From an uncultured delta proteobacterium (lineage in GTDB: Bacteria; Desulfobacterota; Syntrophobacteria; Syntrophobacterales; Syntrophobacteraceae), in assembly GCA_963808625.1 (NCBI GenBank), contig CAWEHK010000029.1, forward strand, positions 171,235-235,234: a DNA stretch of 64,000 nucleotides, given 5' to 3'. How positions within the stretch are numbered: position 1 is the stretch's first letter; every line of letters begins with the position of its first letter. Positions 1-64,000 of the stretch are shown here, in pieces. The position numbers were made by a program, and so were the translations under genes. Under the pieces are notes generated by a model. That model was not told the DNA's origin. It saw nothing but the letters and a program-made list of their open reading frames with translations, and did not search any database.

Positions 1-402
1 TCTGCCGGTTTGCGGCTCGTCGGCTGAGATCAATACATCGCGCCTCATGCCAAGGGGAGTGAGTTTGACGAGGTGCGAATTGGCCGCCTGTGGCTGTGGT
101 TCTTCCTCTCGGAAGCTGGAAGGTCCTTGAAGCAATTCCTGGTCAGGGGCGGTAATGGCGAAAACGATCCCATCATTGGTAAAAAATGTTTCATGCCCTC
201 CCGAACTCTCATAGAACTTTACTCTGGGGTCCGTCTGTCCCTCATTGGGGACAAAAGAAAGCGGGATTTTTCCGTACTCTTCCAAAAGATGTGATGCTTT
301 TCCCCCGTTAACATTCGCTGTTGCAGGCTTGGAGAAGACCAGCATGGAGATGAGAACCGCAGCGAAGACAAAATCTCTCGACAGAAGATAACGCGCTTTC
401 AT
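1..402 (-). CDS. 5' part of a secreted protein, probably SBBP/beta-propeller type; runs off the window
   Basis: Manual translation MKARYLLSRDFVFAAVLISMLVFSKPATA... gives a signal peptide, then YGKIPLSFVPNEGQTDPRVKF, typical of the N-terminus of SBBP-repeat proteins. RBS AAGGAAGG upstream. Confidence 0.65.
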   Translation of the reverse strand, partial: MKARYLLSRDFVFAAVLISMLVFSKPATANVNGGKASHLLEEYGKIPLSFVPNEGQTDPRVKFYESSGGHETFFTNDGIVFAITAPDQELLQGPSSFREEEPQPQAANSHLVKLTPLGMRRDVLISADEPQTGR

Positions 403-552
403 AATTCCTTCCTTTTGTTTCTTCGATACACACCACTCGACTCATCGAACCGGTTCCGGATCTTATACTTGATCGCTCGGGCACAGGGAAGAGTTTTCTT
501 GCCGTGGCTCGTGACGACCACCTTTTGGTTCATGGTTTTCGGGCCTTGAGCG

Positions 553-1056
553 CTACTCTGCAAGTCTTGCGATGATCCAGCGATGTTCGGGGTAACTCTC
601 GCTCAAGGATTCTCGGTCGGCCAATTCGAAGTCGTCGTAGTCGAAGCCGGGAGACACGGTGCACCCAACCAGGGAATACGATTGCGGATCATCGACCAGG
701 GCCCCAAACCAGCATCCCGCTTCTATGGCAATTTGAAAGGTCTCGCCTCGTTCGGGGTTCCCTCCCAGCTTCCTCTGCGTGAGCGATCCCGATTGGTCGA
801 TAACATAGAGGGTTAGGGCGCTGCCGGCATAAAAATGCCATACCTCATCAGCTTTCAGTCGATGAAATTTCGAGACTTCATCTCCCGGCAAGAGATAGAA
901 AATGGCTGTCGAAAACGCCCGTGCGCCTTGGAATCTCTCGGGGAGGTGCTCCTCCTCGAGGCCTTCCTTTGACCGGAAAGTCCGCCTGAAATAGCCCCCC
1001 TCGGGATGCCTCGAGAGCCCTAATTGCTCGATCCAGTATAGAGCGTCTTTGGTCAT
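553..1056 (-). CDS. cupin superfamily protein (DUF985/Cupin_5)
   Basis: Motifs HPEGGYFRRTF, STAIFYLL, FHRLKADEVWHFYAG, GCTVSPGFDY. Start reassigned to MTKDALYW. Confidence 0.85.
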   Translation of the reverse strand: MTKDALYWIEQLGLSRHPEGGYFRRTFRSKEGLEEEHLPERFQGARAFSTAIFYLLPGDEVSKFHRLKADEVWHFYAGSALTLYVIDQSGSLTQRKLGGNPERGETFQIAIEAGCWFGALVDDPQSYSLVGCTVSPGFDYDDFELADRESLSESYPEHRWIIARLAE

Positions 1057-1060
1057 GGGC

Positions 1061-3572
1061 TTAATTGTTTGAAGGCCCGCTCTGCCCTGGTTCGCCCGTC
1101 TGACCCCCTTTCGCCGGCTTCTGTGGCTTGACGTGAGGACCTTGATCCCCCGCTTGCCCAGGCGGTCTGACCTGGGGCGGCCGCAAGTCCGGTTGAGGGG
1201 CGGTCGGTCGCACCCGTGGGGTGTCATTAAGCGATGGCCTCGCCTGTCCTGCGGCGCCGGGTTGCATGCCCCCCTCGGGTCGCGAAGGCTTCACGCGCTG
1301 CCCTTGATCGCCCGGTTGTGCCGGCAGTCCGACCTGGGGCGGCCGCACGTCCGGTTGGGGGGCGGTCGGTCGCACCCTCGGCGTGTCATTGAGCGATGGT
1401 CTTGCCTGTCCCGCGGCGCCGGGTTGTATGCCCCCCTCGGGTCGCGAAGGCTTCACGCGCTGCCCTTGATCGCCCGGTTGTGCCGGCAGTCCGACCTGGG
1501 GCGGCCGCCCGTCCGGTTGGGGGGCGGTCGGTCGCACCCGTGGCGTGTCATTGAGCGAAGGTCTTGCCTGTCCCGCGGCGCCGGGTTGCATGCCCCCCTC
1601 GGGTCGCGAAGGCTTCACGCGCTGCCCTTGATCCCCCGGTTGTGCCGGCAGTCCGACCTGGGGCGGCCGCACGTCCTGATATGGTGCGGGTGGCCTGACC
1701 CTCCGTGGATCACGGTCACCGGGTCTTACCTGACCAGGTTCAGCCGGCTGCACCTCACCACCGACCGCCGGCGGCCTCTCTCCCTGGCCATCCTGGCCCA
1801 ATAGTGGAGAAGGTCCGGTTCCCGGCGCTCGGCATTTCCCGGCCAGGTTTCACGGGCCTTGGCTTCGTTCCTTCACCGGTTAGCGTTCGGTCTCGATCCG
1901 GTTCGCCAGGCCGAGCTTCCGGGCGGACCCTGTCGGGTTGGCCCTCAAATTCTTGACTTGGCCCGGTTGCAATCGCTGATGGAGGTTTGGACCTCCCCTT
2001 CAATTCCCGTTGCTGGAGCTGCAGTTCGGTCTGCGGCCTGCTTGCTTCGCTTCCTCTGACGAGTTTGTCGGTTACTTTTGGCGCTTCTATCTTTACATCC
2101 TGCACCGGTTTCGCATACCTAATGGCGGCCACATCCCGCTGGATGAGGTTGGCGTTGAGGCCTCCTGCTTCTCTTGCAAGCCGCTCATTGTGGGCAATTC
2201 TGCTCAGGACGACATCATGGGGCTTATGTTCCGCTCTCATGTCGGTGAAATCGTATCTCTCGCGGATATGGTCGTAATTGTGAATAACTTTGTCGTTGAT
2301 GACCGGAGCAGCACGGTAGTTCTTGATGATGGTATTCCTGTTGATATTGGCAATCCTCAGGTTCTGGTAGTTGTTCACATTGTAGAAGTTGTTTTGGTTA
2401 ATCACTACCGCATGGTTAACATATTGATATTGATTGATATTGATGTTAATGACGTTAATGTTGTTGACAACCATGGTCCTTGGTCCCCACCAATGGCGGC
2501 AGTAATAGGGTTCGGTGGGGCCCAGAGGAATCCAGCCAATATGGGGACCCGAGTAAATCCAACCCACTCTTCCCGGATACCACCCGAACGGAATGGCAAG
2601 AAACGGACCGAAACTCACGCCGACATTCACCACCGGCGGGGCCCAGTACCAGCAATTGGCGCTGCTCACGAACACCCAGTTGCCATAATGGTGGGTTACA
2701 TAACCGAAAGGTTCATAGGGAATCCAGCAGTTGTCCCCGTAATAAACCGTCCATCTCCCCACCGTGAAGGGCGCCCAGCCGACCGAGACATTGATCGGGC
2801 GCCAAAAGTAACGGTAATTCCCTTCGTAATAAACGCGTTCCCATCGGCCATGTTCATCGAGCGCATAGGACTCATCGTGCAGGGCGGGAGGGAGGTAGCG
2901 CACCGAGTCTCCCTGGACTTGCGTCCGCTGTGACCAGATCCGGTCCCGTTCCACATTCCAGTCATCCCAGTCCGCGTCGACATTTCCTTGCCCGGAGGTC
3001 ACCTGGCGGCCGTCAGAAACAACCGAAGAGGAGCCCGCGATCACGTCATACCGGTTTTGGTCAAGATTGGGGATGAAATCGACCTTTCCTTTGAGGGAAA
3101 TCACCTCCAGAGACTGATCACCCACATATAAATCGAATATGGTTCCTGCCGGCGCCACGACATACCCGAAAGGGCTGGTCGCCTTGATCACACCGCTGGT
3201 GCTCCGGTTGTACAGCCTTGCCATGCCGGAGGCGACGTCGACCTCGGTTACCTCCAACTGAAGCGTGATAAGCTGGATCTGGGTGTTGCCCCCGATCCTG
3301 GCCCGGGTGCCATTGGGCATGACCAATTCCGCTTTGGCCTTTGCCTCTGAATAAAGGGAGTCATCCAGGCCAAAGGGGGCATCCCTGACCGTGGCCACCC
3401 AGTCCTTCGCTTCCGGCACATACCGCAGCAATTGGCCTTCGATATGCGCAATACGCCCGACCAGGACCCCTTCTCCGGATGCTCCGGGGTCGCGGGCCTG
3501 AGCCCAGCCGAACGAGGTCATCAAAAGCATTACAATGAACCCTGGAAGGAGGCACTTCCTGATCTTTCCCAT
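1061..3572 (-). CDS. secreted FecR-domain / DUF6600-like protein with Pro-rich repeat tail; one frameshift near 1790
   Basis: Signal peptide, FecR-like region, W/Y/G-rich domain (WAPFTVGRW, PFGYVTHHYGNW), N/I-rich stretch. The tail continues in ORF 1061..1801. Confidence 0.7.
1130..1680 (-). repeat. 162-bp (54-aa) coding tandem repeat, about 3.3 copies
   Basis: CGGTCGGTCGCACCC recurs at 1201, 1363 and 1525. Confidence 0.9.
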
Positions 3573-3704
3573 CTTGGTTCTCCCGTTTCGGAAAAATATT
3601 TCAGACCTTGATCACACGACCGTAGAAATTGGTCTGAAGCCATTGCGCCGGACTGCTCCGGGTGTGAACCGCAATTTGTATTATGGCTCCGCAGAGCACC
3701 TAAA

Positions 3705-3719
3705 GCAATATGCGTTCCA
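3705..3719 (-). promoter_or_regulatory. putative sigma-54 (-24/-12) promoter
   Basis: TGGAACGCATATTGC: GG-N10-GC spacing, upstream of the gene starting at 3572. Confidence 0.6.
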
Positions 3720-3831
3720 GCCTGCTATGTTGTTGAAATACAGTTCTTTTCAAGAGACGGCAAGGGACGATGGGAAATTTGTCGGGCGTCCCGGTTACGA
3801 ATTGTGCACGTCCTGTTACCTAATTTTGCCC

Positions 3832-3880
3832 AAAAGAAAACCCGACTCTTGCCGGCATGCTGACCGGCAAGGGTCGGGTT
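3832..3880 (-). terminator. intrinsic terminator
   Basis: Hairpin CCCGACTCTTGCCGG...CCGGCAAGGGTCGGG followed by a T-tract on the minus strand. Confidence 0.75.
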
Positions 3881-3919
3881 CGATGCGGGAGGCTTGCTGC
3901 CGTCGTTTGATGCTGACGG

Positions 3920-4741
3920 CTAGAAAGCGGCGGCGATGCGCACCCCACCAAAGACGTGGTTGGCCTGCGTATCCCAGGAGACGAGCGTGATCACTTCGTT
4001 AGCCTTGTGACTTAGCGGAAAAGCGAAACCAATCCTGGGGGAGACGGTGATAAATTTCCAAACCGGGATGTTCAGAGCAGCAAAGATCTGCCCGGAGAGA
4101 AACCCGGAAAAAGCTTGATCGGGATTGCTCGGGTCAGGGTAAGCGGTGTTATCATCTGAGTTCTGGTAGACAAAGGTCATCCCCAAATCGGTGCTCATGT
4201 CGTACCAGGGCAGCTTGAAGTTCCGTGAAGCGTCAAATTGAACCCACCAGCCGGGATAATGGGACACTTCGCGGTAGCCTGTGACCGCGAAGGTTAGCCA
4301 GGGAAACGCATAGGAAAGCCCGCCGAAGATTTCAAAGGAATCATCGGTGCTGTCCAGGGCGTAGTAGATCCCGCCAACCGTCCCGCTCAATTCTCCGTAG
4401 ATCTGGTGAGAATAGGAAAAGGTCAAGTCCGTCTCATTCCATGTGGCGCCACTGTATGGAGGCGGGTTCCCGGGAGGGTGGGCATTCGTGTCAAAATTCC
4501 CCCAGAGATTGAGGGAAAAACCCTTATAGCCGGCGGTCATCGATGGCTGGATGACCACGCTGTCTTTGCTGAGGGCATAACCTCGCCAAACGTACTTGCT
4601 GAGCACGTCGGTGTAAAGACTGGCGGTCGGCTTGTCCTCTTCTCCTTCGGCCAGGGCGGAGGCGCTGGAAATCATTACCAGCGATAGTGCAGCCAAAACA
4701 CCAATGAATAGTTTCGTTCTCCTGAAAAGCAACGCTCTCAT
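3920..4741 (-). CDS. outer-membrane beta-barrel protein (TorF/Gcw_chp-like)
   Basis: Signal peptide, SKYVWRG and ETDLTFSY motifs, C-terminal Phe. Confidence 0.7.
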   Translation of the reverse strand: MRALLFRRTKLFIGVLAALSLVMISSASALAEGEEDKPTASLYTDVLSKYVWRGYALSKDSVVIQPSMTAGYKGFSLNLWGNFDTNAHPPGNPPPYSGATWNETDLTFSYSHQIYGELSGTVGGIYYALDSTDDSFEIFGGLSYAFPWLTFAVTGYREVSHYPGWWVQFDASRNFKLPWYDMSTDLGMTFVYQNSDDNTAYPDPSNPDQAFSGFLSGQIFAALNIPVWKFITVSPRIGFAFPLSHKANEVITLVSWDTQANHVFGGVRIAAAF

Positions 4742-4913
4742 GTCGATAGCCCCTTTTTATTGTGTCAGTCGGTCCCGTCATGCGGGATCAGTAGGCGGAG
4801 ATCAGAAAACAATGTCGATCATCGCTTTCCGCTGTGTTCTGCCCGATATTCCTGTTGCTGCACCGGTTCCATCACCTCCTCGTCAGCTAAACTCTTTCCG
4901 CCCATGAATGATG

Positions 4914-4928
4914 GCAGGAAGCGTGCCA
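4914..4928 (-). promoter_or_regulatory. putative sigma-54 promoter
   Basis: TGGCACGCTTCCTGC, close to the TGGCACG-N4-TTGC consensus, upstream of the gene starting at 4741. Confidence 0.7.
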
Positions 4929-5123
4929 AGCGGCGGCTCGCCCGTAAACGAATGCGGGGAAGGAGGCTATCTTCTCGACATCGTGATAATTTTCAATCTA
5001 TAATGAGCTTGCGTGCGGACTTGAAAAGAGTTGAGATATGTAACAAATTTGTTTATTATTTGCTGAAATGCCGACTTGTTCCAACAAATGTGAAACGCGG
5101 AAACCATTTTTTTCAGGGAGAGT

Positions 5124-5525
5124 ATGGTGGACGAAAACGTCTTGGAAGAAAAACTGGCAGAGGCATTGCTTGCGGAATGGCAGGTCATCCCCACGGGCAG
5201 CGGTTTTTTGGTGACAACAGGCTGGCGCTGGCCTAATGACGAAAAAATTGAAATATATGTCAGGAGCGTTGCTGAGCGGGATGACCTCTATCTGGTAACC
5301 GATGGGGGCGAGCTGTTCAATTTCCTCTTCGCCCGAGGCGTCGATCTGCGCCAGGATGATCGCAACATGGAAATGTTAGAAAACATTGCCGCACGGTCCG
5401 GCGCCAAAATCGTCGACTACCAGATCGTCCAGGGGGCAAACAACGAGGACCTTCCCCGGAGCATCCTGCTGCTTCTGGAGGCTGTAAAAGAGGGTGCCTT
5501 CCTATTCTGGCAACGGCTCGTCTAA
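5124..5525 (+). CDS. hypothetical protein (DUF1828-like)
   Basis: RBS GGGAGAG. Pattern IEIYV...YLVTDGGE. Confidence 0.6.
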   Translation: MVDENVLEEKLAEALLAEWQVIPTGSGFLVTTGWRWPNDEKIEIYVRSVAERDDLYLVTDGGELFNFLFARGVDLRQDDRNMEMLENIAARSGAKIVDYQIVQGANNEDLPRSILLLLEAVKEGAFLFWQRLV

Positions 5526-5987
5526 GAGGTCTGTCTGAAAATCATTTTACCAAAAACCGAAGGATGTCTCACCAAAAAAGCATGAGGAAGGGGAAGTGAT
5601 CGCTCGTTGCCAAGTCAGCTTGGGAATGCAGGCAAAAGCTTCACGCCTTTCCATGTGTTGCGTTTCGAAAGCTCAACGCAACCTACGCTAGATCGTGGTG
5701 GGCGGATGCTTAGCCGGAGCCCTGGTGACACAGCTAGGGCGTAATTTTCGGGCATGTTTCCGAGTGTGTCAAAAAGACCTGCCCACTCCTACCGAACCTG
5801 GGGACACTGTGGGGTGGGCACAGCAGGACACCTGGATGCCCGCTCAGAGCATGCGGATACTCAATTGCAAGCGCCATGTGGCAACCACCTCATCGGCGTT
5901 TTTAGCCTCGGGAATGCACATCCGAGAACTGTCCCCAAAGCAGCATGAGGAACTAAGTGACCAGTCGCCAGCCACTGACCACTGCCA

Positions 5988-7385
5988 CTAGCCACTCATA
6001 TACGCTACAGCCTTCCGCAGTCGCCCCAGCACGGCTTCCTTCCCGAGGACGTCAATGATTTCAAAAAGGCCAGGACTGACGGTCGTTCCGGTCAGGGCGA
6101 CCCTGACGGGTTGGGCAACCTTGCCGAGTTTCAGGTCCGCTTCCGCACACACCCCCTGAAAGGCGCTCTCAAGATTTACTTCATTGAAGACTTCCAGACC
6201 CTCCAGGGAAGCAATCAATTTCGTGAAGGGTCCAACCAGGTTCGGGGTCAGAAACTTCTTTGCGGCAGCCGGGTCGTAGGCGATTTCCGGCACCATGTAG
6301 AACGCCATGGCGTCGGCCATCTCCACGAGATCATGGGTGCGCGGCTGCAGCGTTCGGATGGCTTTCGCAAGGTAATCGGCAGGTTTTTGGAGGTATCCGC
6401 GCGCCGCCAGAAAGGGTTCGAGCAAGGGCACGAGGGATTCGGCGCTCCGCGCTCTGAGGTAATGAGCATTGAGCCAGAGAAATTTTTCCGGATCGAAGAC
6501 ACTCGGAGATTTCCCGACATTTTCCAGGCTGAATTGTTGAATGAGCTCTTCGCGGCTGAAGATTTCCTGGTCGCCGTGGGACCATCCGAGGCGAACGAGG
6601 TAATTGATCAGGGCTTCGGGCAGGTATCCCATGTCCTTGTAGGCCATCACGGAGGTGGCGCCGTGGCGCTTGGAGAGCTTTGCCCGGTCCTGGCCGAGGA
6701 TCATGGGGACGTGGGCGAAGCTCGGCAGAGGCACCTCGAGTGCCTGGTAGATGAGCATCTGGCGCGGCGTGTTGGGGACGTGGTCGTCACCCCGGATCAC
6801 GTGGGTGATGTTCATGGTGATGTCGTCGATGACCACGGCAAAATTATAGGTGGGGATGCCGTCACTGCGTTCGAGCACGAGGTCATCCAGTTCGGCATTG
6901 TCGAACTGGATCGGCCCCTTGATGAGATCGTTCAGCACGGTGGTGCCCACCTGGGGACAGCGAAAACGGATTACCCGGTTGGGGCCAGGCCCCAGTCCGC
7001 GGTCCCGGCAGCGACCGTCATACTTGGGTTTGCGGCCTTCGGCAAGGGCTGCCCGGCGCCGCTCTTCCAGAGCTTCCGGCGTGCACTCGCAGTAGTAGGC
7101 ATGGCCTCTTTGCAGGAGCTTGCCCAGGTATTCGCGGTAGACTTCGAGACGCTGCGTTTGAAAATAGGGGCCCTCGTCCCATTCCAGGCCCAGCCATTCC
7201 ATGGCATCGAGGATGGCCTTGATGGCGTCTTCCGTGGATCGGACGACATCCGTGTCTTCAATCCGCAGGATGAATTTGCCACCGTGGTGCCGCGTGAACA
7301 GCCAGTTGAAGAGAGCCGTGCGGGCGCCGCCGATATGGAGGAAGCCGGTGGGGCTTGGAGGAAAGCGCGTGATAATCGGTTGCAT
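5988..7385 (-). CDS. gltX: glutamate--tRNA ligase
   Basis: RFPPSPTGFLHIGG (HIGH motif), RIEDTD, KLSKRHG (KMSKS motif). Start MQPIITRF. Confidence 0.97.
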   Translation of the reverse strand: MQPIITRFPPSPTGFLHIGGARTALFNWLFTRHHGGKFILRIEDTDVVRSTEDAIKAILDAMEWLGLEWDEGPYFQTQRLEVYREYLGKLLQRGHAYYCECTPEALEERRRAALAEGRKPKYDGRCRDRGLGPGPNRVIRFRCPQVGTTVLNDLIKGPIQFDNAELDDLVLERSDGIPTYNFAVVIDDITMNITHVIRGDDHVPNTPRQMLIYQALEVPLPSFAHVPMILGQDRAKLSKRHGATSVMAYKDMGYLPEALINYLVRLGWSHGDQEIFSREELIQQFSLENVGKSPSVFDPEKFLWLNAHYLRARSAESLVPLLEPFLAARGYLQKPADYLAKAIRTLQPRTHDLVEMADAMAFYMVPEIAYDPAAAKKFLTPNLVGPFTKLIASLEGLEVFNEVNLESAFQGVCAEADLKLGKVAQPVRVALTGTTVSPGLFEIIDVLGKEAVLGRLRKAVAYMSG

Positions 7386-7760
7386 GAATTCTTGAGCTCC
7401 TTTTTTGATCATTTCGAAATGATGAGCAACGGGTTTTACGCATAACACAGTCGCCAGGCGAACTCAAGAAAGAGGGCATCCCTGTCTCTTCAATGCCTGG
7501 TGGTGACTGTCCGGACCTGGAAGGATCCCCCGGGAGAAAATATCTCCGCATAAAACTCCTAACTTGCCCAATTTCCCATCATCTGGCAGTATGAAGAAAA
7601 AGTGCTGAGTGCTGAGTGCTGAGTGCGGGTGGGGGCGTTGTCGGGATGGGTTCCCCTTGCATGATCTGATGGTGCGACACAGGGCATGACGTCTGACACG
7701 ATGCGGGTGGTACGGGACGGTTGAAACGCGGCTGCTATTTTTGGAAGAGGCAAAATCGAG

Positions 7761-8270
7761 ATGATGAAGAACAAGATTTTTTCCTGCTTTGCGTTGATCG
7801 TAATGGTAGCTGCCCTGGGGGGATGCGGTAGAAATCGTCCGGAACTGCCGCCGCCAACGGTTGACCCGGTTGTTTCGAATATCAAGATCCGAGTCGTGGA
7901 TGTCTCGAACGATACCCGGGAATTGTATGATGTGGATATGATCGGGATGATGTGGACGGGCCTGGAGGACTCCCTGAAGAAGCGAGGCATGCTGTGGAAG
8001 CCGGAGGATCCCGGTCTGCCGCTGATTCTCGAGGCTCATGTGGTGAAGTACCAGGAGGGGAACGTCTTCCTTCGTCCGATTTTACCCATGTGGGGAAAGA
8101 CGGTGCTCACGGCGAAGGGTGACCTGAAAAGAGAGGGCCAGGTCGTCGCCTCGGCGGAAGCCAACCGGTCGATTACCCTTGGGAATGAAACCTTTACTCT
8201 CCATGCGTGGCGGAAAATTTTTGCAGGCGTTGCCGAAGATATGGTCAACCAGCTCACGCGGGGATTGTAA
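7761..8270 (+). CDS. hypothetical lipoprotein
   Basis: Lipobox LGGC after a hydrophobic stretch. Confidence 0.7.
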   Translation: MMKNKIFSCFALIVMVAALGGCGRNRPELPPPTVDPVVSNIKIRVVDVSNDTRELYDVDMIGMMWTGLEDSLKKRGMLWKPEDPGLPLILEAHVVKYQEGNVFLRPILPMWGKTVLTAKGDLKREGQVVASAEANRSITLGNETFTLHAWRKIFAGVAEDMVNQLTRGL

Positions 8271-8307
8271 TCCGCACGAGATAAGGCCTCTTTTTTCCAG
8301 TCCAACT

Positions 8308-8372
8308 ATCACCCATCAACCATCAACCATCAACTCATCAACCATCAACCATCAACCATCAACCATCAAATC
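8308..8372 (+). repeat. CCATCAA heptamer array
   Basis: Tandem CCATCAA units seen directly. Confidence 0.9.
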
Positions 8373-8438
8373 ACCAGTGAGACAAGGCGTCTCTTTTCCA
8401 GGACGGGTTGAGCGGGAAATGCCCGTTCCAGAAAAGGC

Positions 8439-8467
8439 TTGACTTTTCTCGGCTCATTTATTAGATA
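8439..8467 (+). promoter_or_regulatory. putative sigma-70 promoter of the tRNA operon
   Basis: TTGACT-N17-TAGATA upstream of tRNA-Val. Confidence 0.45.
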
Positions 8468-8519
8468 AAGGCTCCCGCTTGGAAATAAAGGGTTGCCTGC
8501 CCCGGGGTTGGGGTGAGAA

Positions 8520-8595
8520 GGGCGGATAGCTCAGCCGGGAGAGCATCGGCCTTACAAGCCGGGGGTCACAGGTTCGAACCCTGTTCCGCCCACCA
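8520..8595 (+). tRNA. tRNA-Val(TAC)
   Basis: GGGCGGA/TCCGCCC acceptor stem, CTTACAA anticodon loop, GGTTCGAAC T-arm, encoded CCA. Confidence 0.97.
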
Positions 8596-8608
8596 AGGAA
8601 TACAGTTC

Positions 8609-8685
<77 letters not shown>

Positions 8686-8692
8686 GTTAAAG

Positions 8693-8727
8693 AAAAGGAG
8701 CTGACCTCAGTGGTTGGCTCCTTTTTC
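8693..8727 (+). terminator. intrinsic terminator, possibly bidirectional
   Basis: AAAAGGAGCTGAC...GTTGGCTCCTTTTT. Confidence 0.8.
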
Positions 8728-8756
8728 GTTTATGGGAGACAAGTGTTTGGGTTTCA

Positions 8757-8960
8757 TCATTCCTCCGTCTCGGGAATCACTCGGACCTCCTTCGATGGCT
8801 GGGTGAGATCGAATGTCCACCAATAAGTCCCATCGATTTGATCCGCAGTGACTCTCCCCGACGCCAGGCAGTCGGCAAGCGATATCTGCCGTTCATCGTA
8901 GAGATCGCGAGGGTCCATTTCGATCCAGTATCCGGGGTAAACTTCGACTTCGAGTCTCAT
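8757..8960 (-). CDS. small hypothetical protein
   Basis: 67-aa ORF with RBS AGGAGAG and protein-like composition. Confidence 0.55.
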   Translation of the reverse strand: MRLEVEVYPGYWIEMDPRDLYDERQISLADCLASGRVTADQIDGTYWWTFDLTQPSKEVRVIPETEE

Positions 8961-9189
8961 TTCTTATGTGCTCTCCTGATGCCTGGTCCCGCCTGCAAGG
9001 GACCTCGGATAGCCGATTTTTCGATTTCCGCCGCCCGGAAGGCGGCAGTTGGCCTTTCGACACCGCCCACTTTACAGGAAACCAGCGGCCTTGTGAATCC
9101 TTGTTGCAGGACAAATTCGTTTTATGGTATCGAAAGGCCCTTGGATCAACCCAGGTTCTTTGCTCTTACGAAAACAAAGGAGATGAGCT

Positions 9190-9576
9190 TTGAAAGTGTC
9201 TTGGAAACCATTTCTTGCGGTCCTGCTTCTGGGAGTAATGCTGTTCCCCGCATTCACTCTTGCCGGTTCCTACTACAGCAGTGGGTCCATTGACACGGAC
9301 CTGCAGTTCGAAGACTTCAGGATAGGCAATGACGGGTATTTAACCGGGTTCATCGTCAATTCCTCCAAGCGCACTCGCCCGGCCGTCAAGCTTGACATAT
9401 GGACCACCAATACCCAGGAGACCCAGATCTATTGGAGAAAAACCCTGAATCTTGGCGATCTGGCGCCGGGGGCAAGGGTTCCGGTAAAAGAACCCTATAA
9501 AGTCGATCGGGAAGATCCTGAGAAGACCAAATTCATGTTTCGAGTGCCCGCTCCCGCCAACTTCAGAAACAAATAG
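9190..9576 (+). CDS. secreted hypothetical protein
   Basis: RBS AAGGAG, signal peptide, beta-rich body. Confidence 0.7.
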   Translation: MKVSWKPFLAVLLLGVMLFPAFTLAGSYYSSGSIDTDLQFEDFRIGNDGYLTGFIVNSSKRTRPAVKLDIWTTNTQETQIYWRKTLNLGDLAPGARVPVKEPYKVDREDPEKTKFMFRVPAPANFRNK

Positions 9577-9801
9577 GAGTGGTGCATTTCTGATCGTCAG
9601 GCTAGGGTCAAACCCGCCCCATGACAGAGATAAGGGTTATATTCGTCCAGCTGAATTTCAGAAACACAGCAGGAGAGGTGCACCGCTGATCATCAGAACC
9701 AACTCTCTGCGTTCTCGCGGGTTGCCGTTAGGGATGAAGCTCTTCAGGAGTGGAGATTCTTAACCCTAACCCTAACAAGTCTAATATCGCACGCCAGATG
9801 C

Positions 9802-10614
9802 TCAGCCCAAGAGCTGAATGTATTTTCGGATCGTCGGCAGGTTTCGGATGAATCGGTGAGCAGCCAGTTCGCTGCGGAGGCGGTCGACAGGATAGCTGAT
9901 CCGAAACAGGGTGACCGTTCCGGCATCGCGATCATAGAGGACGGTGTTGGCGACGGGGACCCCATCGCGGTAAGGTCCGCCGATGCTCCCCGCCTTTATC
10001 CAATAGCGCGCCGTGGGATCGATTGTTACGCTCAGCATTTGATCGGCCGCCGGCCGATGGATGCGCACGTCCTCGATCTGCGGTGACTCGATTTCCCCGG
10101 GAAGTTCATATACTGCGGGCACATGATCGTGGCCGCTGAAAATGAGGAGTTTGGGATAATCTTGCCAGGCTTTCAGACTCGCCGCGAGCGCCGCTTCATC
10201 GAGGTAATCGAAGCCGTCGATGGTCGTCGGGGCGCCCGGTTGGGGAAGATGGAAGGGGCTGTGGTGCACCGCCACAAAATCGTCCTGCTCGAGCATGAGC
10301 GGCAGGTTCGACAGGTATTCAAGGGCCCCCGGCAGGGTGCTGAGCCGGCCGGCATTATAAGCGGTGGCCTGCAGGCGATCCAACTGTTCCGGGTGGTCGG
10401 TCAGAAGTCCCGCAACGAGGAGGTCGTGGTTTCCGGCCACCGTTGGAAAGCCAAGGGTGCGCATCCGCCTCAGGGTGCGGTCACCAAAGGGCAGCCATCC
10501 CACGAGGTCTCCCAGGCAGTAAACGGCGTCCGCATCGACTTTGGTCAAATGCCGGAGGCAGGCTTCCAGCGCGTAGGCATTGCCGTGGATGTCGCCAAAG
10601 AAGGAGATGCGCAT
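9802..10614 (-). CDS. metallophosphoesterase family protein
   Basis: GDIHGN, LGDLVG, GNHD and GHDH motifs. Confidence 0.9.
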   Translation of the reverse strand: MRISFFGDIHGNAYALEACLRHLTKVDADAVYCLGDLVGWLPFGDRTLRRMRTLGFPTVAGNHDLLVAGLLTDHPEQLDRLQATAYNAGRLSTLPGALEYLSNLPLMLEQDDFVAVHHSPFHLPQPGAPTTIDGFDYLDEAALAASLKAWQDYPKLLIFSGHDHVPAVYELPGEIESPQIEDVRIHRPAADQMLSVTIDPTARYWIKAGSIGGPYRDGVPVANTVLYDRDAGTVTLFRISYPVDRLRSELAAHRFIRNLPTIRKYIQLLG

Positions 10615-10622
10615 GGTTTGTC

Positions 10623-10817
10623 CTATTCTTCCACCGTTTCAAAGGTACCATCGTCTTTCTGGATGATTTTCATGTTCCGCCCGCTGGGGTCGGTGAATCG
10701 TATCGCCCCGCCGTAAGTTCTCGGCCCAACCGGTTCGCGCGTGCTGCGCCGCTTGACCACAAAAATGAGCAGAGCCAAAATCGCAATTGCCAATATCGTT
10801 GACACCACAAATCCCAT
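10623..10817 (-). CDS. small single-pass membrane protein
   Basis: RBS GGAGGA, N-terminal TM helix followed by KRR. Confidence 0.65.
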   Translation of the reverse strand: MGFVVSTILAIAILALLIFVVKRRSTREPVGPRTYGGAIRFTDPSGRNMKIIQKDDGTFETVEE

Positions 10818-10931
10818 GGTTATCCTCCAAAGTCATAAAAACAACCGGGTGAAATCCTGCATTCTCAAACGCGGGCAGGAATGCCCGCGCTCCCAAAATG
10901 CAAACCCCCGGGGGCAAAATCTCTCATTTAA

Positions 10932-11000
10932 CCAAGAGCCAGGAGCCAAAAGCCAAGAGCCAAGAGCCAAGAGCCAGGAGCCAGGAGCTAAAAGCCAAAA
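10932..11000. repeat. AGCCAAG/AGCCAGG heptamer array
   Basis: Tandem units just downstream of the nudC stop. Confidence 0.85.
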
Positions 11001-11005
11001 ACGTC

Positions 11006-12010
11006 TCACGATTTCGCCAGAGTCAGATGCTGGTATCCTGGAATGGAATCCAGGAATGTTCTGAGCGGTGTCAAGCCGGGGGTGTCGTACCAGTCCTCGA
11101 TCAACCGGAAGGCGATGGAAAAATTCGAAGGGAGGCGGAGCTCACCCGCCTCGAGACGGTCCTGGAAATCCTTTCGCGAGAACCAGCGGGCATCCTCCAG
11201 TTCCTGGTCCATGAGCTGAATGGTTTCGCCACGCGCCACGGCGCTGAAGCCAAGCATGATCGAGCCTGGAAACGGCCAGGGTTGAGATGAGTGATATTGC
11301 ACTTCGGCCACCCGGATGCCGGTCTCTTCATGAATTTCGCGAACGACAGCGTCTTCGAGGCTCTCTCCCGGTTCGACAAATCCGGCAATGGCTGAAAAAA
11401 AGCCCTGAGGCCAAACCGACTGGCGCCCTAACAGGCAGCGCTCGCCCGACCGCACCACGGTGATGATTGCCGGGTCGGTCCGCGGGAAATGCTGTTCACC
11501 GCACTGCGGGTTGGTGCAAACCCGGCGATGGCCGCCATCGACGCTGGCCGTGGGACTGCCGCAGTCGCCGCAGAACCGATGGCGGCGATGCCAGTGAGTC
11601 AGGGCTCGCGCATAAGCGAGCAGCGCCGCCTGGGGAGCCTCGAGCAGGGCCCCGAAGCGTTTTAGATCGTGAAACCGACCGAGGCTCGCCAGGCGGTCGG
11701 CAGGGGCCGTTGTACCCCGCGGCAAGTCCACTGCAAAATAGGTCTTCGTCGCGTTTCTACCAAGGAAAACGACGGCTTCAGCCGCTCCCAACAGGTCGCC
11801 CACTTGCGCGCGGGAAAGCATCACCGGGCGCGGAGCGGATTCCTCCGCGAAGAGCTGTTTCGAGTCCCACACCGGGAGGAAGAAGGTGTTGGGGTCCTCG
11901 ATTTGTTCCGCCAGCCATTGCTCGTCCCGGCGTTTGGGTGTCAGACGATCGACCGGGTTTGCGGCATAGTAGTTGCGGGCGGAGCGCCGGTAATGATCCA
12001 TTGGGACCAT
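11006..12010 (-). CDS. nudC: NAD(+) diphosphatase
   Basis: Zn finger FCGDCG...CTNPQC, Nudix box GFVEPGESLEDAVVREIHEETG, SQPWPFP motif. Confidence 0.93.
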   Translation of the reverse strand: MVPMDHYRRSARNYYAANPVDRLTPKRRDEQWLAEQIEDPNTFFLPVWDSKQLFAEESAPRPVMLSRAQVGDLLGAAEAVVFLGRNATKTYFAVDLPRGTTAPADRLASLGRFHDLKRFGALLEAPQAALLAYARALTHWHRRHRFCGDCGSPTASVDGGHRRVCTNPQCGEQHFPRTDPAIITVVRSGERCLLGRQSVWPQGFFSAIAGFVEPGESLEDAVVREIHEETGIRVAEVQYHSSQPWPFPGSIMLGFSAVARGETIQLMDQELEDARWFSRKDFQDRLEAGELRLPSNFSIAFRLIEDWYDTPGLTPLRTFLDSIPGYQHLTLAKS

Positions 12011-12011
12011 T

Positions 12012-13634
12012 TCAAGGTCCCTTATATTTCTGCATGTCTTTCGGTACCCACCACTGACGCGGCGTCAACCCCATGGGATAGACAACCACATTGTGAAAAC
12101 GCCGGGCCACCGCCACCAGGGCATCGGTAGTGAAGAGAAAGGTGTAGGGCTGCTCGTCATAGAGGATCTTGCTGAAGCGGCGATACATTTCGCGCCGTTT
12201 CTGGGGATCGAACTCCTTCCGGGCGGCCTCGATGAGCCGGTCGGCTTCTTCGTTGTGGAACCCCACGAAGTTGGACCCCTTGTTGTCGGCCTGCGAGGAG
12301 TGCCAGAGCTGGTAAGGGTCCGTGTCCCAACCGAGACTCCACCCCATGGTGCAGGCATCGAAGTTGTGCTCCTCGATTCTCTGCACGAACACCGCCCACT
12401 CCAGCTTGCGAATGTCCATCTTGATCCCCACTCCCTTCAGATTTTCCTGAAGGATGGTCGCGATTTGTTCGCCAAATTTGGAGCCGGCGGAAATGAGGAA
12501 TTCAAAAGCAAACGGCGTCCCTTCGCGGTCCAGCACCCCGTCGCCGTCGTGGTCCTCCCACCCGGCAGCCTTGAGCAGGGCGGCGGCTGCCTTGGGATCG
12601 TAGGGATGGGGTTTCAGGTTGTGATCGTATTCCGGGCTGTTGATATAGAAGGTGCCGTTGACCACGGTCCCGAGACCGAAGAGGACCTTCTCGAGGATCA
12701 TTTCACGGTCCATCAAAAGTGTCATCGCCAGCCGTACCGTGCGGTCGGCGAACAAGGGCCGGCGCATATTCCAGCCGATGTAGGAGTAGCTCGGCAGGGG
12801 GTACTTCAGCTTCTGGAAATTCTCCTCAAACCGCGCTGTCTGAGTCTGCCTCACCCATTGAATCGGGCGCAGCCCCATAAAATCCAGTCCGCCCTGCTTC
12901 AAAACCTGGAGCGCCACCGTCGAATCGGTGATGATCTTGAAGACGATCCGGTTCAGATAGGGCTTTTCTCCCCAGTATGCTTCATTACGAATGAGGACGA
13001 TCTCTTTGCCCGTTTCCCAGTGAAGCAGCCGGTACGGTCCGGTGCCGACGGGCTGGCGGCCGATGGGATGTTGATTGAAATTGTCGCCATCCTTAAAGAG
13101 ATGAGCCGGAAGGATCGGAATGCCGCCGCAGAACTCCAGGGCCTTGAAGTAAGGGATCCGGTAGTGATAGCGCACCGTATGGTCGTCGATGACTTCCAGT
13201 CGTTCGATGTCCTGGTAGTAATTGCGCAAATGCGCCGCATCCACTTTGGGGTCCTTGATGCGCTCGAAGGAGAAGAGGATGTCCCGGGCCGTGAAGGGTT
13301 GACCGTCCTGCCAGCGGATATTCTTCTTCAAATGGAAGGTGTATTGGAGGTGGTCCGCCGAGATTTCCCAGGATTCCGCCAGCACCGGCACCAGTTGCAT
13401 GGTCTTCTCGTCGCGCTTCAGGAGAGATTCGTAAACGTAGTCATCGATGTTTTGAGCGTAGACGTCGGTGGCCGTAATCGGATTCAGGGTTGCCGGCTCG
13501 GAGCCGAGGTGACTGATCAGCCAGTCGCCGGCAACCGGCGCCTCTTCTGCCGCCGTCGCAGGGATTGGACCTGCGAGGAGGCAGCAAACCGACAGGATGA
13601 GCAGGCTCAGTCGGAATAATAAACGCATGGACAT
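12012..13634 (-). CDS. ABC transporter peptide-binding protein (SBP family 5)
   Basis: Signal peptide, LAESWEIS...WQDGQPFTARD, GTGPY motifs. Confidence 0.92.
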   Translation of the reverse strand: MSMRLLFRLSLLILSVCCLLAGPIPATAAEEAPVAGDWLISHLGSEPATLNPITATDVYAQNIDDYVYESLLKRDEKTMQLVPVLAESWEISADHLQYTFHLKKNIRWQDGQPFTARDILFSFERIKDPKVDAAHLRNYYQDIERLEVIDDHTVRYHYRIPYFKALEFCGGIPILPAHLFKDGDNFNQHPIGRQPVGTGPYRLLHWETGKEIVLIRNEAYWGEKPYLNRIVFKIITDSTVALQVLKQGGLDFMGLRPIQWVRQTQTARFEENFQKLKYPLPSYSYIGWNMRRPLFADRTVRLAMTLLMDREMILEKVLFGLGTVVNGTFYINSPEYDHNLKPHPYDPKAAAALLKAAGWEDHDGDGVLDREGTPFAFEFLISAGSKFGEQIATILQENLKGVGIKMDIRKLEWAVFVQRIEEHNFDACTMGWSLGWDTDPYQLWHSSQADNKGSNFVGFHNEEADRLIEAARKEFDPQKRREMYRRFSKILYDEQPYTFLFTTDALVAVARRFHNVVVYPMGLTPRQWWVPKDMQKYKGP

Positions 13635-13654
13635 TGATTTGCGGCCTCTCGAAA

Positions 13655-13695
13655 GCGGTGCTGAGTGCTGGGTGCTGAGTGCTGAGTGCTGAGGA
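13655..13695. repeat. TGCTGAG heptamer array
   Basis: Tandem units. The same unit occurs at 7603-7625 and, as reverse complement, at 14530-14575. Confidence 0.8.
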
Positions 13696-13764
13696 AAAAC
13701 CATTCGCCCCCATGGTATATCTTCAGCGTTCAAATAGAAAACGGTGCTGACTGCTGGGCGCCGA

Positions 13765-13918
13765 GTACACCTCCACAGAAATGAGTGTCCGAATTCGATT
13801 CGTCATTGCCGCAAGCTTCTGGCGGGAATCCACGCTCTGCAAATTCTCTGGATTCCCGCTGAGAGCATGCGGGAATGACGCCCTGAGATTAAGGGCACTT
13901 TATTCTGCTGTGCTGTAC
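13765..13918. mobile_element. ~150-bp MITE-like REP-doublet element, copy A
   Basis: GTAC ends with imperfect terminal inverted repeats and internal palindromes of the ATTCCCGC...GCGGGAAT type. Confidence 0.75.
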
Positions 13919-13978
13919 CAAAAAAACCGTCTGCCTCCATGGCACATCTTCAGGGTTCGAAGGTGCTGCCCCGGATTG

Positions 13979-13993
13979 GCAATTTGCATACCA
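13979..13993 (-). promoter_or_regulatory. putative sigma-54 promoter
   Basis: TGGTATGCAAATTGC, GG-N10-GC, upstream of the SBP gene. Confidence 0.55.
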
Positions 13994-14039
13994 TTGCAGC
14001 AGAGCCGAGCCGTTTGGAGGATAGCACGAGAGAGGGCAT

Positions 14040-14080
14040 AAAAAAACCCCTTCTCGCCGCTACCCTGAAAAGGGGTTTTG
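14040..14080 (-). terminator. intrinsic terminator
   Basis: AAAACCCCTT...AAGGGGTTTT hairpin with a T-tract on the minus strand. Confidence 0.65.
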
Positions 14081-14119
14081 GGATTCCACAATCCCTTGAG
14101 CAGATCACGCGTCGATGCT

Positions 14120-14353
14120 TTACAATTTGGCTATGTCAATATTCCGGATAAAGGTTTTGATGTCACTCATCCATGCTTCCAACTGCTGCTCCCGGTCCTG
14201 GCTCCCCGGATCTTTTTCGGCGGTTTTCGCCTCAACGTTTTCATAAGGCTGCGGCGTCGCGAGATCTTCCATGGCACCGGCGTTCTCGATCCCCGAAAAC
14301 TCATTATTTCTATAGTACTCAAACTGACCGACACTGTACTCAATGGCTTTCAT
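14120..14353 (-). CDS. small hypothetical protein
   Basis: RBS AAGGAGG and a downstream terminator. Confidence 0.55.
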   Translation of the reverse strand: MKAIEYSVGQFEYYRNNEFSGIENAGAMEDLATPQPYENVEAKTAEKDPGSQDREQQLEAWMSDIKTFIRNIDIAKL

Positions 14354-14436
14354 CTTGGCCTCCTTGATTGCACTTTCATGTCACCATCAGGCCTGAAATT
14401 AATCACCATTCCTGTATTGTAAAGTGGCCGTGGAAT

Positions 14437-14580
14437 AGCTCTTGGCTCTTAGCTCTTAGCTCTTAGCTCTTGGCACTTGGCTGTTGGCTCTCGGCTCCTG
14501 GCTTCCAGCTTGACCTCCCTCATTCCTTCCACTCAGCACCCAGCACTCAGCACTCTCATCGTCACTCAGCACTCATTACT
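14437..14580. repeat. mixed heptamer arrays (CTCTTAG/CTCTTGG, CACTCAG)
   Basis: Tandem units beginning at the stop of the 14562 gene. Confidence 0.85.
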
Positions 14581-15413
14581 CCGATCATCTTTCGAACAAT
14601 CCTCACCGGATCACCATCCCCATCACCTTTTCGAACAATCCTCACCGAATCACCGCGGCACAGACCGCAGCGTGTAGCCGCATTTCCCTGGTTGACCGCA
14701 ATCTCCAGGCGTCCGCTGCTGCCGATGAGGGCTACTATCGTGCCGGGAGCCTGGTCGCCGTAAGTGTCAACGATTGCTGACACACTAAAGGCGCCAACCC
14801 TGACAGACAGCCGGGTCTTCGGGGCAAAGCGCGCGAGCACTTTGCCGCTTACATTAGTCACCGCATTGCCAAAATGGTCGATATGAATGATCTCACCCAG
14901 AAGCTCATCCCCTGTCTGTGCGGCGTCGGCCCACGATGCGACGAGCGGCGCACAGGGAGAGCCCAGAGCGTGGGCAGGAAGGCCTTTTGCGAGATGGGCC
15001 GCGATGGGAGCGAAAATGTCACGACCATGAAAAGTCCTGCTTACGGTGGGGCGCCAGTGGGCAGTATTTTCGATGCTGTAAGCTTTCCATGCGGAGGCCT
15101 CTTGCACGACCCACGAGAATAGACCATTATCCGGTCCCACAAAAAGGTAATGGTCCGCCTCCAGCACCAATCCCCGCCGGTCCGTTCCCACCCCCGGATC
15201 AATCACGGCCAGATGAACCGTGCCCGAGGGGAAGTCACGGCAGACGGAAGCGAGCAAAAACGCCCCGGCCCGGATATCCTGGGGCGGTGCCAGATGGGTG
15301 ATATCAATGAGGCGGGCTTCGGGACAAACCCCCAGGATCACCCCTTTCATGCTCGCCACGTAGGTGTCTTCAAGCCCGAAATCGGTAAGCAGGGTAATGA
15401 TTGGCGCCGGCAT
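14562..15413 (-). CDS. SAM hydroxide adenosyltransferase / chlorinase-fluorinase family (DUF62)
   Basis: ITLLTDFG, VIDPGVGTDR, GPDNG, TFHGRDIFAP and DHFGN motifs. Confidence 0.92.
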   Translation of the reverse strand: MPAPIITLLTDFGLEDTYVASMKGVILGVCPEARLIDITHLAPPQDIRAGAFLLASVCRDFPSGTVHLAVIDPGVGTDRRGLVLEADHYLFVGPDNGLFSWVVQEASAWKAYSIENTAHWRPTVSRTFHGRDIFAPIAAHLAKGLPAHALGSPCAPLVASWADAAQTGDELLGEIIHIDHFGNAVTNVSGKVLARFAPKTRLSVRVGAFSVSAIVDTYGDQAPGTIVALIGSSGRLEIAVNQGNAATRCGLCRGDSVRIVRKGDGDGDPVRIVRKMIGVMSAE

Positions 15414-15424
15414 AGTCGTAAAAC

Positions 15425-15615
15425 AGTGATCAGTGGTCAGTGACTAGTGGCTAGTGGCTAGTGGTCAGTGGTCAGTAGCCGGTAAGGCAGCCACGGTTCA
15501 GGTTGATGCCGATTTGAACAAAGGCCACAGGCAAATGCAAAAAGCTAACCGCCAACCGCCAACCGCCAAGAGCCAGGAGCCAGGAGCCAAGAGCCAAGAG
15601 CCAACCGCCAACAGC
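15425..15615. repeat. heptamer arrays (GTGGTCA/GTGGCTA; CCAACCG/CCAAGAG)
   Basis: Two tandem tracts, at 15425-15480 and 15545-15615. Confidence 0.8.
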
Positions 15616-16598
15616 TAAGAGCTCTCCCCCCCGGCTGATTCCCGGCGGTGCCGGATCATGGCCGGGGTCCCGTAGTCATATTCATGGCGGAGCTGCAGGA
15701 TGATCACGGAACCTATGACCAGGACCATTCCCAGGAGTTGAAGCGGCTCCAGGGATTCACCGAGAAAAAAGTATGAGATGATGCCCGCAGATATGGGTTC
15801 GAGAGTCGCGGTGATGCTGGCTCGCGTGGAACGGATCAGGTTGATGGCGTCGAAATAGAGACCGAAAGGCACGATCGTGCCGAGAATGGCAATATATAGA
15901 ATGAAGCCCCAGGCCGTGGCGGAGTAGGTTCCGGTGAAGGCCTCGAGAGGGAGAGGAGCGGCTTCCCAAAACAGGTGGGCACTGTTCCAAAAAATCGCCG
16001 CGAAGAGGACGGCATAAAAGAGCACCGTCCAGGGATGGTAGCGGTGCATCCCCTTTTCTCCATAAAGGGAATACCAGGCAAAGGCGACCGCGCAAAGAAG
16101 ACCGCAAAGAACGCCCTCCCGGTTCAACGAAAGCAGGTCAAAATTGTAAGCCCCGACGACCAGGTAGCAGCCGAAGGTGGCGCAGACAACCGCAAGCATG
16201 GTTGCCCGCGTCAGCGTGTCCCGCGCAAACAGCAGGGAATATAGAGCGATCAGCACGGGTGCCAGGTATTCAAGCAAAATCGCCACCGCCACCTTGATCT
16301 TACTGATGGCAAGAAGATAGGTGAACTGCACCATGGCCATTCCGGTAGTACCCAGGAGGGCAAAGTAGAGGATGTCCCGACGGGCGATCCGGAGCAATGC
16401 CGGCCGATGCGCCAGGAGCCATACAAAAAGCAGCGCAAGGCCAATCGTCAGGCGCAGCTGCACGAGTTGGAAAGGACTTATTCCCTGGTTGAAGAGGTAC
16501 TTCGCCGATGATCCGGACACTGCCCACATGAGGGCTGCCGTCGCCACATAGAGATAACCACGCCGGGGAATGGGAGTCGGTGATGAGATATTGTTCAT
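15615..16598 (-). CDS. EamA/DMT family transporter
   Basis: About 10 TM helices in two EamA repeats, LEPI motif. Confidence 0.9.
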   Translation of the reverse strand: MNNISSPTPIPRRGYLYVATAALMWAVSGSSAKYLFNQGISPFQLVQLRLTIGLALLFVWLLAHRPALLRIARRDILYFALLGTTGMAMVQFTYLLAISKIKVAVAILLEYLAPVLIALYSLLFARDTLTRATMLAVVCATFGCYLVVGAYNFDLLSLNREGVLCGLLCAVAFAWYSLYGEKGMHRYHPWTVLFYAVLFAAIFWNSAHLFWEAAPLPLEAFTGTYSATAWGFILYIAILGTIVPFGLYFDAINLIRSTRASITATLEPISAGIISYFFLGESLEPLQLLGMVLVIGSVIILQLRHEYDYGTPAMIRHRRESAGGESS

Positions 16599-16623
16599 AG
16601 TCTCCACTGGGTGCAGATTCTTA

Positions 16624-16778
16624 GTGCGCCCCCGCATAAATGGGTGTCCGAATGCCACTCGTCATTCCCGCGTGTTTCTGGCGGGAATCCAGGCTGTGCA
16701 AATTCCCTGGATTCCCGCTAAGAGCATGCGGGAATGACGACCGGGTGGTAATGGACACTTTATTCTGCTGTGCTGTAC
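16624..16778. mobile_element. MITE-like element, copy B
   Basis: Differs at 4 of 155 positions (counted by eye) from the reverse complement of copy E. Confidence 0.85.
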
Positions 16779-17041
16779 TAAGTGGACGCTTGTGGGCTTC
16801 CACCGGAATGACCATCGGGGATTATGGTCATCCCATTATCTGAGCCTATGCGCGACAGCAGGTCAATCGTCTTTCCCATAAGAGTTTACCACAGGACCGC
16901 TCGTGCCCGCTCATTATTTCAGTCTGCCTCACCTGTCAGGATGCAGTGCGCGAATACGCTCGAAGATCATTTCCTCGTTTTTCGATTTGCGATGGACGCG
17001 CGCTTTGCTAACATAGGTAGCGGAGAGATTCATGAGGGTGA

Positions 17042-17092
17042 TGTGGTTGATGGTTGATAGTTGATGGTTGATGGTTGAGTGGTTGATGTGAG
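17042..17092 (+). repeat. GTTGATG heptamer array
   Basis: Tandem units. Confidence 0.8.
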
Positions 17093-17211
17093 GTAGGGTT
17101 GGCATGGGCTGCCGGAGAGATTCACGAGGGTGAATCCAGACCCTGGTAGGAACCGAATAACTGAGGAAATGATGGTATTGATTCTTATGAGGAGATTTGA
17201 AAGGAGGGCGA

Positions 17212-18012
17212 ATGGTTCAGTTCGAAAGTCCCGGTATTGAGGATTTGACCCGGTTTGCGAGCGATGTGCTGCGTCACGCTGGGGATGAGGCACTGCGCTA
17301 CTACGGCAAAGGGGACCCCCTGGTGAAATTTGACTCCGATTTGGTCACAGAAGCCGAGCTTCATCTGATCGATTTCTTTCGGAACCAACTCCAGGCTCAG
17401 TTCCCCGAGCATGGCATCTTTGGGGATGAGCTGCCGAAGCAGGACTACGTCCATGGCGAAAAAAGATATCTCTGGATTTACGATGCCCTGGACGGGGTTG
17501 CCAATTTTCAAGCCGGTATTCCCATCTGGGGGACTTCCCTCGCGCTCCTCGAAAACTTCTGGCCAATTTTTGGGGCCTTTTACATGCCGGTTACGGGGGA
17601 TTTGTTCCATGCTCAAGCCGGTCAAAAAGCCTGGTGGGGCGATGCTGAAATCACGATTCCCGACCATGGTGAAATCAGCAACGAAAGCGTGCTCCTGACC
17701 TACTCGAGGTTTCACAATCATTACCGCTCCTCCTTCCCCGGCAAAATTCGCAACCTCGGCTGCACCGCCGCCCATCTCTGCTACGTCGCCAGAGGGTGCG
17801 CCGAAGGAGCTCTGCTGGCCAATGTTTCCTATCAAGACCTGGCGGCGGCACAAATCATCCTCACCGCAGCAGGCGGTAAGATCTGCAAGCTCGATGGCCA
17901 GGAATTTCACCTCAGTGATTATCTGGATGGAGAGCGGATCGAGGAGCACCTGCTTGCCGCCCCCGAAGGCTCGCATGCGGCCATTGCGATGTATCTGAGC
18001 GAGGCGGAGTGA
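17212..18012 (+). CDS. inositol monophosphatase family protein
   Basis: WIYDALDGVANF and YQDLAAA motifs. RBS AGGAGG. Confidence 0.88.
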   Translation: MVQFESPGIEDLTRFASDVLRHAGDEALRYYGKGDPLVKFDSDLVTEAELHLIDFFRNQLQAQFPEHGIFGDELPKQDYVHGEKRYLWIYDALDGVANFQAGIPIWGTSLALLENFWPIFGAFYMPVTGDLFHAQAGQKAWWGDAEITIPDHGEISNESVLLTYSRFHNHYRSSFPGKIRNLGCTAAHLCYVARGCAEGALLANVSYQDLAAAQIILTAAGGKICKLDGQEFHLSDYLDGERIEEHLLAAPEGSHAAIAMYLSEAE

Positions 18013-18125
18013 GTAGGGAGTAGGAGTAAGGAGTAGGAGTAGGGAGTAGGAAGTAGGGAGTAAGGAGGGGCAGGTAAGAGGAGTAGGGAGTAAGGAGTAG
18101 GAGTAAGGAGTAGAGGGATTAGGGA
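18010..18125 (+). repeat. GAGTAGG heptamer array (left arm)
   Basis: Starts at the IMPase stop. Complementary to the 18565-18697 tract. Confidence 0.9.
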
Positions 18126-18134
18126 GGAGCGATT

Positions 18135-18515
18135 GTGGGGAGAGAAGGGTATGCCGGATACCGGGATTTGAAGGTATTTAAGCTTGCGTACCAGCTTGCC
18201 CTTGAAATTCACGAACTAACGAAGTCCTTTCCTAAAGAAGAGAAGTATGCTCTGGTCGACCAAATTAGACGGTCATCCAGGAGCATTGCGACGAACATTG
18301 CTGAGGCCTGGAAGAAAAGGCGCTACGAAAAGGCATTCATCAGCAAGCTGGTTGATTGTTCGGGAGAAGCCGGTGAAACAGAAGTCTGGCTGGATTTCTG
18401 CCTTGACCTTACGTATATCAAAGCCGATCAGCATCAATATTTTCTGAGTAGATATCAGGAAGTAAGCCGCATGCTTTATGGTATGATAGAAAAAGCCGGA
18501 AGGTTTTCCACATGA
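18135..18515 (+). CDS. four helix bundle protein (23S rRNA intervening-sequence protein family)
   Basis: YRDLKVF...[28 protein letters not shown] signature. Confidence 0.92.
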
Positions 18516-18564
18516 TCACCTCCCTGACTTTTACTGGACCTTCGGCCTCTCGCTCGTTCTCCCC

Positions 18565-18697
18565 GCTTCCTACTGCCTGCTCCCTACTTCTGACTCCCCG
18601 CGTCCCGCTCCCTACTCGCTCTACTCCCTACTCCCTACTCCCTACTCCCTACTCGCCTACTGCTTACTCCCTACTCCCTACTGCTTACTGCCTACTT
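18565..18697 (+). repeat. CCTACTC heptamer array (right arm)
   Basis: Reverse complement of the left-arm unit. Confidence 0.9.
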
Positions 18698-18716
18698 TAA
18701 ACGGAGATTGACGCCC

Positions 18717-19950
18717 ATGATAACGGTGCCCAAGAGTGAGGTTGCCAATCGGCTCGTTGCATTGCAGTCCCTGCTGCAGAGGGAGGAAGTCGAGGCGGCG
18801 ATCATCCGCCAAAATGCGGACCTGTTCTACTTTACCGGCACGGTGCAGGACGCTTACCTGATTGTGCCGGCGTCGGGAGCGCCGGTCTTCCTGGTCCGGC
18901 GGGATGTGGACCGGGCCGGGGAGCAGTCTCCGATCCGCCCGATCCGTTGCGCTCAAGAGCGTCAAGGAAGTCTCCCAGGCGGTCTTTGATGCCTGTGGCA
19001 GCGCCCCCCCGAAACGGGTCGGTCTGGAACTGGACGTCCTCCCTGCCAACACTTTTTTCTTTTTTGATGAAAAGCTTTTTCCGAAGCAGCAGATTGTTGA
19101 TATCAGCGGCCTCATCCGCCAGGTGCGCATGGTGAAATCCCCCTGGGAGCTTGACATGATGCGCCGTGCCGGGGGGGTCTCCCGGGCGGTTGCCGAGGCG
19201 GTGCCGCAACTGCTGCGGGAAGGGATAAGCGAGTTGGAGTTGAGCATCGGGCTCGAGGCTGTCGCCCGAAGAGCCGGTCACCTGGGGCTGATCCGCCTGC
19301 GCGGCTTCAACATGGACATGTATTTCGGGCACATCCTCTCGGGCCCTGAGGCGGCCATTCCCGCTTACGGCGATGCGCCGACAGGCGGTCTCGGAGTGAG
19401 CGCCGCTTTCGGCCAGGGGGCCAGTGAACGCCGCATCAGGGCGGGCGAGATGGTGAGCGTTGACATCATGATGAACTGCCAGGGGTACCTGAGTGACCAG
19501 ACGCGAAACTTCTCCATCGGCCCGCCTCCTTCCAGGCTGGAGGAGGCGTACCGGTTCGTCCAGGAAATCCACCGGCGCTTCCGCGAGGCGGCAAGACCGG
19601 GGGCCGTCACCGGTGAGCTCTATGAGCTGGTCTGGCATTGGGTCACGGAAGCCGGATGGGATGAATGGTTTATGGGCTACGGCGCCGGGCGGGTAGCATT
19701 TATCGGCCATGGGCTGGGGATCGAAGTGGACGAGTTTCCGTTCATTGCGCAGGGGCAGAAACTGGTTCTGCAGGAGGGGATGACGTTTGCCTTCGAGCCC
19801 AAGTTCATCATGCCCGGCCTGGGTATCACCGGCCTTGAAAACACCTATGCGGTCACTTCCGGTGGTCTGGAATCGTTGAACACCGCGACCGAAGAGCTTG
19901 TCATCATCCAGCATGCCGAAGATCAATTTCTTGCCGATTTTCATGCCTGA
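18717..19950 (+). CDS. Xaa-Pro peptidase (M24) family; frameshift near 18945
   Basis: Creatinase-type N-terminus in ORF 18708. GYLSDQTR, GHGLGIEVDE, EPK and GLENT in ORF 18862. Confidence 0.88.
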
Positions 19951-19977
19951 CGATAGAACGGGTAACATTGGGATGTC

Positions 19978-20018
19978 ATTCTGACTTCTGACTTCTGACT
20001 TCTGACTCCTGACTGCTG
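19978..20018 (+). repeat. CTGACTT heptamer array
   Basis: Tandem units. Confidence 0.85.
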
Positions 20019-20040
20019 TCTTCTGCCATAAAGAAAGAGG

Positions 20041-22294
20041 TTGTTTTTGCACATTTTCCTCCAAATCATCCTGCTGACGCTGTTCATCTTCGCCTCGCTC
20101 TCTTACGGCGCGGTCCACTCCTGGGCATATTCGATTGTCTTTGGCGTTACCTTCCTGTTGTGTGCGGTGGTGTTTTTGCAATCCGGCCTCGCTGTGCTGA
20201 GGGGAGGACGGCGTGGAGAAAGTGAACACACAGCGTTATTTTCACCGCTTCGAGGGCCATTTGTAATTTTTCTTGCCGCCTTCATTTGTTACATCCTGTT
20301 GCAGCTTACGCCGTTGCCCGGTTCGCTCCTGAAGGGCCTGTCGCCTTGCACCGCTTATCTTTATGGCCAGGTCCACGAGCTCACTGCCGCGGGGGTTGGA
20401 GGCATAGAACCGGGCCGTCTGGGTGGCGGTTATCTCAGCCTCGACCGGGATAAAACCATCAAGAGCCTCCTCGCCTTCGCCGCTTACCTGGGATTTGCCT
20501 TCCTCGTCACGCGGGCGGTTCGGGGGTCTCGTGATGCGAATCGCTTCGCCCTGGTCATCATCATTTTTTCCGCCGGGCTCTCTCTTTACGGGCTGCTCAG
20601 CCTCTTTTATGCCTCCCCCAAGATTGCCGGATGGAAGAATCCTTTCAGCACCGGGAGCAGGGTGTCGGCGACCCTGGTCAATGCCGATCATTTTGGCAGC
20701 TTCCTGCTCATGGCGATTTATCTCACGCTTGGCTATCTGGCCGCCTTCCTCAAGAAGTTGCCGCCAACCGTGGAGGGAAGCCGCCGGCAGCGCTGGATGA
20801 GCATCCTCAATGCCGAAGAGGCCTATATCCCCAAGGCGTTTCTCCTCCTTTTCCTGATGGCCGTGATGGTAATGGTCTTGCTCTACACCCTGTCGCGGGG
20901 CGCAGTCACCGGCTTATCCATATCCCTGGTTTTTTGCTTTCTGCTGCTCTTTCTCAAGACCAGGAGACCGGTTTTTCTGCTGTTCATCATTCCGCTGGCC
21001 CTGTTTGTCGGCTACTACATCCAGGCGGTGGGCGTCGATCCTCTTTTGCAGCGGATCGAGCAAACGAAAAAGGAGCTGCTCGAGCTGGATGAAAATGCCC
21101 GCACCCAATTCTACGTTGCGGGTCTTGAGCTCTGGCGAAAATTTCCCTGGTTTGGGACCGGCCTGGGGTCCTTTGAAGTCGTCTACCCGATGACCGCGCC
21201 GGAGGTTTACAAGGGTTGGTACATTCCATACGTCCACAATGACTGGCTGCAATTGGCCGTTGAGACCGGCTGGACAGGGGCGGTCCTGTTTCTTCTGGCA
21301 GTGGGGCGTCCTGGTCAGGATTATCCGCCGCTGGTGGCGGACCGAGGAGCGCTGGGGTTTTGGCTTTGGGCTGGCGGCTTTTGGGGCGGTGGTGGCGGAG
21401 GGAATTCACTCACTCGTGGATTTTGGCCTGAGAACATCAGTCAATGCGATTTTCCTGTCGCTCCTGGTTTCCCTGTCGCTGGCGGCACTTGATGCCGAAT
21501 TTGGAAGCAGGAAGAAGCCGACTTCTAACTTCCCCAAGAAGAGGTTTCTGTTCACCGGCTCTGTTTTCTTCCTCGTATCGCTCGCTTCTGCTTTAGCAGG
21601 AATCGAGATAGGCCGCTATGCTCTGGCTGAATACTCCAGCCCGACCGAGATCAATACCGTTAGCAGGAGGGATTATGAATGGAGTGGAGAGAGGGTGGAA
21701 AAGGCCTTGAGTTTGAACCCACTCAACGGAGACTACTGGCTGCGCCTTGCTGAGCTCAGGATCTGACCGAAGAGGAAGCCAACCATGCGCGAGGCCGCCG
21801 GTTCGCCTCGTGCTGCCTCAGTGCCGCTGGAGGGACAGCCTGGTTGCAGGGATAAACAATCTGACCACGATGCCGTCGTGGACGGTATGTTCGCCAGGGC
21901 TATCAGCCTGTCACCCGCTGAGGGGGAGTTCTGGCTGGCATGGGGGAGCCGTCTCTGGGAGAAAGCGAAGAACGGGGATGCACCGGCAAATCGCCTTCTG
22001 GATCATGCCGCTCGATGCTATGAAATGGCAGTCGAGCTGCGCCCCAAAGTGCCTTCCGTTCATGAGCGCGCCATTGCCTATTTCCTCTGGTACCGGCAGT
22101 GGTTGGTCAACGAAAATGCTTCGGAATCCGTGATTCAGGCAAGGGCCCTTGCGCCCCTGAAGAAAAGCCTCGGGTATTTGATTGCGAACAATCCCGATTA
22201 TCGCAAAATTCTCGGCCCGGTCCTAAAAGAAATGAACCTGCCCGAGTCGGAACTCGAACAGGTTCTTGCTGAGCTACAGCAGCCTTCAAACTGA
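20041..22294 (+). CDS. O-antigen ligase family membrane protein with C-terminal TPR-like region; frameshifts near 21305 and 21760
   Basis: TLVNADHF, TLSRGA, GTGLGSF, HNDWLQLAVETG and HSLVDF motifs across three consecutive ORFs. Confidence 0.8.
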
Positions 22295-22323
22295 GTTTCG
22301 GGCTGCATTTCCTCGACGCAGGG

Positions 22324-22662
22324 CTATCTAATAGGGCTCGGTGTGGAGCAGCAGCCGGTGCATCTTCTCACAATATCGTAATCGATTTGATTGACAACAC
22401 CGTCGCCGTTCAGGTCGTATTTTTTGCAGCCGGCTGTCTTCCAGCACCGGTAAACGAGCTGTACGTCTGTCGCAGTAACCGTTCCATCACCGTTGACATC
22501 CGCACCGCACGTTCCGTAACAGTCGAAACATGTGGTGTAGTTATTGGGGTTATAAGGGTCTTTGCATACTGCAAAAGCCTCATTTACCCCGCACGGTATG
22601 CCGCTGAGGAATAGGGCGCCAAGCAGAGCTCCCAAAATGATAAAAACCCCAGACCTTTTCAT
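22324..22662 (-). CDS. small secreted Cys-rich dockerin-like protein
   Basis: Signal peptide and paired Ca-binding loops DVNGDGTVTATD and DLNGDGVVNQID. Confidence 0.8.
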   Translation of the reverse strand: MKRSGVFIILGALLGALFLSGIPCGVNEAFAVCKDPYNPNNYTTCFDCYGTCGADVNGDGTVTATDVQLVYRCWKTAGCKKYDLNGDGVVNQIDYDIVRRCTGCCSTPSPIR

Positions 22663-22689
22663 CTGAACCTCCTCCCTCAGCCCCGGCGA

Positions 22690-23781
22690 TCACCTGACTT
22701 TCGCGCAGATGCAGCCATTCTTCATACAGGCCGTCAGGACCTCATAATCTGTCATATCAACAAAACCGTCTCTATTTATGTCCATCGTCGGGTCGCCACA
22801 ATTTGTTTTAACGCATCTCAACAGAACCGCAGCCTCTCTAGCGGTCAGCGTCCCGTCTTTGGCAAACTCAAAATTCAGCGCCAAACAGTCCGCAGGACAT
22901 CCTTGTGCGGCTACCGATCCGGCAGACAGCATCAGGAGGGATGGGGTGATGCAAAGTACGGCGATCAACAAGAGCGTGGGGAAATTACGCCTGGTGCTTC
23001 GGTACCTCGAAATCACCAGAATGAAGGATGCGGCAAGGACAAGGGCAAAGATCACCGTTCCATTACCCGAGAATGCTGGAACACCGGGCGGTGGAACAAT
23101 GCAGATCCTCGGTGGACGGTTCACGATCGTCAGCGGATATTGCGTGAAAACATCATCATCTGGAGTATCGTCGCAGCCATTGACAAAGCTTGGACAATCA
23201 GCATCAGGCGTGAACATTTCGAAACACTCCCCGACACCGGCAATGGCTTTAAAAGTAAGGGTCGACACGAGCTTTGGCTCGTTGAACGGGACCGGCTCCG
23301 CGCAGGGAGCACCGTTGATGCCATAGCCGGCAATGTCGATCCACTTGATGTTCGCCACACCTGGCGGAGGTCCGGGGATTGGCTGGTACTGACAGCCTTC
23401 GCAGGCATTGAGGCCTATCGGCCAACCCGGAGCAGTGCAATCGTCAGAGCAGGTTGGCCTGAAAAAGGTCCCCGCCGGCGGGGTGGGGGTCGTACAAAAA
23501 TCAGGACCTGTAGCACAGGCCGGATCAGCCGGCGCCGTGCAGGGTATGTCCAGGGGTACCAGGCTGAAGATAGCCTCGTCATAGTCGATACAGTACTGGT
23601 AGCCGCAGACATTGTTCGGTGGGGGGCTGTTAACATCCAGCATCACCGTAACCGTGAACGGTTGGCCAAGCTCCACGATCGTCGGATGATCGATGATCAA
23701 ATTGACGCTGGCCAGTGCATAGCCTGGAAGGAATAACGCAAGTAAAAAAACAATGCACAATAATTTTCTCATTTTCACCAT
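22690..23781 (-). CDS. secreted cohesin-like protein with internal IPTL/PEP-CTERM-like anchor and C-terminal dockerin-like domain
   Basis: Signal peptide; GQPFTVTVML...GYQYCIDYD cohesin-like strands; VPAFS + TM + RYR; second hydrophobic segment ending VAAQ; DINRDGFVDMTD. Confidence 0.7.
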   Translation of the reverse strand: MVKMRKLLCIVFLLALFLPGYALASVNLIIDHPTIVELGQPFTVTVMLDVNSPPPNNVCGYQYCIDYDEAIFSLVPLDIPCTAPADPACATGPDFCTTPTPPAGTFFRPTCSDDCTAPGWPIGLNACEGCQYQPIPGPPPGVANIKWIDIAGYGINGAPCAEPVPFNEPKLVSTLTFKAIAGVGECFEMFTPDADCPSFVNGCDDTPDDDVFTQYPLTIVNRPPRICIVPPPGVPAFSGNGTVIFALVLAASFILVISRYRSTRRNFPTLLLIAVLCITPSLLMLSAGSVAAQGCPADCLALNFEFAKDGTLTAREAAVLLRCVKTNCGDPTMDINRDGFVDMTDYEVLTACMKNGCICAKVR

Positions 23782-23859
23782 GATCTTCCCTCCCCTTTTA
23801 TGGAAAGACGAACCGTGCAAGAACCCACCTCCTGAAGACAAAGGTAGCGGCCTTGTTCT

Positions 23860-23902
23860 GTAGGAGGGGACTTCCAGCCCCGATCGGCTGGAAGCCCCCT
23901 AC
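23860..23902. repeat. GTAG-type REP-like palindrome
   Basis: GTAGGAGGGGGACTTCCAGCC...GGCTGGAAGCCCCCTAC. Confidence 0.65.
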
Positions 23903-23921
23903 AAATGGGGTTCCGATTAAC

Positions 23922-26234
23922 TTACGTCGAAATCTCATCGGACGCAATGCTTTTTCTGTGTTTTTTCTTCTTTCCCCAGAGGCCTCTTTTGCCCTGCTCC
24001 TCCTCCTCATAGCCGCCGTAAAGGTAATAATAATAATCGTAGTAGTAGTAACCACCCTTGCCGATCATGACTTTATTCAACACAGCCCCGGTGACCTTGG
24101 CATTGAGGTCTGCCATCAGTCGGACCGCGCGCCGTCCTGCCTGACGAGTGGTCTCGCCGGCTTTCAAAACAAGCACGGTGCCGTCAACGACCGGGGTCAA
24201 CACGGCCGAGTCGGTTGCCACCAGCAGCGGAGGAGAATCGATGATGATGCGGTCATACTGCTGCCGCAATGCTTCCAGAAGCGTACGCATGCGCCGTGAT
24301 CCCAGCAGTTCCGAAGGGTTTGGCGGAATCGATCCGCAGCAGATGACATCGAGATTGATGTCAGGGATCTTGTGAATATAGTCCTGGGGTTCCAGTTTCT
24401 TGCCGACGAGCATGGTGGACAAGCCCGGTTCACGGGGAAACCCGAACATGCTGTGGATCTTGGGGCGACGCAGGTCACAATCCATGATTAAAACGCGATT
24501 CCCGGCCTGGGCCAGCACGATCGCAAGGTTGGCGGCGGTGATCGTTTTTCCTTCGCTTTTCCCTGGACTTGTCACCAGCAGCACCTGCGGCGGAACATCA
24601 GCCGAGGAGAGCAGAATGCTTGTGCGCAAAGCCCGATAGGCTTCGGCCCCCATCGACTGGGGATTGGCGAGGGCTACCACGGGCCCGCCGCCCGCTTCTT
24701 TCGCTTTGCCATTGAGCGAAATACTCGGGACCGCACCGAGGTAGGTAAGACCCAGGTGCTGCTCGATCTGTTCCGGCTTGCTCACCGTGTTATCGAGGTA
24801 TTCCAGCAGAAACGCGAGGCCGATGCCCAGTGCCAGCGCAATGGAAAGCCCCATCAATAAACCGCGCTGCACATCGGGACTGCTTGGTGCCCCGGGTATC
24901 GCCGCCCGCTGAATGATCGTCGCGCTGGGACTCCTGGAAAATTCTTCCGTCAGGCTTGTTTCTTTGAGCCGGTTCAGAACGACGTCATACACCTTCTCAT
25001 TGCTTTCGACCTCCCGCTTGAGGGTAAAGTACCTCACGGTGCGTTTTTGGAGGTCTTCCAGTTCATTCTGCATGCTGTCCCGGGCCTGGGTAATTGATTG
25101 CTCCTGGAGCCGCGCCGCCTCATACTGGAGCTTCAAAGAATTGACGATCTTCTGAATCTCCTGGCTCTTGGCATTGCGGAGGCTCGCGATCTGGCGCTCC
25201 AGGGCCATAATCCTGGGGTGGCTGCTGCCATATGTGGCGGAAAGTTTGATTGCTTCCTGCTCCAGTTGAATTTCCTGGTTGCGGAGGTCACCGAGGACTT
25301 TGTTGGTCATGGCCTCGGGTATGGTATCGATGAGGTTGGGTGAGGCAACAAGGCTGAGGATTTGCTTGTACCTCATTTCCAGAGTCGCGGTGTTTTCCTT
25401 CGCTGTCCTGACTTTTTCACCCATGAGCTTGACTTCTTCATCGAGCTTGGTGCCGCGTTTTTCATCGACGCTCAGGATGCCAAACTTATTCATGAATTCG
25501 TAGAGCTCGATGCGCGATTTATCGAGATCGACCTGTTCGTCCTTCAACTCCCGCTGCAACCACTGAATTGCCCCCTGAACCGACCCTAAGCGGCGGTCCA
25601 GGCGGTCTTTGATAAAGGTCTCGGCCACGGCGTTTGCGATCAGGACCGCTTCGTAGGGATCAGGACGGGTAACGGATATCTGGAGGATCTCAGTTTTTGC
25701 CACGAGGCCCACTTTAAGGCCGCCCGCTATGGCTTGAGGCGTGTAGGCTGGTTTTTTACCCGCCTCCTGATCCTGAGCATCTCCCTCGGTTTTGTCGGTC
25801 TTCGAGGCACCGGAAGGAGTGAGCTTTTCCCGAAAGAGGTTGGTGACAGTGCGAATGCTGGAGAGAAGCTCGTGATAAGGCTCGCGGGTGTAGGCCGCAC
25901 CGTAGTCACTTTTCTCGAGGTCAGCGCTTGACCGAGACTGATCGTTCAACTGCTTCGCGACCCGTTCGAGAAAATCTTGCGCCGTCATGAGGAGGATCTG
26001 CGTTTCAATATAGCTCGGCATATCATAAAACGGGTACGCTAACTGACTCCCGAACACCTGCGGGGTCTTTTCCATGAGCACCTGACATGACGTGGTAAAA
26101 AGGGGCGTCATCGCAGAGACGACGATTAAAGTTGAAAGGGTCACTACGAGCACCACGCTCAATACCAGCCAGCGCCGCTTCATCACGATGCGGAGGTAAT
26201 CCGTCCAGTGCAGTTCAATTTGCTCGTTAAACAT
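23922..26234 (-). CDS. wzc: polysaccharide co-polymerase / BY tyrosine kinase (Wzc/GumC)
   Basis: Two TMs flanking coiled coils, EAYRALRTSI, Walker A SPGKSEGKT, DCDLRRP, DSPP, Tyr cluster GYYYYDYYYYLY. Confidence 0.93.
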   Translation of the reverse strand: MFNEQIELHWTDYLRIVMKRRWLVLSVVLVVTLSTLIVVSAMTPLFTTSCQVLMEKTPQVFGSQLAYPFYDMPSYIETQILLMTAQDFLERVAKQLNDQSRSSADLEKSDYGAAYTREPYHELLSSIRTVTNLFREKLTPSGASKTDKTEGDAQDQEAGKKPAYTPQAIAGGLKVGLVAKTEILQISVTRPDPYEAVLIANAVAETFIKDRLDRRLGSVQGAIQWLQRELKDEQVDLDKSRIELYEFMNKFGILSVDEKRGTKLDEEVKLMGEKVRTAKENTATLEMRYKQILSLVASPNLIDTIPEAMTNKVLGDLRNQEIQLEQEAIKLSATYGSSHPRIMALERQIASLRNAKSQEIQKIVNSLKLQYEAARLQEQSITQARDSMQNELEDLQKRTVRYFTLKREVESNEKVYDVVLNRLKETSLTEEFSRSPSATIIQRAAIPGAPSSPDVQRGLLMGLSIALALGIGLAFLLEYLDNTVSKPEQIEQHLGLTYLGAVPSISLNGKAKEAGGGPVVALANPQSMGAEAYRALRTSILLSSADVPPQVLLVTSPGKSEGKTITAANLAIVLAQAGNRVLIMDCDLRRPKIHSMFGFPREPGLSTMLVGKKLEPQDYIHKIPDINLDVICCGSIPPNPSELLGSRRMRTLLEALRQQYDRIIIDSPPLLVATDSAVLTPVVDGTVLVLKAGETTRQAGRRAVRLMADLNAKVTGAVLNKVMIGKGGYYYYDYYYYLYGGYEEEEQGKRGLWGKKKKHRKSIASDEIST

Positions 26235-26250
26235 CTATGGCTGCTCCCGC

Positions 26251-27593
26251 CTAGAATAAGCTTTCAGGAACGATGATCATATCGTTCTCTTCCAGATAAA
26301 CGGTCTCTTTCTTGCCGCCCTTCATCATGTCGCCGACCCGCACGCGAATTTCCTGTTCGATTCCTCCCGCCACGCGGTAGATCCACACCTTGTTCTTGGC
26401 GGCGATGGGCGTGAACCCTCCAGCCTGGATGATGGCTTCGAGGATGCTCGTCCTGCGGTAGCTGTCGAGCGTGTAAATCCCGGGATTCTTGACCTCACCC
26501 ATGATCATGTAGCGAAAGGCCCTCGGCATGTAGATAATGTCCTCATCCCTGAGGAGGATATTCGTCGCGGGGTCCTTGCCCCGAATGAGATCGTTGAGGT
26601 TGATTTCGATGGCGAGCTTGGATGCGGGACCCGCCTTGCGTACCACAAAAATCTTGGTGCTGTCCTTGGTGAAATCGACTCCACCCGCCTCGGCGATGAC
26701 ATCCAGCAACCTTTGATTGGCCTTGAGATAATACTGTCCGGCCTTGCCGATAGCTCCAAAAACCTTGATATTACGGCTCTGGATTTCAAGGAGGGTGACG
26801 TTGGCTTCGGGGTTGTTCAGGATCCTTCGCTCGAGGGCAGACTGTTTTACGGTCCGGGCAATTTCGTCAATCGTCATGCCGGCGACCTGGACCTTGCCGA
26901 CCAGCGCCAGGTTAATGTTGCCGTCGGGCAGGACCGTAAACTTCCCGGACAGGTCCGGTGCTTCGAAGAAGTCTACCTGGATGACATCCTTTGGGCCGAC
27001 CCGGTAGAAAGCCAGAGAATCTCTTTCTTCGGGCTCACTTCGCAGGTAGTCGTGGACATCGATCCGGGTGACCCCTTCGAGCTCTTCCGTGAGCCTCAGT
27101 TCGTCCGGCGCCTGGTCCTTCCTGAGCTCCTGCAAGCCCTTTTCCCGCAGCCCACCCACCGCCTGCTTGTCCGACAGCGTCTTCGTTTTAACGATACCTG
27201 ATCCTGCACATCCCGCTGAGATCAGAACAACAAGTGCGAAAATAGTTGATAGTTGATAGTTGATGGTTGATGAGGGGCGGTTGATGAGGGGCGGTTGATG
27301 GTTGATGAGGGGCGGTTGATGGTTGATGGTTGATGGTTGATGAGGGGCGGTTGATGGTTGATGGTTGATGGTTGATGAGGGGCGGTTGATGGTTGATGGT
27401 TGATGGTTGATGAGGGGCGGTTGATGGTTGATGGTTGATGGTTGATGGTTGATGGTTGATGGTGGACTGGTTGATGGGTGATAGTTGATGGTTGATGGTT
27501 GATGGTTGAAGAGGGGAACCGCCGTTGTTTGTTTGGGATTTCAAACATTGGTGCACCAATATTACGTTCTGATAAATTCATATAGTCTGCCAT
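26251..27593 (-). CDS. wza: polysaccharide export lipoprotein (Wza/SLBB); signal peptide interrupted out of frame by a heptamer array
   Basis: YRVGPKDVI...DGNINLALVG, two SLBB repeats, C-terminal IIVPESLF. Lipobox ISAGC lies downstream of the array; the start codons lie upstream in another frame. Confidence 0.8.
27243..27509. repeat. long GTTGATG heptamer array with GAGGGGCG variant units
   Basis: About 265 bp of tandem units. Confidence 0.95.
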
Positions 27594-27643
27594 GCTTCCT
27601 TCGCCTACCACCGATTGACTGTCAAAATTCCGCAACCCAAAAT

Positions 27644-27730
27644 CCACCATCCACTATCCACCATCAACCATCAACTATCCACCATCAACTATCCACCATC
27701 AACTATCCACCATCAACTATCAACCATCCA
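27644..27730. repeat. CCATCAA/CTATCCA heptamer array
   Basis: Inverted relative to 27243-27509. Confidence 0.9.
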
Positions 27731-28084
27731 CCTGGTACTTCCGAAGCGCACTGATCTTCTTGGCGATGAGCTCAGTTTATCCCTCAAACCATAGAAAAGA
27801 TCTTCAGCCAGGTAACCCAATTCTCTGGCAATAATGAGCTGGCACAAAACCTCGGTCAATGATCCGTAGGCAATCTGAGAGAAGTGCGCCTGGTCTTTCT
27901 TTGATGTCCGGCTCGCGCCTTCCGCCAGGTTGGATGCAACCGAAACGGCCGCCCGTTGGATTTGACTCACAAGCCCGTACCTCTCGGACTCAGGGAAGAG
28001 CCGAGTAGCTCTGTAAATCCCTATGACCAAATCCTTGGCTAATTGCCAGACCTCAAGCTTTTCAAACGGAAACAAGTATTCCAT
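27720..28084 (-). CDS. four helix bundle protein (IVP family); probable homopolymer frameshift near the C-terminus
   Basis: FEKLEVWQ...FPESERYGLVSQIQRAAVSVASNLAEG. One added A restores the ending ...KTELIAKKISALRKYQVDG*. Confidence 0.9.
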
Positions 28085-28094
28085 ACTTTTAGAA

Positions 28095-28190
28095 CCCATC
28101 AACCATCCACCATCAACCATCAACCATCAACCATCAACCATCAACAATCAACTATCAACCATCAACCCTCCACCATCAACCATCAACTCA
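28095..28190. repeat. CCATCAA heptamer array
   Basis: Tandem units between the barrel gene stop and the four-helix gene. Confidence 0.95.
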
Positions 28191-29505
28191 ATAACTCAAT
28201 CCAACGCTGGCGGTCACCGAATTTTCCGAGTAGCTCAGTCCCGTTGCCTGGGTGTTACGCTTCTGAAAGTTGTAGCCAAGGCCCCAGGAGAGGTAACGTC
28301 TGAGTTGGTGAGTAAAGTTTATGCCCGCATTGTAATACTGGTCCATCCGGTCTTGGTAGCGAGCCGTATTGGCATACTGATCCAAATAGGTGCTCGCGGC
28401 AAGGATAAAGGTCAGGTTCGGCCTGGTCCTCGTGGTGATGGTAAAGCCGATGGCATTGCGGGTGTAACTGTCCTGGACAATGTCCATTCTCCCGCTATAC
28501 GGGTCGAGGTCTCCGCTGATTTGAAAGTCGCGATAAATATTGAAATCCGCGTCAGTCTTCGGCGAGACCATGTAGTGCAAATTCAACGAATAAACGGGAG
28601 CACTGGTGCTTTGATAGGGAGCGCCCACCAGGTTGAAGTCATTGACAAACTGCCTCCAGGCATAACCGCCCTTCACTTCGCCGCTGAGCCGCGTGGTGGC
28701 TGCCCACCTGAAGCCGGCCAGGACTTCCTGCACCGAGTAGTCCGCGGAAAACGCGGACGGCTGCTCATAATAGTGGGTAAAGCTGTAGCTGTATTGAGCA
28801 AGCAATTTGGTCTTTCCGGTAAGCTCGTAGAGCAGCGTTGGCCTGAGGGTGTTCACGACGTTGGACCACTCGGTGTAGCCGTTGCCGTCGTCGAGATAGT
28901 TTGACCAGGCGTTCTGATAATTGAGCTCGACGACGTAATTGCGGGGGAGCTGGCGCCCGACAACGAAATCGGCCTGGTTGAGAACGCGGGCGTTAGCCAC
29001 GCCCTGCCCGACGAATTGCTCGTTGCCGAAGGGATTGTCGGTATAAGTAACGGCTTCGCGGAGGCGCATATAAGTCGTTTCCCGCTGCAACAGGTTGACA
29101 TCGGCCCATAGCGTGTGGCGGATGTAGTTATTTTCGGTGATCTTGGTATAAGCACCGAGGTCTCCATCATATCCGAAGGTGACATACTCCTTTAGCTTCT
29201 GCGCTTTCGCCAGGGTAAAGGTCAAAGTTGGGTCGATGGTCAATAAGAAATCCGAAGTCTGGTCCCCACTCCGCATCTGGGGATTGTCGGTGTAGGTGCC
29301 GTTCAACGCCACCCCGGGCTTGAGTCGGAAGGGACCCACTTTGATGCCGCCTTCCTGGGTCGCTTGCTGATAAACCTCATAGGCCTCGCTCACGGCGAGT
29401 GGATTTTCAAAACCGAAGGGATAGGTAAAACCCTGAGCACCGGCTCCGCCGGCACTGAGCAAGACACGCAAAAAGAATGATGAACCTCAACAAAATCGTT
29501 CTCAC
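28188..29505 (-). CDS. outer-membrane beta-barrel of the EPS export system (EpsL/VpsM-like); probable frameshift in the signal peptide
   Basis: Amphipathic strands, YTDN motifs, C-terminal LSY, located just upstream of wza. Confidence 0.75.
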
Positions 29506-29509
29506 CCTT

Positions 29510-29680
29510 CAGCCCCACCTCCCACTCCCTACTGCCTACTGCTTACTCCCTGCTTCCCACTCCCCACTCTCACCCTTCAGCCCCACTCCCCACTTGCTAC
29601 TCCCCACTCCCTATTACTCGCTTACTCCCTACTGCCTACTCCCTACTGCCTACTCCCTACTCCCTACTCCCTACTCCCCC
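29510..29680. repeat. CTACTCC heptamer array
   Basis: Tandem units overlapping the stop of the WecA-like gene. Confidence 0.88.
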
Positions 29681-31265
29681 CTCGCTCCTCAACTTATCGA
29701 GCGTCTGTGTCACCGACCGCCGAAGATGCTCAATTCTTCTCAGCGTGTAGTGGCTGACGGAATTGCGCTTCAGGTCCTTCACCAGCCAAAGCATTCCGAG
29801 GTTGTTGTTGCGGTCATCGAGTAAGGGTAATTCCAGTTTGAGCAGGCATTCGTGGCGCCCGTCCCGGTCTATGTCAAAGCCGTTGTGAGTCCAGACCCAC
29901 TCGACGCGGCGGTTCCCTCGCTTTCCGTCGCTTGTTTCCGCCATACTCCCGGCAATCCCCTTCCGGAGATTGATCGGGCCGCCAGGGTTGCGCCAAAAGT
30001 CTGAGTTCCCATTTCTCCCGTTGGCATGGTTCCAGAGCAGTATCTTTGACATATCAAAGTCAAGCATCTCCAGGGCCTTACAGGTATTTTGCCAGAGCTC
30101 CTGATAGGTTTTCGATCCGGAAATTTCGAGTTGCATGTTCAGGAAACTGCGTCGTTCGTGGCTGAAACCCGCTTCGTCTGAGACGTCCTTGATCCAGCCG
30201 TAGATCCTCTCGGGGGCAATATGTTTCAGGTAACCGAGCCTTTTCAGGAAACAGAAGGCAGTAATTGCCAGCGCCAACAGAAAGATGCCGATGATCCGGT
30301 TTTGCAGATTGACCAGCAGGAGTGAGAGGATGCAGAGCACCATAGAAGCCGCATAGATGATGAAGACCGCTTTCTTGGTCGAAAAGCCCATGGAGACCAG
30401 TTTGTGGTGGATGTGCCCCGTATCGGGGCGAAACATCCTCTTGCCGAGAAGGAACCGTCTTACAGGGAGCGAGAAGGGTATCGAAGATCGGGACCCCAAG
30501 GGCCAGAAGGGGAATGAGGATGGTGGCGCCGACCTGGCTTTTGGAGGAATGGATAATGGATATGCCGGCGATGATGTAGCCGAGGAAATAACTCCCGCCG
30601 TCGCCCATGAAGATGGAGGCGGGATTGAAATTGTATCGCAGGAAGCCCAGACAGGCCCCCGCAAGGCCGCTAAAAAGGAGAGCGTTCGGGTAATTTTCCC
30701 CCCAGATGGAGATGGTGGTCATGACCGCAGAGGTGAAAAAGGCAATGCCCGCAGCAAGACCGTCAAGGCCGTCGGTGAGGTTCAAGGCATTGATGAAGAG
30801 GACGAACCAGAAAATCGTAACGACGTAGCTCGCAATACCAAATGGCCCACCGAGCTGAAGGCCGAAAAGATTGGTAATGTGAGCTCCCCCGAAGTAAGCG
30901 ATGGTGGCGGCGAGCACCTGGAAACCCAGTTTTACGGAAGGCTTGGTCCGGTGAAAATCGTCGAAAAGGCCGATGCCAAAGACAACAAACGCCCCTATAA
31001 GGAGCATTGCCATCCTTCTATCCAATGTGATCCATGTTTCCGGAAAGCCGAAAAGGAAATGGGTGATAACAAGAGACAATAAAAAGGACAAAAAGATGGC
31101 GATGCCCCCCACCCTCGGGATCGGCTTCTGGTGCACCTTTCGTTCGCCCGGCAGATCGAATGCACCGAGCCTTGCGCCGAGCAACCCTGCCCCGGGAGTG
31201 ATCAGGATCGCCAGGAACAGAGCAGTGACAAAATGGACAAAGAAGATCGTCAGTTTCTCATCCAC
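29657..31265 (-). CDS. MraY/WecA-family undecaprenyl-phosphate sugar-1-P transferase with C-terminal extension; frameshift near 30465
   Basis: RKVH...PRVGG, GLFDD, NLTDGLDGLA, FMGDGGS and PDTGHIHH motifs. Confidence 0.88.
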
Positions 31266-31927
31266 CGCTCGACTCCGTCGCTACGGTTGCTGATCGGTTA
31301 TCTCTGAGAATGCCGCCAGAAGAGATTTGAGCAATATGGACTCGTTCCCGAAACTTGATGTCAATGATCCCTAATTGGATGCCTCAATAAGAAATAGATC
31401 CCAAACGATTACCAGCGAGCAGTGAAGCGTCGCAACAGAAAGACCGGAGAGAAAGAACACCGGCATCGGACCCCCGAAGGAAAGACCATTACCCTTCTCC
31501 GTCAGGGCAGGTCTCGGGTCAGTTGCCTTGCGTCTTGCTCTTTCGAGTGGTTTGCACTTTTCTCACGAGCGCTAAGGAGAGTTCTTATTATCACCGCAGC
31601 AACACTCGAAAAGCAATGAAAAAATCAGGTCCGAGGCGGTTCGAGCATTTTTCATGCCGAAGCAAAGCATTGCCTGGCTTCATTTGTATGGCCTGGACAA
31701 CGGACCCAATGCCTGAGCCAAAATTCCGTGTTTGGTTGATGCCTTATGAAGCATATCCGTGCAGAAGGTAAGACGAGAGGCAGCTCTTGATGCACTCTCC
31801 TGTGGGCACATTGCACTCCGACCATTGCAGATGGGTGTGACGCCATGAAGAAGCCCTCTTGATCGAGGAACACGGAAAGGCTCCAAGGTGCTGGTGTTCT
31901 ACGACGTTCTTGCCGACTTGCAGCACC

Positions 31928-32060
31928 CCCCACCAACCATCCCCCCCTCAACCATCAACATCCCCCATCCCCCATCAACCATCAACTCATCCCCCATCAA
32001 CCATCAACCATCAACTCATCCCCCATCAACCATCAACCATCAACCATCAACCATCAACTC
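31928..32060. repeat. CCATCAA/CCATCCC heptamer array
   Basis: Tandem units starting at the stop of the WecB-family gene. Confidence 0.9.
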
Positions 32061-32871
32061 TTCTCCCCCTTCTCTCCCTCAGCACACGCAGCATGAACCC
32101 TGGATTGGACACAAAATTCCTCCGCCACAGCCGCTGTGGTTGCTGCATGAGCCGTGGCAGCCACTCCATTCCATGATCGCAAAACCAGGGGTGCGATCGC
32201 GCGACCGTGCCGGTGAAGAAATCAAAAGCGGCGCCGATCGGCCCAATCATCCGCACATGGAGATCGCGTTTGTTGGCATGCGCCCATTTCTCCTGTTTTG
32301 GTGCGGTCAGGGCGACCCACAGGACATCCGGCGCCGCCCGATTGACCCTCTCCACCATGCGCGCTTCGTCCTCTTTCGAGAATTCTGAACAGAATGGGGG
32401 GGCAAAGGTTCCCGCCACTTCAATGTGCGGGAAGCGAGCAGCCATTTCCTCGCGCACCTTTGACAGGGTAGTCCCGGTCGAACCCAGGAAAAAGTAACGG
32501 CAGCCGCCTGCGGCATTGAGCAGGCGGCTCAGGCCCAGGAAGAGGTCCGTCCCGGTAACGCGCCGCCGCAAGCGCCCTCCCAGCAGCTTCGATGCCAGCA
32601 CCATGCCGATGCCATCCGGGATCACCATGTCTGCAGCGCTGATAGCCGCTCGGAAGGCGGTGTCTTTCCTGGCAACCTCTAGGGAATGGGGATTGGCACA
32701 AACAAAGTAGCGGGCTTCTCCCCCCGATGTTATCCAGGAATAAAGCTCGCTCACGCAGTTATCTATGTCCTTCAAGGTGATGCGGTAGCCCAGGAGGCTT
32801 TCGCAGGAGTCATCCTCGACCTGCGGCTCGCGTCCGCGACAACTATCCTTGTTTGTGCTGAGAACCTTCAT
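32047..32871 (-). CDS. WecB/TagA/CpsF glycosyltransferase
   Basis: ANPH, PDGIG, RVTGTD, APKQEKW, GAAFDF and GMEWLPR motifs. Confidence 0.93.
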   Translation of the reverse strand: MKVLSTNKDSCRGREPQVEDDSCESLLGYRITLKDIDNCVSELYSWITSGGEARYFVCANPHSLEVARKDTAFRAAISAADMVIPDGIGMVLASKLLGGRLRRRVTGTDLFLGLSRLLNAAGGCRYFFLGSTGTTLSKVREEMAARFPHIEVAGTFAPPFCSEFSKEDEARMVERVNRAAPDVLWVALTAPKQEKWAHANKRDLHVRMIGPIGAAFDFFTGTVARSHPWFCDHGMEWLPRLMQQPQRLWRRNFVSNPGFMLRVLRERRGRRVDG

Positions 32872-32884
32872 TTTACCAGACTTA

Positions 32885-33070
32885 GTAAACCTCCGCATAA
32901 ATAAGTGTCCGAATTCGACTTAGTAAACTCCGCATAAATAAGTGTCCGAATCGAGACATTCCCGCGTGTTTCTGGCGGGAATCCAAGGTGGGCAAATTCT
33001 CTGGATTCCCGCTAAAAGCATGCAGGAATGACGCCCGGGGTGATGGACACTTTATTCTGCTGTGCGGTAC
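32885..33070. mobile_element. MITE-like element, copy C, with its left end duplicated in tandem
   Basis: GACTTAGTAAAC(C)TCCGCATAAATAAGTGTCCGAAT occurs twice, followed by the palindrome core. Confidence 0.8.
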
Positions 33071-33071
33071 G

Positions 33072-33213
33072 TAATACTACAACGAGGTTTCCGCGGGGGG
33101 CCTTAATCTGTGGGGCAGGCTTTCCAGCCTGCCTTTTGGCCGCTTCGGCATGGCAGGCTGGAAAGCCTGCCCCACACGGATTGGAGTCTCACCAAAGTAC
33201 TGTTGTAGTATTA
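33072..33213. mobile_element. second small element: TAATACTACAAC terminal inverted repeats enclosing a REP doublet
   Basis: TAATACTACAAC...GTTGTAGTATTA. Inner TGTGGGGCAGGCTTTCCAGCCTGCC and its reverse complement. Confidence 0.7.
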
Positions 33214-33359
33214 GTTTCGCTCCTCACAAATGAGTGTCCCAATTGCTGTCGTCATGCCCGCGAAGGTGGGCCACCAGGGTTTGTTCTTGGATTCCCGCCA
33301 GGAGCATGCGGGAATGACGGTCGGCGGAGAAATGGACACTTCATTCTGCTGTGCTGTAC
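33214..33359. mobile_element. MITE-like element, copy D
   Basis: CACAAATGAGTGTCC...GGATTCCCGC...GCGGGAATGAC...ATTCTGCTGTGCTGTAC. Confidence 0.75.
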
Positions 33360-33553
33360 TCAGGAATTCACCGCAGTCCCTCATGTCCCTTTGGGACACC
33401 CGAAGACACATGAAAAGTGACTTTTCGGAGCAGAACTCGCTGAGATCGCAGAATAATCTTATCATTTCAGAGCGAAATCTCTCTGCGTACTCTGCGCTCT
33501 CCGCGGTTAAATGAAACAATGCATCCTTAAGCGATATAGCTCTCGTAAAGACC

Positions 33554-34771
33554 TCATTGCGATTTCTGCATTATTCGGCGAGCCGTCGCCGCCTGGTAGA
33601 TGTCCATGAGCAGCTTGTGATTGACCGGTGCGGTGTATTCCCTCTCAAAGGTCTTTCGGGCTTCTTTCGCCATGGCGGCCAGCCTGCGTTCGTCCGCCCA
33701 AACGGTCTTGAGGGCAGCCAGGAGATCGCCGGAATCACCGGGTGCGAACAGGACCCCGTCATCGCCCTCGTTGACAATGCAGGGCATGGAGCCGAGGCGC
33801 GAGGCAGCCACCGGGACACCCAGGGCAAAGGCTTCGCGAATGACCATGGGAAAGCCTTCGAAACAAAGCGAGGGCAGGACCAGCAAGCGTGCCCCGGCAA
33901 GCACCTGTTGCCCTTCGGAAAATGGCAACTGACCCAGGAACTTTATTTTCCTTCCCGCGTAGAGTTCGCCGGCAGCGTTTTGCAGACTTTCTCGTTCCGG
34001 ACCATCGCCAATGAGTTCAAGACCGGGCGCTTCCTCTCCCCACCGCTTCCAGGCCTCAACTAAGGAGTACAGCCCCTTCTCCTCACGCAGGCGCCCAACA
34101 AAAACCACCTTCTGTTCTCGTTCGGACCAGGGCAAAGGCTCGGGAGGGTCGGGATAAAAGTGCGGTTTGACGTGCACTTTGTCTCCAGGGAGTCCCGCCT
34201 TGACCAAGTGATCGCGCTGAAATGGAGTGAGTGCAATGAAAGCGTCAACATCCCTCTGCCAGGTGCCGATGAGCCGGTGAAGGGCGATCATTGTTGCCAG
34301 GGGCGCAGTCGCGAGGCGACTGTCACGATAGCATCCCCTTCTCAGCGCCGGCAGCACACTCCGCTGATCAAGGCATTCCGTACAAGGCGTCCCATTGTGC
34401 ATTGGGATGCCGGCGGCACAGAAACACCGGTAATTGTGAAGGGTGAGGACGGAAGCGGTTTCAAAACCTCTGGTCGCCCGGAAAATGGCGGGGGACAGGA
34501 GTGGGAAGGTGTTGTGGACGTGCAGAATCTCGGGCTGCTCGCGCTCTAGTACCTGCCGCAGGGCCCAGACGGCGAAAGGGTTCCACGGCGTTGCCAGAGC
34601 GCCCTGCAGGGTGCCGATCGGTCCGCGCGCCCGGATCTCATCACTGTGTCGGGTGAACTCCAGAACCTCATGACCGCTCCGCACCAGGAGATCCAGTTCC
34701 GCCAGATAGGCCGAATTTTCTCCACTCGGGGCCGACGACCCGTAAAAATTGTGGGCCAGTAAAATTTTCAC
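33554..34771 (-). CDS. glycosyltransferase family 4
   Basis: HVHN, TLHNYR, VGRLREEKG and EGFPMVIREA (EX7E) motifs. Confidence 0.92.
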   Translation of the reverse strand: MKILLAHNFYGSSAPSGENSAYLAELDLLVRSGHEVLEFTRHSDEIRARGPIGTLQGALATPWNPFAVWALRQVLEREQPEILHVHNTFPLLSPAIFRATRGFETASVLTLHNYRCFCAAGIPMHNGTPCTECLDQRSVLPALRRGCYRDSRLATAPLATMIALHRLIGTWQRDVDAFIALTPFQRDHLVKAGLPGDKVHVKPHFYPDPPEPLPWSEREQKVVFVGRLREEKGLYSLVEAWKRWGEEAPGLELIGDGPERESLQNAAGELYAGRKIKFLGQLPFSEGQQVLAGARLLVLPSLCFEGFPMVIREAFALGVPVAASRLGSMPCIVNEGDDGVLFAPGDSGDLLAALKTVWADERRLAAMAKEARKTFEREYTAPVNHKLLMDIYQAATARRIMQKSQ

Positions 34772-34998
34772 GGACTGGTTAGGGCGAGCAGTTCAAAAGG
34801 GACTTCGTAGTCCCCTGCGGTTTCATTAGCATCAAGAAGCTCCGGGATGAGGATTCTGAGTTTCTCGACCAAGCCTTCTAAAGTGCTCTCTTCCGTAGCC
34901 AGCCCCGGGACATCGTCACTGGTGGCTACCCATACCCGGGCCTCATCATCCCACTCGGTACGAATAAACAGTGGTCTCTGATGCATATGCGTCCTCAC
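34768..34998 (-). CDS. DUF1902 (HicB-like) protein
   Basis: WDDEARVWVATSDDVPGLATE signature. Confidence 0.8.
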   Translation of the reverse strand: MRTHMHQRPLFIRTEWDDEARVWVATSDDVPGLATEESTLEGLVEKLRILIPELLDANETAGDYEVPFELLALTSP

Positions 34999-35083
34999 TT
35001 TGCTCTCTCCGCCCCTTCGTGGATCAATAATTCCCCCCTTTCAGGCTTCACCCTTCACTCTTCCCTGTTCCCTTTTTCCTTTT

Positions 35084-35485
35084 TCATAATGGTCTTGACA
35101 CTTCCTCGATGAAGAGGGCAACGTCGTCGAGGATCTGAGGAATGCTGCGGTGCAACAGCTCATAATCGATCACTTCGTATTCATGGACAAGGATGTTTCT
35201 CAATCCAGCCCCGAGGGCCAAATGAGTGCTGAGTGTTTGAGTCAGGATTCCCATCTCTCCTGCTCTCAAGAAAGCTGCCCGGTAAGAGCCGGGAGCGGGT
35301 TCGCCTTTCATGGAAAGCAGATGAAACACGATATCTGATGCCGTCATGAGAAGCAATTCAAGCAAGCGCTCCACCTTGTAATGGTCGGCAATGAATTCTC
35401 GGTAATCTGCATCTCGATAAGGATCAATATCTCTCAAGTATTGCGCCAACCTGATAAGTTTCCTCGCAATCACCTCAGGGGACAT
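35084..35485 (-). CDS. HEPN toxin (DUF86/HepT-like)
   Basis: RNILVHEY (RX4HXY). Confidence 0.9.
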   Translation of the reverse strand: MSPEVIARKLIRLAQYLRDIDPYRDADYREFIADHYKVERLLELLLMTASDIVFHLLSMKGEPAPGSYRAAFLRAGEMGILTQTLSTHLALGAGLRNILVHEYEVIDYELLHRSIPQILDDVALFIEEVSRPL

Positions 35486-35896
35486 GCCGCAACCTTTCTG
35501 CGAATTTCTTGAGGTACGCCAGTTCTTGTTCCCTCAAGTGGGCCGTGTCGAGATAAAGTTTCCATGAGTAAAGTTTGCCGCGCTCAAACAGACCCTCGAC
35601 CTCTTCGAAAAGGAGCCGCCCCTTGAAAAAGACTTCATACCGGAGCAAGGGCGATGTATTGGGTGTGAGCACGACCAGGTCAACACGCTCCGGGTGAAAA
35701 ATCGTTTCCAAATCGTAGATCAGGTCCAGCTTGGAGCGACTGCAATTTCTCCTGAGTTGCACCGCCAGATCCAGGTCACTCGAAGCGGTGGCGAAGCCTG
35801 TTACCCGCAATCCGAAAAGAATCAAGAGCGCTATTCCAGCCTCGTTGCAGAATATGGAAGTGGCCGGGCGGAGACAGGCAATAATTCTGTTTGCAT
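35475..35896 (-). CDS. minimal nucleotidyltransferase antitoxin (MntA-like); probable 5' frameshift
   Basis: LFGLR...SDLDLAV...VDLVVL. Overlaps the HEPN gene. Confidence 0.75.
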
Positions 35897-35923
35897 CGTC
35901 GCCTCCATGCTTTCAGCCCTTCA

Positions 35924-36078
35924 GTACAGCACAGCAGAATAAAGTGTCCATTACCACCTGGTCGTCATTCCCGCATGCTCTTAGCGGGAATCCAGGGCAT
36001 TTGCACAGCCTGGATTCCCGCCAGAAACGCGCGGGAATGACGAGTGGCATTCGGACACCCATTTATGCGGGGGCGTAC
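35924..36078. mobile_element. MITE-like element, copy E
   Basis: Near-identical inverted copy of B. Confidence 0.85.
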
Positions 36079-36113
36079 TTAGCTATCAGCTCTTAGCCTC
36101 TCACCCATCGTGT

Positions 36114-36464
36114 TCAGACTTCCAAGACGCGGCGGATGGCGATGGCCACAGCTTGGAGACGCTCCTCGTCCAGACTACCCAAACGATGAACCAGCCGTTC
36201 TTTAGATATGGTCATGACCTGTTCACACTTTACGAACGACCCGGCTTCGAGTCCGTTTCTTTCTGAGGCAGCAACTGGGACGTGGAAGGGAACCTCTTTG
36301 CCCTTGGTGCTCACTGTGACCACTATGGTATTCGGGTAACGGGGATTTGAATTAGCTGCATCGGTCTGAATCACTAATGCCGGTCTCCTGCCAGTCTGTT
36401 CAGAGCCCCGGCCCGGAGACCAATCGACAACCCAAATTTCTCCCCGGCGAACCTTTTCACTCAT
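36114..36464 (-). CDS. PemK/MazF family toxin
   Basis: RRGEIWVVD...GSEQTGRRPALVIQ...CEQVMTISKERL. Confidence 0.92.
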   Translation of the reverse strand: MSEKVRRGEIWVVDWSPGRGSEQTGRRPALVIQTDAANSNPRYPNTIVVTVSTKGKEVPFHVPVAASERNGLEAGSFVKCEQVMTISKERLVHRLGSLDEERLQAVAIAIRRVLEV

Positions 36465-36702
36465 CGTTCAGCGCTATCTCCCGTTGGGCCTCTGAGGCAT
36501 AGTCCACACTTACCTCATTGAGATCCTGACCAGCCAGAGTAAATGCGTCGAATAACGCCACCGCATCCTCCTCAGCAAGCTTCCTTGTGATGGCCTCCTG
36601 AACAAATGCTGCCATGCTGCGGCCTTTAAGCTGGGAGGCCGTCTTGACACGCTGGTAGAGATCCGGATCAAAACGCAACGTGAATGCAACCTGCCTCCTC
36701 AT
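36457..36702 (-). CDS. ribbon-helix-helix antitoxin
   Basis: FTLRFDPDLYQRV...SMAAFVQEAI. Overlaps the toxin start. Confidence 0.75.
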   Translation of the reverse strand: MRRQVAFTLRFDPDLYQRVKTASQLKGRSMAAFVQEAITRKLAEEDAVALFDAFTLAGQDLNEVSVDYASEAQREIALNDE

Positions 36703-36944
36703 GGTATCACCTCAAGATTGTAAAATATGGTGTCATAAGTTTACATCACGTGCAAGTACCTGGCAAGACCAAGAGCCCATTCGGCCGCCATCCGATCGCG
36801 GCAGTTTGGCAGCAGGGTTCCCAGTCAGAATAGACCGAATCAGCAATTCAGTTCTTCCCCGGTTGTACAATCTTTTATGGTATTATTGAGGCAAATCGAC
36901 CGCTCCCGAGGAAAGCCGGTGGCAGCAGCGCGTTCAACTCCCGA

Positions 36945-37631
36945 TCAGGCTTCCCTGCTGCTGAACAACTTCCTGGCAAGCCTCACGGCCTTTTCGGCAT
37001 CTTGTTGCGAGGGTTCTCCGAGGGGCAGTAATCCCGCTTCCACAGGGTACCTTCCCGAGTAGATGCTGTCGATGAAAACGATCTCTTCGTCAGACAGCGG
37101 GAACTTTATTTTGTAGTCTTTTCCTATGGCAATGAGCCGTTCAATGCTGGGAGTTTTCTCGAGGTCCCATCCCTTCTTGAAGAGCTTAACTTTGATCGCT
37201 TTTTCAATGGCTTGTTGAGCATGGTAACAGGCGCCTTTAAAATATCCCCCCTGTAATAAATAGGCCGCCATGGCTAATTCATCTTTGGCCTGCTCCTGCC
37301 ATGCTTTGATCATGTCCTTCATGTAAAGCATCTTCCCTTCCCTTGAGACGAGCCTTAAAAAAGGGCTTCCCTTAGAATAGTGCTCGCTCACCAAACTCAG
37401 AGGCATCACGAATGGTTCTATGGAAAATTTCCGGTAGAATCTCTTGAGGCATTTATGCAGCAGAAGCCTGGCGTCCTGGACCGTCCCCGCATCGTCATCG
37501 ATCACCACAAGCAAGTCCAGATCATTCCCCATTCCTTGCCGAGCCACCGAACCGAACAGGACCACGGAAAAGGGATCCAGCGCCCTGGCAATGGACTGCG
37601 CCGCCTTTTTGGCATCCTCAAAAGTGACCAT
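36945..37631 (-). CDS. fused nucleotidyltransferase-HEPN protein
   Basis: LFGSVAR...DLDLLVV followed in frame by CYHAQQAIEKAIK...GRYP. Confidence 0.8.
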   Translation of the reverse strand: MVTFEDAKKAAQSIARALDPFSVVLFGSVARQGMGNDLDLLVVIDDDAGTVQDARLLLHKCLKRFYRKFSIEPFVMPLSLVSEHYSKGSPFLRLVSREGKMLYMKDMIKAWQEQAKDELAMAAYLLQGGYFKGACYHAQQAIEKAIKVKLFKKGWDLEKTPSIERLIAIGKDYKIKFPLSDEEIVFIDSIYSGRYPVEAGLLPLGEPSQQDAEKAVRLARKLFSSREA

Positions 37632-37717
37632 GTATCTCTCTCGCCGAAAGCAAAAGGTAAGTCGTGCATGGCTATTATGCCGGCTTGGTTTGCTCTCTAT
37701 GCGCGGAAGAAATCTCC

Positions 37718-38470
37718 TTACGCCTCGGTGATCTGGAAGGTCTTGTAGCGCCGAATGTGGGGGTAACGTCGGTCGGCATGGACTTCCACCTCGGGGGTAA
37801 AGTGAAAGCCCACCAGGAAAGGCTGAATTTCTCCGGAAAGGGCGGTCCTGAGCCGCTCGATCATTTTTTGGAAGCGCTCGAAGTCTTTCTTCCCCGGCTG
37901 GGCTTTGCACTCCCCGATGAGAAAGAAGGGGCGAGCGTCTTTGGTGCCTTGGGCGAAAAGGTTCACTTCATCATGGGTACCATCGGCATAGATGACATTG
38001 CGCCGGTCCACCAGCGTGATTTCGACTCCGAATTCCCGTAATGCAAAGGTCTTGAGGTGAGGGATGAGGCGATCTTCGATACCATACCCCACAGCCATGG
38101 CCAGACCCCCCAACTGCTTCTTGATGTCCCTCTGATCATCCGCCAGAGCTTTCACCGACAGTTCCGTACGCCTCTGCGCCTCGGCAAGTTCCTCGATGCG
38201 CATTTCCGTACGTCTCTGAGCCTCGGCAAGTTCCTCGATGCGCATTTCCGTACGCCTCTGAGCCTCGGCAAGTTCCTCGACGCGCATTTCCGTACGTTTC
38301 TGAGCTTCGGCGAGTTCCCGCACGACATCCTTCAGATCGTTGAACTCGCTTCGGCCGACGGCGATGATCTGGGTCTTTTCTTCGATCTCCTCCAAGAAAC
38401 AGAGAAATGCTTCTCTGGTCTTGGTGTCGAGCTCCTCCAATTTGCGAATCATGGCAGCGCTAACGCTCAT
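37718..38470 (-). CDS. coiled-coil protein with ELAEAQRRTE repeats and a C-terminal PD-(D/E)XK-like domain
   Basis: 42-bp tandem repeats at about 38162-38320, then EVNLF...IGECKA. Confidence 0.7.
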   Translation of the reverse strand: MSVSAAMIRKLEELDTKTREAFLCFLEEIEEKTQIIAVGRSEFNDLKDVVRELAEAQKRTEMRVEELAEAQRRTEMRIEELAEAQRRTEMRIEELAEAQRRTELSVKALADDQRDIKKQLGGLAMAVGYGIEDRLIPHLKTFALREFGVEITLVDRRNVIYADGTHDEVNLFAQGTKDARPFFLIGECKAQPGKKDFERFQKMIERLRTALSGEIQPFLVGFHFTPEVEVHADRRYPHIRRYKTFQITEA

Positions 38471-38626
38471 GGCAGTTCCTCAGACCGGGCCACCGGCGTG
38501 GTGTTTTGTTTCTCAATGATCCCGCTTTCCATCATAACCCAATCAAGAATCAAGAGAAAAGGACCAACACGCCCTTCAGCCTGTCACCTTGCGAAGCAAG
38601 AAGATCGCTTTTCTCGGCTCAACCAT

Positions 38627-39055
38627 TCAACAGTTACGAAGGGCGTTCATAATTCCTCGTGCAAAATTCTCCACCATCTGCTCAAGGGTGTACTTGTTGG
38701 CATCTTCCATGGCCTGCCCAGCTACCTGAAGCCTCAAGCCATCATCCGTGAACAGCTTGCCGGCGCAGGCGACGTAATCATCCAACCGGTTTGCTGTCAT
38801 GAAACCATTCCGGCCATCTTCGAGATAAGCGATCTCAGGCGAATAGATTTTGCAGTCGGTAGTGATCATGGGGATGCCGAGGGCGAGGCTGTCGATGATA
38901 TTGAGCCCGACCATCCCGGGGTTCAGCATCACCTTTCCCAGGCGGCCGTAAAGCGCTTTTTCGCGGTCGTGCCTCGCTCCCACCCAGTGCACCCAGGGCC
39001 TGCTCACGGCGAACTTCTGAACATCCATCTGCTCGATCGTGTAATTTTTCGCATA
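38627..39055 (-). pseudogene. duplicated 3' fragment of the GT4 gene at 39930-41070
   Basis: 38660-39025 aligns to 39966-40331 at a constant offset of 1306. Confidence 0.85.
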
Positions 39056-39207
39056 TAGAAAATAGGTTCCGACACCTCCGCATGCTTCCAACGGGGGGCC
39101 AGAGCATGAAACACCCTGGATTCCCGCTAACGGCCATGACCTCGAGGGTCGCAACGAAGCATGAGAATACGAGACTGAAGGCAGAAAAAGTAAGGTTTTG
39201 TTTTTAT

Positions 39208-39256
39208 TCTGCCTCCTGCCTCCTGTCTCCTGCCTCCTGTCTCCTGTCTCCTGCCT
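39208..39256. repeat. CTCCTGT/CTCCTGC heptamer array
   Basis: Tandem units. Confidence 0.85.
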
Positions 39257-39314
39257 ATTGACCGCATCAGCGGATTGAATTAAAATGGTCACAATAATTC
39301 CATAGGAGGATAAC

Positions 39315-39587
39315 ATGGATGGAGTAAAGGAGACCCTGCCGGTGACCAAAGCCAAACGTGATCTGCTGGAGCTTATCAAGCGCATGCAGGAGGACGATGC
39401 GATCATCACGATCACAAGGAATGGTGAAGCGGCGGGAGTACTCATGACCGCAGGGCGTTATGAAGGGTTGTTAGAAACCATCGAGATTCTGGCGGATGTG
39501 AGAATAACCGAGGCGCTTCTTGCTTCCTCAAGGGATTTCGCCCAAGGCAACACCCACAGTCATGACGACGTGTGGGGAGACCCTTGA
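39315..39587 (+). CDS. Phd/YefM family antitoxin
   Basis: VTKAKRDLLELI...ITRNGEAAGVLM...LLETIEIL. Confidence 0.9.
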   Translation: MDGVKETLPVTKAKRDLLELIKRMQEDDAIITITRNGEAAGVLMTAGRYEGLLETIEILADVRITEALLASSRDFAQGNTHSHDDVWGDP

Positions 39588-39874
39588 TGTATCGAATTGA
39601 ATACTCTGAAACCAGCCGTAATCAAATCCGCACCCTGGACCCATTCATAAAGCCGATCATCAAGAGGCGCATCGAGGAGCTCAAGGATAACCCCTTCTTA
39701 GGAAAACAGCTGGAACGGCAGCTTGCCGGGTATTATTCGTATAAAGCCAGGCGGTTCCGGATCATTTACAAGATCGTGCCACACGCGATGACGCTTCAAA
39801 TTCACTATGTCGGACACCGAAAAGATATCTATGAACTGGTTGCGGAGCTCATCAGTTCCGGCGCCAACGCCTGA
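39587..39874 (+). CDS. RelE/ParE family toxin
   Basis: NPFLGKQL...FRIIYKI...VGHRKDIYE. TGATG overlap with the antitoxin. Confidence 0.9.
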   Translation: MYRIEYSETSRNQIRTLDPFIKPIIKRRIEELKDNPFLGKQLERQLAGYYSYKARRFRIIYKIVPHAMTLQIHYVGHRKDIYELVAELISSGANA

Positions 39875-39929
39875 TCGGATCAACTCTTCCCCGCGCCCCC
39901 ATCTTTACTTCTGTCGCTTCAACAATCTC

Positions 39930-41070
39930 TTATCCTTTACTCCTCACCGCCCTAAGCACTCCGTTTGCAAAATTCTCCACCATCTGCTCCAGCGTGTACT
40001 TCTTGGCATCTTCCATGGCCTGCCCAGCTACCTGACGCCTCAAGGCATCATCCGTGAACAGCTTGCCGGCGCAGGCAACGTATTCATCCAACCGGTTTGC
40101 CGTCATGAATCCATTTCGGCCATTTTCGAGATAAGCGATCTCAGGCGAATGGATTTTGCAGTCGGTAGTGAGCATGGGGATGCCGAGGGCGAGGCTGTCG
40201 ATGATATTGAGCCCGACCATCCCGGGGTTCAGCATCACCTTTCCCAGGCGGCAGTAAAGCGCTTTTTCGCGGTCGTGCCTCGCTCCCACCCAGTGCACCC
40301 AGGGCCTGTTCACGGCGAACTTCCGAACATCGCCTCGCAGGGCCCCATCGCCAACGATTACCAGTTCGAAGCCGGCATCCTGTTCCCGCATCTTTTCGGC
40401 AGCCTCAAAGAGGAACGGCAAGCGACGCTCCTTGCTGAGGCTCCCCAGAAAGACCGCCACGTGATCTCCCCTGATCTTCAGTCTGCTCCTCAGTGCCTCC
40501 AATTCGTCGTGCCGGATGCTTTCCTTCCAGGCTGCCAGTTCCGTCACATCAATGGTATTGTTGAGGCAGATCACTCGCTCCCGAGGAAACCCTCCGGCCG
40601 CAACACCGTCAACGGAAAGGGAAGTGTAGGCGAAATACCAATCCACCTGCCTTACCATCCATGACCTGAGCGCATTTTCTATACATTCCGCGAACGGTCT
40701 ACGCAAGCTTGGTCCATGGCCAAACAAGGCAAAATGGTGTCGGTCCGGGAAGCGTCTCTTGAGGCTCAAAAAAATGGGGAGAAAGCGGTTTTCATGAGGC
40801 ACAATGAGCAAATGTGCGCCGCGTGTGACCTCGACGGGGACATTGGCGAGATAGAGGTCCGAACGCCTGAACCAGCGCAGACTGAACCCCGGAAGCTGCT
40901 TTCCGTGGGGAAGATATCCTTCATCTTTTCGCTTTAAGTCCACCCCCGAGGATTTCCCGTAAAGCACCAGGAACTCCACATTCATCTCCGTGGAGCCGCT
41001 CCCGAAGAAGCTCGAAAAAACGGACCCGATATTTCGGCACGCGCCGTTGCAGCAGGAGCACCTTTTTCAT
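39930..41070 (-). CDS. glycosyltransferase family 4; frameshift near 40990
   Basis: MKKVLLLQRRVPKYRV start, then LNNTID, VGDG and PGMVGLNIIDSLALG. Confidence 0.85.
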
Positions 41071-41134
41071 CACTGCGAAACGCCCCTGTTCTTCCCTTGC
41101 ACCGTTCTTGTCGTTTTCACTTATCTATTCTTCC

Positions 41135-41245
41135 CCTTTACCCTTCACTTTTCACTTTTCACTTTTCCCCTCTCACTCTCATCTCATCAACTATCAACCA
41201 TCAACCCTCAACCATCAACCATCAACCATCAACCATCAACTTCAA
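41135..41245. repeat. CTTTTCA and CCATCAA heptamer arrays
   Basis: Tandem units downstream of the GT stop. Confidence 0.85.
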
Positions 41246-42446
41246 TACACCCGAATATGCCCCTCCCACAGGCGCACGGCGAGGCGCGACAGGACGCCGG
41301 CCGGCTCGCGGCGGGGCAGGGCCGCAGCCGCAAGGACTCCTTGATTGAACCGGTCGAGGCCCCATTCCGCAATGATCTCGCAGGAACGCTCTCCCATCGC
41401 TTGCAGTTGCTCTTGCGGGAGGCTCGACAGCCGCTCCATGAGGACGGTAAGGGCGTTGCCGTCGCCGGGGGCAAAGGTCCAGCCGTTTTGATCCGGTCGT
41501 ACCAGGGTTGCAGCGCACCCGCAGCCGCGGCTTACCAGGACCGGCAGACCGGATGCCATCCCCTCGTTCACGACCAACCCCCACGGATCGCTGTCGCTGG
41601 GAACAACAAGGCCCCCGGCAAGGGCATAGAAGACACACAGATCGGCCCCGAATCGAGGTCCGGCAAAATGGATTCCGGGGTATCCCAGGGTAGAGTTTCA
41701 GGGCCCGGGCCTCGTCCTTGCTCCCCCCGACGAGCACCAGTCCCCAGGCGCCCCTTCCAGCCTTTTCGGCGTAAGCCTGATAGGAGCTGACCAGCATTTC
41801 GAGGCCTTTGCGCGGCAAGAAGCGGCCGACGAAAAGGAAGTACTTTTCCGGCAGGTCATGGGCCTTTCGGACCTGTTCAGCCTGCGTGCGGGCTGCCGCG
41901 GCGTGTTCGGCAAAAAACGCATTGTCGACGGCATCCACCCCGAAAATGATCCGCTCCTCAGGAAACCCGAGTCTCACAAAATGCCCGGCATGCGACGGCG
42001 CCGGCACCAACACCGCATCGCATTCCTGGTGGATGAGCTTCTTCACGCCCTTGATAATGGCGCCTCTTCGGTCTGTGTGTTCCCAGGCATCGTCCATCAA
42101 GACCAGACGCTTGCCGCTGTCGATGCGATAGCGAATGGCCGCCATTCCTTCGGGAAAGGGAGTTGCCGGGGCAAAAACGAGATCCGGACCGAGTTTGGCC
42201 AGGAGCGAAGTAACCCGGCGATGAATTTCCCGCACCCGAAGGGAATGGTAGGTTATGCCAGGGAAAGCAACAGATGGCCTCGAAGGAGGAAGTGCGATCG
42301 GTTTCAGGGAAACCGTAGGAAACATCCTGGCTGGCGACTTCAATCGCGGTCAGGCGATGCCCGAGATCCGCCAGACACCGGTGAAGCCGCTGGATTCGTG
42401 CAACATGATAGGGAAGAAAGCGCTGCCAAATGATGGCGATGTGCAT
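41242..42446 (-). CDS. glycosyltransferase family 4; several frameshifts
   Basis: MHIAIIWQRFLPYH, VGRFLPRKG and VVNEGMASGLPV spread over three frames. Confidence 0.8.
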
Positions 42447-42713
42447 CGGTCTTTCAACGATTTCCGTGTTAGGCTGATTTCTGGAGCTCAAGGGCCTCCA
42501 CCCTTACAAAGAGGGCTTTCCAGAGACTGTCATACCCAATGGCACGAACCTGCCTTTCCCTCTTCGTTCCTTGACAGTATCCTGCAATAGTGTGACGATT
42601 TGAAACACTGGAGGGGTGATATGAAACCACAGAGAAACACCCGGACCGTGCGTCGCAGTGTGGCCCTGCCCGAGGAACTAGACCTGACCCCTGACTCCAC
42701 TTCCTTCTCCTCC

Positions 42714-42919
42714 TCAACGGTCCACAAAATCTGCTTTCTTGAGTCCGCTCTGCCTAAGTATCGGACTGGAAAGTGCCCATTGGGATCTCGGTTCTTGGGT
42801 GGGGCACGATGGCAACCCTGGGCCCTTTCCTAAATTTTTTGTGGCTGCCCTTCTGGGAGACAAGTGAGAACCCGGCGCTCATCAATATGCGGATAATGTG
42901 GTGGGAGGAATAAAGCTTA
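42714..42919 (-). pseudogene. hicA: HicA toxin, separated from its start codon by a MITE insertion
   Basis: KLYSS...GFSLVSQKGSHKKF...IVPHPRTEIPMGTF. Confidence 0.8.
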
Positions 42920-43069
42920 GTACAGCACCGCACAATAAAGTGACCATATCCCAGGGGCGTCATTCCGGCAGGTTTTTAGCCGGAATCCACAAGCGTTTAC
43001 TGGATACCGGCTAAAAGCATGCCGGTATGACGAAGGGGAATTCGGACACTCATTTGTGCGGTGCTGTAC
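42920..43069. mobile_element. MITE-like element, copy F, with TTA target duplication
   Basis: GTACAGCACCGCACAA terminal inverted repeats, flanked by TTA on both sides. Confidence 0.88.
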
Positions 43070-43282
43070 TTAGGCATTTACGACGGCTTCGCCGAGGAGA
43101 GTGTCGCCAATGACGCGATAATGTTCCTTCTCAGAGGGTTCCTCGAAATAGAGCTCCAAGGCTTCTTTCAGGTTGACAACGGCATCTTCAATGCTCTCTC
43201 CAAAGCTCGAAACATCGACGTTGAGGCATTGGGAAACATAGTACTTCCCTTCCTTGTAGATAACGTACTTAACTGATCTCAT
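43070..43282 (-). CDS. hicB: HicB family antitoxin
   Basis: YVSQCLNVDVSSFGESIEDAVVNLKEALELYFE. Confidence 0.85.
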   Translation of the reverse strand: MRSVKYVIYKEGKYYVSQCLNVDVSSFGESIEDAVVNLKEALELYFEEPSEKEHYRVIGDTLLGEAVVNA

Positions 43283-43371
43283 AAGCAGACTTATACCTCC
43301 CCACTTCCTATGTTCACTGGCCTCCATCTGAAGATAGGCGCCTATGCCCTTCACCTTTCACTCTTCACTCT

Positions 43372-44246
43372 TCACCCTTCTATGGCTTGAGCAATGGCGG
43401 TCTTGAATTCATCCAGGGATTGAACGATGGCGCTCTTCCGGCGCAGGGCCTTGAGTACGGCAAGTTGTTCGATGGTATTGACAATTTTAGCAACACCAGT
43501 AGGAACAACGCCAAAGCGCACTTCGAGGTTATCGAAAATGGACTCTCTGGCATCCTGTAAAAATCCCTGCTGCAAGCCTTCCTGCAATCCCTGCTGCAAG
43601 CCTTCTTGTTTTATCAGATCATAAGCGGCTGATTCGATCATAAGGTCCCTCCTTCTGGAAACGAGCAATTGAGACAGCTCGGTTGAGACCATCCCGGAAA
43701 ATATCGTCATCACAGTCAGCATATCGGATTTATCTGATCGCGGCAACGGACTCTGGTAAAGAAGCTGATCCGCTATGGCGGTCAACTCTTGCCCGTTTTT
43801 CATGAGCGGTACAAAGGGCAGCAGGCAAATGACCTGCTGGTCGATAATTTCCCGAGCATCCAGATCATACACCCGTACTACCCGGTAACAGTACTTCACT
43901 TCTTTATCGACGTAGCGTTCGGCTACGGCAGGGGAGGGCCGCAGCAGCAGAATGCAGGAGATGACTTCCACATCGTGTCTGAGGAGATGCCGGGTGCGGT
44001 AGTCGAGCAGGCGCAAAGGAAGATGCCGCTCCCAACTGCTCTGAATCTCGATCAGAACCAGCAATCGGCAGCCATCTTGATGCGGTCACCAGGATAGGAA
44101 AGTCGCTACGCTTGACACTGACAGTCTCCTGGGGCAGTTCCTCCAGGATCGTGCTCTCATGCACCGGATCCGATCCCGAGAAAGCGCTGCAGAATTTCCC
44201 CGCGGCACTTCTCCATGAGCACTTTAGACGCAATGTCATAATGCAC
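43372..44246 (-). CDS. Rpn/YhgA-like PD-(D/E)XK nuclease or putative transposase; frameshifts in the 5' part
   Basis: GTG start HYDIASKVL, RSDF...IEIQS, LLPFVPLM, EGLQQG repeats, LEVRFG. Confidence 0.7.
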
Positions 44247-44249
44247 GAC

Positions 44250-45044
44250 TCAGATTTACCCTCCTCACAACATCGCTCTTCAACGGTTCGCCGCTCTTCT
44301 CGCTCGCTACAACAATCTCTTACCCTCCACCCTTCGCGCTTCCTGCAAAGTGAAGAAACGTATGCTTGTCTGTTATACTCAGACGATAAGTGGCAGATTC
44401 CGTGTGATGAAGCCGAGTCTTCCTTAAGCACAGCCGATTGGCCCTCGACATCGACTAAAATGATCGTGGGGTGAGAGGAATCGGCCAACTCATTGTCAAG
44501 CGTTGTTGCCGGTACCAAAGCGCCGCCGTCATCGGCATGAACCTTGGCTCCCATGGGACGCAGTGGGGGCTCTCCTGTCGATGGTAAACAGTATCGGCGC
44601 CGCAGTGTCACTACACGCCTTGTTAACCACTTTGATCCTGTCATGATCGCCGTTCTCGCGTGCAGACCGCCGAATGGCTTCTGCGGCCTCGGGAATGGGC
44701 TCAATTGCAACGATTCTGACGACCCCGGGACAGGCGGCAGCGACATTGACAAACTCACCAACATTTGCGCCTACATCGACAAATTGCATCTTCAGCGAGC
44801 GTGGCGCCGTAGCGAAAACGGTTTTTAAAAACAGCTTCGTCTCCGGTTCGTTGGACACCCCGATGACCAGTAGTCCATAGGCGCGCCCAATCCGATGATC
44901 GAAGAAAAGACTCCACCCTTCCAGCGCCAGCAGCCTGTCCTTCTTGAGGAGCGACAGAGCAAACCCCAAGCCCTTGAGATTGCTCCCGAATCTGCGCTTC
45001 ATAAAGACATAGAGATGGCAGTAGACCTTCACCAGCCAGATCAT
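44250..45044 (-). CDS. FkbM family methyltransferase; frameshifted, 3' end approximate
   Basis: FVDVGANVGE and AIEP, then TTLD...VDVEG in the next frame. Confidence 0.72.
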
Positions 45045-45129
45045 CTCAAGTCCATATCCACATTAGGGTTACGCGCGTATTGCAAATGCCGGCTACCGTG
45101 CCTTTGGGCGACGAATGTCAATGCACCGA

Positions 45130-45271
45130 GTACAGCTCCAGAATAAAGTGTCCGAAATACTGCACGTCATACTCAAATGCTTTTGACGGGAATCCGTAAG
45201 AAAAGCCTGGATGCCCGCCTTCGCGGGCACTGACGGTTGGATATTGGACACCCGTCTATGTGAATCTGCAC
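45130..45271. mobile_element. MITE-like element, degenerate copy G
   Basis: GTACAGCTCCAGAATAAAGTGTCC...GGACACCCGTCTATGTG. Confidence 0.65.
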
Positions 45272-45396
45272 TCAGTCGCCACTTACGTTGTCATAGTATC
45301 GATTGAGGACCAAATCAGTTCTTCCACCCTCCGACCTCCTTACAAGGGGAGAGCATTGAAGGCTCCAGCCTCCAGCGCAAGCTTTGCCTCACCCGT

Positions 45397-45768
45397 TCAG
45401 CCGCTTCTGGACAAGAAAAACAGACCCAGGCAGATGATCGCTATGCCCAATACTCTATTGAAGGAGAGGTTCTCCCCGAGAAACAAATAACCCAGGCATG
45501 CCACCAGGACATACCCGACGCTCAGAAAGGGATAGGCAAAGCTTACCTCAACCCGCGACAGCACTGCAAGCCAGAGGGCGATGCTGAGCACGTAGCAGAG
45601 CATGCCCAGGGCAATAAAGGGATTGAAGACCACTCTGGGCAATACGCTCACGATATTGCCGGCGGAAAACTGGAACTGGCCGACCACCGTCATGCCTTTC
45701 TTGAGGCACAACTGGGCGATGGCGTTGAGCGAGACGCTGGTGAGAATAAGCGGAACATGCAGAACCAT
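45397..45768 (-). CDS. small EamA/ArnE-ArnF-like flippase subunit
   Basis: AQLCLKKG, LWLAVLSRVEVSFAYPF, four TMs. Confidence 0.85.
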   Translation of the reverse strand: MVLHVPLILTSVSLNAIAQLCLKKGMTVVGQFQFSAGNIVSVLPRVVFNPFIALGMLCYVLSIALWLAVLSRVEVSFAYPFLSVGYVLVACLGYLFLGENLSFNRVLGIAIICLGLFFLSRSG

Positions 45769-45795
45769 CGTAGAATCCTGACAGCTGCTCGGCAG

Positions 45796-46722
45796 CTAAC
45801 AATATTGGTTGATGACGGTATCGATGGCGTCTTCGATCCGGTGGGACGGTGCAAAGCCAAGATCATTGCGAATCCTGGCCGTGTCCGCCACCGAGTAGCG
45901 CAGCTCTTCGGCCCTTTCCGGCCCATAGACCGGCTTGACCTGGGGATTGATTTTCCGGCACAGCAGGGCCGCGATGCGGTTTACCGACGTTCCAACCCCG
46001 GTCCCGACGTTGTAGATGCCGTCATGCACCTCGGTGCGCAGGGCTAGCAGATTGGCCTGCACCAGGTCCTTGACATAGATAAAATCGCGGACCTGCTCGC
46101 CGTCGCCGAAAATGATCGGCGGCTCACCCTTCAGCAGCCGATTGACGAAGATGGTGATGACCCCGACGTATGGTGTGAACGATTGGTTCTCCCCGTAGGT
46201 GTTGAAGTATCTGAGGGCAATGGTATCCATGCCGTTGGCTTTGCCGAGCAGCGACAGATAGCGCTCGGAAGCGAGCTTGGCGATGCCGTAAGGGGAGGTT
46301 GGCGCGGTTTGAAACGCCTCCGAGGCGGCAATTCCTCCCGGACTGTCGGCGTAAACCGCCATCGACGAAGCGAACACCATCTTTTTTACCCCGGCATGGA
46401 TGGCTGCCCGCATCACGTTGAGGGTCCCCATGATATTGGTTTCGGCATCGGCATAAAAATTCGCCACCGATTCCCGGATGGAGACGATGGCGGCCTCATG
46501 AAAGATTACGTCCACGCCGTCGGAAACGATCGCATCCACCAGGTCATGATCAAGCACGTCGCCGACCACCAGCCGCGCGCCGGCTGGAATGTTCTCGGCC
46601 CGACCCATGGAAAGGTTGTCCAGGGCAACGACCTCGATGCCTTCCTCCAGCAACCCGGCGCAAAGATGGGAGCCGATGAAGCCGGCCCCTCCCGTCACCA
46701 GGGCTTTTCGATATCGTTTCAT
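45796..46722 (-). CDS. NAD-dependent sugar epimerase/dehydratase (GalE-like)
   Basis: GGAGFIGS, YGIAK, LRYFN and RDFIYV motifs. Confidence 0.93.
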   Translation of the reverse strand: MKRYRKALVTGGAGFIGSHLCAGLLEEGIEVVALDNLSMGRAENIPAGARLVVGDVLDHDLVDAIVSDGVDVIFHEAAIVSIRESVANFYADAETNIMGTLNVMRAAIHAGVKKMVFASSMAVYADSPGGIAASEAFQTAPTSPYGIAKLASERYLSLLGKANGMDTIALRYFNTYGENQSFTPYVGVITIFVNRLLKGEPPIIFGDGEQVRDFIYVKDLVQANLLALRTEVHDGIYNVGTGVGTSVNRIAALLCRKINPQVKPVYGPERAEELRYSVADTARIRNDLGFAPSHRIEDAIDTVINQYC

Positions 46723-46732
46723 GCTCGCTCTT

Positions 46733-47668
46733 TCATCCCTGACAGGGAATGATGCGATCCGCGGTCAGGATGGTATTCACGTAACTCTTGCCCGGCTCAA
46801 CCACAACCCCGTCAAACACCACGCAGTTTTCGAGGGAAGCCCCCGCACCAATCTGTGCGTCGTGGCCGATCACGCAGTTGCGCACCACGGCCGTCCCATT
46901 CATAGCGACATTATCCCCGACGATGCGGTCGCACTGCTGCCGTTGGATCTCATAGAGATTCAATTCCAGGAGATCATGGGGATAGGTCAAGTTCATGTCC
47001 TCAGCGATGACGTTCATGCTCTTCACCTTGGCCCCGTCGTCGATGAGGATCTGGATGGCGTCGGTGATCTCGTATTCGTCCCTCATGGCGGTCCTTGGCG
47101 TCCGGCGGATGGCGTCGAAAACCTGCGGGCTGAACAGGTAAATGCCGCAGCCCTTGAGATTGTTCTGGGGATACTGCGGCTTTTCGATGACGCGGCGCAC
47201 AAACCCGTCCCCATCCAGAATGACGGCAAAATTCCGCTTGATCTTCTCCACATCGTTTTCCAATTTGGTGGCCAGCACCCCCTGGAGCCCCTCCTGCACC
47301 ATCGTTTCGACCATGCTGCCAAGGGCATCCGTGACGAAATAGATATCGCCCAGGAAAAGCATGAACGGCGACGAAATGGAGCCCTCGAGTGTGCCCACCG
47401 CATGAGCGATCCCGAGGGTCGTTTTCTGTTCGACGTATTGGATGTCCACTCCGAATTCGCTCCCCCGGCCGATTTTTCTTACAATTTCATACCCGAGATG
47501 GCCGATCACCACGATCACTTTCCTGATGCCGATGGCGGCCATGAGCTCGATCTGGTACTGCATCAGGGGCTTGTTGGCAATAGGAAGGAGGGGCTTGGGA
47601 TAGCTTTCGCTGAAGGGGAAAATGCGCGTCCCTTTTCCCGCCGCAAGAATAACACCAACCAAATCCAT
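46733..47668 (-). CDS. sugar-1-phosphate nucleotidyltransferase (RmlA-like)
   Basis: LAAGKGTR, PKPLLP, LGD, EKP and EITDA motifs. Confidence 0.9.
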   Translation of the reverse strand: MDLVGVILAAGKGTRIFPFSESYPKPLLPIANKPLMQYQIELMAAIGIRKVIVVIGHLGYEIVRKIGRGSEFGVDIQYVEQKTTLGIAHAVGTLEGSISSPFMLFLGDIYFVTDALGSMVETMVQEGLQGVLATKLENDVEKIKRNFAVILDGDGFVRRVIEKPQYPQNNLKGCGIYLFSPQVFDAIRRTPRTAMRDEYEITDAIQILIDDGAKVKSMNVIAEDMNLTYPHDLLELNLYEIQRQQCDRIVGDNVAMNGTAVVRNCVIGHDAQIGAGASLENCVVFDGVVVEPGKSYVNTILTADRIIPCQG

Positions 47669-47676
47669 GCGATCTC

Positions 47677-48423
47677 CTATAGTGAGTGAATTACCTTGGT
47701 TCTATACAGATAAATTTTGAACTTCAAATAGACGAGAAACTTGAGAAAATTGATGCTGGTCTGAAACGGTTTCAGCTTGGAGAGTCCGCCCACCCGTTCG
47801 AGGTGCGTCACCCGGCCTTCGCCAATCCTTGCGCCGAGCCTGTTGAGTTTGATCAAGGTTTCGGTGGGGGCCGGATATCCGCGAGCTTCGATGTTCACCT
47901 GGCGGAGAAAGTCGCCCTTGACCACCTTGAGCGCGCAGTTCGTGTCCCGATACTTGATGCCGAACAGGGCACGGACGATGACATTAAGAGCGCGATCGGC
48001 AAAGACGCGAAAGAGGGTGTCCTGCTTCTTGCCCCGGTAGCCGGTCACCCCGTCCAGGTCTTCGGCGAGCGCCTGCGTCAGCAGCGGGATGCTGTCTTTC
48101 AAATCAAACTGGCCGTCGGAGTCGATTGTGACCACCCACTGTCCGCAGGAATTTCTTATCGCCGAAGACAAAGCCCTGCCGTAGCCCCCGTTTTGTTTGT
48201 GCGCCACAACCCTGAGTCTTGGTATCTTTTCTTGGAGGCCCTGTAAAATACCAGCAGTCTTATCGGTCGACCCGTCATTGGTGATCACGATCTCGCCGTC
48301 GATCTCGGCCGATTTAAATACCTCATCCCAATAAGTCAGGACCCTTTCGATGTTGTCTTCCTCGTTGAACACGGGTGCGGTAACTGACAGAAGAGGTTGG
48401 TTGCGATCATTGCCCAGGGCCAT
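47677..48423 (-). CDS. GT2 polyprenol-phosphate glycosyltransferase
   Basis: PVFNEE, NDGSTD, GYGRAL, IDSDGQF and DTNCA motifs. Confidence 0.9.
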   Translation of the reverse strand: MALGNDRNQPLLSVTAPVFNEEDNIERVLTYWDEVFKSAEIDGEIVITNDGSTDKTAGILQGLQEKIPRLRVVAHKQNGGYGRALSSAIRNSCGQWVVTIDSDGQFDLKDSIPLLTQALAEDLDGVTGYRGKKQDTLFRVFADRALNVIVRALFGIKYRDTNCALKVVKGDFLRQVNIEARGYPAPTETLIKLNRLGARIGEGRVTHLERVGGLSKLKPFQTSINFLKFLVYLKFKIYLYRTKVIHSL

Positions 48424-48458
48424 TCACTTGAGTCCTTTGCTGGCAGCTAAAGAAGCGT

Positions 48459-48671
48459 TCACGCGGCAAGAAGCTTATTCTTCATTTGGTCGAGCACATC
48501 CTTAAACACTGCTGATGCCTTGAAGACTTCCAAGCCTATCACCCTTCCAAATCGGTCAAGCTCCATGTTTACACCGGGCGCAATCTCAACGAACTCCTCT
48601 TCCTCGCCCTTCTTTGCAAGGCAGAGAATATCTTCTTCCTCATCATAGAATATCTTGAAAGCCTCATTCAT
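48459..48671 (-). CDS. DUF2283 family protein
   Basis: YDEEEDIL...GRVIGLEV. Confidence 0.75.
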   Translation of the reverse strand: MNEAFKIFYDEEEDILCLAKKGEEEEFVEIAPGVNMELDRFGRVIGLEVFKASAVFKDVLDQMKNKLLAA

Positions 48672-50202
48672 GTTGCCCTCCACCTGGCTGAGTTATGGGA
48701 GTGAACACATAAAGCACCAGGTTGCGCCCGAACCTCAGTTCCCGCGTCTCCCGCAGCGCTCTCAGGGTCTTGATGGTTTCCATATTCGGGTCAACCATCA
48801 GACGCTGCTCTTCGTGGTTGACCAGATAGATCCTCCCCTTTGTTGTCGCGTTCAGGGCCTTGGCAAAGTCACTCGCCGTTTCTCCCTCGGGTTTGTCAGT
48901 CAGGACCGACATCCGGCTTGCCTTGAGCTTGTCGGAGGTGAGCTTGCCGAGGCTTAAATATTCCTCGGTGCCGGAATAAAATAAAATCACGTCCGATGCC
49001 TCTGCTTCTGTGGATAGCACGCCATTCAACCCGGTCCAATCCATCCTTCTGCTGTAGTCATTGGGGAGAAAAATGAAATGGAAAAGAGAAACCAGGACAA
49101 CACAAGCATAGCTGCCAATAACCAAATACCCGAATTTCGACTTGGCTAGGGAGCCAAAAGAGACCAGCATCAAAAAAAAGTACGGCGCCCAGATAGCCGC
49201 GAGATGCTTTTCCCGCAAAAGCGTCCGCCCCGAAAGGCCAGCCAGAATTCCTATGGCTAGTGGTAGTGTGAAGCTAACCGCAAAAAACCAAAAATATCTG
49301 ATTCTCCCGGTCGTCGCTCGGACCATGCCAAAAGCGAGGCCTATCAGAGCGATAGCAGTTAGGTTCACCATCAGAAGATTGTCCCTGAGTACTGCTATTG
49401 AGAAATTTCTGCCTGGATCCAAAGGGGGTAGGTTAAACGTACTAAACCCGAAATTCAGTGAAACCATCAGGCGAGCGAAAAAGTTAAATGGGCTGAAATA
49501 AGTTGTTGCCCAATCATCCTGAACATAGCCGGCATATTGCTCCTTTGGTATATTAACCAGCCAAATGAAGACCGGCAGCAGCACTGCAAAAACAATCAGT
49601 AAGGCACCAATAGAATATGGACTTAGACGCCTTTTAGTTGCGATATAATAAAGAGCTGCACTCACAAGCTGAAGTGAAAAGAAATAGTGTGTCAAAGCTC
49701 CGCCTAAGGCTACTATCGATAAAAAAACCATATTACTGATATTTTCTTCTTCCATAAAGTTTATAAAAAACCATGCCAGTGTTAAAGATAGGAATATGAT
49801 CATGGCGTATGATCTTCCTTCCGCAGCAAACTCTAGCAAAAAGGGCGATGAAGCCACTAGCATAGCTGAAGGCAGGAAGTAATTTACCCCCAGAATCCTC
49901 CTGGCAAGCCAAGGTGTCATGATGACAACTCCAATCGCCGAGATTATGCTGGGAAGTCTTATTGACCAGGGTTGATGCACTGTAAGATAGGATGCCTTCG
50001 CAAGAACAAAATAGAGGGGCGGGTGGATAATCGAATCCCGTCTAAGTACCGCCCAAAAATTGACATCTGTAATCAGTTTGTAGGTATGTCCTAGTTCATC
50101 GCTGTAGAGATCATCGGTAATATGATAGGCATACAATAATAATGATGTCAGTACCAGTATCCAATATGAAAAAAAGCTGTTATGGTTCCTAAAATCTATC
50201 AT
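48664..50202 (-). CDS. GT-C (ArnT/PMT-like) membrane glycosyltransferase
   Basis: LYSDE, HPPLYF, RLPS, EGRSYA and THYF motifs; many TMs. Confidence 0.85.
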   Translation of the reverse strand: MIDFRNHNSFFSYWILVLTSLLLYAYHITDDLYSDELGHTYKLITDVNFWAVLRRDSIIHPPLYFVLAKASYLTVHQPWSIRLPSIISAIGVVIMTPWLARRILGVNYFLPSAMLVASSPFLLEFAAEGRSYAMIIFLSLTLAWFFINFMEEENISNMVFLSIVALGGALTHYFFSLQLVSAALYYIATKRRLSPYSIGALLIVFAVLLPVFIWLVNIPKEQYAGYVQDDWATTYFSPFNFFARLMVSLNFGFSTFNLPPLDPGRNFSIAVLRDNLLMVNLTAIALIGLAFGMVRATTGRIRYFWFFAVSFTLPLAIGILAGLSGRTLLREKHLAAIWAPYFFLMLVSFGSLAKSKFGYLVIGSYACVVLVSLFHFIFLPNDYSRRMDWTGLNGVLSTEAEASDVILFYSGTEEYLSLGKLTSDKLKASRMSVLTDKPEGETASDFAKALNATTKGRIYLVNHEEQRLMVDPNMETIKTLRALRETRELRFGRNLVLYVFTPITQPGGGQHE

Positions 50203-50312
50203 AAGCTAGCTTAAAACAATTCTTTTATGATGCCATATAAACAAAGTGTAATGCTTAATTGAAACAGTAAATAAGACACAATATAAATTTAGATGACTGC
50301 ACAGAATAAGTA

Positions 50313-51590
50313 TTAATATTTCTGCCTTATACGAGCTGCAAGGTGTGACCCTTGCAAGGCTTTAGTGGGATATTTGGGCTGCTCTATGTCCTCAGCATTC
50401 ACTTTCTTAGAGGCTGCATAAGCAAGTCCGAGGATGGTGAACTGAAGGTTCTCGAAAAATTGGCAATAAAGAACGATGTTGTCAGTATACATGAACATAA
50501 GGAGCGGAATGAAGGAAGAGGCACCAGCATAAAACAGTATTTTGGCCAGTCCCTCGTTTCGTCGGGCTTGAATCCAGGCGTGAAGGCTCTGACAAAAAGC
50601 ACAAAATAGAAACAAACCAAGCCCAACATATCCATAATCAAAGCGGATACGGAGAAAATCGTTATGTGGCTGACCTGAAAACCCAACCCTGGACTGAATG
50701 AACCGTTCATTAGCATTTGCTCCAAATCCAAACCAGGGAGAGCGCTTCATTTCCTCGGTCATGAGATCCCAAAGGTAAGCACGTCCAGTTGTGTAAAAAT
50801 TAGGGTTTTCAAAACTCACATCACCCAAATCTCCGAAGCCTGTGTAGAACATCTTGCGCTGTACTCGTTCCGTGTAGAAGATACCAGTGCCAACAAAAAC
50901 AATCACTAGAAGTGCCAGGATTCTGGTCTTCAACTTTATGGGTGCAAGAGAGGCCGGAAAGGTCATCAGGGTGGCTGCAATTCCCATTCTGGTCAGGCCA
51001 ATGACAGGAACAGCAGCCAAAGCGAACCAATAATATAAGGCGGATCTGTCTTTTTCAACCGCATAAATAGCCACAAATAGGGTTGCTAACAAGCAGGCGG
51101 ACATAGCTTGTGGTGCGAGTCCGGAAGTTTCTGGCAAGGTTCCGCCTATTGCCCCAGTGTAAATCAGGATAGAAATAAAGAAGATTATGCAGCCTCTTTT
51201 GAGGTAGATTTTAAGAATATTGACTTCGAGGCCTCTAAGCTCATAAGTTGACACGGCCATCCCGACGAATATTGGGCAAACCATCATGACGGTTCTTTGC
51301 AGTGCGTTGGGGAACTCGGAAAGCGTCAGATATAGAAACAATGTGGCTATCCATGGACTCCACAGCAACCAGGGGAAATCGCTCTTTCGCCAATTTCGGG
51401 CGAGTATACCTAGGGAAAGACAGAATGTTGCCAGCCACAGATAACCGCGGGAGGAAAAACCTAAGAAGGTAAAGTCAAAGGCTGTTGTGCAGACTAAAAT
51501 AGTGCTGAAAAATACAAAACTAGCCAGAGCAGGTGTTTTACCCGACCGGGGCTTTATGGACGAACGCTGATTATCCTTGATGTATAAGGC
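50313..51590 (-). CDS. Wzy / O-antigen ligase family polymerase; 5' end uncertain (frameshift)
   Basis: TRMG, TGRAYLW, GFG and PHNDFLR motifs; multiple TMs. Confidence 0.78.
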   Translation of the reverse strand, partial: ALYIKDNQRSSIKPRSGKTPALASFVFFSTILVCTTAFDFTFLGFSSRGYLWLATFCLSLGILARNWRKSDFPWLLWSPWIATLFLYLTLSEFPNALQRTVMMVCPIFVGMAVSTYELRGLEVNILKIYLKRGCIIFFISILIYTGAIGGTLPETSGLAPQAMSACLLATLFVAIYAVEKDRSALYYWFALAAVPVIGLTRMGIAATLMTFPASLAPIKLKTRILALLVIVFVGTGIFYTERVQRKMFYTGFGDLGDVSFENPNFYTTGRAYLWDLMTEEMKRSPWFGFGANANERFIQSRVGFSGQPHNDFLRIRFDYGYVGLGLFLFCAFCQSLHAWIQARRNEGLAKILFYAGASSFIPLLMFMYTDNIVLYCQFFENLQFTILGLAYAASKKVNAEDIEQPKYPTKALQGSHLAARIRQKY

Positions 51591-51760
51591 ATCGTAACTC
51601 AGTTTCTAAAAGAAGAAGACCCTCAGCTTCACAGATTTCTAAGGTACAAGAACAGCCTGTAAAACCGTCATCAAAACTGCTTCTAAGGATTGCCTCATGC
51701 TAGAAAAGGCATTCTTAACGGTTTGCTCTTGAAGAATATTGACATGGTCAAAGTATTATC

Positions 51761-52662
<902 letters not shown>

Positions 52663-52705
52663 CTACGGTTCGCCCCGGCGGCGTCAAGTCACGCCGGCGG
52701 GCGCA

Positions 52706-53243
52706 TCAGAACAGGTTGCTCATGTTCTGCGACAGGATGACGGTCTGATCGAGGAAGATGTGCCGGCGCGCGAGCTTGAGCGTGCCGTTCTCGCGCCGCA
52801 GCAGGTCTTCGCGCCGGCCGATCCAGCTGTCTTCTTCGCTGTTGAGCCGCGTGCGGTACAGCATGGAAGTTCAGCGCCGCCAGTGATCTCGTTGCCATCG
52901 ACGCTCGAGGATCCGCACGTTGCTGACGGTGTGACGCGTGCGCGACGGCGGGTCTTCCGCCCATGCGCGCCCGACCTGCAGGCGCTGCACGCGCAGCCCG
53001 AGCGTCTGTTTGTCGTCGTCGAAAAACGCCATGCCGCCCGGCTTCGTGAACTCGTTGTCGATCTCTTTCGCGGTGGTGGTTCGCCGGATCGGCATCCAGT
53101 AGTGGATGTCGTCGGTGCACAGCGCCAGCCATTCGTCGAGGCGGCGCTCGTCGAGCAGGCTCGCTTCACGGTACAGGAACTCCTCGACCTCGAATTTCAG
53201 CAGCATGCGCTCCGGCAGGCCCAGATCGTTGTAGCGCGGACAT
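52706..53243 (-). CDS. aromatic ring-hydroxylating dioxygenase beta subunit (frameshifted)
   Basis: EEFLYREASLLDERR...YWMP...WAEDPPSRTRH. Confidence 0.88.
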
Positions 53244-54598
53244 CAGACGACTCCGGTCGGCGGCGGCGAATGGTGGGCCATCAGTTCCTGCCAGCTGTCG
53301 GCCGCGCATCCACTCCTGCCACGACTGATACGTCCAGCGCTGGCCGTGTTCGTTCACGACCGTCTCGATGCGGCTCTGTCCGGACGGATCGTGCTGACAC
53401 GCGGTCGTGGCCGCGGCCCATCGCGTAATTCAGCGGCAGCGTTCGCGAATGGCGGCGCCTTTGGCGCCGCGCGTCGAATGGCTCCAGTTCTCGCCGTCGT
53501 CCTGTTCGAGCAGTCCGGCCGGGCCGAACACGTGGTTGGCCATGTAGATGGCCTGCGCCGCTGCTCGGCGGCATGGCCTTCGGCAGCAGCGTGAACCACC
53601 ACAGCTCGGTTTCGTACGGGCCGCGCGGAATGCGCAGGCAGAACTGACTGCGTCAGGGCGACCCACAGGTTCGGGAAGATGTTCGGATGCCCGAACGAGC
53701 GCGAACCGACCGGGCCGAGCTGGGCGCGCATGCGCGGATCGAGCCGCGGCACTGCCGTACATGTCGTACCACTGCGGCTCGCCGGCGTCGCCGCCGTTCA
53801 TCCGCGCGATCGAATTCGTTCGAGCTGCGCCTGCGGTGATGCCCGGCCCGCCGATGCCGTGGCCGTATTCGCCGAGAATCACCATCTGGCTCATCGGCGC
53901 CATCGCCTTCTTCGGGCGACGAAGCCGACGCGGAGCGCGGAGCCGTGCGACACCTTCACGTGATACCAGTCGTAGAGGTTGTCGACCGCGAGCTTCCAGT
54001 TGCACTTGATGCGGTTCTTCTGGATGCCGTCGATCACCTCAAGGTCGCCGTGCGACGCGAGCATGTCGATGCCGAGCCGTCCCGACCCAGCCGAGATAGT
54101 CTTCGAGCGGCGGCGCGGTCGGCATCGAGCGTTGCGAACACGAAGCCGCGATAGCTCGCAACCTGCGCGCGCTTTGGCGAGGCCCCACTCGCTCTTGTCG
54201 AAGTCGTCGCGATAGAACGCATCCTGGCCCGGCATGCCGACCAGGCGCCCGTCGAGATCGTAGTTCCAGCCGTGATACGAGCACAAAAAGCTGTTCGTGC
54301 TGGCCCTGTTCGGCGCGGCACACCGTGTTGCCGCGATGCGGGCAGGAATTCAGCAGCACGTTGACCTTGCCGCTCGATCGCGCACGGCGATCACCTGGTC
54401 TTCGCCGATGTAGTTCATGAAGAAGCTGCCCGGCTGCGGCAGCTGCGATTCGTGGCACATGAAGTTCCACGCTCGCGCGAAGATGCGCTGCAGCTCCAGC
54501 TGGTAAATGTCCGGGTCCGAAAAAATGCGCCGATCGACGATGCCGTGTTCGACGTCGTACCAGGGCGTTCGGTCGGTTGCGATCATCGTGGCAGACAT
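53243..54598 (-). CDS. Rieske ring-hydroxylating dioxygenase alpha subunit (many frameshifts)
   Basis: CPHRGN...CSYHGW, NWKLAVDNLYDWYHVKVSH, GPAGLLEQDDGENW. Confidence 0.88.
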
Positions 54599-54854
54599 GT
54601 CCACTCCTCCCCGAGCAGAGCGGAAAGGGTATGCGCGCGCCGCGCCGGATGCCATCGGCGGACGTCCGGCGATGTCGAGCGCATCCGTACGCAAGAGGAT
54701 GGTCGTCACCAAGCGAAGCTCATCAACGATTGCGCGGAAGTGGCCCGGTATCATCCGCTCGCGCGCGAGCTGCGGCTGCGTTGCGAGCGGCGGCCCGGCT
54801 GGCAGGGCTGGGCGACCCATGTCGCGGTTGGTGTCATTGATTGGAGGAAGTGAG

Positions 54855-56340
54855 ATGAGTGTGCGAGCGGATGCGTGGAATGCGGTGATGACGGCAGTGC
54901 CGGGCGAGCAGGCGTTCGAGGTTCCGGCTTCGGCCATCGAGGGTGCGCTGCCGCGCGAACTCGCCGGCGGGCGGCACCTGCAGAACGGCCCGGGCTGGAC
55001 GAAGATCGGCGACCGGCTCGCGCACCCGTTCGACGGCCACGGCTTCGTGCGCTCGCTCGTCTTCACCGAGGACGGCGGCGCGCGTTTTCGCTCGCGGTTC
55101 GTGAAGACGCCGGCCTATCTCGCGGAGCGCGCCGCCGGTCGGCTCGTTCATAAGGGGCTCGGCACGAACGTCAGCGACTCGCCGTTGCGCAACATTCGCG
55201 CGCCCGGTCCGCGCAACGTCTCCAACACCACGATCCAGCCGTGGGCGGGCCGGCACGGAAAGTGGGAGAGGTGATCTCCGGCTGGGAAGGCGGCCGACCC
55301 TATGCGCTCGACGCCGAGAGTCTGGAGACCATCGGCGAGGAGACGTTCGGCGGCGCGCTGCCGGACGCCGCGTTCCTCGCGCACGTGCGCATCGACACGG
55401 GCGCGAATCGCCTGATCGGCTGCAACCTGTACCGCGAGATGCCGTCGCGCTTCGTGTTCCGCGAGTTCGACGCCGCGGGCAAGCAGGTGGCCGAGCGCGA
55501 GGCCACGATCCCCGGGCATGCACTTCGAGCACGATTTCGTCGCGACGCCGCGCTGGTACGTTCTGGCGGGCAATCCGATGAAGGCGAGCCTGCCGAAGTT
55601 CGCGAAGGCGATGCTCGGCATGGGCTCGCTGATCCAGGCGCTGCGCACGGACGACACGAAGCCGGGCGAGCTGTATCTGATCCCGCGCGGTCGCCCGGGC
55701 CCGGTACGCACAATCCGACTGCCGCAGCGCGCGTTCGTCATTCATTTCGCCAACGCGTACGACCTGGACGACGGCGCGTGCGCGGTGGAACTCTGTGCGT
55801 TCGAGTCGTTCGAGTTCGGCGAGGAGTTCGGCTTCACAGGGCCCGCACGCGCCGCTCGATCCCGAGTTGCCGGATCGTCGCGCGTCGTTTCAGCGCCTCT
55901 ATCGCGCGACGGTGCGGGAGCGGGCCGACGACGCGCAGTGGGAGCAGCTCTCGGAATACGGCATGGACTTTCCGCGCGTGCATCCCGCGCGGGAAGGCCG
56001 CGCGGCGCCCGCGATCTACGCGTCGACGCGCAGCGGTCGGGTGAAGTCGGATCCGTTCGATGCGATCGCGCGCGTGGATGCCGTGGATCGCGCGCGACCC
56101 ACGGAAGTCTGGAGCGCGCGCGAGGGTCAGTTCGTCGGCGAGCCGGTGTTCGCGCCGCGGCCCGGCGGGCGCGACCTGGACGACGGCTGGGTCGTCGCGG
56201 TGATCTACGACGGTGCCGCCCGCAAGACGCAGCTCTGCGTGTTCGAGTCGAACGCCTCGTCGAAGGGGCCGATCGCTGCGGTGCCCCTGCCGCTTCAGCC
56301 ATACGGCTTCCACGGCTTCTGGGAAGGCACTGCCGGCTAG
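54855..56340 (+). CDS. carotenoid/stilbene cleavage oxygenase family (frameshifted)
   Basis: NGPG, HPFDGHG, WEGG, HDF, HFANAY, DFPRV, GEPVF and YGFHG motifs. Confidence 0.85.
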
Positions 56341-56366
56341 CCTGTCGTTGGTTGCCGGCCGCCGCA

Positions 56367-57029
56367 CTACTCACGTTTTTCCTGGACGCGACCGCAACCC
56401 TGCCCACAGCAGTTCGGTGATCTGCTCGGCGACCGCGTCGATCGGCGAGCGCCTCGTCGCGCAGCCACCACAGCGTCACGAAGTGCAGCGCGCCGACGAA
56501 CGCGTACGACCACACCGCCGCAACCGCCGGGTCGGCGCCGCCGGCCGCCCGGTATGCGGCGATGCCCGGTTCGAAGCGGTGCGCCGCGTCGTCGGCGAGC
56601 AGCAGCGATTGCCGCACGCGATCTTCGCTGGTGCCGCCGGCCGTCACGTACAGGTACAGGTGCCGCTCGGCGGCGGCGCGTTCGAGGTAGCCGCCGACGA
56701 GGCGCCGCAACGCATCGCGCGGTCCGGTGGCCGCTGCGACCAGACGCGTCATCGCGTCGGCCATCCGCGCCGTCAGCCGCAGCGCGAGCGCCTGCACCAG
56801 CGCGTCGCGATCGCCGACGCCGCGGTACAGGATCGGCTTGGTCACGCCGGCTTCGATGGCGATCGCGTCGAGCGACACGCCCGGGCCGCGTTTGCGGATC
56901 AGCCGCTCGGCCGCGGCGAGCAGCGTTTCGCGATCGGCGATGACGCCGTCGTTGCTGCTGCGTCCGGCGGGCCGGCCGCGCTTGCGCGGCAGGGCGCGCA
57001 CGTCTGCGCGGAGTCGAGATGCTCTTCAT
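56367..57029 (-). CDS. TetR family regulator (frameshifted ends)
   Basis: SLDAIAIEAGVTKPILYR helix-turn-helix. Confidence 0.8.
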   Translation of the reverse strand: MKSISTPRRRARPAAQARPARRTQQQRRRHRRSRNAARRGRAADPQTRPGRVARRDRHRSRRDQADPVPRRRRSRRAGAGARAAADGADGRRDDASGRSGHRTARCVAAPRRRLPRTRRRRAAPVPVRDGRRHQRRSRAAIAAARRRRGAPLRTGHRRIPGGRRRRPGGCGGVVVRVRRRAALRDAVVAARRGARRSTRSPSRSPNCCGQGCGRVQEKRE

Positions 57030-57109
57030 GGATTTAATTTACCACGAGTAGATTTATCCGGCGCAGCTGGCTACGATCGCCTCTCTTCATCTGCTTGGAG
57101 TCACACGCC

Positions 57110-58470
57110 ATGGCAACGCTCGCCCAAGAAGCAACCACACCGGCTCACCTGCGCGGCAACGGACGCCCGATCCAAGAGGAGCGCACGCTGACGCAGCTGA
57201 AGGTCACCGGCTCGATCCCGCGCGAACTCGACGGCCGCTACCTGCGCAACGGCGCCAACCCGATGACCGGCTTCAGCGCGCACCCGTTCTTCGGCGACGG
57301 CATGGTGCACGGCGTGCGCCTGCGCGACGGCCAGGCGCTGTGGTACCGCAACCGCTACGTGCAGACGCCGTTCATCGCGAACCCGGAGCTTGCGATCTTC
57401 GATCCGGCGGTCGCGATGGACATGACCGCGTCGAAGGCGAACACCCACGTGGTCGGCCACGCCGGCAAGATCCTGGCGCTCGAAGAGGGTCACTTCCCGT
57501 ACGTGCTCGACGGCAACCTCGACACGGTCGGCCCGACCGATTTCAACGGCGTGCTCAAAGGCTCGTTCACCGCGCACCCGAAGATCTGCCCGGTGACCGG
57601 CGAGATGCTCGCGTTCGGCTACTCGGCGATGCCGCCGTACCTGCGTTACCTGCGCGTGTCGGCCGACGGCAAGCTCGTGCAGACCGAGAACATCACCGTC
57701 GGCGGGCCGACGATGATGCACGACTTCAACATCACGCGGAATTTCGTGATCTTCATGGACCTGCCGGCCGTGTTCGACATTCAGCTCGCGATGCGCGGCG
57801 AGATGCCGATCCGCTGGGACGACAACTACCCGGCGCGCCTCGGCGTGATGCCGCGCAACGGCACCGACGCCGACGTGCGCTGGTACGAGATCAACCCCTG
57901 CTACGTCTTCCATCCGATGAACTCGTACGAGGACGGCGACACCATCGTGCTCGACGTCGCGCGCTTCAGCCACATGTGGCGCGACCTCGTCGATGGACTT
58001 CCCGAATCCGTACCTGTGGCGCTGGACGATCGACACGAAGAAAGGAACCGTGCGCGAGGAGCAGGTCGACGACCGGCCCGGCGAGTTTCCGCGCGTGGCC
58101 GACAGCCGCATCGGGCTGAAGCACCGCTACGGCTACGAGATGGGCTTCTCGAACGCGCCGACCCCGACGATCCGATGGGCGGCTCGGGCGTCATCTACAA
58201 GTACGACCGCGAGACGCGGCACGCGCATCGACCTCGATCTCGGCCGCGGCCGCACGCCCGGCGAGCCGGTGTTCGTGCCGGCGGCCGGCGCGAAGAACGA
58301 GGACGACGGCTACCTGATGACGTTCGTGCACGACGCCGCGACGCGACACCAGCCGCTTCGTCATCCACGACGCGAAGACGATGGATCGCTCGCCGATCGC
58401 ATCGGTCGAGCTGCCGCGCATCCCGAGCGGGTTCCACGGCAGCTGGGTGCCGGCGTCGGTCGCGAACTGA
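57110..58470 (+). CDS. carotenoid/stilbene cleavage oxygenase family (frameshifted)
   Basis: LRNGANP, FGDGMVHG, TAHPK, MMHDF, VFHPMN, EFPRV, GEPVFVP and GFHGSW motifs. Confidence 0.9.
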
Positions 58471-58619
58471 GCTGCAGGCCGCCCCAACGGTCGCACTTGA
58501 GTGGCGACGGCGCGTAGTCGGATTGCGGCTGCGCGCCGGAGCCACTTGCGGGAATCCCGTATGTCGCGTCGTCGCAGTAGCTCGTAGTGTCGGGAGGACG
58601 CAGCCGCAAGTGGACAACC

Positions 58620-60179
58620 ATGATCGAGACCAACGACCGGCACCAATCGCTCCGCAGGGGTCGCCTATCAGAAGCTGCTGGACGAGGACAGCCATCCGGT
58701 GCCGGAGATCTTTCGCGTCGAATCGCCGTTGCCGCCGGGCCCGACCGTCGTGCCCGCCGAGCAGTACTACTCCAAGGCGTTCCACGATCTCGAAGTCGAG
58801 AAGGTCTGGAAGCGCGTCTGGCAGATGGCGTGTCACGAGGACGACATCCCGGAAATCGGCGACTACCTCGATCTACGACATCGCGCACCTGTCGTTCCTG
58901 GTCGTGCGCACCGGCGCCGAGGAATTCAAGGCGTTCTACAACGTCTGTCTGCACCGCGGCCGGCTGCTGAAGACGCACGGCGGCAAGCGCGCGCGCGAGT
59001 TCCGCTGCTCGTTCCACGGCTGGGCCTGGAACACGGACGGCTCGCTGAAGGAAGTGCCGTGCCAGTGGGATTTCCCGACGGTCGCCGAAGACGACACAGC
59101 CTGCCCGAGGTCAAGGTCGGCCGCTGGGGCGGCTTCGTGTTCATCAATCCGGACCCGAATGCCGAGTCGCTCGAGACGTTTCTCGGCAACCTGCGCGACC
59201 AGTTCCCGAACCTGCCGTACGAGCGCCGCTAGGAAGGTCGCGCACGTGTCGAAGATCCTGCGCTGCAACTGGAAGGTGGCGCAGGAGGCGTTCAGCGAGG
59301 CGTATCACGTGATCGCGACGCATCCGACCATTCTCGAGTCGATCGGCGACGCGAACACCCAGTACGACGTGTTCGGCAACTACTCGCCGCGCGATCTCGC
59401 CGAACTTCACGCCGAGCCCGCACACTCGGCGGCACGCAGTTGGAACACCTCGACGGCGCGCGCCTGTACACGCGCCTGCGCCATCGCGCTGACGGGTCAC
59501 GTCTACGAGATGGCGCTCGACGGCATCGTCCACGTCACCGACAGCCGTGGCGGCGTCAGCCGCTTCACGGCCGACGCGCAGCTGGATCGACGGCCCGCTG
59601 ACGCACGCGGATCCGAACATGGTGCGACTGGGTCGGCGGCAAGCAGTTGCCCGGCGGCGACGTCGTGCCGCTCGCGCCGACCGCCGCCGGTTCCGACAGA
59701 ACAAGAACAAGCGCCAGGTGATGGCGCGAGCCGATCGCGCGAGGGCTGGCGCAAGGTGCTGGGCGAGCGTGATGGACAAGGTCAGCGACGCCGAGCTGCT
59801 CGACTCGATCTACCTCACCGTGTTCCCGAACTTCCATCCGTGGGGATCGTTCAACCGGATCGTCTACCGGTTCCGTCCGAACGGCGACAATCCGGAGGAG
59901 TGCATCATGGAGTGCATGTACCTCGTCGCCGACGCCCGGCCGGGCAGCCGCGCGCGCCGGCGGCGCCGGTGCATTACCTCGGCCCCGACGACGACTGGAT
60001 CGACGCGCCGGAACTCGGCATGCTCGCGAAAGTGTTCAATCAGGACGTGGTCAACATGCCCGACGTGCAGCAGGGCCTGAAGGCGATGAAGAACGGCCGA
60101 GGTCATCTTCGCGAACTACGGCGAGACCAAGCCGCGGCATTTCCACAAGCTGCTCGACGAGTGGATCGCGAAGCCGTGA
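58620..60179 (+). CDS. Rieske oxygenase alpha subunit (many frameshifts)
   Basis: CLHRG...CSFHGW, NWKVAQEAFSEAYHVIATH, VFPNF and NQDVVNM motifs. Confidence 0.85.
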
Positions 60180-60658
60180 GTGAGGGAGCGGTGGCGCGTG
60201 CGGCCGAGGCGATCGGAGTGCACCGAGGTAGCGGCATGCGCAACGCCGTACGAGATACTGGGTGACGCGGGCATCCGCGATCTGGCCGAGTGCCTTTTAC
60301 GAGGTGATGGACGAGTCTCCGGACGTCGCGCCGATCCGCGCGATGCACGCGCAGGATCTGGGCAAGGTAAGCAGCATGCTGGCCGCCTATCTCACGCAGT
60401 GGATGGGCGGCCCGCCCGTCTATCTCGCCGTCAAGGGCACGGTGTGCCTCACGGACGCCGCACGCGCCGTATGCGATCGGTCCGGACGAGCGCGACCGGT
60501 GGCTGCGCTGCATGGACCGCGCGCTGGAGCGGATCGGCGCGAGCGACGAACTGAAGGAGATGTTGCGCGAGCCGATGCGCCGCGTTGCCGATACGGTGCG
60601 CAACCGCGATCACGACAGCAACCGGTCGCGCGATCCGAACATCATCGCCGTCGGCTGA
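60176..60658 (+). CDS. group II truncated hemoglobin (frameshifted)
   Basis: TPYEILG, FYEVMD, IRAMH, QWMGGPPVY and ERDRWLRCM motifs. Confidence 0.8.
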
Positions 60659-60699
60659 CGCGCGACCGCGCCGTTCGGCGCCGCCCACCGTTCCCAGCA

Positions 60700-61688
60700 T
60701 CAGCGCACGTCGCCTTTGACCGGCGTCGAGTAATCGATCGGCTCGCCCAGCCAACCGTCCCAGCGCTTCTCCCAGTACAGGTTGTGCAGAGCGCGTGGTG
60801 ATCTCCCCGGGACCGTTGCGCCCGCCGAGCGGCCGGTCGTTGACGCGCGCGGCCGGCATGATGCCCCCCGACGTCGACGTCAGGAATGCTTCGTCGGCGT
60901 CGATGAGTTCCTGTGCGGTGACGTTGGTCACTTCGAGCGGCAGCTTCATTTCCTTTGCGAGATCGAACACTGTTTTGCGCGTGATCCCCTCGAGGCAGCC
61001 CGATGCCGGCGTCTTCACGACGCCGTTCTTGATCAGGAAGACGTTGCAGCCCGGTGCCTCCGTCAGGTTGCCGTTGCCGTCCGTCAGCACCGACCAGTCG
61101 GCGCCTTTGCGCAGCGCTTCGTAGATCGACAGCTTCAGGTCCATCCAGTGGAAGTTCTTCGCGGTCGGATCGACCGACTTCGCAGGGATACGGATGAACT
61201 TCTCGCTGACGTAAAGATTCGCGCCGCGCGTGCGGTGCTCGTCGTCCATGATGTAGCTGTACGGCGTGACGAACGCGTAGAACCGGTTCACATAACGCGG
61301 CTTCGTGCGCGGCCCTTCCATCTGACCGCGCGTCACGGCCCACCACATGTATGCGTCCTTGAGACCGGCGAGCTTGACCAGATTCGTCATGATCTCGACC
61401 GTCTGCTCGTCGGAGTACGGGTTCTTCAGCTGGAACTTGCGGCACGACTCGTTGAAGCGCTTCGACGTGATCCTGCATCCGGAAGATGTAGCCGCGGCTC
61501 GCGCTGACGACGTCGTACGCCGCATCGGCGTGGATGAAGCCGGCATCCTGGATCGGTACAACACCTTCGCCGATCGGCCGATAGGCGTCCTGCGTGTACG
61601 CCGAACCTGCCTCGTAGCGGGGATCGTGCGGCGCGCGGGCGTGCAACGGATCCTCTTCCATGATGTGCTGTGCTTGGATGATGCTCAT
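60700..61688 (-). CDS. class IV aminotransferase, (R)-amine transaminase-like (frameshifted)
   Basis: GFIHADAAYDV, VTRG, DPTAKNFHWMDL, TEAPGCNVF, LEGITRKT and TSTSGG motifs. Confidence 0.85.
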
Positions 61689-61717
61689 CGTGTCGACTCC
61701 GACGGTGGTAGATGTAG

Positions 61718-61731
61718 TGTACGATCGTACA
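61718..61731. promoter_or_regulatory. perfect 14-bp palindrome, putative TetR operator
   Basis: TGTACGATCGTACA between the divergent aminotransferase and tetR genes. Confidence 0.7.
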
Positions 61732-61755
61732 ACGATATTATGAACTTTTGAACAG

Positions 61756-62406
61756 ATGAAGAAACGAGACGTCGCGCAAGAGGTGCCGGCCCGCAAATCG
61801 CGGCGAGGACCGCCGCTCGACGATTCTCGACGCGACGCTGCGGCTGATCGCCGCCGACGGCGTCGATTCGATCACGCATCGGCGCGTCGCGGCAGAGGCC
61901 GACGTGCCGCTGGGTTCGACGACGTACTACTTCGATTCGCGCGAACAGCTGCTGCGCGAAGCGTTCCGCCTGTATCTGACGCGCATCTGGGCGTTGCAGA
62001 CACAGCTGCTGAAAGGGTTCCGGATCTCGACCGCGGAGCAGTCTGGTGGACTATCTCGTGGAGCTGACGAAGCGGACATTCGAAGACGAGGCGATGATGC
62101 TCGCGGAATACGAGCTGACGCTGTTCGCCGCGCGGGACAGCGAGGTGGCCGATGCGTTGCACGAGTGGGACGCAGCGATGATCGCGGAACTTGCGAAAGC
62201 GCTCGAAATGCTTGGCATGCGCGCGGCCGTTCGATGCGGCGAGGACGTTGCTGCACATGATGCGCGGGCATGAGCTGGACAGCCTGAGCCGGCACGATGC
62301 GGATGCTGAGGATCTGCGGCGGCGATTGACGGTGGTTGTCGCGGCGCTGGTGGGTACCCGGGCACCCGCAGCGACGCGTCGCGCCCGGACGAAAGCCGAG
62401 CGATGA
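61756..62406 (+). CDS. TetR family regulator (frameshifted)
   Basis: ITHRRVAAEADVPLGSTTYYF helix-turn-helix. Confidence 0.82.
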
Positions 62407-62461
62407 CGACGAGCGACGCGCGGCGTCCGCCGAGGATCATCGTGCGAGCGCGGGCTGTTGG

Positions 62462-64000
62462 TCAGCTGCCGGGACGTTTGCGCGGCTGACGCATCAGCGC
62501 GACGTTCGGATCGAAGAAGCGCTGGATTTCGGCGAACGGCAGCGGCTTGGAGAAGTAGTACCCCTGGCCGTATTCGCAGTCGTGTTCGCTGAGGAATTTC
62601 AGCTGTTCGGTGGTTTCCACGCCTTTTCGGCGACGACGACGAGGCTGAGCCGGTGTGCCATGGAAATCACCGCGGCGGTAATCGCCATATCGTCGGCATT
62701 GGCGGGAATGTCCATGACGAACGAGCGGTCGATCTTCACGCGTCGATCGGGAAACGCTGCAGGTAGTTGAGCGATGAGTAGCCGGTGCCGAAGTCGTCGA
62801 TCGCGAGTTTATGCCGAGGTTCGTGAGCCGGCGCACATGCGCGGCGGCTTCGACATCCTCCATCAGCATGTCTCGGTGATTTCGAACTCGAGTTGCGCCG
62901 GGTCGATGCCTGATTTCGCGAATGCCTCCTCGACGGTTTGACCAGATTCGGTCGCGGAACTGCCGTGTCGAAATGTTCACTGCCACCTGGATCGGCGCCC
63001 CCGTATGCGGATGAGGTCGCGTGCGGCGACGCAGGCCTTCGGATGACCCATCGACCGATGTCGATGATGACGCCGGACTCCTCGGCGATGGGTGATGAAC
63101 TCGCCTGGCGCGAGGAGACCCAGTTCCGGATGCTGCCAGCGCAGGAGTGCACTCGAAGCCCACGATTTCCGCTGGTCGGCGCACGTCGTACCTTCGGCTG
63201 GTAGTGCAGCGCGAATTCGCTCTCGCGCTCGAGCGCGCGGCGGAGTTCGTTCTCGGTTCGCAGCCTGCGCGTTGCGCTGGGGAGGTTGAAGTTCCTCGGC
63301 TGTAGTACTGGTAGTTGTTGCGGCCCTGCTCCTTTGCCGGGTACATGGCCAGGTCGGCGTTTTTCAACAACAGGTTGGGATCGTGTACCTGGTCGTTCGG
63401 GGATCAGCGTGATGCCAATGCTCGTCTGTGACCACGAGGTCGTGCCCGGTCAACATGCACCGGCGCGCGCAGTGCCTGCTAGGATGCGTGGGGCGCGACG
63501 TCGGCCGCTGAGCGATGGGCGAGTCGATGTTGCTGAAAAGTAGAATGGCTGAACTCGTCGCCGCCAGTGCGCGCGACGGTGTCGACGCCGCGAACGCACT
63601 GCAGGGAGCCGGCTGGCAACCTCGCGCAACAGCAGATCGCCGGAGTCGTGCCCCAGGGTATCGTTGACGCGCTTGAACTGGTCGAGGTCAAGGTACAGGA
63701 GCCCGGCTTTCATTGGTGCTGGTTCGCGTTCGCGATTGCCAAGTCGACGGCGAACGACAGCCGTTCGTTGAACAGTCGCCGGTTGGCGAGATCCGTCAGC
63801 GTGTCGTAGAAGGCCAGGCGCTCCATCGCTCTGCTGGCTGTGCTTCATCTCGGTGATGTCGGCGATCTGCATGATGCAGTACAACGGCTCTCCCGAGGCA
63901 GTGCGCTGCAGCACGATGTGCACGGTCGTCCAGATCTCGATGCCGTCTTGGCGCAGCGCATGCGCCGCTCGGAGCGGAACACGCTGCCCGAGCGATACTG
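62462..64000 (-). CDS. PAS-GGDEF-EAL diguanylate cyclase/phosphodiesterase, 5' end outside the window (heavily frameshifted)
   Basis: DLDQFKRVNDTLGH, GGDEF, ADLAMY, IDDFGTGYSSL and QGYYFSKP motifs. Confidence 0.85.

Follow-up and report, generated by a model that had tools for sequence, protein, structure and literature searches.

A small four-helix-bundle gene of the 23S rRNA IVP family, which was originally discovered in rRNA intervening sequences, lies between two protein-coding genes, bracketed by complementary arrays of a 7-base repeat. This arm-gene-arm unit recurs at many unrelated sites and in many phyla, comes and goes between congeners, and carries a conserved protein. By a modest preference, we read it as a promoterless come-and-go cassette that would be looped from the host transcript, whose Avd-like protein would bind its own repeats, and which would decay into dispersed arrays. 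The window, the whole stretch of 64,000 nucleotides analyzed here, belongs to the source genome G000; G001, G002, G006, and G007 are among its congeners. The cassette and its host genes are laid out as follows.

17212–18012, plus strand: host gene upstream, an inositol-monophosphatase (IMPase)-family phosphatase (HisN, IMPase, and CysQ models, all below cut-off; start from rough gene calls).
18010–18126, plus strand: left arm, a G-rich period-7 array of the GGAGTAG/GGAGTAA type (tandem-repeat detection).
18123–18127, plus strand: GGAGG at the inner end of the left arm, putative ribosome-binding site (RBS) of the IVP gene.
18135–18515, plus strand: four-helix-bundle/23S rRNA IVP family gene, 126 aa (profile search, structure model, dN/dS).
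18516–18558, plus strand: pyrimidine-rich, degenerate inner portion of the right arm (sequence reading, fold).
18559–18697, plus strand: right arm, a C-rich period-7 array of the CCTACTC/CTTACTG type, complementary to the left arm (repeat detection, fold).
18717–19950, plus strand: host gene downstream, an M24 (Xaa-Pro) peptidase, split by a one-base insertion (profile search, congener comparison).

The stop codon of the IMPase-family gene (TGA, 18010–18012) doubles as the first unit of the left arm. Repeat detection returned a GAGTAGG-type array at 18011–18126 (16.4 copies, 74% matches), which holds stop codons in all three frames (4, 4, and 7 over 18010–18126), and a CCTACTC-type array at 18559/18569–18696 (17.9 copies). 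The right arm ends 6 nt ahead of a GGAG (18703–18706) and 20 nt ahead of the peptidase ATG (18717). The enclosed ORF matched TIGR02436 with 111.6 bits (cut-off 24) and PF05635 with 116.1 bits (cut-off 33.8), and its G+C content is 45%, compared with 55.7% for the source genome. The preliminary description had placed (GAGTAGG)n at the IMPase stop, an IVP-family ORF after it, and (CCTACTC)n up to the peptidase RBS, and the array coordinates and the TIGR02436 score bear this out. No transposase or other enzyme is encoded within the cassette. Searches for a promoter and a terminator of its own gave 2 and 1 hits, respectively, in 16650–20100, at or below shuffle level. The peptidase gene carries one extra base near 18944 relative to G007, and its open frame spans at least 400 codons in most congeners; the insertion is either real or an assembly error. 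Overlapping the IVP stop is an ATG from which a frame of 62 codons runs through the right arm (18512–18700) and terminates just ahead of the peptidase RBS; such an ATG also occurs in many congener loci. Translational coupling through the right arm was rejected as a general rule, with the overlapping ATG found in 9 of 72 homologues and in 187 of 936 control genes.

Folding of 18010–18697 gave –297 kcal/mol, against –227 ± 8 kcal/mol for 20 dinucleotide shuffles (z –9.1). The predicted structure joins left and right arms by 101 pairs into a terminal stem with the S23p/IVP ORF in its loop, and in this fold 3 of the 5 bases of the GGAGG at 18123–18127 are paired. The imperfect stem of about 100 bp proposed earlier from the complementary arms is thereby reproduced, as a prediction. 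We looked for a signature of pairing at the RNA level in an excess of G-U over A-C. Under a permissive alignment that extended into the flanks, G-U prevailed at 44 of the 59 loci without a tie. With strict alignments, the ratios were 90:89 and 76:69 and controls leaned the same way or more, and this candidate signature was dropped. With no G-U excess in the arms under strict alignment (90:89), nothing marks the RNA strand as the pairing one. Rfam returned no match at the cassette (L001, L133), so this copy does not lie in an rRNA helix.

The structure model of the IVP protein has four helices (pLDDT 93.6) and is closest to 2RLD and 2GSC, followed by Avd. These two entries, BT_0352 and XCC0516, respectively, are solved IVP structures and pentamers (5-chain entries); the model superposes on 2GSC with a TM score of 0.84 and an rmsd of 1.3. 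Similarity to Avd reached TM 0.76–0.77 (8UB7 and 4DWL) at 14–15% identity, in agreement with the structural kinship claimed beforehand, and the protein scored 42.3 bits on the Avd model, below its cut-off of 80. By analogy with the 5-chain entries and the part of PMC4990558 available, we infer that the query protein would form a homopentameric ring. Avd is described, in the accessible part of its structural report, as a pentamer binding an RNA stem-loop with flipped-out bases in the crevices between protomers (10.1101/2023.10.23.563531). An imperfect periodic duplex would be a natural ligand for an Avd-like ring.

G000 has 8 PF05635 matches, 6 of them above cut-off. Each of these six IVP genes has a G-rich array upstream and a complementary array downstream, and the six heptamers all differ. 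Arrays are absent from an Avd-like PF05635 match that adjoins a reverse transcriptase, and a broken remnant retains no more than a short downstream run. Reverse-transcriptase matches number 4 in G000, and no PF00078 match lies on C29, the contig of the cassette. At C43:93708–95559, an Avd-like gene stands beside a reverse-transcriptase match, and the stretch between them is presumably template-repeat-like; this locus is probably a DGR.

The survey was extended to 137 IVP loci (80 homologues plus congener and phylum loci), of which 128 had full flanks. Under a strict test, inverted periodic arms were found at 64 of the 128 loci and in 1 of 231 control windows. Not all of these loci are independent, and arms that are short or decayed, as in the rRNA copies, escape the test. 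The period was 7 at 56 passing loci, 8 at seven, and 9 at one. Homologues passed in 36 of 74 cases, congener loci in 19 of 28, and phylum loci in 9 of 26. Among the 64 failing loci, perhaps some were missed by the detector and some are truly armless. The expectation that the flanks of TIGR02436/PF05635 genes carry inverted periodic arms thus held, under the strict test, for half of the loci; together with the 6 of 6 armed genes in G000, it upholds the earlier view of a general system. In the Flavobacteria genome G227 (locus L099), visual inspection of seven IVP loci (L206–L212) showed short A-rich arms, with inverted partners, at most of them; the design is therefore not restricted to genomes rich in G+C.

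A tree based on 105 columns covers the 62 passing loci whose proteins are nearly full length, in 49 site clusters; many of its forks stay open. In it, the query belongs to a clade of 24 proteins (98/92) with 10 phylum labels, all of which share its heptamer family by reading, and a sister clade of 6 proteins from three phyla (100/98) has 8-mers. Repeats from different sites agreed in 61 of 102 pairs at protein identities of at least 70% and in 45 of 1090 pairs below 40%. This signal comes from the clade of the query; outside it, 1 of 11 pairs at 60% identity or more met the threshold, and 9 of 11 shared period 8. Similar heptamers also flank distant IVP proteins (L111, L115, L149, L080). In 13 of 16 pairs, dN/dS was 0.02–0.19, with the other 3 saturated, so that the IVP protein is under purifying selection. 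Even between proteins so distant that synonymous sites are saturated, the heptamer family is kept. A dedicated partner enzyme was sought near the cassettes and discarded: among the 58 flanking frames scanned, of 92 extracted, no enzyme recurs, and the flanking genes are ordinary and varied.

Congeners offer filled, half, and empty alleles of these sites. The IMPase orthologue was matched in 69 of 81 genomes, and in the best 30 loci, which were examined for neighbors, the peptidase lies directly next to it in three (G000, G007, and G002). The junctions of G007 and G002 are 60 and 50 nt long and hold a G-rich left arm only; G001 has a similar G-rich run before its peptidase in a different gene order. 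Since these relatives without the IVP gene keep the left arm, the IMPase–peptidase site is not a clean empty one. The adjacency without the insert that had been anticipated in relatives therefore exists in two congeners as far as the gene is concerned, but the left arm stays in both. The gene was either gained by G000 into an old arm or lost by the others. After proC, G002 carries an IVP cassette, 81% identical; the corresponding site of G000 contains an empty hairpin whose repeats belong to the same heptamer family. A dS of about 2 between the G000 and G002 cassette copies indicates a long separation and shows no recent jump.

Between carB and purF (6 loci), G000 is filled, four congeners have the right arm only, and one has a left arm of another heptamer. 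As a separate observation at this site (L121, L171–L175), in G000 and four congeners the purF start codon precedes the C-rich arm, whose codons form part of the PurF leader; the heptamers drift. The hdr site (8 loci) has 3 filled alleles, 1 collapsed hairpin, 1 solo right arm, 1 unrelated palindrome, and 2 clean alleles; the phoU site (7 loci) has 2 filled alleles, and the remainder are short remnants or clean. Two duplicated segments of G000, 91–94% identical over their flanks, differ in that one is filled and the other holds an empty hairpin; they may come from two strains in the assembly. These allele states across congener sites substantiate the claim of a self-contained repeat-ORF-repeat unit present or absent between operon genes. 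The same comparison showed that arms persist, lengthen, and drift once the gene is lost. Visual inspection of the phoU, hdr, and 23S junctions, which are old sites with only short microhomologies, revealed no target-site duplications.

In G002, a cassette with short heptamer arms sits in two 23S rRNA genes (L122 and L128; Rfam match), at a site that we take from the flanking sequence to be helix 45. The 23S rRNA on contig C22 of G000, 97% identical to that of G002, has a plain short helix and no cassette. The likeness to 23S rRNA intervening sequences (IVS) that had been pointed out earlier thus extends to the same design inside the 23S rRNA of a congener. In G006, a cassette (L111, C1:222536–225850) is nested within a long gene that, judging by its motifs, is presumably methyltransferase-like. 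The host frame is open across the whole cassette, in a frame other than that of the IVP gene, and amounts to a 160-residue insert relative to the G000 homologue. Such a sense-strand host frame open through the cassette was found at this locus alone among the 122 tested. It argues against cut-and-rejoin of the mRNA there, and splicing of the cassette is disfavored by this single intragenic case.

The arms are also dispersed through G000 without the gene. The genome holds 305 period-7 arrays, compared with at most 25 at each of periods 4–6 and 8–13; the detector used for all later counts gave 326. With period-7 arrays genome-wide, the arms are not peculiar to the two IVP genes of the window, and gene-less arrays outnumber IVP genes by about 50 to 1. 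By our own rough gene calls, 297 arrays are intergenic. In 134 cases, a stop on the same strand lies no more than 40 nt from where the G-rich strand begins; in 50, the C-rich strand terminates at most 40 nt from a start, and the inner array end lies near a gene in only 33. Within one mismatch, 232 of the 326 arrays match one of the six cassette heptamers (12% by chance for random G-rich heptamers). Neighboring gene-less arrays 30–700 nt apart form 31 pairs with the G-rich array left and the C-rich array right, and 1 pair in the reverse order. Heptamers are matched in 9 of these 31 pairs (expected 13%, p 0.015) and unmatched in 22. Set against the 6 of 6 gene-bearing sites, arm matching is therefore the rule with the gene and the exception without it, and most gene-less pairs are not simple relics of one cassette. 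Stop codons were considered as a defining trait of the G-rich unit and rejected as not general: they occur on the G-rich strand only in 153 of the 326 arrays and on neither strand in 106. Three units of the query heptamer were found in 11 of 150 further genomes from the phylum. A PF05635 match is present in 10 of these 11 (one below cut-off) and in 79 of the other 139, for which p is 0.023 with kin not independent. A close homologue of the query IVP occurs in 1 of the 11, with an array directly upstream of it.

The second copy with a different heptamer that the preliminary description reported in the window is indeed present, on the minus strand, and a gene-less array of the first cassette's family lies nearby.

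28094–28187, minus strand: G-rich left arm of the second cassette (GTTGATG type), beginning at the stop of an EpsL-like gene (repeat detection, profile search).
27713–28123, minus strand: IVP gene of the second cassette, frameshifted near its 3′ end (profile search, 105 bits).
27642–27732, minus strand: extra G-rich array directly after the gene (repeat detection).
27245–27509, minus strand: C-rich right arm ahead of a polysaccharide-export gene (repeat detection).
29519–29678, minus strand: gene-less array of the heptamer family of the 18010–18697 cassette, G-rich on the minus strand at a stop codon (repeat detection).

In this second cassette, the extra G-rich array stands between the IVP gene and the complementary arm. 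Among 7 congeners searched for an orthologue of its site, one gave a match, and that was partial. Positions 7601–43380 of the window contain about 15 more gene-less period-7 arrays from several families, for example at 8303–8369, 10932–10998, 15543–15622, 17044–17088, 19979–20025, and 31948–32058. Elsewhere in the window, two predicted cysteine-rich proteins (22324–23841, minus strand) adjoin the polysaccharide-export cluster and have D-x-N-x-D-G motifs that we take to be dockerin-like, and an ORF at 1140–1676 contains a 162-base tandem repeat (3.3 copies, 93% matches).

A comparable layout was observed around an unrelated family. Of nine GxxExxY (PF13366, PD-(D/E)XK-like) matches in G000, the four full-length genes inspected are all flanked, by eye, by short inverted arrays of 9–10 bases.

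C24:66100–66450: GxxExxY gene with inverted 9–10-mer arrays (by eye).
C8:266490–266837: GxxExxY gene with inverted 9–10-mer arrays (by eye).
C37:23003–23350: GxxExxY gene with inverted 9–10-mer arrays (by eye).
C19:104070–104408: GxxExxY gene with inverted 9–10-mer arrays (by eye).

These loci resemble the IVP cassettes in layout but encode a nuclease-fold protein and use 9–10-mers.

Among known systems, ORF-bearing 23S rRNA IVS (Coxiella burnetii helix 45, Leptospira; S23p, PF05635) likewise have a gene of this protein family in a loop closed by a terminal stem. The 18010–18697 unit differs in sitting between protein-coding genes and in its long periodic arrays on both sides. The Coxiella IVS is cut out by RNase III and has direct heptamer repeats before its ORF; in the available part of this report, the heptamers are direct repeats on one side and the protein is decaying, whereas the cassette IVP genes are under purifying selection (PMC4990558). 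DGR Avd has the same fold, but the cassette has no adjacent reverse transcriptase or template repeat, and its neighbors are a phosphatase and a peptidase. RAYT genes with their REP/REPIN sequences, as presented in the accessible part of PMC3686654, occur as single genes between inverted cognate repeats; hundreds of copies without the gene are also present, and their classes correspond to the resident gene. In our case, 232 of 326 arrays match resident cassettes in G000, and a close homologue occurs in 1 of the 11 other array-bearing genomes. RAYT is an HUH tyrosine transposase acting with palindromic REPs, whereas IVP has no known catalytic fold and is accompanied by tandem 7-8-mers. By its design the cassette is like an rRNA intervening sequence, by its location it is not one, and judged by their defining enzymes it is neither a DGR nor a REPtron.

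Heptamer arrays have been described elsewhere. Xanthomonas campestris has 186 GGGAATC arrays with 70 cases of convergent pairs; their G-rich strand lies just after a stop (sense) or just before a start (antisense), with inverted doublets, in the portion of PMC4692102 available. This is the placement rule of the G000 period-7 arrays. As a prediction, we sought an array at the gene of the solved IVP structure XCC0516, and GGGAATC array 15, six bases past the bccP stop, overlaps the XCC0516 start; an inverted partner was absent from the table (PMC4692102 and its supplement, as far as accessible). For GGGAATC in Xanthomonas, GGGGA(C/T)T in Nostoc, and TAACTGA in Beggiatoaceae, the available parts of the reports discuss quadruplexes or an unknown binding protein and name no associated gene family. 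Forward TAACTGA repeats put stop codons on the strand facing the start, unlike most G000 arrays. Horizontal spread and an unknown binding protein were suspected for TAACTGA, and MacGregor proposed translational regulation for another heptamer, in the accessible portion of PMC4679880, whose main text mentions neither ‘four helix’ nor ‘S23’ nor ‘intervening’. The available parts of PMC10053308 and PMC8700078 mention the IVP family without repeats. A published link between the IVP family and inverted heptamer arrays outside rRNA was not found in our search, which lay outside most subscription journals.

The surplus of arrays over genes and their match to resident cassette heptamers would also follow if, as for RAYT and REPINs, the IVP protein were a long-resident cognate factor and the arrays non-autonomous elements spreading with its help, products and not scars; a host or DGR-type reverse transcriptase would perhaps be involved, as Avd serves one. 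We regard this as unlikely. It gains from the 184 of 297 intergenic arrays at a stop or just before an RBS, the 31:1 pair polarity, genes held at fixed sites under purifying selection (hdr site), the four reverse-transcriptase matches in G000, and the excess of PF05635 among array-bearing genomes (10 of 11 against 79 of 139, kin not independent). The Xanthomonas arrays, 186 of one heptamer with many gene-less inverted doublets and one beside XCC0516, point the same way in the available part of that report. However, no catalytic domain is known in the IVP protein, the cassettes have no reverse transcriptase next to them, and genome-level coupling to the cognate gene is weak (1 of 11).

Arms amplified by slippage and kept complementary by DNA fold-back copying could instead hitch-hike on a protein that does not recognize them and has another purpose, e.g., defense or regulation, which seems to us quite improbable. 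Watson–Crick symmetry without a G-U excess, arms that persist, lengthen, and drift after gene loss, and the similar layout at 4 of 4 full-length GxxExxY copies inspected fit such a process, and joint inheritance alone could give the clade-heptamer agreement. It is at odds with arms matched at 6 of 6 gene-bearing sites and in only 9 of 31 gene-less pairs, with a heptamer family held where synonymous sites are saturated, and with the RNA-hairpin binding reported, in the part accessible, for the structural relative Avd. The anchoring of the arms exactly at the upstream stop and downstream RBS suggests a host regulatory device, in which the stem is an attenuator or RNase III site tuning the downstream gene and the protein is the switch. 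The ATG over the IVP stop could carry ribosomes through the right arm here, and the MacGregor proposal for another heptamer, in the available part of PMC4679880, is of this kind. We give such a device very little credence: the flanking genes have no common function, sites are freely lost among congeners, homologues show no enrichment of the overlapping ATG over control genes (9 of 72, compared with 187 of 936), and the design also occurs between convergent genes and in rRNA.

The come-and-go cassette is therefore the explanation that we favor, at slightly better than even confidence. Matched arms, the allele series, the 23S rRNA twin, selection, clade-heptamer agreement, the match of arrays to cassette heptamers, the fold shared with the pentamers 2GSC and 2RLD and with hairpin-binding Avd, the lack of a promoter or terminator signal above chance, and the GGGAATC array at XCC0516 count for it. 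Against it count the 64 of 128 loci that fail the strict test, the 22 of 31 unmatched pairs, the missing G-U excess, the 10 of 11 array-bearing genomes without a close homologue, the XCC0516 array without a listed inverted partner, the similar heptamers at distant proteins, the lack of a recurring enzyme in the 58 flanking frames, and the dS of about 2 between the G000 and G002 copies. Two of these, the missing G-U excess and the gene-less pairs with mostly unmatched heptamers, speak against a simple account at the RNA level. In the proposed mechanism, the G-rich arm, IVP gene, and complementary C-rich arm would sit at the gene boundaries of transcribed DNA and be read with the host operon. 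The arms are predicted to pair in the transcript, loop out the gene, partly hide its RBS, and bring the upstream stop close to the downstream RBS, which would make insertion cheap for an operon host, as in an rRNA helix. By analogy with rRNA IVS, RNase III may cut the stem without rejoining, a step for which we see the chances as evenly balanced. Equally poised is the suggestion, drawn from Avd, that a pentameric ring binds its own repeat hairpin and that this binding is what selection keeps. Deletions at the hairpin would take out the gene or one of the arms, and the empty hairpins and solo arms scattered over the genome would be what is left behind. In the weakest step, an arm-gene-arm piece would reach new sites by recombining into existing arrays or heptamer-matching stop codons; host enzymes would be used for spread because the cassette encodes none.

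Our findings join three loose ends: a common protein family that has solved structures but no assigned function, the question of how ORF-bearing rRNA IVS arose and spread, and over-represented bacterial heptamer arrays. Each can now be tested directly, since the protein is named, a ligand is predicted for every protein clade, and filled, half, and empty alleles exist in nature. A wider reading, which we put forward tentatively and with the balance against it, is that IVP proteins are cognate factors of a widespread, unnamed class of mobile repeats. Each Avd-like lineage would read its own 7-/8-base hairpin and promote the copying of cassettes and gene-less arrays into gene boundaries. In that case, the 23S rRNA IVS would mark one of the places where the element settled, and the DGRs would have recruited their Avd from this family. 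The arrays in Xanthomonas, cyanobacteria, and further bacteria would be its footprints, and GxxExxY genes with 9–10-mer arms would form a parallel class. If binding is clade-specific, the family would provide a natural set of small RNA-repeat-binding rings with differing specificities. The cassette may be a source of the scattered 7-base repeats that are unexplained in many bacteria.
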